Positions 1 to 64,000 of a stretch of 64,000 nucleotides of DNA are shown here, one piece after another. The notes below the pieces were generated by a model, which was not told where the DNA came from, did not search any database, and saw only the letters and a program-made list of their open reading frames with translations. The position numbers were made by a program, and so were the translations under genes. Source of the stretch: Chiloscyllium plagiosum (Eukaryota); NCBI RefSeq assembly GCF_004010195.1, contig NC_057713.1:104143540-104207539 (forward strand). The letters are read 5' to 3'. The first letter of the stretch is position 1. Each line of letters opens with the position of its first letter.

Positions 1-1798
1 TTGAATGGCCTGTTCTGTGCAGTTTATCCTATGTTAGCCCCTGTGGCCTGTGCACCTGCTTATTCAATGTACGCATCATTCTCTCACCTTCCACTGTGTG
101 TCAGCCAACCCACCACACAGCTTCAGCCGTAGACATGTAGGTTTGTGGCATTTCCAGTCAAGTTCAAATTGGGCTATCCAGCAATTAGGCATAAATTTGC
201 ATGCAAAAACTCTCAAAGTAGCATAGGCTCATTTAGCAATATTTCAACCTTTCACCAAAATAACAGTCTCCCCATCTTGATTTATAAGATAATTAACTGA
301 ATGAATGAATATTTTGCACTGTGTATATTGGGCAATATTGCATTTCTCAAACTTTGTGTGCACTATATGGGCTCACTGGTTGTAAGGCAGTCAGTTAAAA
401 TTAACTAGAGAGTGCAAGTGAGAATTTTGAGAGCTAACTGACTGCCCCATCGTTACAAATATGTTTATGAATAATTATAGGCAGTGCTCAATCTTAGTCC
501 ATTGCAGGCCTCTAGAATTTTCTTTCTGGACCACTCAGAACTAATTCTCAACTCTGTTCATGACTTTTGTTTCATTCGGATTCAATGAAACTCATTCGAC
601 ATCCTGATTTTAGGCTAATGCAGGATACATGCTAAAAATCGAAGGTTCCATTAACAAGTATGACAAAATATTTCAGGACAAAAATAGATAAAGTGGAGGT
701 TCTTAATTGGTGGCATTGCTCGAAGGAGGTGAGGTGGGGGACAGTGCTCCAGAGAGAATGTTCCAGCAGGGGAAGTTGAATGGCCAAAATAAGAAGAGAC
801 AGCAACTGAGTCTGGTAGACATAGACATTATCGGCCACTTAAGGCACATGGGAATTTTCCAAGGAAGAATGATGGAAGGCAGTAAAAGGTAAATGGCACA
901 TTGATAAAATGGTTATGGGGATAGAGAGACCTGAGGCTTTATACATTGTAATCTTTGAAGGTAACAACACAAATTGAGAAAGCTGTTAAAACACTATAAA
1001 AGCTACTCTGTTATAAACAGAGGTATAATGGTTGATTTTGAGGAAAGGATGAAAACAGATGCTAACTGGGTGCTGTGCTAATGAGATGTGTCTGTTTAAA
1101 CGTCTTGCCCTGGTGATAAACGTTGGGGCTAAGTGGTGATTACCATAGCTCAAATATGCTTGGAAGGTACCAAAGTAGGCATCCGCATGTTTGGCATCAA
1201 GTGCAAAATAAAGCAATTTCCCTGAAATGAAGGAATGGAGCACAGTTACAAATTACCTTGGGGTATGTCTTGGAGGAGAATTTATAGGCAGTAGTGTTCC
1301 CATGGATTCGCTGCCATTATCCTTCAACGGTCACGGGTTTAGAAAGTACTGTTGAAGGAGTCTTGTGGAGTTGCTGCAGAGAAGGTATATGTTGCTACCA
1401 CTATGGTAGGAAGGATTGAATGGTGAAGGTGGTAGAAGGGATGTTTTATTATGGATGTAAATCTTTGTCAGTATTTTTGGCTGCATTAATGAAAGTATTT
1501 GGAGACTAATCCACCATAGCTCTGATTTAGAAAAGAAAATATGAATAGGCATGAGCCATCTGGTCATTCAAACCTGTTCCTGCTTTTAACAAGAGGTCAG
1601 AAGAATTACTTATTGCTATTCATTTGCCCAGGAAAAAAATGACACTTTCTTTCCACATGCTGGGCCCAGTCTTCAATGGCAGGATCAAATGAATCAAGCT
1701 TCCCAAATAAAGGCATAATGCTAGAAAAGCTTATCCCAACTCAAAGACAACTGTTGAATGAATTGTTTTCAGGAGCGTATTGTTTATCTCATTGCCAC

Positions 1799-2019
1799 TG
1801 AAGTAACTCCACGGAAGCTGATATCGATCATCAAAGCACTCTTTTTTATACACATGCAAAGTACATGACCTGACCAGCTAGTCCCTACAGTGAGGAGAAT
1901 CCCTGAGACTTGCTTATACCTATCAGCCCAGACTCCCTGATCAGCCTGGGTTAACAGCCCCAGTCAGGGAACTCACACTCAGTGATATCCACCTGGCTGA
2001 CCTCGTTCCAATCACTACA
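1799..2019 (-). mobile_element. Short solo LTR (~220 bp), same family as 62790-63010
   Basis: Reverse complement shares gaggtcagccaggtgga...gagttccctga...ctgttaa...gtggagttac/tttca. TG...CA ends. Confidence 0.65.
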
Positions 2020-2029
2020 CACACCATTC

Positions 2030-3220
2030 CCATTGTTCCCTTTAATCCTAAGAGCTATATGTGTCCTCCTTGAAAACATTCAATGTTTTGGCCTCAACTG
2101 ATTTATGTGGCAGAGAATTCCATAGGCTCACCATGCTCTGGGTGAAGACATTAATCCTTACCTCACTTCCTGGTCATACGTAAGTCCTGCCATCATCCTA
2201 TCATCCCAAGAACAGTCCGGCAAACCTTCCACGCACTCCGTCCACAGCCAGCACATCCTTCCTCAGTAAAAGGAGACCAAAACTGCACACAGTATTCCAA
2301 GTGTGGTCTCACCATGGCCCTGTACAATTGCAGTGGGACATTCCTGCTTCTGTATTTGAATCCTCTCCCTGTGAATGCAAACAAGGCATTTACTTTCTTC
2401 CCTGCCTGCTGTACCTGGTATGCATACTTAATGTAACTGGTGTACAAGAACATCCAGGCTTGTTGCACGTCCCCTCTTCCCAATCTGTCATCATTTAGCT
2501 AATAATCTGTCTTCCTGTTTTTGCCACCAAAGTGGATAACTGCTTATTTATCTACAGTATATTTCATCTGCCATGCATTTACCCACTCACTCAACTTGTC
2601 CAATCACACTAAAACATCTGTGCATCCTCCTAATAGTTCATGCTCCCAGAAAGCTGTGCTGTCTGCAAGCTTTCAGAAATTATAGTTAGTTGCCACATCT
2701 AAATCATTAATATATATTGTGATCAGCTGGCACTGATCCTTGTTGTACGCTACTGGTCACCGGCTAACAGTCGGAAAATGACCTGTTTATTTCTACTGTT
2801 CATTTCCTGTCTGCCAATTAATTGTCTACCCATGTCAGTACACTAACCCCAATCCCATGATAACCTCTCTGTAGGACCTTATCAACTTCTGAAAGTCCAA
2901 ATAAATCTCATCTACTGATTCCCCCAATCGATTCTTCTAGTTACATTCACAAAAAATTCCAATAGATTTGCCAAGTATTGTTCTCTTTGGTAAGTCCATG
3001 CTAACTTTGTTCAATCCCAGCACTGTTTTCCAAGTGCTCTGCTATTAAATCTTTTATAAAGGACTTTAGCATTTTCCTTACTGTCAGTGTCAGGCTACCA
3101 GTTTATAATTTTCTATTTTCTCTACCTCCTTTTTTAAATATGGAGTTATATTAGCTAACCTCTAATCCATAGGAAGTGTTCCATTGTCTACAGAATCTTG
3201 AAAGAGATCACTAGCCACTT
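2030..3220 (-). mobile_element. CR1-clade LINE ORF2 (RT) remnant
   Basis: ORF 2193-2483 contains LQLYRAMVRPHLEYCVQFWSP, typical of the CR1 RT C-terminus. Confidence 0.85.
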
Positions 3221-3597
3221 GATCAAATGTTGCCTTCAATGGTGATCATTCTCACGATACCTCTTGAGTTCAACCATTTTTTTCTCCATTGCACTAAAAT
3301 TATAATGAGGTCAAGAGCTGAATGACCCTGAAGAAACCCAGACAAGTTATTGCTGTGTACATACTCCTTGATAGCATTGTTGGTGACACCTCCTATTACT
3401 TTACTATTTTTGAGTGAGAAACTGCTGGAAGGGTAATTGACAGGATTAGATTTATCTTGTTTTATTTTATGGACAGAACATACTTGGACAATTTTCCACA
3501 CTGTTTAGGATTTGAAAGTGGTGCAGCTGTATTGAAACAACTTGGCTGGTGCCTGGCTAGTCCTGTCAAGGAAGTCTTCAATATTATGTTGAAGGTG

Positions 3598-3876
3598 AGG
3601 AGGTGATGCCCTCGTTGTATAATGACTAGACTATTAATCCACAGATGCAGGTAATGTCTGGGGACCTGGGTTCAAAGCTAACCTCAGTAGGTGTAGAATT
3701 TAATAATAATAATGAAAATATGGAATTAAGAGTCTGGATAACCATAGATCCATTGCAGATTGTTAGGAAAATCCCATTTGGTTCATTAATGTCTTGAGGG
3801 AAGGAAACTGCCATCCTCACCTGGTCTGGTCCACACGTGACTCCAGATCCACAGCAATGTGTTGATTCTCAACTGT
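3598..3876 (+). mobile_element. tRNA-derived SINE (shark family with aaacccatctggttcactaatg-like core)
   Basis: A/B-box-like head (...gggttcaaa). Core shared with 10137-10411 (minus), ~31800-31900 and ~58600-58780. Confidence 0.6.
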
Positions 3877-4382
3877 TCTGTAGGTGGAAAATCCTTGCTG
3901 TTAAAAGAAAATTATCAGAACCCATAGCCTTTGCTGTATCTGGTGCTTTTGCTGTTTCTTTCTATAATCTGGAATAATTAAAATGGCTGAAGACTGGCAT
4001 CTGCTTCTAACATAGAAGAGAACTTATACATCAGCTCCTCAGCTGAATAATTTACTAATCAGCAGGAGTTTTACCATTTGGTACAACTTGCTGAGGATAT
4101 GTGTCGTGTGTAGGCCAGATTGGATGAGGACAGCAGATTTCTTCTCGTGCAAGACTTTCATGAATGAGTTAGATTTTTATGCCAATCTGAAAGATTTATT
4201 GCTGGTATCGCATTTTTATTCCAAATTCACTCATTAGTTGAATTTAGATGAGATTGAATAAACCCCAAATACATTTCCAAAATCAGTTTTTTTTACAAAA
4301 TGTCAGATTGAAAATATACTGCAATGATGGAGTTCAAATCTTATCAATAAGACATTGAATCATGGTCTCATTTACTTTCTCA

Positions 4383-4605
4383 TGTGGATGTAAAAGATCC
4401 AGTTCTATTCCTTCAAAGAAGAGCACTGAGTTATCGGCAGTGTCCCAGTCAATATTTATCCTTTAATCAACGTCACAAAAAAAGGTAGTGAGCTTACCGT
4501 GTGTAAATTGGTTGCCACATTTCCTGTGTTGCAGCAGTGACTAGACTTCAAAAGTACTGAATTGACTGTAAAGTGTTTCGCAATGCCCAATGGTTGTGAA
4601 TGTAA
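4383..4605 (+). mobile_element. DeuSINE core (SacSINE1/AmnSINE1-like), decayed
   Basis: gtggatgtaaaagatcc...aagaagagca...caatatttatcc...aaattggttgcc...cttcaaaagtac...ctgtaaag matches the recalled Deu-domain consensus. Confidence 0.7.
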
Positions 4606-4975
4606 AAACCTTTTACATTTTGCTGGAGCCTGTTATTTCTCCCCGTCTATGTGATCATATTAAGTAACAGAGGAACAGGTGCTGCTACAATGGGAGGGGG
4701 CAGTAAGGGAGAAAGGGCTTGGTTGATACTCTGCTTATGTTGTGCTCAGTCATACGGGGAATTTGGACATATTGCTGTTCACTGGCTATATAAGTTTGTA
4801 TTGGGGGTGTGGTGATTTTTCAGCCTGAGGTTTGGTGTGTGGGGTTAGGGCAAAGTGCTATTGATTCATGGAGAAGAGATAGTATTAGAAGTACTGCAGG
4901 TAGTTCTTCTACAACACAATGGTTGTATTCTTGTGCAACCCCGTGTTATAGAAAAATCGCGCTTTAGAAACAGCA

Positions 4976-5301
4976 GCGGCATGGTGGCTCAATGGTTATC
5001 ACTGCTGCCTCACAACGCCAGGGACACAGGTTTGATTCCAGCCTTAGGTGACTGTCTGTGTGGAGTCTCCCTGTGTCTGCGTGTATTTCCTCCCATCGTG
5101 CAAAGATGTGCAGTTTAGGTGGATTGGCCGTGGTGAATTACCCACAGTGTCCAGGGATGTGTAGGTTAGGATGGATTAGCCATGGGCAATGCAGGGTTAC
5201 AGGGACAGGGTAGGGTGTTGGTTCTGGGTACTGTGCTCTTTGGAGAGTTGGTGTGGACATGTTGGGCTGAATGGCCTGCTTCCACACTGGAGGGACTCTA
5301 T
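4976..5301 (+). mobile_element. HE1-type V-SINE
   Basis: tRNA-like head (gcggcatggtggctcaatggttatcactgctgcctcac), V core (gactgtctgtgtggag) and LINE-like tail. Confidence 0.85.
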
Positions 5302-5937
5302 AAAGTGTTGGTGGTGTAATCATGTTACAGCCAACACATGTTTTAAAAATTCACGCTTTAGGTACAGTGTCCCCAATTCGTCAATCACATTATAGCAAAT
5401 TCACATTAACAAAACCCATGTTTTAGCAGAACGCCCTGTACTTAGTGAGTAAGAGGTGATTTCTTTTTTCTATCGTTATAAGTTGCATTGATAGGATTCC
5501 CTTCAATAATGTTGAACCACTGCTAATTTGTAAACTGAGTTAAAGTCATGAAGAATTGTGGAAAATTGAAATCTTAAGAACTGCTCATGGAGTTCTTTCA
5601 AGTTGGCTGTCAGGTGTACTTAAGCATGCTGCGGTTATTTAGCAAATGTTTTTGAAAGCAAAATTAATTGAGAACTTCTCTCTGTAATTGAAAAAAATAA
5701 TACCTCATCATTCATCCTGTAACAATATTTAATTTATATACAGAGGTTAATCTTCTATTTCATTACTTCAAATAATGTATGATATTTGAGAAGAAGACAC
5801 TGAGTGACTTTGGCGAAAGAAAACATTGACCTTTTGAGGTGAATGCTGCATACCAAAATTTTGAAATGTTAAAACAATTAGCTTGTTTTATTGAATTTGT
5901 GAGAAGAATCTCATGATTTGTCTGTTATTCTCCAAAG

Positions 5938-6039
5938 GGAACTGCGAGCCTTGGTAATTGAGATGGTGTTGGCGACTGACATGTCTTGCCATTTTCAACA
6001 AGTCAAAGCTATGAAGAATGCATTGCAGCAACCTGAAGG
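5938..6039 (+). CDS. PDE1C: PDE1 (PDE1C-like) internal coding exon, catalytic domain
   Basis: Acceptor tccaaag|, donor |gtgag. 102 nt, phase 2-2. Translates (R)ELRALVIEMVLATDMSCHFQQVKAMKNALQQPE(G), containing the PDEase_I ATDMS motif. Confidence 0.93.
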
Positions 6040-6424
6040 GTGAGTCATCTCTTTCAGCCATCAGAAAATCTGATGAAAAGTCATTTGTGTCTAGTGCATT
6101 AACTGCTGTATATTTGCTTATTCATAGCTAATGTTAAAACTGCATAAGCCTTGTCCTACATCATGAATAGCTAATACTGCTGAAAATTAAAACAAGAAGT
6201 TTGAACAGCTCTTCAGGAAGTTTTACTGATCATTGCTGAATGATCCTGTTGTAGAAAGTAACTACCACAGGAGACCTGACAGGAACATTTAAACCGTATC
6301 ATTGTCACAGTGATGTTGTAGGCTGTCACAGAAAGGTATCCAGTCCTGATTTTGTAGCAAAGACCAGGCCATGGCAAATTTTTTTTTCCATCTATTTAAA
6401 TGAATAGCACATTCCAATTTAAAA

Positions 6425-6765
6425 AAGTACTGCAGATGCTGACGAAGTGAAATTAAAACAGAAAGTGCTGGAGAAACCCAGCAGGTCTGGCAGCATCTGT
6501 GAAAAGAGGACTGATAAATTCTGTGTTACGATCGAGCCCTCCACAATCACCTGATGAAGGAGCGCCACTCCGAAAACTAGTGTGCTTCCAATTAAACCTG
6601 TTGGACTATAACCTGGTGTTGTGTGATTTTTAACTTTATGAAAAGAGGAACAGAGTTAATGTTCTGAGTCAAACAATTCCAAAGAACAGCCAAGTGCACT
6701 TAAAAAGTTAACTTTGTTTCTCTCTTTGCCATATATGCAGGGTTTCTCCAGCACTTTCTGCTTTT
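6425..6765. mobile_element. Palindromic Penelope-derived element with nested PLE 3' fragment
   Basis: Perfect 21-bp inverted repeat (6459-6479 and 6740-6760). Nested insert 6511-6638 has an 11-bp TSD TGAAAAGAGGA (6500-6510 and 6639-6649). Confidence 0.75.
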
Positions 6766-7094
6766 ATATAACATAAATGAATAAAATTCTGTTTACTATT
6801 AAATTATTTAAAGTAATACTATAGATGCATTTAAGGGGAAGCTAGCTAACCAATTTTCAATGAAGATTCAATGAAGTAGGCAAGGAGGAAAGTAATGTGG
6901 AGCAACATACCAGCTGAGAGCAATTGTGCTGCTTGGTTTGTTTCTATGTTGTAAAATTGATGTTTAAAGCAACTGGCAAAAGAAACAATGGAGACATGAG
7001 GAAAACCTTCTTAATTCAGTGAGTGATTAGAATCCAAAGTGCACTTTTTGACTGTAGTGAGGTGGATCCATGAAAGGCATTCAAGAAGGAATTG

Positions 7095-10055
7095 GATTGT
7101 TTGGATTGTTAGATCAGATATCATGAAATGGTTGGAAGCACTAGATACTGCTAACAACATTTGGCCCTGGCAACATTCTGGCAATTGTACTGAGCAGTTG
7201 TGTTCTAGAACTTACTGCTCGCCCCAGCCAACCTGCTCCAAAACAGCTATAACATTGACATCTGCCCAACAAAGTGCCTCGGAAAACTCTGTACACAAAG
7301 AAGGGCAAATCCAACCTGGCCCATTTCCGTCCCATAAGTCTACTCTTGACCATCACAAAAGCGATGGAAGGTGTCATCAATAGTGCTATCAAGCAGCACC
7401 TGCTTATCTATAACCTGCTCACTGATAGAGGACGTGGTGGAGGCTGATACAATTACAACATTTAAAGGGCATTTCAATGGGTATATGAATAGGAAGTGTT
7501 TAGAGGGATATGGGCCAAGTGCTGACAAATGTTAATTTAGGATATCTGGTTGGCATTGGCAAGTTGGAGTGAAAGGTCTGTTTCCATGCTGTATATCTCT
7601 ATGATTGTATGATGCCCAGTTTGGGTCCTGCCAGTGCCACTCAGCTCCTGACCTCATTACAGCCTTGGTTCAAACGTGAACATAAGAGCTGAGTTCACGA
7701 GGGGAGGTGAGAATGACAGCCCTTGATGTCAAGGCTGGATTTATCCAAGTGTGAAATCAACAAGCCCTAACAAAAATCAAGTCAGTGAGAATGAGGGAAT
7801 ACATTCTCCAATGGTTAGAGTCATATTTGGCACATAGAAAGAAGGCTGTGATTATCGGACGTCAGTCACCTAAACTCCGGGACATCGCTGCAGAAGTTCC
7901 TCAGGGTAAGGCCTAACCATCTTCAACTGCTTCACCAATGACCTTTTTTCTACCATAACGTCAGAAGTGAGGATTTTTGTTCAATGATTGCACAATGTTT
8001 AGAACTATTTGTGATTCTTCAGATGCTGAAGCAGTCTATATTTAAATGCAACATGATGAGGACAATATTGAGGCTTGGAAAACTGGCAAGTAACATTCTC
8101 GTGACAGAAATGCCAGGCAATGACCATCTCCTTTAAGAGACAATCTGACCATTACCCCTTGACATTCAGTGGTGTTGTCGTCATTGTCAGCATCTGGGGA
8201 GTTACCAATGACCGAAACTGAACTGGACTTATCACATAAACACAGCACCAGCACAGGTCAGAATACTGCAGTGAGTAACTCACCTCCTGAAGCCCATTTA
8301 CAAATCATAAGTCAGGAGAAGGGTAGAACTTACACAATTAATGTGAGGGCCCTGGGTAGTGTTGTAGAACAGAGACACCTAAGGGTTCAGGTGCATCATT
8401 CTTTGAAGTTTATATCACAGGTGCTCAGGGGGGTTAATGCATTTAGCACACTTGCCTTCATTCCTCAGACCTTTGAGTATAGGAGTGGGGATGTGATGTT
8501 AAGGCTGTACAGGACATTGGTGAAGTCACTTCTGGGAGTACTGTGTACAGTTCTGGTCAGCCTGCTATAGGAAGGATATTATTAAATCGGAGACAGTTCA
8601 GAAAACATTTACCAGGATGTTGCCGGGAATGGAAGGATCGAGTTCCAAAGATAGGCTGGATCTTTTATTTTTGCTGGAGCGTAGAAGGTTGAAGGATGAC
8701 CTTATTGAGGTTTTTAAAACTATGAGGGACGTGGATAAGGTGAATAGCAAGGGTCTGTTATGGAAAATAGGAGATATCAAAACGAGAGGGCATATTTTTA
8801 AGGTGAGAGGAGAGAGATTTAAAAAGAGCATGAGGGCAATTTTTTTGGATTTGGAGTGAACTTCCAGAAGAAGTGGTGGATGCAGACACAGCTACAACAC
8901 TTAAAAGTCATTTGGGTAAGTACATGAGTAGGAAAGTTTTAAGGGATATGGACCAAATGTAGGCAAGTGGGGCTAGTCTGGTTTGGGAACAAGGTTGGTA
9001 TGGACTAGTTGGACTGAAGGGTCTGCTCCTATGCTTTATAACTCTATGACTCTGTGAGTGTGATGGAATACTCTCCACTTGCCTGGATGATTGCACTTCC
9101 AATAACACTCTAGAAACTTGACGCCATCCAGGACAAAGCAGCCCGATGGACTGACACCTTATCCACATATGTTCAATCACTTCTTCTTAATATCGGAAAG
9201 ATGTGAAACTTGAAAGGGTTCAGAAAAAAATTTAGAAGGATGTTGCCAGGGTTGGAGGATTTTAGCTATAAGGAGAGGTTGAATAGGCTAGGACTGTTTT
9301 CCCTGGAGCATCGGAGGCTGAGTGGTGACCTTATAGAGGTTTATAAAATCATGATGGATAGGATAAATAGACAAAGTTTTTTCCCTGGGGTGGGGGAGTC
9401 CAGAACTAGAGGGCATAGGTTTAGGGTGAGAGGGGAAAGATATAAAAGAGACCTCAAGGGCAACTTTTTCACACAGAGGGTGGTACGTGTATGGAATGAG
9501 CTGCCAGAGTAAGTGGTGGAGGCTAGTACAATTGCAACATTTAAAAGGCATCTGGATGGGTGTATGAATGGGAAGGGTTTGGAGGGATATGGGCCGGGTG
9601 CTGGCAGGGGTGTCTAGATTGAATTGGGATATCTGGTCAGCATGGACGGGTTGGACTGAAGGGTCTGTTTCTGTGCTGTACACCTCTATGACTCTGTGAC
9701 TCTATGACTCCATCAGCGATGCTCAGCAGCAGCAGTGTGTACTATCTACAAGATGCACTAATGAATTTGCCAAAAATCTTTAGAGAGCATTTTCCAAACC
9801 CACAGCCACTTCCATCTAGAAGGACAAGGGCAGCAGACACATGGGCACACCACCACCTACAAGTTTCCCTCCTAGCCACACACCATCCTGACTTGGAAAT
9901 ATATCACTGTTCTTTCACTGTTGCTAGATCATAGAATTCCCTCCCTCGACATTATGGCTCTATCTGCAGCACATGTACTGCAGTGGGTTAAGAAGGCAGC
10001 TCACATTGTCTTAAGGTCAACTAGAGATGGGCAGTAAATGGTGACCCAGCCACAC
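7095..10055 (+). mobile_element. CR1-clade LINE (second family) interrupted by three HER1/CR1 3' insertions
   Basis: Host pieces at ~7095-7426, 7612-8310, 9052-9186 and 9711-10055. Inserts at ~7427-7611, ~8311-9051 and ~9187-9710 end in (ctctatga)n-like tails. Confidence 0.75.
9187..9710 (+). mobile_element. HER1/CR1-type LINE 3' end, low divergence
   Basis: ORF 9210-9512 reads RMLPGLEDFSYKERLNRLGLFSLEHRRLSGDLIEVYKIM...FFTQRVVRVWNELPE, followed by a ctctatga tandem tail. Confidence 0.9.
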
Positions 10056-10411
10056 ACTGAGATTTACATCTTTGAGGCCCCAAGACAGAGATATGCAGAA
10101 CTGCACACATTATACTGCCAATCAGACTGGGCACCTTTTATTTTTATTCATTCACATGACGTAGGTATCGTTGTTTAGGCCAGTCTTTAATGGCAATCCT
10201 TAATTACCCACAGGGCAGTTACAAGTCAACCACAATGCTGTGGATCTAGCGTCATATGAATGCCAATAGATGTTAGTGAACCAGATGGGATTTTTATGAC
10301 AATTGACAGCGATGTGGTCACTATTAAATCATCTCTTTATTTCAGATTTTATTGAAATCAAATTTTACCATCCCACCTTGGTGGGATTTGAACCTGTGTT
10401 CCCAGAACATT

Positions 10412-11327
10412 CTGGTCTGGTCCTCACCTACCACCCCACCAATCTCCATGTACAGCGCATCATCCGCCGTCACTTCCGCCACCTCCAAACAGACCCCAGC
10501 ACCAAGGATATATTTCCCTCCCCTCCCCTATCAGCTTTCCGTAGAGACCACTCACTCCGCGACTCCCTTGTCAGATCCACACACCCCACCGACCCAACCT
10601 CCACTCCCGGCACCTTCCCTTGCAACCGCAGGAGGTGCAACACTTGCGCCCACACCTCCCCCCTCACTTCTCTCCAAGGCCCCAAAGGAAACTTCCATAT
10701 CCGCCACAGATTCACCTGCACCTCCACCCACATCATCTACTGCATCCGCTGCAGCCGGTGTGGCCTCCTCTATATTGGGGAGACAGGCCGCCTACTTGCG
10801 GAGCGATTCAGAGAGCACCTCTGGGCCACCCGGACGAACCAACCCAACCAACCTGTGGCACAGCATTTCAACTCCCCCTCCCACTCCACCGAGGATATGC
10901 AGGTCATTGGACTCATCCACCGCCAAACCACAACAACCCGACGGTCGGAGGAGGAACGTCTTATCTTCCGACTGGGAACCCTCCAACCGCAGGCGATGAA
11001 CTTGGACTTCACCAGTTTCTTCATCCCCCCTCCCCCCACCTTGTCTCAGCCAGATCCCTCCAGCCCGGCACCGCCTTCCTGACCTGCAGTCTTCTTCTTG
11101 ACCTCTCCGCCTCCATCCTACTCCGACCTATCACCCTCACCTTGACCTCTTTCCACCTATCACATTTCCAATGCCCCTCCTCCAAGTCCCTCCTCCCTAC
11201 CTTTTATCTTCTCCTGCTGAACACTCTCTGCTCATTCCTGAAGAAGGGCCTGTGCCCGAAACGTCGAATCTCCTGTTCCCTGGATGCTGCCTGACCTACT
11301 GTGCTGTTCCAGCAATAAAGTTTCAAC
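10412..11327 (+). mobile_element. Young 5'-truncated Penelope-like retroelement with GIY-YIG endonuclease ORF end
   Basis: Open frame to 11082 with IIYCIRCSRCGLLYIGETGRLLAERFREH (GIY-YIG). 13-bp TSD TTCCCAGAACATT (10399-10411 and 11328-11340). Confidence 0.93.
11234..11269 (+). ncRNA. Minimal type I hammerhead ribozyme motif of a Penelope-like element
   Basis: AUUC-CUGAAGA-A-GGGC(CUGU)GCCC-GAAAC-GUC-GAAU: stem I AUUC/GAAU, conserved core, 4-bp stem II, palindromic loopless helix III (ACGU). Confidence 0.75.
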
Positions 11328-11399
11328 TTCCCAGAACATTAGCTGAAGTTCTGGATTGCTAATCTAGCGATATTACCACTATACGACTGCCTCCCGTTG

Positions 11400-12345
11400 A
11401 ATTTGTGCAGCTCCTTTCTGCCAGGAAGTCAATCTTCTATCCATGCTAACATGTCACTCACTGCTTCATTTTATTTTCCATAATCTTTGATGTGTCACTT
11501 TATCCTCAGTGCATTTTACTCCTGCACAGATTTCCAATAAATTGATTAAAGATGATATCCATTTGGTGAAACCATGCTAACTCTTCCAGATTACTTTGAT
11601 TTTTTTTTCAAGTGTTCAGATGGTAATCCCTATAATGATTGATTCCAACACTTTCCCCATGACAGACATGAAACTAACTGTTTGCGTCCCTCCTTTCCTG
11701 AATAAATTTGCTACTTGCTAATGCAGTGAAACCTTTCGTGAAAAGAGGGATTTTTTGCAAGTTAACATCCACTACCTCATTATCATTGACAATTAGACTT
11801 GTCGACCCACAGCTCTATTAGTTTGCTCAATACCATTTTGCTCATACGTCCATAGTCTGTCGGAGCCAAAGTAGGCCATTTGACTCATTGAACAGACTCT
11901 GCTATTCAATGCAATCCTGGATGATCTGATCTGATCATCCTTGGATCTTTTTGTGTCTTGTCCCCTTAACCCTTGATTCCCTGAATAATTAGACATTTGT
12001 CTAACTCAGCCTCGAATATACTTAGTGATCCATCCTTGACAGCCCTTTGCAGTAAAGAATTCCACAGATTCACCATCTTCTGAAAGAAAAAAAATCTCCT
12101 TATTTTTGCCTTAAACTCCTAACTCTGAGATTATGCTCTCTGATTCTAGACTGTCCCATAAAGGGGAACAACCTTTAAGATCTACCCTGTCAAGCTCCCT
12201 CAGTATCTTATATATTTCAACTAGATCTTCTCTCATTCTCCTAAACTGCAAAGAGCACAACCTACTCAACCTCTCCTTGTAAGAAAGTCTCTCCATACCT
12301 GGGATTAATCTACTGTATCTTTTTTGAATTGTGATCAATGCTAGT
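11400..12345 (-). mobile_element. CR1-clade LINE remnants
   Basis: ORF 12111-12338 reads LIPGMERLSYKERLSRL...DLVEIYKIL. Confidence 0.75.
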
Positions 12346-14806
12346 AATTACAATTTCACTAAATTTCTTGCCACCTCCTGATTTGCAGCAGTTACTGAAG
12401 TGTTTTTTTTTCCGGTATTCTCTGTAGTTCGATAATATATCATTGAGACATTCTATTTTAAGAGGAACTGAATATAACTAATTTGCTTTGTCAGAGGGAC
12501 ACAAGCAGAATGGGCCTGCAGCATTGTGAGGATTGCATCTTTGCAGTGTGCCATTAACTGCAGACTCGCCACAATGTGGGCACTGCAAGTTAGAGCTTGG
12601 ACTCGGGAACACAGTCATATAAAATAGACAGTCAACTATTTAGAAGTAACTAGTGCCCTATTGAATCCCTCAATCTGCCTCCACCAGTGCAATACATTGC
12701 GTAGTAGCTGGTATGTAAGAGTGAGAAGTAATTCTTTTAATAAATCTCTTGAAAAAGTAGGTAGGAAAGGTGGACACATCATTTTGAGTTGGGGATCCTG
12801 TGTGACCATCTTTATATCTCCCCATTTGGCCTTCAAAACCCACTCTACCACCTCACTCATCACCTGTTTCTATATTCCATGTTCCCTCACCACCCAAAAC
12901 ACACACCATATCTCTCTCTATTGGCCACATCCTTTCCATCCATGGCCTTGTCAGTCCCAGCAGTGCCTACTGCAATCATATTTTGCAGGGCATCTCCAGA
13001 GAGTGGTACTTCCTCCCACTAAGGAACATAGGTTTCACACTTACCTAGTTATATTCCCCTGTTATCACTATAAGGTGGCCTTGTTTAAAGTCAATTGGTT
13101 TGAAACCAAATTTCATCGGGTGTGTGAGCAGTGAACTCTGTGCTTTATAAAGGTCAACCCATAGGGAAGAAGCAAAGAGGCAGCATCTGTTTGGTTAGAG
13201 TTGTGGGATAAATAAAGGATGGTCATGTTACTGGCCGTAATCTCGAGGCTTTCTGACAGAGAGCAAGAGATAAGAAAATCTGAAGAGAAATCAAGAAGAT
13301 TTACAATAACTATCGAATGTTGATATTGAAGGATTTAATTGCTCAAATATTACTTGAGCTGTGACAATTAAACAGCCAAGTTGAGAAATATGTGAGAGTA
13401 TGAGATGAAGTTAGGAATTTTTGGGATTGAGTAAGATTGGAGGTAAATGATGGGATTGTGGTGCAGCTGATGGGACTTGGCATTTCAAGATGAATTTACT
13501 GACCTTGACGTTTGGAATTTACTTTTTACGGTCATCCACTAGTGAAGGGTATATGTTGTTGATTACATTAAGATTGAATGTTATTAATTCCACACATGGA
13601 TGCGGTTCGTTATTTGGCAATATGGCTATCCAGATTCTTAATCACTTTGACTAATTGTGAATGACAACTTAAAGATGCTGTGACATTTTACTTTAAGCAA
13701 GGACCTTTGTATTTCTGAACTCAGTGCAGCATTTATACATATATCAGGACAAATTGTGCCATAGCAGGATATTGAACAAAAGTCTTTTACTAGTTATAAT
13801 TGTCAAAGCAGGCTGCAACTCTCTATATTTTTATCCATAAAGTTGCAAATATGGGAGCTGGCAACATTATAGTGAAGGAAACTGGCCATGTGAGATCAGA
13901 GTGAATAGGACAGCCAACTGTGTATCTCCTTAAGTAATCAGAACAAATGATTGAGGAAGAACTGACAATTCATAATCAGTGTCTGAATTCAATGTCAAAT
14001 CAAGTCAAGAAGAGAAATAAAGGAAGAGGTAAGATTTATTGAAGAGAAAGATAAAATGAGACAGAAAGGCAAAGTACAATCATCATAAAGTTTTTAATTT
14101 TGCATTTTTAAACTGTCCAACAATGAGATCTGAAGGAATGTTACTCCACACTGAGAATAATTAGTTTTCAGTGCCATAGATGTTGTTTGGTAGTAACTAT
14201 TTTTATGACATAATTAAAAGTTATTTGCTTTGAAATGACAAGAATTACCCCATCTGTCAAGTTTAATTTGTATTTACTGGGCAAATGAAGTAACTTTGTG
14301 CCATTCAACACAATTCAATAGTGAGGCAGACATCAAAATGCCTTTGTGAATATAATTGTGGAGCACTACAACATGGATACCAATTTTTGGATATTTGAGT
14401 GATAAAGCGTTGCTCCTCATCTGAAGGTGCTGTACTATTCACATATGAATAACAGTAAGTACCATTTGCCTCACCATGATTCCTGTCAGCAAATTCTGGC
14501 CAATGTATATTTGTGAAGTGGACTGTCAGGATTTTGCGACCTGTGCTTTATGTAAATTGAGGTATTTTATACACAAAAGATAAAATCACAGATAGCAAAG
14601 AAGTGCAGATTATGGGTGAATGATGCTCTGATACAAAGCTTTTCACTGACTGAATTCCTTATATATGTTCACATCAAAAATTAACAGTAATTGATTACCA
14701 ACAGATGTAATATAATTATATGGACAGTAATCTTTTACCCTCTGATGGCACTCTTTTTGCATTGCCTCAGACTGGTCATTTCTATCATCACTATGTTGAT
14801 TTGCAG

Positions 14807-14927
14807 GATTGATAAACCAAAAGCCTTTTCCATGTTGCTGCACACAGCTGATATCAGCCATCCAACGAAAGCCTGGGAGATGCATCATCGCTGGACCATG
14901 GCATTGTTGGAGGAATTCTTCAGACAG
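14807..14927 (+). CDS. PDE1C: PDE1 (PDE1C-like) internal coding exon, catalytic domain
   Basis: ttgcag| ... |gtaag. 121 nt, phase 2-0. Translates IDKPKAFSMLLHTADISHPTKAWEMHHRWTMALLEEFFRQ (HxADISHP motif) and joins in frame to the previous exon. Confidence 0.95.
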
Positions 14928-15089
14928 GTAAGATCTCTAGTCAGCACAGAGTTTTAAAAAAACATTAGACTGACGGGCACTTACGTTTTAACTGAGAGTA
15001 ATGTTTATATTTGTATAGTGATGGGTCAGCATAACCATCCCCACAGAAGACTGATGAGTGTAGGAGATATTGGGTGAAAAGAAGGTCAA

Positions 15090-16680
15090 GCCCCTGTGCA
15101 ATCAGAGAGTTCCAAAATGGATAGAGGCTATTTGGCCCATTGAGTCCACACCAGTGATCAGGCACCTGTCTATTCTCAACCTGTTTTCCAGTAGTTGATC
15201 AGGAGCCTTGTGTGGTGTGGCTTCAAATGATCAGCTAAATTAAAGGTTATGATGGTTCCTGCCTTGACCACCCTTTCTGGCAGAGAGTTACAGATATCCA
15301 TTACGTGAAAAATTCTTTATTAAATCTCCATAAAACCTCCTGCATTTTACTTTAAATCTATGCCCTGCAGTTATTCATCACTCTACTTTGGGAAAGGTTT
15401 CCACCAATCTGCCATTTCTGTGCTCAATATAATTATGTACACCTCAATCAGATCCTCTTGAAGCTCCCTCTGCCATAAGGCAAAACAACCTCTAGCCTAT
15501 TTAGTCTGTCTTTACGGCTGAAACTTTCCAGTCCAAACAATATCTGCATACATTTTCTGTAGGCTTTCTACATGTTGGTGTAAAAAGCTCTTCTGGATAT
15601 ATTTGAAGAATACCACTTCTCTAAGCATTTCAGACTGTCTATCCCATTAATATTGGAGAAATTGAAATCCCCTACAATTATTAATCTATTATTTTTATAC
15701 TTCTCTGAAATTTGCTAACATATCTACCCTTCTATCTCTTTCTGATTATTTTGGGGACTAGAGTATACTCCCAACAATGTGATTGTTCAATTTTTAATTT
15801 TGAGTTCTATTTATATGGCCTCTGTTGAGAATTCTTCTAAGATACCATCCCTTTTGCAATAGTTCACTCATTGATAAATAGTTCAATACCAGCTCTTCTT
15901 TTACAACCATCACTTTCATGTCTGAATATGCTATACCTTAGAATATGAGCTGCCTGGCTTGTCCATCCCTAAACTCTTTCTGTGATTGTAATAATGTTGT
16001 ATTCCCATATGTTAACCACCACCCTCAACCCACCTGTCTTACTTGCATTAAAATAAAAGCTGTCCAACTTTGTCGAGCTCCCTTGTGTCTTATGTTGACC
16101 ATGTATGTTCTGCGTTCCAGACTGACTTGGCTTTTGTTTTACATTTGCATGATCATCACCCAGTATAGTATCTCCACGTTGTATCCCATTTCCCTGCCAA
16201 ATTAGTTTAAACTGCCAACAACAGCAATTGCTAGTGTGATTGTAGTTAACATGAAACCCATCACAGAAACTGATTTCGTGATCCAGCAATCTAAAGCCCT
16301 CCCTCCTGTACCAACACTTCAGCCACATATACAACTGCTCAATCTGCCTATTCTTATATACACACTCATTTGTAGCACTGGGACTAATCCAGAGGTTACA
16401 ACTTTTGAGGTCCTCCTTTGCTATCTATTACCTATTTCCCAACATCTTTGCTTCAAGACCTCAACCTCTTTCTATCAATGTTGTTGGAACCAACGTGAAC
16501 CATGTTCTCTGACTTTGCAGCCAATCACTAACAATGTTGACCCTGAACTTAGGGAGACAACATACCATCCTGGAAACAATCTGCAGCTTCTTGCCTGTAC
16601 CCCTCACGACTGAGTCTGCTATGACCATAACTCTTCATCTCCACCTGCTCTCCCCTTCCCCATTTGAACTGTGCCCACTC
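15090..16680 (-). mobile_element. Old CR1-clade LINE remnants (3' end and endonuclease region)
   Basis: CR1 3' end pattern at 15090-15560. ORF 15969-16334 reads WYRREGFRLLDH...YFNA...IITITE, like the ORF1/endonuclease junction. Confidence 0.6.
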
Positions 16681-17939
16681 CAGAAGAACTATGAAAATCA
16701 CAATTTTCCAACACAGAAAGATAGTTCCTGAGTGAAATGTCCTTTTTTTAACACATCAGGTGTCATATGCAAGAGAGTTTTAAAAGTTCTCAAGTCTTTC
16801 AGTGAATTAGTGAATGTTTGATTGGGTAGAAATTTGAGGGGATAAGTGAGTTAGCATGTGGGAGCACAAGTGTGATGTTAGTTGAGGGCTTATCAGTTTT
16901 GGGGATGGTTATGTTGAGGAAGGTTGGTTGGAAGGACAGTCATGTCGGGTCAGAAAGGCTACGGGTCGGGGACTAGTCATGTCATATCCTTGGGTAGTTG
17001 GGTCAATTTGGAGAGGACTGTTGGATTGGGGGAATAGTCAGATCAGCTCAGAGATTTTTTAGAGTGGCAGTTGTGTTGTTCACACTGACCACTTTTGAAA
17101 TAACCAAGTATTAATCATTGCACTGTTTTCTGGGTAAGTATCCAGACAAGTCCTGTGCATCGAGCCCAAATTTTACGGAGCTTAGTGCGAGAGACAATTG
17201 CGGAGGTCAATACAGTGGAAATGACTACTAGAAGTTTGTTTCCTGTGCAATTTTATCACCTATATGTCAGGACTCCTGTTGATCTCTGAATCACATCTTC
17301 CTAATTAAGTCGAGATTTAGACCTAATGAAAACCGGAAGATTTAGGCTTTTCCAAAGAATTCTGTATTATTATTTATATGAACAGATGCTTCTACAACAG
17401 CTCCCCAGAGTCCTAAAGATTCTGCCTGATCAAGTGTGGTTGTATTTATTAATATCATGCAACAAAAGTTGGTTTTATCTAAGATCAATGCCTTTTCTGT
17501 GGATATTCAACTCTCTCCCAGTAATCACTTGGTATGCCTAAAACAAAGAGGATTGATGGCAGTAAATGACTCTGAACAATACCAACCCAGTACCACATTG
17601 TGGTAGAGGTGGTTCCGGCAATGGTCATTTGGAAAATGTCACATGATTGCTGTGGTGTTATCTGGCCCCCACTCCAAAAAAAAGGAAATCCAGAAAACCA
17701 GAAGAAAAGTAAACAAAAATTAAGCAAGTGAATTTAACATTTCAGGGGCATTACTGCTTTTAGAAGACACATCCAGTCAGCACCTGAAAGTATCAGGAGT
17801 GGTTGTTGGGGAAAATACCACAGTGTGCACAAGGCTTAGCAAACTTAGTTTTGCAAGGTTCCTGAGCCTTATTTATGTAATAACATTAGAAACCAACATG
17901 AGCAGCTCAATTTCAGTTCTTCATTTCATCTTATTGCAG

Positions 17940-18021
17940 GGTGACAAAGAGGCTGAACTGGGGCTTCCTTTCTCTCCACTCTGTGATCGTAACTCAACAA
18001 TGGTAGCTCAGTCCCAAATAG
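17940..18021 (+). CDS. PDE1C: PDE1 (PDE1C-like) internal coding exon
   Basis: Polypyrimidine tract, then ttgcag| ... |gtagg. 82 nt, phase 0-1. Translates GDKEAELGLPFSPLCDRNSTMVAQSQI(G), including the invariant substrate-binding Gln region. Confidence 0.95.
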
Positions 18022-18839
18022 GTAGGACGCTCAAATACAGGTATATCTTTATCAAAAAGGATTCAATGTACAATCTATGGTTAAATTAACAGGAAACAGC
18101 TTAAAGCATAATGTCATATATAAGCATCTACTTTTATTGAAAAAAATCGATCATCAGGAAATTCAACTCCATTTCTACTATTCTCCAAATCAGGAACAAG
18201 AGCCTGGGCTAGATTTGGAGTCTATTTGAATATCACTGTATGGGAGAAATGAAACGAAACCTGACAAGAACTCCCCTCTGCTTCCTCCATATTGTATTGA
18301 TGTTTGAAAACAATCTACTGGAATAATTAAAAACTAGTATTTATTGTATTAAAGATAAAAAACAAAATCAAAAAAGACAGAACAATTTACCTTAAGGGGG
18401 GAATGAAAGTATGCATTATTACTAGTCAGAAGTTGCAGTATAGAAATGTTATAATGTTAACTTTGGCTTGTTCAAAACTTGTATACTTTTTTCATGGCAT
18501 TTGATTGATGCTTCAAACATGTGTTATTCACAAATTGTTTATGTATGAGTATATACAGTACAATGGTTTGATCATTCAATTTATTACTGTTGACTGTAGA
18601 TGTTGATATGGTAATGTAAAACTAAGAAGAAAAGCTGCTGCTCCCTGGAAAGTAATTTTTCGTAATGCACACTTCTTAGGATTTCTACTTCGACATGATT
18701 ATTTAACATGCTTAATCTAAATTCATCTTCCTCTTACTTCAAAGGATGTACATACTTCTTTCAAATGAGTCTCCATTAAGGTGGAATGTAAAGAAACTTC
18801 ATGTAAAAATCAAAGATAAGCCTGCCCGTAGTCTTACCA

Positions 18840-18997
18840 CACCATACGTCTGCTCTCCCATCAGAGAGATGGATGACTGGTGGTGTCTCAACCTGAGGGT
18901 AACCATGTCTCAGGTGAGAGGAGAGCTTAACCCATGCTGCTGGTCTCACTCTGTATCGCAAACCAGGTATCCAGCCAACTGAGCTAAATCCACCCCC
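18840..18997 (-). mobile_element. tRNA-derived SINE fragment (third family)
   Basis: Minus strand starts ggggtggatttagctcagttggctgg (A-box-like), with no complete cloverleaf. Confidence 0.5.
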
Positions 18998-19989
18998 TAC
19001 ACCACATTAGAAGAAGAAATGTGTCAGGTCAGTGCTCCCAGTAAAGAATGGGAGCATGTGTTGACAGCCCAGAATTTTCTGCCTGTTAAATTTTATAGAT
19101 GACAATTCTTGTACGCACTTTCGCCCTGAGAGTGTTGGATGCTACTGACACAGAATTGTCAGGGTAATTGTCCATCAGAATTTTAAACTTAAACTACAAT
19201 TGCAGTGTAGTCATTCTGTCAGGATATCTGAGGAGTCACAACATGTATGTAGGTGTCATATCCAACCTCCATCTGTCCAGAAACTGAAAGGCTTTGGCAA
19301 TTATTATGTAATCATGGACCTCGATCCTCACTTAAGTCCACTCTGTAAATGAAAATTTGACATCTGTTGGTCAGCTTTGTAAGATGCTTAGGCTAATGAA
19401 ATGATTTTATGGTAGGTATACAAATTAAGATTGCTGCTTTAAGTAACAGAATATTTAATCATTTCCTTCAAGTTTCTGACAAATTATTTTTGTATATCAG
19501 TCACTGCTAGTTGTTATACACAGAGTCCAAGTCCACACTTTCATTTATCCACATCATATTCTCACCCCACTCAACTTTTTTTTATATCCAAATATTTTAC
19601 ATCTGACATGCAACTGAATATTTATTTTTTCCATCACCAAAAAAAAATAGAACCTGTGGTATCCTTACACCTATTAGCCATCACCAGTGTTTTCTGATTG
19701 GTTAATGTACATGCAAAGTCTATTAAGGGCAATCTGAACTGCTAAGGGTGCAGATAAAGTAGGGAGGGAAGGAAGGGGCATTCCTCCATACAGCCACCAT
19801 CGACTCCCACCCCACTGCCCACTCATTCAATCACTCTCACTTCCATTCAATCACTGATTCATCCAGCCACCCACTCGCCGAAGTATTCACCGAAAGACCT
19901 GATTCATTGCAAAACTTGTCTGCTTATGTTAGTTGATGTCATAAAAATGGGGTGTGACCTCTCTTTGCCCAACTTCTGCTGTGTTTGCT

Positions 19990-21960
19990 GACTCCTCTAC
20001 TTCAAGGCAGTTTTGATCCTTCACTAGTCGCAGTTTAAAAAAGTAAACGATCTGGGATGTAGAAATCTTCAGACAATGTATTCACCACTGACTGGAAGAT
20101 TTAGCCCCATTACTTTCCCTTAGGTTTCTTCTCTAGTGATAGTTATTTTATGCCTGTCCCTACCTTGGGTTCCTTGATGATTTAGTATTTTTAGAATGGT
20201 ATTAATGTCCTCCACCCTGAAGACGGATGTAAGGTACCATTAAACTCCACTGTCATTTCCTGGTTCCTATTTATTATTCCCCAGCCTTGTTCTCTAAGGT
20301 GCCTCCATTCATTTTGGCTTCTTCTTTTCCTTTTTGTGTATTTAAATAGGTTTTTACTGTTCATTTGTGTATTTCTTGCTGGTTTGTCCTCATACTTTAT
20401 TTTCTCATTTTTCTATAGTAATTTTTTGTTGTATTTTAAAACTCCCCCAATCCTCTGGCTGACCACTAATCTTTGCCACAGTATGTGTTTCTTTCTTTCA
20501 ATTTGATACTATTCTTCACTTCTTTGATTAACCATGGTTGGCTTATCCCTTTAGAATCCTTCTTTTTCAATAGAATATATCTTTGCTATGTGTTATACAA
20601 TATTTTCTTAAATGTCTGCCATTATTCCGCACTTATTTCTTGCAAAATTCCTTTCCCAGTCTACTCCAGTCATCACAGCCCTCATTCCTAAATCATTATG
20701 CTTGTTTAAGTTTAGCAAAGTTGTTTCTGACCCAAGTTTCTCACTCTCAAATTGAATTCTAAGCTTTACAATGTTATGGCCACTCTTTTCTAAGAGCCTT
20801 TCACTCTGAAGTCATTTAATAAACCTAACTCATTACATACTGCCAGATCAAAACTATCCTGGTCCCTAATGTGATCAATGACACATTGTTCTACAAAACC
20901 ATTCCAAACACACACTGTGCGTTCTTCCTCATGGCTACCCTGGACAATTTGATTTTCCCAGTCTACATGAAATCACCGAATAGTAATCTATTGCCTTTTT
21001 TTACATATCCTCATTATTTCCTGAATTACAGTACTTTTAATGTTTTGTTACAGACTATTCCTACCAGTGTCTTCCATTTGTTATTTCTTATCTCCACCCA
21101 CGTGGATTCTACATTATCAAATGCAAGATCATTTCTTGCTATCATACTTATTCCATCTTGTACTAATAAAACCACCCTACCTCTCTTTCCCTCTGTGTCC
21201 ATATTTTCAAAACTCTACATACCCCTGACTATTTAGTTCACAATTCTGATCTCCTCCTACTCCATGATCAGCTATGAAAACATATCCATTAATCTCTTTT
21301 TGTGCTATTCATTCAATACTTGGCACATTTAAGTAAGCAGCTTTTAATTTTGCCTGTTAACAATTTTTCCTCTTTGACTCTAACAACTGTTGATTTCTTG
21401 TGCTTGTACATTCTGTTCCATTCTGGCAATCATTACCATACTTTTGTTTTATGAAACTACAGATAACCTCTTCTGAGCACCCCATTTAATTAGTTTAAAG
21501 CCCTCTTTCCAGCTTTAATTATTTACATTGCCAAGGCACTGTATCTAGCATGGTTTAAGCTCCCTTCTATCCCAGTTTCCCAGTAGTCAGTGCCCCTGAG
21601 CCAAAAACTATTAATCTCACTCCAATCTTTAAGCCAAACATGAATTCCTTGACTTCATTTGCTCTGAGCCAGTTTGACCATGGCTCAGGTAGTAATCCTG
21701 AGATTATCAGCTTGGAGATTTGGCTTAATAGTTGAGAGTGTGGTGCCGGAAAAGCAGGTCAGGCAGCATCCAAGGAGCAGGAGAATTGATGTTTCAGGCA
21801 AGAGCCATTCCAGCATCTGCAGTCCTCACTTTCTCCCGGTTTGGTTTAATACTCTAGCTCTTAACTGTTCATAATCTTACATCAGAACTTCCCCTTCAGT
21901 CCTATCAATGCAATTAATCCTAATGTGGACAATGACAATGGGATTCCTCCTCTCCTGCTC
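19990..21960 (-). mobile_element. Old CR1-clade LINE ORF2 remnant
   Basis: Pyrimidine-rich reverse-complement LINE pattern comparable to 54225-55695 and 15560-16000. Confidence 0.55.
21728..21838. mobile_element. Penelope-like terminal fragments
   Basis: A minus-strand terminal piece joined to plus-strand ccagcatctgcagtcctcactttctcc. Confidence 0.6.
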
Positions 21961-22879
21961 TAAACCCGGGGAGAACTTATGACCTATGAGACTGGTGGAG
22001 GCAGACATTCTCAATGATTTCCAAAGGAATTTAGATAGCATTTAAGTAAGCAAACTTGCCGATCTAGTAAACCTGGAGTGCAAAAATATATTTGACTGGA
22101 TTACTGTATACAGAATTGCCTCTCATTCATTAATGAGGGCGAGGATAGAATCTGCCAATGGCTGCTGCTCAGTAACCTCACACAACTTGTGATAGTTTCA
22201 TATCGTAAATAAGATGTAACATTTGCTCAGTGTCTCAATCCAGATACACACAGGTAGAGCGACCCCAAGCATAAAGAATTGTTTGGATTGTAGGCTTCTT
22301 CATAATCTGTCATTGTTCTGATGTGCAAAGGATTCTCGTCTTTCAATGTGCAGCTTTTTTAATGACAGTAGTTTGACCCTCATGAGGTGAATGTCATGTT
22401 CTCCTGTAAACCTTCATGACTTCTTCTTTCTGTAACTGCCTTCTGTGGTAAGTTTACCATGAAAAGTCAGTCATTTCCACCATATTTTTTATTTCCTGGA
22501 TGCAAGGAAGTTTACATTTCTGTTTTATCTGCGGTAGTGTCAGACAGGTCTTTGAGCCAAGCTGTGCTCATTAGAAGGCCTGACTTAGTTCACTGTGACA
22601 TCAAACTAAATCTCCATGTCATTCTTATCCTTCCTAACCTGGACCACTCATGCCCCCTTCCCTTCATATTTCTGTATCTCCACTGCGTTGTCCCAGGTAT
22701 TCCCCATGGCCGTTCTCTGTCTGTCCACTATGAAATGCCTTCGGGAGCCATGAAATAACAAGTGTAACACTTTAAAGTGAAAATTTAAAAGAAAACTGCA
22801 GTCAAAAATGCATCAAATCATCATTTTATATCATTCTGATTAATGACATATTTAAAGGCAAACATCTATTCCTGCGAAC

Positions 22880-24130
22880 AAATAGGAGGATGAATCCAAG
22901 CTGGCCAGTTCTCACCTCATCAGTCTACTCTCGATCATCAACAAAGTGATGGAAGCAGCTGTAAAAAGAGCTACCAAGTGGCACATGGAAAGGACTAGCC
23001 TGCTCACTAATGCTTAATCTGGCTTCTGCCAGCTCCTGAGCTCATTTTATAGCCTTGTCCAAACAAAGGGCTGAACTCCAGAAATAAGATGAGAGTGACT
23101 ACCTTTGACACCAAGGCAACATTTGTGAGATGATATCATCAAGGAGCCCTGGAAAATTTCAGTCAATAGAAATCAGAGATAAACTCTCTGCAAATTGGAA
23201 TCATACTTAGAACAGAGGTATATGGTTGTAGTTGGAAGTCAATCATCTCAGCTTCAGGACAGCACTACAGGAGTTCCTTATGGTAATATCTCAGGTTCCA
23301 CCATCTTCAGCTGCTATGTCAATGACTTTCCCTCCAACATAAGGTCAGGGGTGGATCTGTTCACTAATGTTTGCATAATGTTCAGCATGATTTATGACTC
23401 CTCAGATAATGAAGCTGACCTTGTCCATATTCAGTAAAACCTACATGACATCCAGATTTGTGCTGATAAGTGTATGTAACATTTGTGCCATACAAATATC
23501 AGGCAATGAACATCTCTAACAACAGAGAATTTAACTATCGCCCCTTGATGTTCGATGCTGTTACCACAGCTGAATCAACATCCTGGAGGTTCCATTGACC
23601 AGAAACTGAACTAGACCAACCACATAAATTATAGTGCCTACAAGAGCAGGTCAGAGGCTTGGAATTCTGTGGAAAGTAATTCACCTCATCTCTCCGCAAT
23701 AGCCCTCCATCATTTACAAGGCAGAAGTGCTTGCACTGTTAACTTGTCTACATGGATGCAGCACTAACAGCACTCTCTGCCACCTTTAACATTTACTCCC
23801 TTCACCATCGACACACAATGCAGCAGTGTGTATTTATCTACAAGATGTACTGCAGCAATTCATTGAAGCTCCTTTGCAAACTCCTTTCAAACACATGACC
23901 ATTACCACAAAGTGATAGCAGCAGCTGCATAGGAACACTATAACCTGCACATCCCCTCTTAGCCACTTATAAACCTGACATGGAACTATATTGTCATTCC
24001 CTCACTGTTGTTGTGTCAAAATCTACAGTACTGTGGGTGTCCCTATACTCTAAGAACTGCAGCAGGTCAAGAAGATAGCTCACCATTACCACCTTTAAGG
24101 TGATTAAGGATGGGCAATATATGCCATGAA
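22880..24130 (+). mobile_element. CR1-clade LINE (second family) RT to 3' end
   Basis: ORF 23195-23437 reads ESYLEQR...GVPYG...FSCYVND. Homologous to the 7300-10050 host pieces. Confidence 0.8.
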
Positions 24131-24148
24131 CAATTTTTGTAAGAAGTT

Positions 24149-24459
24149 AATCATAGAATCTTTACAGTGTGGAAACTGGCCATTTTGCCTAATAATTCCA
24201 CACCAAATCTCTGAAGATCATCCCACCCAGACTTGTCCTCCCCTACCCTATCACCTTGCATTTCCAATGGCTAGTCCACCCAACCTACACATCTCTGGAC
24301 AGTAATGTGCAACTTAGCATGCCCAATCCACCTGACCTGCACATCTTTGGATTGTGGAGGAAACCCACACAGACAGTTACCCAAGGCTGGAATCAAACCT
24401 GGGTCCCTGGTGTTGTCAGGCATCAATGCTAACCACTGCACCATCATGCCATGCCACCC
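24149..24459 (-). mobile_element. HE1-type V-SINE
   Basis: Reverse complement of the HE1 head, core and tail. Confidence 0.8.
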
Positions 24460-25491
24460 TGGCTGTTAAAACAAACCAATACAGCTGACAGACAATGGTG
24501 AATGTTGAAACTGAAAGAAAAATGGCCTTTTTTCCTAAGCTACAGCATATAGCCTGTCAATAAAAGCAGGCATGTCATTTTCTTCTTCTCAGGAAAAGTT
24601 GCAGACTTTTTCGAATTGAAATGTCTGAGGACTTTTAAATACCATCAGATCATGTGCCAGAGTTCGCATGTAATGTCTTCTATCTTTGAATTTTCACAGT
24701 GATACAGATCACTCCCTGGTGTGCACTTGTATGTAGATGCAACCCTTAATTTTTTTTTAACTGAAAGCACAAAAGCTGTCCTCATATTAAATCAACTAAA
24801 CCGCCTACCCAGTCTGTGACTCATTTGCACAGGCACTCTCTCTCATTATCATACAGAGTGCAGAAGCAAAACGGAACATATTTGGAGACACCATCTACAA
24901 TACCACACTCAACATGTGGGAAGCAAGAGCAAGAGAATTTCTGACTAATTCAGGGGTAACATTACTGTAATGAAACCTATCATTGACTACACTCCAGGTT
25001 TGCTCTCATTAAGCAGAAGTGGGATTTGAATGAGAAAATTTTGAATTCATTAAGAGCTGTGCATGTTTTCTCTATTACAATGTCACATCTCTGATATGCA
25101 TTTAAAAGAAATAGGTCATCTGTAGGTGCAATATAATAGTTTTGATTCTAAAACACAAGTTTACAACAATCCCATTTCCTAACTTTTAGCAGTCCCATAA
25201 CGCAACTATGAAATTAAATGGTTCCTTCTCTTAACATCAAGCAAAATACCACCTTGTCACATCTACTCTGAACTGAACGGTACTGTAGAAAATTCAGTCT
25301 CTGGAGGATTGGAGGGTTAATGTCTCCCATGCCATCACGAACAAACAATCATGATAATAACATTAATTCAGTGATATTGATTCTTAAAACAAAATACATC
25401 TGTGTCAGGTGCAAGAATTGAAGATTTACTCACTTTGAAATTGTTTAAGAAGCATTCATTATTTCTGAAATAATTGCCATGATCTTTCCAG

Positions 25492-25612
25492 GTTTTATTG
25501 ACTTTATTGTGGAGCCAACATTTTCCGTTTTGACTGACATGACCGAAAAGATTGTAACTCCCCTTATTGATGAAGCATCCCACTCCAGTGCCAGTGGATT
25601 TCGGCGAGCCAG
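25492..25612 (+). CDS. PDE1C: PDE1 (PDE1C-like) internal coding exon, end of catalytic domain
   Basis: tttccag| ... |gttag. 121 nt, phase 1-2. Translates FIDFIVEPTFSVLTDMTEKIVTPLIDEASHSSASGFRRA(S). Not in the ORF track; read directly from the sequence. Confidence 0.93.
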
Positions 25613-26184
25613 GTTAGTCAGAAACTAAGAATTGAGTCATCTGCTCATTTCCAATGATTGGAAACATTTCAAGAACTGTTCATTTTTATTAATGGTCATC
25701 TAGCTCGTGAAACAGAAGAGTATTCCTTCCTTTACAAGCCACTTTCCCAAATTACTGCTGAAATTGGTAAAATGAACTGGCATTCAGTTTAAAGGAGCTT
25801 GACTCTGCACTCTTGGGCGCTGCTGGTGAAAATTAATGAAGACACGCGTAGAAAGGGACAGTTTTAAAGTGGAATGGAGGAATTTCCACTCTGATCTGAT
25901 TGATTTTAAATTGAAAGCATCCAAGGCGTCTGCCTCAAAATATATGGTCTGTTTAAATATGCAGATTGAACTCTAATTTATCACTGGGGTCCCAGTTTAA
26001 ATTGAAATGTTAATGGTTATGCAATGCTGACTGTCTGGCAAACTAACCCCATGAAGCGCTGTATTTCAGCAAGGTAATTTTAAAACATTTTGGCATTTCC
26101 TACAGGCAGCCTCTTTGTAAGGCAGTGGTTCCTGCTGTTTTTGGGGGCCAGTCCACATGGCTCTGAGACATGGGTCAGTCATTT

Positions 26185-26866
26185 CATATTAAGGTCCAGT
26201 AAATTTCTAGCAATGTCCTACTGGTGATTTGCCACAGAGTGCCACTCTGATAGGCAGATCTTCTTGCCTGCATGTGAATGAGGACTGAGCATATCTAAGT
26301 GACTTGATCAACATGGGCGGCACGGTGGCACAGTGGTTAGCACTGCTGCTTCACAGCGCCAGAGACCCGGGTTAATCTAATCTAATCTAATTTACCTAGA
26401 CCCTGCACAAACAGAATATTATTTAAAACTGAGGCTCACCCCTCAGCGAAAATCACTGCATGTAGATGTGTGAACATAAGAAAACAGGAGCAGGCAGAGG
26501 CCATTTGGTCTTTTGAGCCTGCTCTGAAATTGAATAAGATCTGCCTGATCTGATTGTGGCCTTAACTTCATTTTCCTGACTGCTTTATAACCTTTGACTT
26601 CCCTGGCAATCAAAATCTGTCTCACTCAGCCTTGAGTATATTCAATGACTCACACTGCTCACCGGTGAAGAAAATTCTAAGCACCAAACTCCTCAGAGAA
26701 AAAAATTTCCTCATCTCCATCTGAAATGAGAGATTCCATATTAAGGTCCAGTAAATTTCTAGCAATGTCCTACTGGTGATTTGCCACAGAGTGCCACTCT
26801 GATAGGCAGATCTTCTTGCCTGCATGTGAATGAGGACTGAGCATATCTAAGTGACTTGATCAACAT
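26185..26866 (+). repeat. Perfect 130-bp direct repeat (26185-26314 = 26737-26866)
   Basis: Base-by-base identical from catattaaggtccag to gacttgatcaacat, enclosing 422 bp. Confidence 0.97.
26315..26391 (+). mobile_element. Mini HE1 SINE: tRNA-like head fused to (TAATC)n tail
   Basis: gggcggcacggtggcacagtggttagcactgctgcttcacagcgccagagacccgggt directly followed by taatctaatctaatctaat. CpGs are retained. Confidence 0.85.
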
Positions 26867-27912
26867 CAGTCAAATCTGTTCTAGACTGTATTTGAGAACT
26901 AACATTGGATCACACTTTTAAAAAATGTTTGATAATGCTTAAAATGGCATAACTCTAAAAAACATTTAAATTATGCACTATCAACAATAAGCAAAACAAA
27001 ACATAATTTAACATGAGGACATCTTCATTCTAAAACTGAGTTGTATTTTGTAGAGTTTGTTATTAATCACAGCAATTCTATTCTCTGATCTGTTCCCACA
27101 CATTCATATAACAATTGATTTCTAAGCAATAACACAAGCTCAATAGTTCATTTCTAAATCATTGGCGTCAATATTGACACTCCCCACCACACAATAGGTT
27201 CAGTGGATTAAAGAGTAACATATAGGGAACCTGACCCCATATATCAGCCTTAACCACCATTTTCAAAAACAGTGAATTATGAGACTTTCTCAGGTCCCAC
27301 CATGAAGACAGAACACTCATCAGCATATTTCAAATGAGGCTTTTCCACAGAATTTGTGAGACAGAGGTAAATTTTCCAGCCATGTTGGTTATCACAACAG
27401 TGAAGTTAAATGGGGAACTGCAAGTTCCTTTTTTCTTTTACAATTCTTCAGACAAAGCAGAGAGGTTAGCCCAAGCCCTTCAAGGAATCTTTGTCTTTCT
27501 GATTCTAATCCTGAGCCTCTCTCCCCCGACTCAACTGCAAGATCTCCCTCACTCCTCACCCAAACCTAGGCCAGTTCCCACCCCATATCCCTCAAGCCTC
27601 CTTCATCCCTGATAGCAAGTTATTCTCTCCAGTCTTGATCACTGTCCTTTCTATTAAATCTCGATTGGGGCCTGCTAGCCCAACCCTAATCATTGGCTTC
27701 TCTAAGCTCCAGACTGTTATCCAAGTTCTTACTCAACAAGCCTTCTGTCACTCTTGTTATCCCTCCACCTAGCAACCAGCACTATTTCTCAAGTCTGGCA
27801 GGATCTTTGGTCATTTTCTGCCTTAACTGAAATCTCCAACTTTCCTCATAAATATCAGGGCTGTGTGTTTACTGGTGTCCAATATTAACCTAGTCATTTT
27901 CATTATGTCCAG

Positions 27913-28088
27913 TGTGCACAGTATTTCATCTACTGAAGTGAAACGGACAAATTTGAAAAATATACTGTCTGAAGGAAATTCTTCTATAAATTCTTCCCTG
28001 CTCGCTGTGGATATGAAGAGCTTTAAAAATATCTGGAGTGAAATATTGCAACAAAACCGTGAAAAATGGAAGGCATTGCATGCAAAGG
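27913..28088 (+). CDS. PDE1C: PDE1C-like coding exon, post-catalytic region
   Basis: gtccag| ... |gtaag. 176 nt, phase 2-1. Translates VHSISSTEVKRTNLKNILSEGNSSINSSLLAVDMKSFKNIWSEILQQNREKWKALHAK, which resembles PDE1C LNSISSSDAKR...VDYKSFKATW...NRERW as recalled. Confidence 0.88.
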
Positions 28089-29013
28089 GTAAGTAAATGG
28101 TGACTGTATATACTACTTACTCGGTGATATATCAAACCTAATTTGCTATCATATATAATATACAACAGAAGTACTGAGATACTTCAGGAGCAAATTACTG
28201 CAGATGCTAGCATCTGTACTGAAAGCAACAAATGCTAGAGATCACAGCAGGTCAGACAGCATTCATGGAGAGAGAGAGAGCAAGCTAAGGTTTCGAGTCT
28301 TCATCAGAGACATTGCTACAAACTGATTTCACACAGTTAACATTTCTTTTCACATTCAGGAGTTGCTGACTTCTGTCTATGGGCTTGCCAGCTCTGGTGA
28401 AGTCCTGAAAGTATTGGTATCAGTCAGTCAGTCCATCAGCAGTAGTGTCCATCTGTCCTACTGGTATTGAGCCAAGCATACACAAAGTTTTACAAATATT
28501 TTCTGTGAGTTATTCTGCCCAGCAGGGAGTGTGGATTTTGCCATCTTAATAGTCGAAGAAAGAAGTGGGCCACAGGAAAGATTTCGATTTTGCCAATCCC
28601 ACCAGGAGAAAACAGCATTGAAAATGTGTCATTTTTGGCTCCTCCTGGTCCTGATTAGTTTCCTTGCTGCATTGGCTTGCCTCAAGCCACATAGTTAAAA
28701 GCTGCATTTCAATTCGATTCAGGATCCAACATGTATATGTTAATAGGGATACTGTCGGCTTTGGGAGCAGCTCCTTGTTGCCTGCTCGATTAAGCAGGAT
28801 GCAATTATGACAGAGCAGCCTTTGACAGTCCTAATATGTGTAAATCAGCAAGGAGGTTTTAATTACCACTGACCCGTTTGGGTTTTACCCAGGAATAGGA
28901 CCGATTTGTCCTCAAGAAGAAGAGATTTCATATTTTACAAACCAGCTGGGCTGAGAAGACGACAAGCTGGGAGATTGCCACACTGGGCCGAGAGATCGCC
29001 ATGATAGGTCTGT

Positions 29014-29106
29014 GCTGAGGTCGAGTCAGGGCTGGGGCCGGGAGTTTGAGTCCAGGCTGAGGCCGGGGGCTCGAGTCCAGGCTGAGGCCGGAAGTGCGAG
29101 TCCGCG
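29014..29106. repeat. GC-rich minisatellite, ~25-bp unit, ~3.5 copies
   Basis: Unit gctgaggccgg(ggg/gag/aag)nnncgagtccag repeated imperfectly. Confidence 0.8.
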
Positions 29107-29497
29107 TACTTCAATGCATTGCCTTCTGTCCAACTTGCCTTCACATTCAGCAACCTCCACACTTGTACCAAAGTTGCCTTGCCAGACTCTCAGAGAACTG
29201 AGGACCCACAGAATCAAAATGGTTACATTCTCTCATGATTTTTTTCAGGATTGGGCATTGTTCCACCTCTGCACCTGACCTGCTACCAGAAACTAGGACC
29301 AAATCTCCACAGAAACACTGAATGACAGCAGTCAATGAAAGTTACACAATTTTACCTGAGATAGATAATTTGCCTGGAGATAGCAGCAAAGTAGAATTCC
29401 CACCCACCCCATTTCTGATGCCACTACAACAAACTTTAGTGCTCTTTGATTGTGACACAGTGGAAAAAGACTTTCAGTTTATTATACTAATTCACTG

Positions 29498-30105
29498 TGT
29501 CATGAACCAGACCAAATCCCCTTCAAATATATTGAGGAGATAGCCAAGACCCTAACTTTTATCCTATTTAAAGGCAAGTATAGGTGCTATGTTCCAGAAA
29601 TAATTTGATTAGTTACGTTACTCAGCTTTAAGCAAAACATACTTTATTCTTTCCTTACAGTTAAAATACAAACAAAGGAAAGAAGCATTGGTAAAGCTTT
29701 AATTCTTGGAAAATTTAACAGAATATTAGATTATTTAACTACTAAATAGTAACTGTTCCAAATTAGTAACATCCCGTAAACACATCTTTCCCAAAGGCAA
29801 GTTCCAAAAAATAGATTGTCTCACGTGCAATTCTGGCAGCAGAAAGAGAAAATCCTGGTCAGGAGAGAAGAGCCAACTTCATAACACCAATAATTACTAA
29901 ATGCTAAACTAAAATCCCGGTTCTGTGGGAGCCTGGCCCCACCCATTCATGCTGCTTCTATTGTTAAAACCTTTAAAAAATAAAAGATCTCACAAGCTGC
30001 TTACTTTATTGGCTTGAAATACACAGCTCATCGCTTCTGTCATAAAATCTTCCTTCAAAAAAATACAGGACAAAATTAACCTCTTAAAGGGATAGTATCA
30101 TCACA
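29498..30105 (-). mobile_element. Solo LTR related to the Gypsy LTR family at 35207/40706
   Basis: TG...CA ends and a perfect 4-bp TSD ACTG (29494-29497 and 30106-30109). The reverse complement shares cctttaagagg and cctttaaatag...aaagttagggtc with the Gypsy LTRs. Confidence 0.88.
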
Positions 30106-30280
30106 ACTGAGACAAAATTTCTTAACATGAACCTACAAAGAGTTTGAGAAATGTAGGAAGAAAGGTACAGAATAAATGTATGCAATTGTAACTTAATGGC
30201 TAAAATAAGTTAATATTTGAGAAGTAATTAATGTTCACAAATACTCTAACAATGCCACGATGTTTTGTTTGTTTTATTAG

Positions 30281-30526
30281 ATACTGAAGAAAAAAACAGA
30301 AAAGAAGGTGAAGAAAAAGAAAGAGCAGAAGCCCAGGCAGTACTCGAGAAGAAAGAGCGTCGCTTTCTCAGAGAACAAATGGTGCCACAGGAAAAAGACA
30401 ATGAAGAAAACAAAAAAGATCATAGAACGACTTTCATCTCGACTCCTAAGAAGGATGTAAGCTTTTGGAAAACTGAGAAAGGAACTGGCACTGTATCAGA
30501 AGGCAGAGCACGGCTTATGCAGAATG
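30281..30526 (+). CDS. PDE1C: PDE1C-like coding exon, charged C-terminal extension
   Basis: gttttattag| ... |gtgag. 246 nt, phase 1-1. Translates (D)TEEKNRKEGEEKERAEAQ...RARLMQN, paralleling the PDE1C exon EEKAKKEAEEKAR...QQQNG. Confidence 0.85.
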
Positions 30527-31904
30527 GTGAGTCACAGCTTCTTTACATTTGCATGATCAAATCTGAGATTTTTGTACTTCCAGCCTCTTAGCACAGACTT
30601 TTACAATGCAGCAGCAAGTCATTCGGCCCATTACATTTACACCTGCTGTGAGATGGCTGGATAATTAGTGCCTACCACTCTGCTCTTTCCCACTATTTCA
30701 ATGTTTCAGGTATTCGAATCAGTGAACTTTTGATATGCATGAATGACCTGGACTGTAGGTGGCCTTTCTTAAACTCTCCAAATTACAAAATGGAAATATA
30801 ATAAAGAATGAGAAGGATAATCACAGTCCTCAGGAGGACGTAAATTGGTGAAATGTTCAGACACTTGGCTGATGCAATTTAAAGCAGATTAACATTCAAT
30901 CAACCTCTATTCTTCCCTGCCTCACAACAGCATGTTTAAAGAAAGCACAAGATATTTGATGGAGTATCTAATTAAACAGAATTTATTGATTATGTATGTC
31001 TGATTGGTCCAACTAAATAAGGAAGGTTGGATTATATGGAGCTTGTAAGCGCAGCGTGTGGGTGACTGAATTTGGTGGGATGTGAGATTTTCATTTCTGA
31101 CAGCAGGTTGAGAGGCAGAGATTAAACTTGCAGTGTTTTTGTAATGTGTTGGGCCTCATGCTGTTCTATGGTAGATTTGTACTTGTAATACATTGCAATG
31201 CCATGAATACTTATTAACTTTTCTTTTCAATTATGCCACACAGTCAAGGTAATGTCAGCAGTGAATGAGGCACCTAGGTCACCTTAGTGTACAAGTGTGT
31301 AATTGTGCAGGTTTGTCTGAGGTTAGCAGTCTGCCTTGTTGAACTCTGTGGCACATGGAAGCAGGTGTGGGAGCAGACAAAGAGCAGCTTGCATGGAGAC
31401 TCAGGACTGGAAAGGGCAAGTCTTTAGTGAGCAAGGCTTAAGTGAAAGGAAAGGGTTGGGGTTCAGGACAGTGGAAGAGTGGAAAGGAAAGCCAAGGAAA
31501 CACAATGCCATGATATTGCATATATCTATGATCAAATAAGTATGCACATTTAAGAGAATCAAGTCATAAGCATATGAATTATGACCAGAGTGAGACACTT
31601 GGCCTCACAATGATGTTCTGCCACTAAGATCACAGCTGATCTGATTACTTCACATTTCTGCCTATTCTCTACAATATTCCTTCTCCATGTTTATGAAGAC
31701 TCCATCTACCTCTACCTTAAAAACGTTGTTCAAGGACTCTTCATCCACCACCTTCTGAGACAAAAGGTTCAAAAACTCAGCGTAGTCCTGCAAGAATTTC
31801 ATTGAAGGAAATAAATCTGCCATCCTTCCATGATCTGGCCTATCTGTAACTCAAGGCACACAGTGATGTGGTTGACTTTTAACTGCCTTCTGAAAGGGCC
31901 TGAT

Positions 31905-32150
31905 TAGAGACAAAACAAACTGCAAATGCTGGAATCCAAATGGACAGGCAGGAAGCTGGAAGAACACAGCACGCCAGGTAGCATCAGGAGATGGAGAAAT
32001 TCCACCTTTCCCCCACCAACCCCTTTATCTGTAGCTCCCCCTACACCCAACCCCAATCCCAAGAATGGTTACATCCGAAATGTCGACCTCTCCACCTCCT
32101 GATGCAGCCTGGCTTGCTGTATTCTTCCAGCCTCCTGCTTGTCTATTCTG
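31905..32150. mobile_element. Penelope-like terminal repeat fragments in inverted arrangement
   Basis: gacaggcaggaagctggaagaacacagca ... tgctgtattcttccagcctcctgcttgtc form an imperfect inverted pair. Confidence 0.6.
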
Positions 32151-32721
32151 AAAGGGCTTGGCAAGTTACCCAGTTGCATCAAGCTGCTATGAATTTAGAA
32201 ATGAAGGATTGAAACAAAATGAGTCACTTGCATCAACCTAGGCACAGGAAATGAAGACAGCAAATACAGAAGATTGATCCTGCAAAGTCCACATTACTAA
32301 CATTTAGGGGCTTGCACCAAAATTGGGAGAGCTGTTGCATGGACTGTTCAAGGAACAGCCTGCCATTGTAATTTTCATGAAATCATATACTACAATGTCC
32401 CAGACTTCACAATCACCACCTCTAATACTGTTATGACTCCACCATGTAGCACAGTGATATATTGTTGGGAAGGAAGTTACCTCAGAATTATTGACTCTGG
32501 ACCCCATTAAATATTGTGGCATCAGGTCAAACAAGACAGGGAAACCTTATGCTCATTGCTACTTACTGCTCACAGTATGTCCTGTGCACAAAAAGCAGGA
32601 CAAATCCAATCTGGCCAATTACTGCTGTTGGTGCTGAATTGTTAATTTTTTCAATGCAATCTTCCAATTTTGGAATGAAATTGGTTTTGTTACCATGTTC
32701 ATTTGCAATAGTCAATACAAA

Positions 32722-33030
32722 GGACAGCACGGTGGCTCGGTGATTAGCACTGCTGCCTCACAGCACCAGCGTCCAAGGTTTGATTCCAGCCTTGGCGACT
32801 GTCTGTGTGGAGTTTGCACATTCTCCCCGTGTCTGCGTGGGTTTCTTCCCGGTGCTCCAGTTTCCTCCCACAGTCCAAATATGTGCAGGTCAGGTAAATT
32901 GGCCATGCTAAATTGCCCATAGTGTTAGTTGCATTAGTCAGTTGGGAATGGGTGGGTTATTCTTCGCAAGGTCGGTGTGTACTGGTTGGGCCGAAGGTCC
33001 TTGTTCCACACTGTAGGGAATCTAACCTAA
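32722..33030 (+). mobile_element. HE1-type V-SINE, near full length
   Basis: Head, V core ggagtttgcacattctccccgtgtctgcgtggg, and tail ccacactgtagggaatctaa. Confidence 0.9.
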
Positions 33031-33499
33031 AAGCTTTGTGACTTGTCTGTTTCCAGCACCATTAGGATAAGTGAGTTCCAGCTAATACAACTCAAGCCAC
33101 TTCATGAATTTAAGGCAAAATCTTACATGGAGCTGAACAATGTGAGTTATGGTGGAATGTGAGGCAGACTCAGATGGTGAAATAGGTCTCGCTCCATCTT
33201 TTATGTTTGACAAAGTGGCATGAGCCAATTAAGGGAACTTATTGTTTCTTAAGTGCCATGTTAACAACCCAACTTTACTAATTAATATTCAGCTTCTTAT
33301 ACATAATGTGCCAAGCAAGCTAAATGTTGAAAAAAACTCAGCATAAAATCAGAGTGGATGCCTGATGGATTTAGTTCACCGCTTATTCCAATGGATCTCC
33401 ACGTTGTGTAGGACCAAAAAACATGGGCAACAGCCATATATGCCCTTCATCCATGGACATTAACATCTAGCATTTGCCAACCTGTCAACAGTATTATGG

Positions 33500-34080
33500 C
33501 CCCTCTCCAATTATTTGCAGAATTCTCAAGAAGCATAGACTTACATATGCATAGCACACAGGCAACTGGTATTGAAAGATTGTAGCAGGGATAACATGCA
33601 CAGGGACTGATACCCAATCATGGATTAGACCAGGTGGTATCTCAGGCTTGCTCACTTGCTCTTCCAGTGCTCATTTCCTTCGCACCCACCAACATGCCCG
33701 CACCATCAGTGCTTTACGTCATATTGTCTTGCCGTGCCAATAAATGACAGTGCATGAAAAGGAAGCTTGTCTTGCTGGTCGGTATTCCTCAGGTAAAGGA
33801 CTGTAGATCTTTCTGTATGGCAGTGCACTATGTTAATCGCACACCATGTGCCAGCTGTTAATGGAGCAAACGCAATGTGCAGCAAGCAGGCAGCCATGTC
33901 TCAAAGTCTTAGGGAAGCAACCTCTGCTGAAGTCCATGGTGGTGGCCTTCAGTCAGGTGGCACAATTCGTCAAGTGCAGCCTTTTGTACCAGTCCAGGGG
34001 ATTCGCTACAGTCAGACACCTGGTCACTCTGTTCTAGGTCAGGGAGTCTGTACTTTCTCAGGGAGTGGGTCATGGCCAGC
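33500..34080 (-). mobile_element. Possible highly decayed PIF/Harbinger transposase remnant
   Basis: Minus-strand peptides KAALDELCHL and AGTWCAINIVH...FHALS weakly recall HARBI1-type ELCHLL and GAIDCTH...GFHS. Confidence 0.28.
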
Positions 34081-35206
34081 TCTTTGACTCCATAGTACAA
34101 GGAGGTTAGAGTAACATAGTCATAGTAATATATAAATACCAGTGGTTTGGGAATTTTTTGCCCTGGGGTGTCCATTTAGGTTGCTTCAAGTGCTGTGACA
34201 CAGCCCTCCCTATGGCTTTGTCCATAGAAACTGAAGGGAAATGTAATTAATGTTGGTGGTGGTTTATGGGTTGGGGTGATTTGGGGGCCATCGCCACAGG
34301 ACATAAACACAGCAAGCTATTCCTCACAACTGGGGATTGTAGGCTGGGAGAAGCAGGGATAACAGTTGTGGAAAGAGGCAACAATGTCTAGATGGGGGAT
34401 GCAGTAAATCATGGAGGAGAAGGGGTCATGTGATAGGGAGCTTGACCATGGTGCACCTTGGCTTCAGGGAGAACAGAGTTAATGTATGGCCACATCTGTA
34501 TGATCACCACATCTGTCAGCAACTGGGCAGGAAAGGTAGGCAGGTACAGGCTCATTTAGATAGGTTGATTGTAGACCTGGGGTGGTGTGAGGCCAATTGG
34601 GCATTACAGGTTTGGGCTGCCAGGGAAGAGATTTGGATGTTTGTGTCTCAACAACATGCAGAGGCTGAAAGCCACTGGTTGAAGAGTGTTACTGTCACCT
34701 TCCATTATGCTGGAAATCACAATGGGGAAGAAAATGGGCCACATCCACACTCAGACTGGGTAGTGTGTCTCATCCTGAGGGAGATAAGGTAGCAGGACCT
34801 ACAGATATTCGAGCTTTTAAAGGGAAAGGATATTATACACAGACCCATTCATTGTACAGAACACAGACCGGTGGGTTCCCAAATCCCTGGCCAGCCTAAT
34901 GTATTGCTGTGCACCTTGCTGATGCAGACATTACTGACCATCTCATTCATGCAAACACATTTGGACACAGAGGCTGAGGAAGGAAAGGGATACTGGAGGA
35001 CAAGAGGCAATGATGTCAGCAGCACTCACTGTCTTGTCTACACCTTGTTTCTCTTGCTTCGGCATGCTGCAGCAGGCTAAAACCAGATATCTATCTATGG
35101 TACATCCTATGAGGACATGAAGTTAAGCCTCATTGTGGAATGATTATCTTCAGCACTGTAGAAAGACAAAAAGCAAGCTTTCAGATCAAAGCTGTGCCAC
35201 CTATTA

Positions 35207-35531
35207 TGTGATGAGATATGCCTTTAAGAGGGATTTGTTTTGTTCTTTTTCTCTTGAAAACAAGTGCTGTAAAGCTGGCGCTGAGGTGTCTGCTCCAGGT
35301 AAAGCTTTGGGTTTCTATTAAAAGAAAAAAGAAGCATGAGTGGGTGGAGTCAGATGCACATAGACCCAGGGCTTTAGTTTTGCTTTTGCTTGTTGAAGTT
35401 TGGTTTTGGAATGACTAATTGAATCGCATCTTGGATACCAGCACCTTACACTTGCCTTTAAATAAGTTAAAAGTTAGAGTCTAGGCTATCTCTGTGATAT
35501 GATTTGGGGGCATTCGGTCTGTTCCATGGCA
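35207..35531 (+). repeat. 5' LTR (internally deleted)
   Basis: Starts tgtgatgagatatg and ends ...ccatggca. Aligns to both ends of 40706-41347 but lacks about 300 bp of the middle. Confidence 0.8.
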
Positions 35532-35534
35532 AAT

Positions 35535-35552
35535 TGGGGGCTCATCTGAGAC
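35535..35552 (+). promoter_or_regulatory. Primer-binding site, tRNA-Pro type (degenerate)
   Basis: TGGGGGCTCATCTGAGAC versus canonical PBS-Pro TGGGGGCTCGTCCGGGAT (14/18), located 3 nt after the 5' LTR. Confidence 0.75.
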
Positions 35553-37206
35553 CAAAGTCTCTACTTCCTGGTTGGTTCAGGATTATTGGACTCAAAGAAA
35601 GTGAATGGTGAGTGTTGGCGTTCTCTTTTCAGTTGTTGCATTCGGTTGGTTCAAATATGGTGTGCTCCTATAATAATGGCTCTTTTAGAGGCGGAGAATT
35701 TCCTGGGTGTGAGAAAAACCACTTGGGGTGGTTGACAGAAGGTGAGTAAGACAAAGCTTGTGGAACTGGCAGTCAAGCTGAGGTTGAGGCTATCTGTGAA
35801 GAAAGGGGAAATAATTGCAGTGATAGCTCAGCATTTATAATTGCCAAAAATGCAATTGGAGTAATTGGAGATGCTAAAATTTGATTACAAATGAAAAAGA
35901 GCTTGAATGCCAAAAGGAAATGAAACAGTTTGAGTTATTATTGAATGCTAAAGAAAAAAAAATAGGTCTAGCAGAATAAAGGAATAAAAAGAGGCAAGAA
36001 AGGGATAAAGAGAAGAACAGGAGAAAGAGAACTTATGAACTTCGGGGAAGTTGGAACTGAAAAGTTAACATTGACTTCAAATGACGGAAGTGCAAGTGAA
36101 AGATGGGATTAGTGATTAGGACAGTGATGGAGACGAAGTACATTGTAGCCAAAAGTTATCTGGGGATCTATTTAAATATGTCCAAACATTACCAAAGTTC
36201 AACGAGAAGGAAGTAGAAGCCTTTTTTCATTTCACTTGAGAAAGTGGCTAAACAAATGAAATGGCCACCAGCCATGTGGGTATTGTTGATCCAAACAAAA
36301 TTGTTTGGTAGGGCTAGTGAGGTATTTGCATCTCTATCAAAGGAGGTATCTGGGGAGTATGATGAAAATAGATCAAGCATATGATGCTCTGAGAGAGATG
36401 ATTATTTTGGAGGAGTTCAAAAGTTCACTTCCTGAAGTAGTGAGAACTCCTGTGGAAGTGTAGACAGTTAAAACTGCAAGATAAGCAGGAGAGTTGACAG
36501 TTGATTATAAGTTGGTTCATAAATCAAATTTTGGCTTCCACAATAAATTTTAATCTATGAGGGATAGAAATTGGGGAAAAGAGGAATCCTCAGGTTGTAA
36601 GGGAAAAGGAGATCTCATTTAAGGTAGCAAAGATAGTTTACCACAGGTAAATCAATGAGGGGGAAGAGAAGTAAAAAAAAACTCGGGTGTTCTCATTGTG
36701 ATGAAGTAGGCCGCATAAAGTCGCAGTGTTGGTAGTTTATAAAAAGCACTAGGAAGATGGATGTGGGAAAATAGAATAAGCCAGTGTGTTTTGTTAAAGA
36801 GGCAAAGAAAAGCACAGGGGAAGTTAAAAAAGCTACAAAAATATGTCCAACACAGCCAGAGGTTGGTGTTAAGAAAGTGCCAGATCTCTTTAAAGCATTT
36901 ACTTGCGTGGTTAAGGTTTATTCATGTATACAGAAGGCGTAGGTAAAGAAATTAAGATTTTAAGAAATATGGGGGCAAGTCAATCTTTGATGGAGAGAGA
37001 TGAGGAGTTATGTAATTCAAAAGGAGTATTGTCAGGAAAGGTAGTAATAAGTGGAATTCATGCTGAGAAGGGCAGTGTTCCATTATATAAATTAACGTTG
37101 GAGAGTCTGGTGAAAAATGTGAATTGATGGTAGGAATAACAGAGAAATTCTCTGTTCTGGAGATACAATTTATTCTTGGTAATGATATAGCTGGATCACA
37201 GGTGGC

Positions 37207-37552
37207 AGCATCAGGATACTGGACTTTAATAATATAGTGACAGTCAGGGGCAGGGCACCATTTTAACAGTTGATTGCACTCTACAAAACCGTTGGTTATT
37301 AAATGCTGGTACTTCAACATGATCTCAGAATCTGTGATCAAATGTATATCTGTGTTTTTCATCAACCAGGATATCACAGCCGTGAGCTGGGCATGATAAA
37401 TTCTGCCCCATACCTTTTTCTATGATCTTCATAGTTAAGTATTCATTCCAGCACTGTACAGAATTTGTGACCACATTCTCAGTCTGTGAAGTACTCAATG
37501 ACCTCATTAACCCCCTGGATACACTCCAACATGTGTTAGATGATCTGGTCTA
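37207..37552 (-). pseudogene. ARIH1: Processed (intronless) ARIH1/ariadne-1 RBR E3 ligase fragment inserted in a Gypsy element
   Basis: Minus strand reads [107 protein letters not shown]. This matches ARIH1 RING1-IBR, with stops and frameshifts and no introns. Confidence 0.92.
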
Positions 37553-39256
37553 CTGTGGTTGAAAAACCGGTGGAAATTCAAACAAAAGAGGTGTTACAGT
37601 AGTATGTCCTGGGATTTTTTTCCTGACTGTGTGGTAACAAGGTCACAAAGTCGCAAGTTGAAACGGGAGGAGAAATCAAGGAGTAAACATAAGGAAGTTG
37701 AAATTCACTTATCAGAAAGTATGGCTGAGAGAGAAAAACACAAGGGCAGGATGAGGACGATATGGATATTTTTAGTGCAGAGAAATTAGCTGAGTTAAAA
37801 CAGGAAGATTGAAAAAAATACAGCAGTTGTATCAAAAACATATACAGAAGAGGAATCTGAGTGTAACCCAGAATGATACTATATTAAAAACAAAGTTTTA
37901 ATGAGGAAATGGTGATCATCACACACTCAGGTGGATGAAAAATGGGCAGAAGTTCATCAAGTTCTAATACCTGTGGGGTTCTAGGATAAGAGGTGCTGTG
38001 GATAGCACATGAATTACTAGTAGGAGGTCTGGGAGTAAGTAAAACACAAGCCAAAAAAGAAGAGCATTATTATTGACCTGGACTGCAAAGGATGTGATTG
38101 AATTTTGCTGGACATGTCACATGTTTAAGGTAGTAGGAAAACCATAAGGCGGTGTTAGATCCAACACCCTTAATACCCCTTCAAACATTTGAGGAACATT
38201 TTAACATGGTCTTAATTATTTGCACAGGACCTCTTCCTAAAACAAAAAGTGGGACTCAGTACTTGTTGACTATAAGAGATGTGACAACTCGATTTTCAGA
38301 GACCATTCCATTTTGCAGTATCGCGGTTAAAAGGAATGTAGAAGAGCTACTCAATTTTTTGACTAGGTAAGGACTGCTCACAGAGATACAACTGGATCAA
38401 GCATCACATTTTACCTTAAACTTATTCAAGGAAGTTATGGATAGCTTAGGAATAAAAAAAATCGGACAATGAGGAAGTGCTCAAAAATTGGGATAAATTG
38501 TTGAGTTACCTTCCAGAGAAAAGTCAAAATGACCTGAAAGAGTTATTTACAATCATGTGGAGAGATGTGTGGTCATAAGCTGTGAAGTACCAAACAAATT
38601 ATACATGATGTAGACTTGGGAAATTCTAATTAAGGAACATCCTTATTGGCTTAACCCTCTCAAATTGACACAGGTTCAAAAAGAAATTGAAAGCAGGTTC
38701 AGAATTGACATAATCGAAGTGAATTGCATCGAAAGGAGCTCAGCCAAGTAATGATGCCAAAAACAAATGGTACCCAATGATTATGTGTGGACTATCGCAA
38801 AGTCAATGCATTCATGAAATCTGATTCATATCCTGTTCCACATTTGGAAGATTTTATTGAGAAGGTGGGACAAGCAACTTATATTTGCACATTGGACTTA
38901 CTCAGAGGATACCTTTATCAGAAAAAGGGAAGGAAAATTTGGCTTTCATGACACCCAGAAGTCTTTACCAGTTTAAAGTCATGCCATTTGGTGTGAAGAA
39001 TGCACTAGCCACGTTTCAAAGACTAACCAATAAGGTAATTTCAGGATTACCCAACTGTATGGTGTGCATAGATGGTCTGGTGATTTTTAGAAGGAATGTT
39101 TGGAGCATCTAGCAGAATTATTCAATTGACCTCAGGAGGTGATAAACCTGGCTAAGAGTGAGTTCGCAAAAACTCAAATTACGTTCCTATATCTTGGGAC
39201 ATGGACACATGGCCCCATGGGATGTGAAAACAAAGGGGATTGGGGAATTTCCCATA

Positions 39257-39399
39257 TCTGGAGCCTCCAGGTATGTCCGCAGCCTCCAGCAACGGACCTC
39301 CCTCCGGATCCTCCGCTCCACGCTTGCAGCCATGCGCCGGTACCTACATTCCCTGCTTCAACTTTGATCTCCAGCATCTGCAGACCTCACTTTCTCCTC
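39257..39399 (+). mobile_element. Short Penelope-like element fragment inserted in Gypsy RT
   Basis: 12-bp TSD GAATTTCCCATA (39245-39256 and 39400-39411). Ends with ccagcatctgcagacctcactttctcct, shared with other PLE fragments here (e.g. ~21810). Confidence 0.7.
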
Positions 39400-40095
39400 G
39401 AATTTCCCATACCACCAATGAAGAGGGAAATAATACAATTCTTGGGACTGAGTGATTTTATAGAAAATTCATAACTAATTTATACCGAATTTTCTCAGTG
39501 TGGTTGCTCCACTGACTAACCTGTTGAAGAATTGAAGAAAATTTCAGTGGATGAAGGAATGTCAGAAAGCATTTGACAGCCTGAAAGCTGTGTTGACTGC
39601 TTCTAGCACCTAACTAGCAACACTTAACTGTGCAAAGCTATTGGTGCGAGTGATGTGGGTGTTGGTGCTATATTCTTGCAACAAGAGAATAGAAAGACCT
39701 ATTGGACAGTTTTCCAGAAAGTTGAATGTTCATCAAAGAACTATTCCACCATTAAAAAAGAGATCTTTAGTTTGGTGTTGGTGTTGCAAAATTTCAACAT
39801 TTATGTTGCCAGCAATGTATTAGAGTCAATTGTATATACAGATCATAACCCCGTAATATTTTTGGAAAAAATTAAGGATAAAAATACCAAACTGTTTAGA
39901 TGGAATTTATTGTTACTACCATTCAATTTGAAAATTATACAAGTGGCCGGATGCATTATCACAACTTGGATGAAGGAAGACAGTAATTTTCATGTGTGGA
40001 AAAAATGGACTGAGATGAACTGTGATATTGAATGTTTCGTGGAATGTATATGGGGTGTATGTTTATACATAATATACATGTATAAAGTAATGTAG

Positions 40096-40614
40096 GGCCT
40101 CCTGCACCACCACTCCCTCAACACCCGACGCCTGGAGGAAGAACGCCTCATCTTCCGCCTTGGAAAACTTCAACCCCAGGGCATCAATGTGTCCTGGGCC
40201 TCCTCCACCGCCACTCCCTCACCTCCCGATACCTGGAGGAAGAACGCCTCATCTTCCACGTCGGAACACTTCAACTCCAGAGCATCAATGTGGACTTCAC
40301 TAGTTTCCTCATTTCCCCTCCCCCCACCATACCCCAGTTCCAACCTTCCAGCTCAGCACCATCCTCATAACCTGCCAATCTTCCTTCCCACCTATCCACT
40401 CCACCCTCCTCTCTGACCCATCATCCCCACCCCCATCCACCTATTGTACTCTTTGCTACCTTCTCCCCAGCCCCCCCCCCATTTATCTCTCCATCCTGGA
40501 GGCTCCCTGCCTTCATTCCAGATGAAGGACTTTTGCCTGAAATGTCGATTTTCTTGCTCCTCAGATTCTGCCTGGCCTGCTGTGCTTTTCCAGCACCATT
40601 CTAATCTAGACATA
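40096..40614 (+). mobile_element. 5'-truncated Penelope-like element in the Gypsy 3' region
   Basis: GIY-YIG C-terminal coding remnant (RRLEEERLIFRLG) plus a 3' repeat similar to 11040-11327. 8-bp TSD TAATGTAG (40088-40095 and 40615-40622). Confidence 0.85.
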
Positions 40615-40705
40615 TAATGTAGCGTACTAATAGTGAAAGAGTAAAGGTTTTGAAAATTAAGCCAACTTTGTATGTTGATGGTTCATTCTTTTTTAAGGGT
40701 GGAGA

Positions 40706-41347
40706 TGTGACAAGATATGGCTTTGAGAGAAATTGGTTCTGTCCTGTTTTTCTTGAAAACAAGTGTTGTAAACCTGGTGATAATGTGCCTGCCACAGGGA
40801 AAGCAGAGTAAATAGCATTGAGTTTGTTTTAAAGTAGACAAAAGAAGCATGAGTGGGTGGAGTCAGGCTCACACTGACCTCGAGTTTTAGTTTTTGCTTT
40901 CAGTTATTGGAGTCGAAGCTTCTTGATGCAGCTCTCTCTCTGCTGCCAGAAAAAGCTTGAGTTCTCACTTGGCTGCTTGATTCATGCGTTTGGTATTCCT
41001 TCTCCTGGACTAGGGAAGATAGCAAGTGAGGGAAATCTGTTTTGCTTAATTTACCTTTGCTGAGGGTGTGTTTAAGGAATGCTGCTATATTGGAATAGTT
41101 GATGAGTAGCAGTTAAATAATATATTATTTTGTTAAGTATTATGATAAATTTAAGGTTATGCCAATTTTTCTTCGCTTGTATTTTAATGGTGGTGTAAGA
41201 ATAAAATTTGTTTTGCATAATGAGTAGTTTGACCAATCAAATAACATCAGGAATGCAGCACCTTACACTTTCCTTTAAATGAGAGATCTTTTAGGGTCTA
41301 GGCGATCCCTAAATATATCCTATGGGGCTTTGGTCTAGTCTATAACA
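40706..41347 (+). repeat. 3' LTR preceded by polypurine tract
   Basis: PPT aagggtggaga (40695-40705), then tgtgacaagatatg ... tataaca. Contains AATAAA at ~41200. Confidence 0.85.
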
Positions 41348-41994
41348 AGTAAAAAGAGTGCCAAATAAAGTACAGTGCACTGTCACCCATGCTGCCAACT
41401 TGCTTCAGTAAGATTTCTTCCTCCTCTCCCTTCTACTAAGTTTTAGTGTACTCCTTGGCAGCGGGGGTGGAGGGAGCCTACTTAGCAGTTGAACCCACTT
41501 GTCATGTGACTCTGGGACCACTGTGTTTGTATAGATAAGGCATGCCAAAGATTTTCCATTTGATCCTCCTTAGAATGAACCTACGAGTTTGGGGGTGGGG
41601 GACGATGGGGCTGGGGAAAGTGCTGCAGGTATGTAGTGTCATGTTTGGATACTTCTGAGGGGACTGTGTGTAGTCCTTCCTCCAACTGGGTACTTTCTGA
41701 CACCAAGATGTCTCCTTGTGAGGAAGCAGCACTTGGAGTGCCTGTCGTCATGCCTTTGGTCCTGAGGACACTGGAGTGTGGCTGCGTGTCACTGCCCAGC
41801 AACACCCTAATGGTGGAGGATCTGGTTCTCCATGGTAGCCACCAAAACGTCCAAGAGGCAGCTACACAGTCGCATGATTTCCACCACTGCTGTAACTTCT
41901 GGACAGTGAGGATCTTTGCCTCCCAAATACGTGCCTGCCATCCTGTTCCTCCCTATGCGTTAACAATCTGGTTGAAGGAAGTGAGGCATTGTTG

Positions 41995-42730
41995 CTATAT
42001 TTGCAAACGGCACAAAAATAGATGGACAGGCAGGTAGTGTTGAGGAAGCAGGGAGGCTGTAGAAGGAGTTAGACAGGCTCAGAGAGTGGGTAAAGAAAAA
42101 GCAGATGAAAAACAGTGTGCAAGGTTATGCACTTTGATGGGAAGCATAGAGGTATAGACTATAATGGATAAAGGCTTCAGAAATCTGAAGCAAGAAAGAA
42201 CTTGGAGTCCTAGTTTTGGATTCCTTAAGGTAAACATTGCAGATTCAGTTGGCAAGGCAAATGCAATATTAGCATTCATTTCAAGATGGCTTGATTACCA
42301 GAGCAGAAATAAACTGCTGAGGCTGTATAAGGCATTTGGAATATTTTGAGCAGTTGTGGGCCTCCTATCTATGGAAGGATGTATTGGTGTTGGAGAGTAT
42401 CCTGGGATGACGGACTTGTCATATGTGGAGTGGTTGAGGACTCTGTGTCTCTATTGGATGAAGTTTAGAAGGATGAGGGGGAATCTCATTGTTATTTACA
42501 GAATACTCAGAGACCTGGATAGAATAGACATGGAGAAGAAGTTTCTACTAGTAGGAGAGACTAGGACCTGAGGGCACAGCCACAGAGTGAAGTGATGACC
42601 CTTTAGAACTGAGATGAGAAGGAATTCCTTCAGCCAGAGGGTGGTGAATCTGTGGAACTCACTGCAGCAGAGGGTTGTAGTGGCCAAGTCATTGAGTGTA
42701 TTTAAGACAGAGATAGATAGGCTTTTGAAT
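41995..42730 (+). mobile_element. CR1-clade LINE 3' remnant
   Basis: ORFs 42164 and 42356 read KANAILAFISR...LLRLYKA and GMTDLSY..WLRTL. Confidence 0.8.
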
Positions 42731-43222
42731 TAAAATTTCATGTGTGGTGATACCTGCTATCTACCTGCCAGTCCTGGCCCCCACTTCAATTTTACCATAA
42801 GGAGAGGGGGAGTAATGAGTAAGTGTTGGGTGGCCGACCTGTCCATGGATTAAATAGGGCTCTTTACTGGGCATCAATTGGTCTCTTAATTCCTCATTCC
42901 ACTGCTGCAGGGATTTAACCAGCAAAAGGAGAGACTTGCCACAAGTGTCCAGCCCACCAGCCTTCCCTGCATGGACTGGTGGTGGGAAAGGAGGATCAGG
43001 CGCCTTCTTGACAGACTCCTTGTCTGCCACTTGCCAGTTTCCCTCATGTCTGTCTAGTTCACATCCTCACCACACCTCCACTCATCACCTTGTCAGGGTT
43101 TACCATAATGTTGCTAACAAGACCCCAGTCCTAGTTCTGATCCCATGTCCAGTGCAGCACCCGGTCCTGCAAAGCTCATTACTGTACCAGCAATGGCCAG
43201 ACTTTAATTGACTGCCAGATCT

Positions 43223-43527
43223 TGGGCGGCACGGTGGCACAGTAGCTAGCACTGCTGCTTTACAGCACCAAGGTCCCAGGTTCGATCCTAGCCTTGGGCA
43301 ACTGTCTGTGTGGAGTTTGCACATTCTCCCCATGTCTACGTGGGTTTGCTCCGGTTTCCTCCCACAGTCCACAGACGTGCAGGTCAGGGGAATTGGCCAT
43401 GCTAATTGTCCATAGTGTTAGGTGCCTTAGTCAAAGGGAAATGGGTGTGGGTGTGTTACTCTTCGGAAGGTCGGTGTGGACTGGTTGAGCCGAAAGGCCT
43501 GTTTCCACACTGTAGGGATTCTAATCA
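43223..43527 (+). mobile_element. HE1-type V-SINE, near full length
   Basis: Same architecture as 32722-33030. Confidence 0.9.
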
Positions 43528-44274
43528 GATCTCCTCTTGCTGAAATGTCAGTGGGACCACTGTACAGAAAGGCAGGAGCAGAATGCGTGGGGTTAACGGC
43601 ATCCTGTTGAATCCGGTCTTTAGTATTCTAAGGGCTTTCAGTGTCTTATATAGAATTCATAAATACCAACCTGCAGATGCTGTAAGCAAGTAGGAAGGCA
43701 AGTATTATCAGAGACATTGTTAGGGGATTAGAGTTTAAAAGTAAGAAAATCACTCTATTTATGTTTTGTTATGCCCACACTTGGAGTAATGTGAATTGGT
43801 TTGCCCTCCCTATTTAAAGAAAAATATAATTGTCTTAGTGCCTCAACAAAGCCTTGCAGAATTGATTCCTGAGATGAGTCTACTGTTCACTGATTGAGTA
43901 GAATGAGCCATCTAGAGTTCGGAAGAGGAAATCACATTTTAATAAGTACAAATTGAAAAGTTAACTGCTCAAAGGCTGTTTTCCCTGATGCAATAGTGTA
44001 AAACTATGGAACAGAATCTCAGCATGAGGACCACCTATTTGGGGTTGAAATAATGTGAACCTTCTTCACTCGGACGGTTGTGAATCATTGGAATTCTCTA
44101 CTTGAAAAGGAATGATGATGCTCACTTATAGAGAATTTGGGGCTGACCACTCTGATAAAAGAAAATCAGGAAATGTGAATAGGATTGGTGTGATAGATGT
44201 AGGAGTTCAGGCATGGCCTTACTGAACGGAGGCTAAAGGAGTTGTATGATCTGCTACTAGTTTTTATTATCATT

Positions 44275-45320
44275 GTCATCGGCAATCACTCTCTATCGAG
44301 TATGATTGTCCACCTAGGAAATTCCGTGTCACTCATCATGGATTCACAGGGTCTTTAAGGCCTTGTGAACCTGATCCTAGAGCCTCATCTCTTTGCACAG
44401 AGATGTTTCCGGGAGGTGGAACTGGTCCTTGACCTTGAGATCATTCCTTTATCTGGTTCCTTTTCCATGCTTTCTCTTGCTGATGGGTGTTCTCAAAGAA
44501 TTATGTCCCTTTGTATAGGAGTCTTCTCTGAATGGGATTCTTCTGAATAAGTGTCTTCCATGTGTTGACATCTATTAGTGTGATCTATTGAAATGATGCC
44601 TTTGTCGTCCTCTTTCCATTAGCTGGATGAAGAAGATTTGCTTTGGAAGTCAGATCCCAGCCATCCTAAGCATATGGCTAGCCCGGTGGAGTTGGTTTCA
44701 GATGATCATGGCCTTAGTGCTGATGCTGTTAGCTGCTTCAAGGACACTGATGTTATTACGCCTGTTTTCCCACGTGATGCAAATAATCCATCTCAAACAA
44801 CATTCATGGTACTTCTCAAGGGTCTTGAGGTGGCGTAATCAAAGTTTTGATGCCAGATAGAAGAGTCAGAAAGATGACTGCCTTATCCACAAGGATCTAG
44901 GTATCATAACAGATATCATGGTCATTGCTGATTCTCATCCTTAAGCATCCTAACATGGTGCTCGCAGATTGGATGCGATGTTGAATCTCAATGTCAACCT
45001 TAGATGAAAGGTAGATTCCCAGGTAGTGGAAATGCTCCACATTTGAGAGGATTTCTCCATTGATCTTAATGGCAGAGTGGACCAGAACTTGACCTGGGAT
45101 GGGTTGGTAAAGAATTTGAGTCATCTTGAATTGAAGCCTGAGACCAATTCTTTAGTATGCTTCCATGAAGGCCTTAAGTGAGGCCAGAAGGTTCTCTTCT
45201 AAGATAGCAGTGATGACATTGTCATCCACATATTGAAGTTCCACAAGTGAGGTCAGTATCATTTTTCTCTCGGATTTCAATCAATTGAGATTGAAAATTT
45301 TCCATTCATCCTGTGGCCAA
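44275..45320 (-). mobile_element. RTE-clade LINE RT remnant
   Basis: ORF 44897-45124 reads INGEILSNVEHFHYLGIYLSSKVDIEIQHRIQSAS. An upstream (minus) ELQYVDD-like RT motif lies at ~45215-45245. Confidence 0.8.
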
Positions 45321-45364
45321 TTTTTACTTTTCATTCTCATTCTTATTTCTTATATCCTTCACAG

Positions 45365-45411
45365 AGATGTGTGATAGTGCATTTCAGAAGGATAAGTACA
45401 AAAATGAATAA
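45365..45411 (+). CDS. Candidate alternative terminal PDE1 exon (uncertain)
   Basis: About 40-nt pyrimidine tract plus cacag|. Phase 1, compatible with the 30526 donor, gives EMCDSAFQKDKYKNE*. No recognised homology. Confidence 0.22.
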
Positions 45412-45939
45412 GAATATATAAGTGTATAAATGGCTTTATAAAGGAAAATATGCAATTTTAAAGGGATGCTTAATCAAACAGATCTAGATAGAGATGGACA
45501 TGTTGGAGCCAGTAATGACAGTCTCATGGCACACTGCTGTAGCAGTTTCTTTGGCAGCACTTTCCAAACCATTTATCACTACTGCCTTGAAGAAGTAAAG
45601 ACGTCAGGCTCTTGGGAATATCACTTCCATCATGATCGCACTCCCCACCCACCACCAAGCCACTATGGAGCAAATAACATGGGCCCACGGTTGCTGGCCT
45701 TGCCACTAATATTTCTCTTAAATGCAGAGAGAAGGCTATTTTTGAACCTGCCAGGAAATGTTGATAAAACAATTCAAAAAAACATATAACATCCTTGACC
45801 ATATAAATTAAGGTATGAAGTGCAAGCAGTGAATTTATGTGGAAAATGTATTGACCTCTCGTGGAAGATTGACCCCGATATAAGAATCTTCCTCAATGCC
45901 AGTTATGACTTCAATCAGGGAAAAAAATTCCCCCAATTC

Positions 45940-48520
45940 CAGTTGACTTCAGTTTTCACTGGGGCCTCTTAGTGCTGCACTCAGTCAACTGCCATCTTCA
46001 TATCAAGGTCAGTCTTATATCATGAACTCAGCTTTTTTGTTTATACTTGAACCAAGGCTATGTTGATCTCAGCAGCTGACTGACCCTAGCAGGACCCAAG
46101 GTGAGGATTACTTTAAGCGCCACTTAATAGCCCTGTCAATGACACCTTCCACAACTTTGCTGATAATCAAGAGCTGTTTGATTGGATAGTAATTGCCTGG
46201 GCTGGATTTTTTTTTTGCTTTTTTGTAAACAGGATAAACCTGGGTAAATTTCCACATTGTTAGATGTGTGCACCAGTGCTGTACTGAAACAGCTTGGCTA
46301 AGGTCTGAGCCAGTCCTGGACCTCAAGTCCTCAGTATATGACTCGAATGTTGTCATGCCGAATGACCTTTGCAGTAACCAGTGCCTTCAGCCATTTTTTG
46401 ATATCATGTAGAATGAATTAAATAGGCTGAAGACTCGCATCTGTAGTGCAAGTGACCTCAGGGCAAGCTGAGGTCAATCATCCACTGAGCATTCTATCTG
46501 AAAATGAATGCAAGTGTTTCAGCCTTGTCTTTTACACCGATGTGCTTCACTTCTCCTTCACTGAGGAGGGGACAGGACATTTGTGGCACCTTATCTCTTG
46601 TGAGTTGTTTAATTGTCCATTCTCAACTGGATGTAGAAGGAGCTGCAAAGCTTAAATCTGACTGGTTAAGTTGTCTTGTTACTCCATAGTGACATCATCT
46701 GAGAAGCTTCAATAGGATTCCTTAATTGCCTTGAGAATCCTAAGACATTAAAAGCTGATCAATCTCCTGGACTGGGTGACTTAATCCACTGGATCTAAAG
46801 AGTTACCTGTTGTAATATTAGGTGCACTTGTTCTGATGCTGTAGATCCTGGAAGACACCCAGTTGATTGGATGTTAACAATTGTAATACAGCTATTCAAG
46901 AAAGGGGGGAGGAGGGAGAAAACAGGGAACTAGACCAGTCAATCTGACTTCACTTATTAGGTGAGTGTTGGAAACTATTACTTAAAAAGGATTAACAATG
47001 CATTTAGAAAATCACTGATCACAATGTGAGCAACCAGTATGAGAGTGAAGTTGGGTTTAACAAATTTATTAGCGTTCTTTGAGGATGTCACTCAATGTAT
47101 ACAAAAGGGAACTAGTAGGTGTTATGTACGTGAATTTTCATAAGCAATTCAATAGTTTGTCACAAATACTTTTAAGCTGAGAAAAGTCTTATAGAATTGG
47201 GAATAATATTTAGCATGGATGGAGGCTTGGTTAATGGGCACTAGGCATGAATGTGACATTTTCAAGTTGCCAGGCTGTAATTAGTGGAGTGCCGTAAGTG
47301 CAGAAATCTCAAGCTAATTAGAATCTACATGTGTGACTCCTGTTAGCAATGACAGATTAATGACTCAAACAAGAAAACTGAAAGTAACATATATAAGCTT
47401 GCTGATGACACCAAGTTAGGTGGGAATGCAAGCTGTGAAGAAGACACAAAGAGGCTCTGCCATTAAGAGCAGCACTTTTTAAAAAAGGGTGTGAAACTTT
47501 TAAATGCTGATGTTCAGAGATATTTTGGTATACTCTTACAATGAACATGTGAAATTACTAGGGGTGTAATTGTTTGAGAGGACTAATACTGAGTGCATTA
47601 AACAACGTCCAATGTTGTACGCAGGCTGGAGGAAATGGGCTTTGGATCTTGAAGGAGTAAGACCTAACCATAGAACTAGTAATAATACTTATCATACCAA
47701 TGTAACCTGTACCTAGGTGCTATCATGCATCTTAAGACAAGAGCTTCATCTTATTAGACTGTCAAGTGTTTTTCCTCTACCACATTAGACCAGAAAATAT
47801 TGTAGATCTCTACCCTGGAAGAGAATGGTGGCAGCAAATCTATCAGATGAGCTGTAGTGGAGATCCATCATACAACAGGTATAGCAATCAGAATTTTAAA
47901 TAACATGACAATTTTGTAACAAGATGAGTGAGGAGCAAGAGAAAGGAAGTCTTGGTACAATTACTCAGCATTTCAGTAAGTTGTCATTTTATGTGCAGTA
48001 TGTATTTTTTGTCTCTATGTTTAAGATATACTTGCTTTGGAGGTGCTACACCAGTGGTTCACAAGACAAGTTTCTGGGTGGGTAAAATTGTTTATTTATG
48101 GGAGATTAGGCTGGTTGTGTCTCTGTTTTTTGGAACTTAGAAGATTAGAGAGTGGTCTTATTGAATCATAGATGACTGACAGAACCTGACAGAGTAGATA
48201 CTGGAAGGTTGTTCCCTGTCAGGGGAATCTAGAACACAGGGTCACAGTGTTAGAATAAGGAATTGATCATTTATGACTGAGATGTGGAGGGTTTTCTTCA
48301 TTCAAAGGGTTATGAATCTTTAGAACTTTCTCCTCCAGATTATTGTGAATGCTCTTTCACTTGGTATAATTACGAATGGAATAGATGAATTTTTGACCTT
48401 TCGGGGAACTACACGATATTGGGAGCAGAAATCAAAGAGGAGTTGTTACAGAAGAGAAGTTGTAATTTTATTGAATGGCAGAACAAACTCCGTCAACATT
48501 CTTTCTGCTCCTGTTCTTTA
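45940..48520. mobile_element. Cluster of CR1-clade LINE remnants (minus ~45940-46680; plus ~46720-48520)
   Basis: ORF 46108-46356 reads WKFTQVYPVYKK...PGNYYPI...ISKVVEGVI. Plus-strand RT and 3' end patterns follow. Confidence 0.65.
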
Positions 48521-49158
48521 TATTCTTATCTGTCCATTATTATGGTTTTGTTTGTGTTAATTTTCATGTGTTCCTATCGCTGTTCTGGTTTCTTGTACAT
48601 TTCCAACCTAATAATGTCCTCCATTGGAAATGAAATTTCACCTTTGTTGTAAATGCAATCAAAAGTAATTATTCAAGATGTCTACAATTTTTATATTTTC
48701 ATTCATGGTATCACCGTTATCAGTTTCTAAAGGACCAAAATTGTTCCTGAACAGACTTTTATTATGAATAAAATTGTAAAAGAAAGTGTTATGAATATAT
48801 CCATTCCTAGCTTTTTATTCCATGCTCCCTTTTTGTAGCTCTTATTTTCATTATGTCTTTCTCATTCTTCAGAATCTGTGATTTCTGTTTACATTTTGGT
48901 CTGTTTTCTTTTCTAGTTTTATGCTGGCTCTCACTTTGCGTGAATTGTTCCAAAAGACTTAATGCAAGATTGCACTAAGCTCCACTCAATTTGATGATGT
49001 TACACAGACTCTGAGTGAAGAGTTAGGCAGTCTGACATGAAGTCCCCATTGTGACAGACATGTCACCTTTGCTTCTTATACTTTATGATTACGTTTAAAT
49101 GGTTAATGTTAATTGTACTTATTGCTATCATTTAATAAACCACACTTTGTTATTTAAG

Positions 49159-49309
49159 ACAAGTTCCTTCACTTCACCAGTGGTCTCTCCTCTACCACTG
49201 ATACCACTGACAGCCCTTAGACTCAGGATAAAAAGAAAGAGGGTGCCACCAAACTATTCCAGCTACAAGCAACCAGTAGTTGTCACCCAGAACCCAATAT
49301 GACATTTAG
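49159..49309 (+). CDS. Candidate PDE1 3' exon (uncertain)
   Basis: ttgttatttaag| acceptor and |gtattt donor in non-repeat DNA. Phase 1 gives DKFLHFTSGLSSTTDTTDSP*. Phase 0 gives ...LPLIPLTALRLRIKRKRVPPNYSSY..., faintly like recalled PDE1C LPVIKPPLRHFKRPAYASSSY. Confidence 0.2.
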
Positions 49310-49499
49310 GTATTTAAATATCGTGCTTTTTTTTTGCAAAGTATAGTTCTTGTTCCTTATTGCTTATGTATTGCATTAAATTATTTATTGAATGCCACTT
49401 ATTGATTTTTTTTTACTGTTTTACCCATAAATAGATTTATTCAGTTTGCTGTTGTATTGTGATAAATTCAATGTTATCTAACTTTCACACCTTTATTGC

Positions 49500-52190
49500 A
49501 GTTACACATTTCTCTCTTTCAAACATCAGATTGAAATCAAATGATATGCTGAGCAGTCTTTCCAGGCTCAAATGTTCTCGGTGGTTCCTCTCTCCTCAAA
49601 TACAATTCTCCCTCTCTTGTCAATCTGGTTGCCTGTTCCATCATAAATTTGATCTCGCTTTCCTTGCAAATTGTTGCCCCGTCTCCAAACTCCCCTTTCT
49701 CTCCATGAACATGCAAAAACTTTCCAAATCCAGTCCCATCTTACCCACAATTATGTGTTTGATTCTCTTAAATTGAGCTTCTGTCTATGACACAGACTGA
49801 AACAACCTTTATCAAAGTTAAAAACTGAGAAAAAATGAAGCACAAAGGGACTTGAGAGTCCCAGTTCAGGATTCTCTCAAGATTAACATGCAGATTCAAT
49901 TGACAATTAAGAGAAAAATGCAATATCAGTACTCATTTTGAGAGGGCTAGATTATAAGAGCAGAGATATAATGCTGAGGCTGTATAAGGCTTTAATCAGA
50001 CTACATTTGGAATATTGAATAGTTTTGAGCCCTGTTTCTAAGTAAGGATGTGTTGCCATGGGAGGGTGTCCACAGGAGGCTGACAAGAATGATCCTGGGA
50101 TGAAGGACTTGTCATATGAGGAGCAATTAAGGCCTTTGGGTCTGTACTCAATGGAGTTTAGAAGGATGAAGAAGGAATCTGTTTGAAACTGAGAGGCCTG
50201 GATAGAGTGGACATGGAGATGATGCTTCCACTCATAGGAGAGACTAGGACCTGAGAGCAAAACTGCGGAGTGAAGGGATAGCCCTTTTGAACTGAGATGA
50301 GATTTTTTTAGCCAGAGGAATAGTTAATCTGTGGAACTCATTGCTGCAGAAGGCTATGGAGGCCAAGTCATTGAGTGATTTTAAGACAGATATAGTTTAG
50401 TAAGGAGATCAAGGGTGAGAAGGGATGGTAGTAGAATGGGGTTTAGAAACATATCAGCCATGATTGAATGGTGGAGCAAACTTGATGGACCAAGTGGCCT
50501 AATTCTGCTCCTATATCTTATGGTCTTATGCAGATATTTTGTGAAAGTAGCCATGCTAAATAATTTACCGATATTCATCTCAACCTGTCGTTTCCTATGC
50601 AGTTTTTCATGCCATCCTGATCAATCACGTCCTCTGTCATTATATTGGGTGAAACCAGCTTTACTTGATTTAATTTCATTTATTGAATTGTTTCTAAAGA
50701 AATACCTCCTAAAGCATTACTTACTTAGTCTTATGAAGAAAGATAAGCCCTTAGCCCTTTTTGTTTTACTTTGGCATGTCTTTTGCCCAGTCCACTATAC
50801 CTGATTGGTCACACTGCCCTTTGAACAGCAGTTAAGAAAACAAAAGACATTGTCTTTGGTCCCCTGATTCCCCTTATCCTTTGTGAGTGATAATATACAT
50901 TATTCAAATATATTATTCATACTACTATCAAGATAGTAGTACCTCTTACCACCTTCAGAACTTTACTTGACTCCAAGGCAAATAAGGAAAATAGGGAAGT
51001 CTTCCAAAACTATACAAAGTGCTCATCAGATGCCAACTAGGATACTGTGAACAGTTTTGGGTCCCATATCTAAGGACAGGCATTGGAAGCAGTCCAAAGA
51101 AGGTTAACTAGGCTGATACCAAGTATGGAGGGACTAACATACGAGGAGACGTTGACCAGGGTTTGGCTGTACTCATTGGAATCAGGAAGAATGAGAGGAG
51201 ACCTTCTTGAAATATGTATGATTTTCAGGAGATTTACTAGGTTAGAATAAAAACAGTTGTTTCCCCTTGTGGGAGAGTCTAGGACCAGAGGGCATAATCT
51301 CAGGAAAAGGGATCATACATTTAAGACAGAGGTGAGGAAATTCTTCTCTCTTGAGATAGTGAATCTGTAGAATTCTTGACCACAGAGGACTTTTGAGGCT
51401 GGATCATAAACATGCTCAAGGCTGAGATAGACAGATTTTTAATCAGTGAGAGAATCAAGGCTTATGGCAGAAAATCAGGAAAGTAGTGTTAGGAATTATC
51501 TGATCAGTCATGATCTCTTTGAATAGCAGAGCAGACTGATGGGCTGAATAGACTACATGTGCTCCTATGCCAATGCACTTACAGTCTATCTCAGCTTTTC
51601 AGCTATTGAAACCACCAAACATGCCTTTGTAACCTTTCTACTTATCTATTGCAATACTCTCTTGGTTTGCTTCCCATCTTCCGTCCTACACATGATTGTG
51701 CTCATTCAAACGTCTGCTGCCCATAACTTCCTAACTCAGGTGCGGTCATTGCCTCTATATGAGTTAAAATTGATTGGTTCCTGGACTATCAATGCCTCAA
51801 ATGCAAAAAACACAGCCTTGTCTTTAAACCCTTTATTTCCCTCTCTCTTCCAGCTTTGTAACCCCTTCCAGCCCCATTACATTTTGAAATCTCTTTTATT
51901 TTTCGATTTTAATACATTCTTTATCCATATTTTGCTGTCCCACTGACAACTATGCTTTTAGGTTGTTCTGTGCCTTGTGACAAACTTCTGTAATTCCATT
52001 CCCAAACCTCTCGCTTGTTTCCCTATTTCTGATCCTTTACAATGCTCCTTATAACTTATTTACCACACAAAGGTTTTGGTCATCTGTCTTGGTATCTCAT
52101 TCTGTAGCTCAATGTCACATTTTGATCGATAACACCCTATGGAAGCAACTTGATATGTTTTGCCAAGGCACTATATAAATGCAATATAAG
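49500..52190 (+). mobile_element. L2-clade LINE remnant interrupted by two CR1 copies (~49825-50530, ~51045-51575)
   Basis: LANCCPVSKLPFLS (RT N-terminus) and HAFVT..IYCNTLL...IQTSAA (L2 C-terminus). 3' tail ggcactatataaatgcaa. Confidence 0.7.
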
Positions 52191-52253
52191 TGGTTATAAT
52201 TAAACTATAGCGATGAAGCTTGCTGAGGGTACGTAGAACAGTAAGTTGCACTT

Positions 52254-53446
52254 TGTCATGAGAATGGGTATTTCAGTTATCTAAAGAACTGATGTGGAGA
52301 TAGCTGTTGAATCTGACCTATTAGCTGCTTTGGGATGTTGATCAGCAACTTTCAATAGCTGGTTGTAATTCCCACAAGGCTTAAAATGAGATTCTAATTT
52401 GTTTTTATTTCATAAATATTATACATACATACATTTTTTAAAAAATAAAATCTTACTGGGCTTAAATTAGATTGCTGTTGATCACAGAATGTGCAAGTTG
52501 GCTAAGGTCTAGAAATTTCCAGGAAAATTCCAGTAGGCAAAACTACGGTATCATTCATGTGAACTTTCAGACCTATATTTGTAGAGTATCTGCAAATACA
52601 TGGAACGATGAGGGGGACAGATCTTCCATCTTTCTACTTGGGCTGATAACAAAGAAAGCTTCATCAAACCTTTATATTCCTATAAAGTGCAAGTTGCCCC
52701 ATAGTTGTCTTCTACAACTGGCAATGGTTTTATCCAGAAATACGGAAACTACCTCGTTAAGTGGAAATTAACTCATCCAAAAACCCTATAACTTGACTGA
52801 AACGCTTCAAATGATTGAATAAATATAATATTACAAATCTTATTTCAGCCTGCTTTTAACATCGGAACAGAAAACAGCAAATTGCTCCGCTAAAATCTGG
52901 TTTAATCTGAACTACTCTCAAAAACATGGTTTCTAAAAAGAATCCTGTGCTTTCCATGAAAAATGAACCAATTCAAAGTCTACAAAAATCATTTGACTTG
53001 GCCTTCAACTGCGTCTGAGCACCTATGAAAAAAGGTACTCTGCCAGACCGTTCGACTGTGGCAAGAACCGTTAATAGACATTGACTTACTGGACTCTGAT
53101 TCACTCATGTCTAATACTCATGTCTTTTTAAAAAGTTGTTTGTAATTGTAACTTCTTTCCCTTTTCTCTTTCTTTTATCTTTGCTTGTATGTGTCACCAA
53201 AATTATCCCTTGAATTGAATGCACAAATAAATCATCTTTTTGTTTTCTACAGAGAGTTTGTTATGGCTCATTTAGAAGTGGGACTTCACAAAGAGAGGAT
53301 TTTGGGGATTCACACCATAGCTTATTTCGGAAAGGGACAAGAAATAAAATAATAGAAAATAATAACAACCTCTGCTTATGAGCAGGCTAGGGGAACAGTA
53401 AAATAATTCAGTCCACCTCTTCCTCTGTGGCACTGGTATTACAACA
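52254..53446 (+). mobile_element. Possible old solo LTR (ERV/Gypsy-like)
   Basis: Begins tgtcatgaga, has TATA-like and AATAAA signals, and ends ...ttacaaca. No TSD found. Confidence 0.3.
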
Positions 53447-53763
53447 GAATGGTTCACAGTCAAAGGTGTGTAATACTGTGAATTTAAGTGGATACAAAAA
53501 GTCAAGATTTTCAGGTTTACGTATTCCTGACCAATACTTCTTGGAAACTCTTTTTACCATGAAGTCTGATGAGTATCAGCGTTACAGTTTTAATAAAAAT
53601 CTGTAAATACAGGGAACAGATGAAAGATTGGTATCAACTGGTGAGAGTGCAATTCTGCAGCCTGCTTGGATTCTGGAAGCTGTCTTACCATCAGGAACAT
53701 CTTAGCTTATCCAGTTTTCAAAATAAAATCAGTTATGTGAGCCTGTAAAATCAAGACATATGA

Positions 53764-54042
53764 TGGTGAGAGGGGAAAGATGTAAAAGGGACCTAAGGGG
53801 TAACGTTTTCATGCAGGCAATGGTGTATTCATGAAATGAGCTGCCAGAGGAAGTGGCGGAGACTGGTACTGTTACAACATGCAAAAGACATCTGGATGGG
53901 TACATGAATAGGAAGAGTTTAGATGGATATAGGAAAATGCTGGCAAATGGGATTAGATAAATTTAGGACATCTGATTGGCATGGACAGTTGGACCGAAGG
54001 GTCTGTTTCTGTCCTGTAAAACTCAATAACTCTATAACTCTA
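53764..54042 (+). mobile_element. HER1/CR1-type LINE 3' end
   Basis: Homologous to 9425-9710, with a ctctataa-like tail. Confidence 0.8.
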
Positions 54043-54224
54043 TTATGTATTGACTCTAAGAAATTTGTTGAATTTTATGAGTTCTTCTCATCAAGTTTGC
54101 AGATCTATAATCAGTTAAAATCATTCAGCTCAAATCACATCATTTAATCTGTCAACACGAAGGATCAATTTGCAGAGCTTTGCTTCTGGTGATTAGTGTC
54201 TCCAATGGAAATACTTTTCAAAGA

Positions 54225-55695
54225 AATGTAGAAAATAGGAGAAGGAATATAGGCTATTTGACCCTTGAAGCCTGCTCTGCCATTCATTATGATGTGCTTG
54301 ATCACTCAATTCAATTGCCAGTTCCTATTTTTCCACCATATCCTTTGATCCTTTTAGTTTCAAGTGCTATATCCAAATCCTTGTTTAAGTCATACAATGT
54401 TTTGGCCATGACTGCTTTGTGTGGTAGCAAATTCCAAGGGGGTTCCATTCTCCAGGTGGAAAAATATCTTCTTATCGCAGTTCTAAATAGTTTGTCCTGT
54501 ATCTTTGACTGGGATCCTGGTTTTGGACTCCCCCTCCATTTGGAATAATCTCCTTGCATCTACCCTGTCTATTCCTGGTGGAATTCCTTGTGCTTCTGAA
54601 CTCTAGCAATGTAGTCCTAACAGATTCAATCTGTCATCATACGCCAGTCCTGCCATCTCAGGAATCAGTCTGGTAAACTTTCACTGCACTTCCTCTATAG
54701 CAAGTGGGTACCTCCTCAGATAAGGAGACCAAAACTGCACACAATATTCCAGGCATGGTCTCACCAAGGTCCTGTACAATTGCAGCAAGGCATTCCTACT
54801 CCTGTACTCAAATGCTTCTGTTATGAAAGCCAACATACTATTGCCTGCTTTACCACCTGCTGCACCTGCATGCTTACCTTCAACGATGGATGTACACGAA
54901 CACCCAGGTCTCATTGCATATTCTCGACTTCTCATTTATCCACATAATACTACATCTACCATGCATTTGTCCTCTCACTCAGTCTGTTCAAATCACATAG
55001 AAGCATCTCTGCACCCTCCTCACTGCTCTCTCTCCCATCCAGCTTTCTCTCATCTGCAAATTTGTCAATATTATATTTAGTTCCCTCTCCAAATTATTCA
55101 TATATATGTTGTGAATAACTGGGGGTCCCAGCACTAATCCCTGTGTTACCCCACTAATTACTGCCTACTATCCAGTAAAAGTCCAGTTGTTTCCTGTCTG
55201 CCAATCAGGTTCTATACATCTCAATGCAATACACTTTAATTTTACACATTAATCTCTTTTGTGTGACTTTGTCAAAAGTCTTCTGAAAGTCCAAATAAAT
55301 CTCATTCACTGGCTTCTCTTCATCAACTCTATCAGTTACATTTGTGAAGAACACCAATAGGTTTGTCAGTCATGATTTCTTTTATGTAACTTCAATTGAA
55401 TCTCTCTGATCCTGCCACTGTTTCCCAAATGCTCAGCTATTAATTCTTTTATTAATTCTTTTACAGTGGATGGTAGCATTTTCCCCACAACACTGAGGTC
55501 TGACTAGACTATAATTCCTGGTTTTCTCTCTGCCTCCTTTTTTAAATGGAGGGTTTACATTACCTACTGTAGGAACTATTCCATGGTCTATAATATCTTG
55601 AAAGATGACCATGAATGCATCCATTATTTCGAGGGCCATTTCCTTAAATAATCTGGGATGTAGATTATCAGGGTTTGAGGATTTATTAGTCTTCA
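54225..55695 (-). mobile_element. CR1-clade LINE ORF2 remnant
   Basis: ORFs 54681 (LQLYRTLVRPCLEYCVQFWSPYL) and 55433 (KSSNPDNLHPRLFKE). Confidence 0.85.
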
Positions 55696-55921
55696 AAATT
55701 AGCTACTAACACCAGATTATCTGATCCATTCAATATAAGAATTAACTCTGAGCCAGGTCCCATATATGCAATGTACACAGACTTGATATTGGTGCTAATA
55801 TCACTTACTGTACTGCAGTGAAAGAAGCATAGATTGCTTATTCTTTATTTGCACCTGCATAGCTAAAAATTTTCAAATCAACATACAATAATTCATGATC
55901 CATAACTTACTGTTTTCTCAG

Positions 55922-55996
55922 ATGATATATAGGTCTGTTGAAATGAGACTCAAGAAAAGCCAAACAAACTCCAAGGTTGAGAGGATGAGAAGATGA
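55922..55996 (+). CDS. Candidate downstream or terminal PDE1 exon (uncertain)
   Basis: Good acceptor (cttactgttttctcag|) in non-repetitive DNA. Phase 1 gives DDI*. Phase 0 gives MIYRSVEMRLKKSQTNSKVERMRR*, weakly like the recalled PDE1C end RYKMLDQRIKMKKIQNIS. Confidence 0.3.
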   Translation: MIYRSVEMRLKKSQTNSKVERMRR

Positions 55997-56659
55997 TGTT
56001 AACACAAGGGACACAGCACCTGTGACCTACAACACAATAGGAAAGCTATGTTGGGCAATGGATACCGACAATCAGAAATGCTCAGAGCATCGCAAGATGA
56101 AAGGCTGAGATAGAAATATGGCAACAGGAGTAGGCCATTCAGCCCATTGTTCCAGTTTTCACAAAGGTCACTGAAATTACAGTGATCTCCTCTCCAGGTC
56201 AGGAGCATAGCATCTGGGCAATTTCTGGCCTTGCAAACTCAACTCTTGCAATGTTGCCCTGAATGTTCAGATTTTTCAGATTTTCTATTGGTTGGGTGGG
56301 GGAAGGGGGTCGTGCGGAATTGTTTGGATGTCGCCAAAGGGATTGCTGGATATGGAAGTGGGCTGTAGGAAAGACCGGCACTTTGTTCCCACTGTGACAA
56401 AAACAATAAAACAAAAACAGCTGGACTCTTTACGTATGTCACTCCTATGCCCATTCACTGCCAACATGCCATTTCAAACCCTCACCCACACCCAATAGAC
56501 CACCATATGCTCCATGGTCAACCTATTCTGCTCTACCATCACCATGGCCTTTTATAGCCCCTGTGCCATATATCCTCATGGCCCTTGATACCCTTTCCCC
56601 CAATATATGCCCCTCTATCCACAGCATACTGATTGATAGCCCCTCATCCTATATAGTCA

Positions 56660-58490
56660 TAGAATCATATCATACAGGCATATCACCAAAGTTCCATCAC
56701 TATCCACACGATCCCACTTTTCTGCACTTAACCCTTGGTTTGAATGTTATGACACTTCGAGCATTCATCGAAGTACTTTTTTAAAGATTGTGAGGTGATT
56801 GTCAAACTACCCTCTCAAGTAATGCATCCCAGATTCCCACCTACATCTGAGTGAAAAACATTTTCCTCAAAATGCTTCTAAATCTCCTTGCTTTCACTTT
56901 ACAAGTGTGCCCTCTTCTTCAACTAAAGGGAAGAACTGCTTTCTGTTCAACCTCTCATAATTTTATGCACTTCCAACAGGATCCCTCCTTAACCTTTCCT
57001 GCTTCAAAGGAAGCAACCCAAGCATATTCAGCCTCTCTTCGCAGCTCTTCAATGCTCCATTCCAGACAATATCCTGGCAAATCTCCTCTGTGTCCCCTCC
57101 AGTGCAATCACACCTTTCTTTTAGTGTGATGATCAGAACTGCACACAGTACTCCAGCTGTGGTCTAACCAAAGTTCTGTACAGCTACAAAATACTTCCAT
57201 GCTTTTATCATCTATGCCTCAACTGATAACCTATGCCCCTTTCTCCACCCCCACATCCCTGATACCAACTTGGTTTCAACCCATTCCAAACCACAGCGAA
57301 AATGAGGAATGCAGATGCTGGAGATTAGAGTCAAGAGTGTGGTGCTGGAAAAGCACAGCAGGTTAGGCAGCATTGGAGGAGCAGGAAAATCAGTGTTTTG
57401 GTCAAAAGCCCTTCATCAGGAATAACCTCATTCCTGATGAAGGGCTTTTGCCTGAAACATCACTCTCGACTGATTCCACACCATGTCAATATCTACCACC
57501 TTGCCCTTACATCCTCCATGTCAACTCACTCACTGGGTCGACCTCAGATCCCAGACTGTAAATCAAGAGAAAACTCTCCACTGCTTGGAGCCAGACCTTG
57601 CAAAAAGGAAGTTGGTTGTGATTGCTGGGGATCAATCAAAAACATTGGTGCAGGACTTTCTCAGAGTAATGCCCTACCATCTTTAGCTGCTTCATCAACA
57701 ACCCTCCCTCTGTGATAAGGTCAGAAATGGAGATGTTCGCTGATCATTGCACAGTGCTAGCTATCACTCCCAGCTCCTCGGATACTAAAGCAATCTGCAA
57801 TCATTGCCATATGTGGTCCTCACATCATGCATGCTTGGGTTGATGAATTCAAAGTGGCATTCACGACAGTCAAGTGTCAAGAAATGAAAATCTCAAAAAA
57901 AGAGAGTATCCAACCATTTTCCCATGACTTTCGATGGTATTACAATCACTGAATCCCACACTAACAACATCCCGGCATTACTATTGACCATAAACTGAAC
58001 TAAATGTGCCATATAAAGGCTATGACTACAGGAGCAAATGAGAAGCACTGCTGAATAACTCAACTGTTGACTCCCCTAACAACCAGCACAAAAAAGCCCG
58101 CTTGGATAATCATCAGTTCAAGTATTTATTTACTATAGTACCAGTGTACTGTGGTAGCAGTGTGTATCATATAAATGATCAACTTTAGTGATTTGTTTCT
58201 TGAATCCTTCAACACCATCCTTCCAAACTTTTGATGCTTACAACCTAGAAGGACAGATACTTGGGAACACCACTATTTGAAAATTCCCTTCCTCGCCCTG
58301 CACCTTCCTGTTTTGAAACTATATTTTCATTCCCTCCCTTTCGCTGTATTAAAATACTGGAACACTGACCCTTTCAGAGTAGTGGGTATACCTACAGCAC
58401 ATAGACAACACTTGTTCAAGAATGCAGCTCAACACCACCAAAGGCAATTGGGAACAGGCATGAAATACTGGCCTAATGAGTAATGTCCAT
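56660..58490. mobile_element. CR1 remnants (minus ~56660-57230; plus, second family ~57560-58490)
   Basis: Homologous to 63510-64000 and to 23170-24130, respectively. Confidence 0.65.
57295..57470. mobile_element. Penelope-like terminal fragments, inverted junction with 21-bp hairpin
   Basis: caaaagcccttcatcaggaat (57403-57423) pairs with attcctgatgaagggcttttg (57430-57450). Confidence 0.75.
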
Positions 58491-59207
58491 TTAATCCGTT
58501 GCATTAACTTGTAGTTTGTGGAGCATTCTAATCCATGTGGTAACCTTTAAGATCATTAGTCTGATTGCTTTGCCTGCACAATATATTATCCTAAAAATAA
58601 GCTTATGATACTGGACTAGTGATCCAGAAATCAGAAATTTAAATCCTATTATCGTGACTAACTTCAATAAATCTGGTAATCTTTGGTCTGGCCACAGACA
58701 ATAATGAAATTGCTAATTTATTACAAAATACCCACTTGTTTGCTAATGTCCTGTAGAAAGCTAAACTGGCCTAGATGTAAACCTTACTTTCCTTGGATGG
58801 AGTAAGCTGGAAGGATCATCTGGTCTGCTCTTGCTCATATTTCTCATGTTGTCATGTGTTATTGGATCAAATTAATTAATTTGGAGGTTCATTGATAGAT
58901 TTTGCTGTCATTTAAGTACCAGGAACCAATAATTTTCGACTTGTTTAGATTCATTCCCGTAATTATATTCCATCTTCTGCTGAATCTCTAGGGAAGCTAA
59001 GCATTGTCAGTGCCGAGTCCACGGATTCCAGTCAGGAAAGGGACCAAAAGAAGGCAGGAGGTAGGTGCATGAGTTATATTCTATTGCAATACAACATAAC
59101 CAACAGCTCTATAAATATATATATGTGTAGTTTGAATGTGAATGTCAAGTACTGTGCTTCCTGCATTGTTGATACCTTGTGGCTCATATTTACTGCACTA
59201 CCTCTCT

Positions 59208-59305
59208 TCTGATGAAGGGCTAATGCCCAAAACATCGATTCTCCTGCTCCTCGGATGTTATCTGACCTGCTGTGCTTTTCCAGCACCACACTCTCGACTC
59301 TGCAG
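59208..59305 (+). mobile_element. Penelope-like 3' terminal fragment
   Basis: ctgatgaagggctaatgcccaaaacatcgattctcctgctcctcggatg...cagcaccacactc, the same family as the 11240-11310 segment. Confidence 0.75.
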
Positions 59306-60465
59306 CACTACCTCTCTGACTTTTCTGACCATACCCTTTATCATCCTCTCTCAAACAGCATCTTATTCTCATGCCAGAGTTAAGCAACTAAATGTGATTC
59401 TCTGCAATAAAGCAGTGGTATAAAAACAATTATGCATTGTTATTATGACCTACTTACTGTGGGATATTCATCAGCAAAGAAGTGCAGCAATACATGTTGC
59501 TTCATTTGATTAAGTGCACAGCATCAAATTGGCACTATTTTTCGCATTTGTCAACATTCTTCTTAAAACAAATGATGCAGACTTGAAACACTGCAATTAT
59601 GTGGCATTCGCTGAAACTATAACATCATTACCTGTAATTATATATATCTTACTGCTGATGTGTGCTGTAATGAATATAAATTATTTAAATACAGGATCCT
59701 TTTGTATATCTATCAGCTATTCAGGAAGTTAATGTCAAACACAAATGTCAGGTCAGCATTTTGTGCTTGGATTTTAACTCCCACAAGCACTGAAAGCTGT
59801 CTATTCTCTACAACATGAGACTCAAGCAATTGAACCCAAGTTTTAACTAGTCACCTTCCAAGTCCAATGGGAAGGTTCAGTTTCCTGGAGAAACCAAGAA
59901 TTTGGATGACAGGTGTCAGGTAAGTTGTTCAGATGGGGTTTGTCAGGATATTGTAACTAGGGGAGAGGAACATGAGAGCCTCCAACGTCCTCTCAGCCTG
60001 CAAAGGAAAATTAATAAAGTTATAAATGTTTCTGAGATTGGTGACACTCAAGATTCATCTCACGTTATCAATATTCAGTTAAAATTGCAAAGTTGCACCT
60101 CTCCTTAAAATGGATGTTTCATTCACCTGTTCAAGAAAATACGTTAAAATTGCAATCCATCAGGATTATAAAAAGAAAATCACAGTGGTCATCTTAACTA
60201 TTTATCAATGGGCAGGATTAAAATCAGCCCTTTGGACTTGAGTGTAAGACTAGACAGTTGAGTTTGTACAACTGATTATTTTGAAACTGAAGGTTTTACA
60301 CAAGTCACTGCACTTGACAATGAAAATAAATGCATGATGTAAAACAATTGCCATATCTCCGTTTTTTTATAATGTTCATTTCTCTTCATCTCAGATTAAG
60401 TATTCAAACTTTGGCTCTCAGTTTATACACACAATATCAGCAACGATAATTGATGAATTTGATTA

Positions 60466-60745
60466 GTGTGGAAACAGGCCTTCGGCCCAACAAGTCCACA
60501 CCGATCCTCCGAAGAGCATCCCATCCAGACCCATTCCCCTACATTTACCCCTTCACCTAACATTGCAGGCAATTTAGCATGGCCAATTCACCTAATTGGA
60601 TTGTGGGAGGAAACCGGAGCACCCGGAGGAAACCCACGCAGATGCGGGGAGAATGTGCAAACTCCAGTTGCCTGTGGCGGGAATTGAACCCAGGTCTCTG
60701 GCGCTGTGAGGCAGCAGTGCTAACCACTGTGCCACCGTGTCACCC
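60466..60745 (-). mobile_element. HE1-type V-SINE
   Basis: Reverse complement of the HE1 head and core. Confidence 0.85.
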
Positions 60746-62789
60746 ACCCACTGTTGATAACTAAATCTTTTGAGACTGAAGGGATAATTTTCAAGCAGCA
60801 ATAAATACTTAGCAGAATCAACCGTGGAGAGTGACACCGTTCAATGATCAGCAATTTCGTCAGGAGAAAGGAAAATAGAATTCAGCAGCCTACCTCATTC
60901 AGAGCAATACTCACTAAGCATGTTACTCAGTCAGTTAGTTCCTGAAGGGCTAGATTGTAATTTTCCTGGTGAAAACACTGGATTTATCCCACATGTGGAA
61001 TAATCCAAGTGAAAAGAAAACGGTAGCATTTTGAAAGTCAGCTATTTCAATGAGAAAAGTATATGAAAGAGTTTTTCTGTTATTTCATGAGACGTGAGCA
61101 CTGCTGTCAAGGCCTGCTGATGAAGTCTGGCCCAAATTGTCTTGAGAAGTTTGAAGTGAGCTACTGTTATAGTCCATCTGGTGTCATTATGCCCACAAAA
61201 GCTGGTTGGAAAGTGAATTTCAGGATTTTGGCCCAGCTACAGTTAATGAACAGCAACTACAGTTTCAGGTCAGAGTGGTATGTGGCTTGGAATAGAATTT
61301 GCTAATGCTGAGGCTTCCATCTGTCTGCTACTCTTGTCTTTCTACAAAGTTGACAATTTGTGTGTTCAGAAGATGATGTTGTCAGAGGAGGTGTCATGGT
61401 GAGCTACTACAGTGCATCTTGTAGATGGTACACATAGCTGGCACTATGTGTCAGTGTTGGAGGGAGAGAATGTCTAAGGTGGGAGATGAAGTGCCCACGC
61501 ATTCAAGATTTTGATGGTGGAGTATTCAGCAATGGCAATGTTGAATGTCGGGGGGAAGAATGTTAGATTCTTTCTTGGTGGAGGTGGCACAAGGCTATCG
61601 TTGATAGATGCCATGGAGTGGACCTCCCTTTTCATAGTCTTGTTCACCTATGCAAAGTGCACACATGCAGATGAGCCATTGGATTTGGGTACAGAAAACG
61701 TACCTGAGCAGCAGTGGATTCTTACCCCGTATTGTAGCTCAGCTCCAATTTCTCATCTTCCCTTTTTCAAGGTTAATGTGGAACCTTTCTTGGATAAACA
61801 AACAAACACTCCTGATACTATGTAACAGGATTTTTATAATTACTCTGCTATTATATTGAAGTGTATCAGTCAACTGTGGCTTCATTTTCAACTGAAGTAC
61901 AAGGCTGTGGCAATGGTGACTAGGAAAAATAAAGTTTCAGCCACTATACTGTCAAAAAATAATTTTACTCCTACTCTAGCATTTAATTTGAAATCTGTTC
62001 TCTAGCTATTGATCATTATTCATGGACACTGGTTGAACTAACCAATCTCCCTTTAAATTTTTGAATTGGTTTGGAAATTTTCTCTGCAGCATACCATTTG
62101 AAAATGCCCCCTTCTCTCCCAGGATTCTGCATTGATGTTTAAGCAAACCTGATGCCAGTAAGGTATTTTCCTGTTACACTGTCAACCTGGAGCAATGGCA
62201 GTGACTGCGGCCTCTGCCTTTCTGCTCGGATTTGGTGCAGATACTCTCGGAGTTCTTGTCTCTATATGCTTAGCTGCCACCCAATAGAAATTTGCTGCAG
62301 AGTTGAAAGTAGCCATGCAGACCTTCCCCATGTCAATGAGAGACTCGCTTTGAAATGCCAACTATGAGTAAAAGGCTGGAATGAACCTCTGTAAATTTAG
62401 CAGTTTCCTCATCAATCCCTTGTCCTCTTATAATGTTTTTGGTATAGCAGCTGATTGTATTCAGGAGCACACTGACATGATCCTTCTGCATAAGCCTGGA
62501 AGTGCCCATGGATTGATGGAATTGACACCAGGGCTTGGATGGAGACCAGGCTTTCACCATCATTCTGTGCACTTCTAGTTTGAATGTCGCAGGACCCTGA
62601 TAATGGTGATTTGCTCTGATCACTGCTGCATTTGTACTTGAGTGCATTGTATTGGGTTGATGGCTTTTCACTTGCCTGCCTTTATCAGCATCAGTTGAGA
62701 TCCCTCTTAGATGACTGTCAGACTGCACAGTAAGAGAGTCACCAACTCTAAATTTCATGTCTGGGTTCTGATTACTTTAAGAGACGATG

Positions 62790-63010
62790 TGTTGTGACTA
62801 TAATGAGGTCAGCCAGGTGGAGCTCATAGAAAATGAGTTCCCTGATTGGGTCTGTTAATCTGTTCCAATTAGGAAGCCCTGGCAGACAGATAAAAAGAGG
62901 AGCATCTGACATCCTGTTCACTCAGAGCTGGCTCTAAGGGAGGAGGACTCTCTATTTGTAAATGAAGGGTGACTTGGTGATGGGATATTGACCTCTGTGG
63001 AGTTATTTCA
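62790..63010 (+). mobile_element. Short solo LTR (~220 bp)
   Basis: tgttgtga...ttatttca with flanks cgatg/tgatg (5-bp TSD with a CpG transition). Same family as 1799-2019. Confidence 0.7.
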
Positions 63011-63509
63011 TGATGAATGACCAACACGCTCATGAAAACTGCTAAAAATCTTAATTATTTATTCTGTGTACCAAGACATAATTGAAACGGATTTCACTAG
63101 ACTTTTCCTCCATCAGGTCCCCGTATCATGTGATCTGCCACCACAAATAATGCAGTCTGGCCATGAGTATGCAGCTTTTCTCCATTACTCCTTACCTATG
63201 AACGCCAAATGCTACATTTACTTGAAGTTCGACAGAGAAGACTCAGCATTACTGGCTAGAGAAACAGTTAACCCTTAAAATTAACCTTTTCTCTCACTCA
63301 GTAAATTTCCAAACTCATACTCCAATATTGGATAAACTCAGTGACAGTTATGTTCTTTGTGCTCCCTTATAAGCTTCTGACTTGGAATAATATCACTCAC
63401 TGAGGCTCCATCGAAAACCTGGAACTCCCTTCCTCACACTCTGGTTGGACTTGGACCACCCAGAATGCAATGGGCCAAGAGGCAGTTTACCTTGACATTC
63501 TCATGCAGG

Positions 63510-64000
63510 TATAGAGTCATTGAGCATTGAAACAGACCTGTTGGTCCAACCAGTCCATGCTGACTGTGTTCCTAAACTAAACTAGTCCCACCTGCCTGCA
63601 GTTGGCCCATATCCCTCCAGGCCTTTCTTAGTTATGAACTTATCCAAATGTCTTTTAAATGTTGTAACTGTACCTGCATCCACCACTTCCTTTGGAAGTT
63701 CATTCCCCACACATGAACCACTCTCTGTGTAAATAATTTGCCTTTCATGTCACTTTTAAAACTCCCTCCTCTAATCTTAAAAATATACCCCCTAGTTTTT
63801 AACTCTCCCACCCTAGAGAAAAGACCATTGTCATTCACCTTAACCATGCTCCTCATAATTTTATAAACCTCAATAAGGTCATCCTTCAACCTCCTATGCT
63901 CCAGTGAAAAAAGCCTCAGCCTTTCCAGTCATTTTTATATCGCAAATACTCCATTCCCAGCAACAACCTGGTAAATCTTTTTTGAACCCTCTCCAGTTTA
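63510..64000 (-). mobile_element. HER1/CR1-type LINE 3' end (runs off window)
   Basis: ORF 63632-63889 reads KDDLIEVYKIMR...KTRG...FTQRVV. Confidence 0.85.

What the first reader, a model, noticed from the sequence alone, without database searches (positions are those of the whole stretch)
37207..37552. Fossil cDNA of an exon-skipped ARIH1 transcript
Seen: on the minus strand, ...[14 protein letters not shown] runs directly into YFTD*ECGHKFC at 37494/37493. Recalled from human ARIH1: ...HMVECIREVNEVIQ is separated from YFTGLECGHKFC by 71 aa (NPATITRILL...CQICYLNYPNS). As I recall, those two ends coincide with the exon 1 donor and exon 4 acceptor. The later exon junctions in the fragment are also intron-free. 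Inference: the template was a spliced mRNA skipping exons 2-3 in frame, which removes most of the UBA-like region and the first two RING1 cysteines. This would be germline evidence of an ARIH1 isoform with a broken RING1. It could also be the linear by-product of exon 2-3 back-splicing.
Basis: partly seen in the sequence, partly recalled or inferred. Interest (0 to 1): 0.75.

Follow-up and report, generated by a model that had tools for sequence, protein, structure and literature searches.

The report
Fossil of exon-skipped ARIH1 mRNA
A dead 344-base piece of a shark-like genome is an intron-free copy of the ARIH1 ubiquitin-ligase gene that lacks exactly the 71 codons missing from annotated short isoforms in three mammals, so it likely records an old exon-skipped mRNA that was likely patched into a broken retrotransposon copy; a clean example of a known kind of fossil.

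Summary
Observation confirmed. On the minus strand, 37206-37549 matches human ARIH1 residues ~107-125 joined in frame to 197-292; 126-196 (71 codons) are absent. Both gap ends are exon borders: many gene models break there, and parent-like host contigs and one RNA read end within 1-2 bases of the junction. The same junction is annotated in mole-rat, bat and horse isoforms, so the isoform is not new. A chance deletion would do this with p<0.001.

The piece lies antisense inside an old, decayed Gmr1-like gypsy element. It replaces about 9 bases, has no poly(A) or target duplication, appears in one copy, and is shared with a related species. That fits cDNA capture at a DNA break (about 60%) better than LTR template switching (about 27%).

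No shark RNA read crossed the skip junction, though coverage was minimal. The circRNA link is unshown. A skipped protein would lose NEDD8- and E2-binding parts, but nothing shows function. New member of a known kind; interest 0.36.

The parts
37206..37549 (-). ARIH1 cDNA insert, 344 nt, truncated at both ends, no poly(A), no target-site duplication; replaces about 9 nt of the host element
   Evidence: Joints 37205->37550 in empty family copies of runs X1 and X20 with 9 letters between, and loose ends at 37205 in X1, X20, X23; protein matches; no flanking direct repeat above 5 nt
37494..37549 (-). 3' end of ARIH1 exon 1 (human residues ~107-125), stop at 37538-37536; ends in ...VNEVIE as in Callorhinchus
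   Evidence: 13 of 21 residues identical to Callorhinchus over 37556-37494, E 0.012 alone
37493..37494 (-). exon 1 / exon 4 junction (71 codons of exons 2-3 absent, plus the optional 21-codon chondrichthyan cassette)
   Evidence: parent-like pieces end at 37495 (DNA, X1 and X20) and 37494 (RNA read, X21)
37403..37493 (-). ARIH1 exon 4 (residues 197-227, rest of RING1), stop at 37481-37479, 2-nt loss at codon 209
   Evidence: border 227/228 from model P0159
37207..37402 (-). ARIH1 exons 5, 6 and the start of 7 (residues 228-292), fused without introns, 1-nt gain at about 37357
   Evidence: borders from P0004, P0159, P0212, P0217
37550..37556 (.). bases that fit the element and also continue ARIH1-like codons weakly; possible microhomology, not testable without the parent's DNA
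35206..35493 (+). 5' LTR of the host Gmr1-like gypsy element (matched part)
   Evidence: 74% and 80% identical blocks to 40705-40913 and 41256-41310
36386..36523 (+). decayed gag with SCAN-like match
   Evidence: PF02023 E 0.005, below the curated cut-off
37987..38457 (+). decayed integrase (zinc finger and core), upstream of RT
   Evidence: PF17921 E 0.008, PF00665 E 0.0004, both below cut-off; Atlas features 0.94 to an rve cluster
38957..39921 (+). decayed reverse transcriptase and RNase H
   Evidence: PF00078 E 4e-5, PF17917 E 1.5e-14
40705..41310 (+). 3' LTR (matched parts, interrupted)

Best explanation
The 344-base piece is an intron-free, dead copy of ARIH1 that joins exon 1 to exon 4 in frame and sits antisense inside a decayed Gmr1-like LTR element; it was likely reverse-transcribed from an exon 2-3-skipped mRNA and likely captured once, in the germline or early embryo, during end-joining repair of a break in that already-integrated element. 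Shown: sequence match, 71-codon gap, intron loss, orientation, replacement of about 9 element bases, absence of poly(A) and target duplication, presence in a second species. Strongly inferred (about 0.92): the template was an exon-skipped mRNA. Inferred (about 0.6): break-repair capture rather than capture during the element's own reverse transcription. Not known: which reverse transcriptase made the cDNA. The insert itself has no function. The isoform it records would lack the W140/F150 part of the NEDD8-binding UBA-like domain and two RING1 zinc ligands, so it would be unable to load ubiquitin from UBE2L3; most likely it is a minor in-frame skip that escapes nonsense-mediated decay.
For: Exact gap 126-196. 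Identical junction in 3 of 334 proteins examined: XP_029420923.1 (Nannospalax), XP_036312652.1 (Pipistrellus), A0A9L0TED5 (Equus). Gene models break at the same residues: 17 of 70 with the exon-2 start motif have other or no sequence before N126, several with a pyrimidine-rich acceptor read-through; 18 of 89 with the exon-4 start motif differ right before Y197 (I re-scored by eye 1 and 10 regex misses as canonical). In host data a second, parent-like contig ends at 37495 in both DNA runs, as expected if an acceptor AG matches two extra bases, and the one RNA read on the insert ends at 37494 (depth arithmetic). Chance p 1e-4 to 6e-4. For break repair: empty copies are continuous across the site with 9 letters between 37205 and 37550, whereas in Tan et al. 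2016 none of 15 Drosophila LTR-mediated retrocopies interrupted a previously continuous element (PMC5131818 section 5). Doubly truncated spliced-mRNA pieces without introns, one in reverse orientation with 3-bp microhomology, were captured at breaks in mouse zygotes (PMC4516963 passages). Summed contig depth is mostly hundreds to thousands on the flanks against 14-69 on the insert, and one contig per DNA run covers the exon 1 part. Insert divergence about 7-8% (range about 4-12%) against 12% (9-16%) per LTR, so the insert may be younger.
Against: No shark RNA crosses the skip junction: 1 of 19 reads laid from X21 fell on the insert and it broke at the junction; X23 laid nothing there (2% of X21 read, and human-like records are filtered). 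0 of 9 chondrichthyan-cluster models carry the skip. The parent's exon 1 was not recovered from host DNA, so the donor side rests on other species. The depth arithmetic is indirect and summed depth is not a copy number. The age ranges of insert and LTRs overlap at 9-12%, and the insert estimate leaves out five diverged residues at a frameshift and rests on a simulation with random codons. Lying inside an LTR element is automatic under LTR-mediated capture but a chance event under break repair. Microhomology at the ends could not be tested without the parent's DNA.
Confidence: 0.6

Rival explanations
1. Same exon-skipped template, but captured during the element's own reverse transcription: the polymerase switched onto a co-packaged ARIH1 mRNA during plus-strand synthesis (which gives antisense orientation) and back again, and the chimeric element integrated once.
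For: The insert lies inside an LTR element with both LTRs. LTR-mediated retrocopies are partial, lack poly(A) and target duplications, and make up about half of recent retrocopies in zebrafish and chicken (PMC5131818 passages and section 5). Ages overlap. Unchecked AI notes report other mRNA captures by LTR elements in this genome (leads only).
Against: Only about 9 element bases are replaced, unlike the replaced ORF portions in Tan et al.. Minus-strand copy-choice would give sense orientation (established mechanism, my knowledge). No sign of amplified copies with the insert. Point estimate makes the insert younger than the LTRs.
Confidence: 0.27
2. The cDNA came from the normal mRNA and exons 2-3 were lost afterwards by a deletion, or by a polymerase jump or joining of two cDNA pieces, that happened to fall on exon borders.
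For: Deletions do occur here: the organism C contig over 37241-37646 has 26 gap letters. Exon 1 ends in GAG and the optional shark cassette ends in a Gln codon, so a 2-nt AG microhomology is possible.
Against: Needs a 1e-4 to 6e-4 coincidence. The junction equals that of annotated isoforms. Organism C has the same junction, so any deletion is older than that split.
Confidence: 0.04
3. The parent was a duplicated or rearranged ARIH1 gene that had lost exons 2-3 in its DNA, so no alternative splicing was involved.
For: A further unexplained contig covers part of exon 4 (37415-37445) in X1; teleosts have an arih1l paralogue (names). No genome was available to exclude it.
Against: The one host RNA read shows other sequence before exon 4. 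Chondrichthyan models fetched all hold exons 2-3 or begin inside them. No such paralogue appears among the proteins fetched.
Confidence: 0.04
4. Compatible with the first two explanations: the skipped mRNA is the linear partner of an exon 2-3 circular RNA made through the skipped-exon lariat.
For: ARIH1 makes circular RNAs in human sperm and mouse liver (one passage each: PMC6626923, PMC11817265), and the human circle uses the exon 2 side.
Against: The published primers map to residues 134-140 and 245-250, i.e. a circle reaching exon 6 or beyond, not exons 2-3. No ARIH1 entry by name in 3 supplementary files of PMC4165365. No back-splice could be seen because exons 2-3 are not in the window.
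Confidence: 0.25

Closest known systems
RT-product-mediated double-strand-break repair (RMDR), capture of spliced mRNA pieces at breaks in mouse zygotes (Ono et al. 2015, PMC4516963; passages read)
   Same: Short internal cDNA piece (310-800 nt there, 344 nt here), truncated at both ends, introns gone, either orientation, no poly(A), typically no target duplication.
   Different: Here natural, old and fixed, in a cartilaginous fish; the template is an alternative splice form; microhomology is untested.
LTR-mediated retrocopies of animals (Tan et al. 2016, PMC5131818; passages and section 5 read)
   Same: Partial intron-free mRNA copy flanked on both sides by one LTR element with both LTRs; no L1 hallmarks.
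   Different: Element is continuous apart from about 9 nt, the insert is antisense to the element, and no amplified copies were seen.
Annotated ARIH1 isoforms lacking residues 126-196: XP_029420923.1, XP_036312652.1, A0A9L0TED5
   Same: Identical exon 1-exon 4 junction at residue level.
   Different: These are computational gene models of mammals; here the evidence is a genomic cDNA fossil in a shark-like fish, where the skip also spans an optional 21-codon cassette.
Processed pseudogenes as records of splice variants (Shemesh et al. 2006 PNAS; seen only as a reference in PMC5470649; paper not held; content recalled)
   Same: A retrocopy preserves an exon-skipped transcript.
   Different: Those are mostly L1-type processed pseudogenes in human; this one lacks poly(A) and target duplication.
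Gmr1-like Ty3/gypsy LTR retrotransposons (host element)
   Same: Integrase upstream of RT, gypsy-type RNase H, SCAN-like gag, two LTRs, about 6 kb (PMC8220671 passage; PMC11117352 passages).
   Different: Fully decayed; carries the ARIH1 insert; clade membership not tested by a tree.

Membership tests
RNA-derived (processed) gene copy | Introns precisely absent across two or more parent exon borders | tested here: met
   Continuous across 227/228, 246 and 268/269
Exon 2-3-skipped ARIH1 transcript | 3' end of the gap is the exon 4 acceptor | tested here: met
   18 of 89 models break before Y197; host parent-like pieces end at 37495/37494
Exon 2-3-skipped ARIH1 transcript | 5' end of the gap is the exon 1 donor | tested here: met
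   In other species' models: 17 of 70 break at N126, including Carcharodon isoform X3. Not seen in host DNA or RNA
Exon 2-3-skipped ARIH1 transcript | Junction present in RNA of this species | tested here: inconclusive
   1 of 19 X21 reads lay on the insert and it broke at the junction; X23 gave none
LINE-type processed pseudogene | Poly(A) tail and intact 3' end | tested here: not met
   Ends at codon 292 of 557, directly against element sequence
LINE-type processed pseudogene | Target-site duplication | tested here: not met
   Longest shared word 5 nt, not at the junctions; about 9 target bases lost instead
LTR-mediated retrocopy (Tan et al. 2016) | Flanked by one LTR element with both LTRs | tested here: met
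LTR-mediated retrocopy (Tan et al. 2016) | Replaces a portion of the internal ORF; element discontinuous | tested here: not met
   Only about 9 nt replaced versus section 5 of PMC5131818
LTR-mediated retrocopy (Tan et al. 2016) | Microsimilarity (median 6 bp) at switch points | not testable with these tools
   Parent DNA at residues 105-107 and 293-295 not available
Templated cDNA insertion at a DNA break (RMDR type) | Doubly truncated insert, small target loss, no poly(A) or duplication | tested here: met
Templated cDNA insertion at a DNA break (RMDR type) | Target locus existed before the insertion | tested here: inconclusive
   Insert 4-12% versus LTR 9-16% per lineage; no outgroup with the empty orthologous copy examined
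Gmr1-like gypsy element (host) | Integrase upstream of RT with gypsy-type RNase H | tested here: met
   Order SCAN, H2C2, rve, RVT_1, RT_RNaseH on + strand; four of five below curated cut-offs; definition in PMC8220671
Gmr1-like gypsy element (host) | RT groups with Gmr1 in a tree | not tested
   No intact relatives retrieved

The most novel reading that the evidence does not exclude
Skipping of ARIH1 exons 2-3 is a regulated splice form kept since the common ancestor of sharks and mammals and used in the germline. It would make a protein blind to NEDD8 and UBE2L3 that keeps the acidic N-terminus, IBR, Rcat and the Ariadne domain that docks on CUL1-RBX1, and so acts as a built-in competitor that damps ARIH1-primed cullin-RING ubiquitylation; this fossil would be its first trace outside mammals.
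Probability: 0.13. Interest if true: 0.68.

Novelty: new member of a known kind. Interest (0 to 1): 0.36.

Why it matters
As it stands, it is a tidy natural record of two known things: cDNA capture without LINE hallmarks in a cartilaginous-fish germline, and an ARIH1 splice form so far seen only as computational models in mammals. It extends that junction to sharks and dates it to before the split of two related species, about 3-4 times older than that split by divergence. The same junction can recur without selection, because the skip is in frame and the borders are conserved, and other in-frame ARIH1 skips are annotated too (149-246, 228-268, 269-318). It would matter more if the short protein is made and regulated, since ARIH1 works with many neddylated cullin-RING ligases and a form unable to take up ubiquitin could act as an inhibitor. 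That is directly testable in existing RNA-seq and by ordinary biochemistry.

Tried and rejected
No host genome is held, so the parent locus could not be aligned. The 44-residue query found nothing in the large protein search; the representatives search supplied a working query instead. A search for intact relatives of the element with its RNase H piece found none at E<=1e-15 among 72 candidates, so no tree was built. The protease reading near 36960 is by eye only; Pfam gave no hit. Literature: searches listed no paper on an ARIH1 exon 2-3 skip or a shark ARIH1 retrocopy (listings only; subscription journals are not covered). PMC10253871 mentions only linear ARIH1 (passages). Supplements of PMC6626923 and PMC8935690 could not be read and may list ARIH1 circles with coordinates. 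PMC4165365 supplements hold no 'ARIH1' string, but may list circles by coordinates only. A paper id I recalled for human templated-insertion polymorphisms was wrong, so that work is not cited. PMC3670739 passages added nothing used. Earlier scan notes near this place or like this sequence: none. Rejected: LINE-type processed pseudogene (no poly(A), no duplication); family-wide captured gene (empty copies dominate); functional retrogene (two stops, two frameshifts); assembly or contamination artefact (X1 contig 37369-37637 matches with 0 other letters and 1 gap, and organism C has an orthologous contig). No structure or complex prediction was run.

Full report
Observation. The minus strand at 37556-37207 encodes a broken ARIH1 fragment. 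Against human ARIH1 the pieces match residues 105-125, 197-208, 210-242 and 243-292. The codon for residue 125 is followed directly by that for 197, at 37494/37493, so 71 codons are missing in frame. The fragment has two stops and two frameshifts. At several positions it follows cartilaginous-fish ARIH1 rather than human (E125, N213, I221), so it comes from the host's own gene. I do not know the species; 'shark-like' rests on these residues and on unchecked earlier notes.

Are the gap ends exon borders? No host genome was available, so I used three indirect lines. First, gene models. Among 334 proteins fetched, 70 carry the exon-2 start motif; 17 of them have other or no sequence directly before N126, several ending in a pyrimidine-rich read-through such as ...FLLLFSLQ, and one is a Carcharodon isoform. 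Of 89 with the exon-4 start motif, 18 differ directly before Y197 (the script flagged 18 and 28, and I re-scored 1 and 10 of them by eye as ordinary substitutions). Second, 3 of the 334 have the very junction: RefSeq XP_029420923.1 (blind mole-rat), XP_036312652.1 (Kuhl's pipistrelle) and UniProt A0A9L0TED5 (horse), each lacking 126-196. The window aligns to the first without a gap across the junction. Third, host data. Laying four runs on 36950-37850 showed in both DNA runs a second contig that has a Gly codon where the window has Asp200. Bin depths put its end at 37495 in both, two bases past the first codon of exon 4, as an acceptor AG would give. The single RNA read on the insert ends at 37494 and runs on as other sequence. 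This arithmetic is indirect. The parent's exon 1 was not recovered. A random deletion would join two exon borders with probability 1e-4 to 6e-4. I put the exon-skipped template at about 0.92.

A complication specific to this lineage: 5 of 9 members of the chondrichthyan cluster have an extra 21-residue cassette between exon 3 and exon 4. The fossil lacks it too, so the skip ran from the exon 1 donor to the exon 4 acceptor over two or three exons. None of those 9 models has the skip itself.

The fragment lies inside an LTR element on the plus strand: LTR matches at 35206-35493 and 40705-41310, then SCAN-like gag, integrase, RT and RNase H in that order. Integrase before RT marks Gmr1-like gypsy elements (PMC8220671, passage). 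The ARIH1 piece is antisense to it, between gag and integrase. Other family copies are empty: 53, 39 and 4 contigs in X1, X20 and X23 leave the window at 37205, and joints resume at 37550 with about 9 letters between. So 344 bases replaced about 9, with no poly(A) and no target duplication. Summed depth is mostly hundreds to thousands on the flanks and 14-69 on the insert, and one contig per DNA run covers the exon 1 part; this is not a copy number but gives no sign of amplification. A contig of organism C spans 37241-37646, including the skip junction and the right border, with 18 other letters and 26 gap letters; two of its differences restore the Arg-Glu of human residues 119-120. The insert is thus older than that species split. 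Per-lineage divergence is about 2% for the split, about 7-8% (4-12%) for the insert and 12% (9-16%) for the LTRs (the insert figure is a rough simulation from 14 differences in 88 residues).

How it got there. LINE-type retroposition is excluded by the missing hallmarks. In Tan et al. 2016 (PMC5131818; section 5 read; passages) LTR-mediated retrocopies replace part of the element's ORF, and none of 15 interrupted a continuous element. Here the element is continuous and the insert is antisense. Ono et al. 2015 (PMC4516963; passages) recovered doubly truncated, intron-free mRNA pieces at breaks in mouse zygotes, one in reverse orientation with 3-bp microhomology. The anatomy fits that better, and the point estimates make the insert younger than the element. 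Against this, a break has to fall in an LTR element by chance, the age ranges overlap, and a switch onto mRNA during plus-strand synthesis could also give an antisense insert (my inference). I give 0.6 to break repair and 0.27 to capture during reverse transcription. Possible microhomology of a few bases at 37206-37209 and 37550-37556 cannot be scored without the parent's DNA.

What the isoform would be. The Pfam UBA_ARI1 match covers human 111-151 and RING1 starts at 186; both matches vanish in the mole-rat short form, while IBR, Rcat and Ariadne remain. The skip removes W140 and F150, which belong to the NEDD8 interface (PMC3817463 and PMC7904520, passages), and C186 and C189 of the E2-binding RING1. 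Such a protein would not load ubiquitin in the known way. It keeps the Ariadne domain, which binds CUL1-RBX1, so a competitor role is conceivable but untested. The plainer reading is a minor in-frame skip that survives decay: other in-frame ARIH1 skips are annotated as well, and one captured molecule found in a large scan says little about abundance. No shark RNA read crossed the junction, but only 1 of 19 reads laid from X21 touched the insert, X23 gave none, and human-like reads are filtered. For the circRNA idea, the one published primer pair maps to exon 2 and the exon 5/6 border (PMC6626923, passage), a larger circle; an exon 2-3 circle is neither shown nor excluded, and unreadable supplements may bear on it.

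Verdict. The thing is a new example of a known kind, a cDNA fragment captured without LINE hallmarks that happens to preserve an alternative splice form already modelled in mammals. Searches listed no paper on this isoform or fossil. Interest 0.36; the bolder case of a conserved inhibitory isoform has about 0.13 probability.

Noticed in passing
P0245-P0248, P0252 (Callorhinchus X1/X2, Carcharodon X3/X4, one unnamed): Cartilaginous-fish ARIH1 models carry an optional 21-residue Ser/Gly-rich cassette inside RING1, between the second and third zinc ligands; P0247 loses the RING Pfam match that the cassette-free form has. Not seen in the bony-vertebrate models fetched.
   Followed up: partly
window 14817-14930 and 17934-18023, + strand: Two exons of a phosphodiesterase, closest to PDE1B among solved structures. 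The LTR element lies 17 kb downstream on the same strand; whether it is inside the gene was not settled. A Glu/Lys-rich open frame at 30250-30588 may be a later exon (by eye only).
   Followed up: partly
window 26181-26314 and 26733-26866: 134-bp direct duplication at 99.3% identity, 552 bp apart, far younger than the other repeats.
   Followed up: no
window 10300-11082 (+) and about 40050-40600: Penelope-like stubs: GIY-YIG match at the first; at the second a short tandem-like pair 40095-40191 / 40196-40292 at 88% just before the 3' LTR.
   Followed up: no
joints 37203/37205 -> 37617/37619: Many family contigs rejoin the window only at about 37617, suggesting that 37550-37616 of this copy differs from, or is partly deleted relative to, the common family form.
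   Followed up: no
P0270, P0271, P0274, P0277, P0278: Sturgeon and paddlefish BBS4 proteins are clustered with ARIH1 through chimeric gene models (e.g. P0273, 1026 aa), a database clustering quirk.
   Followed up: no
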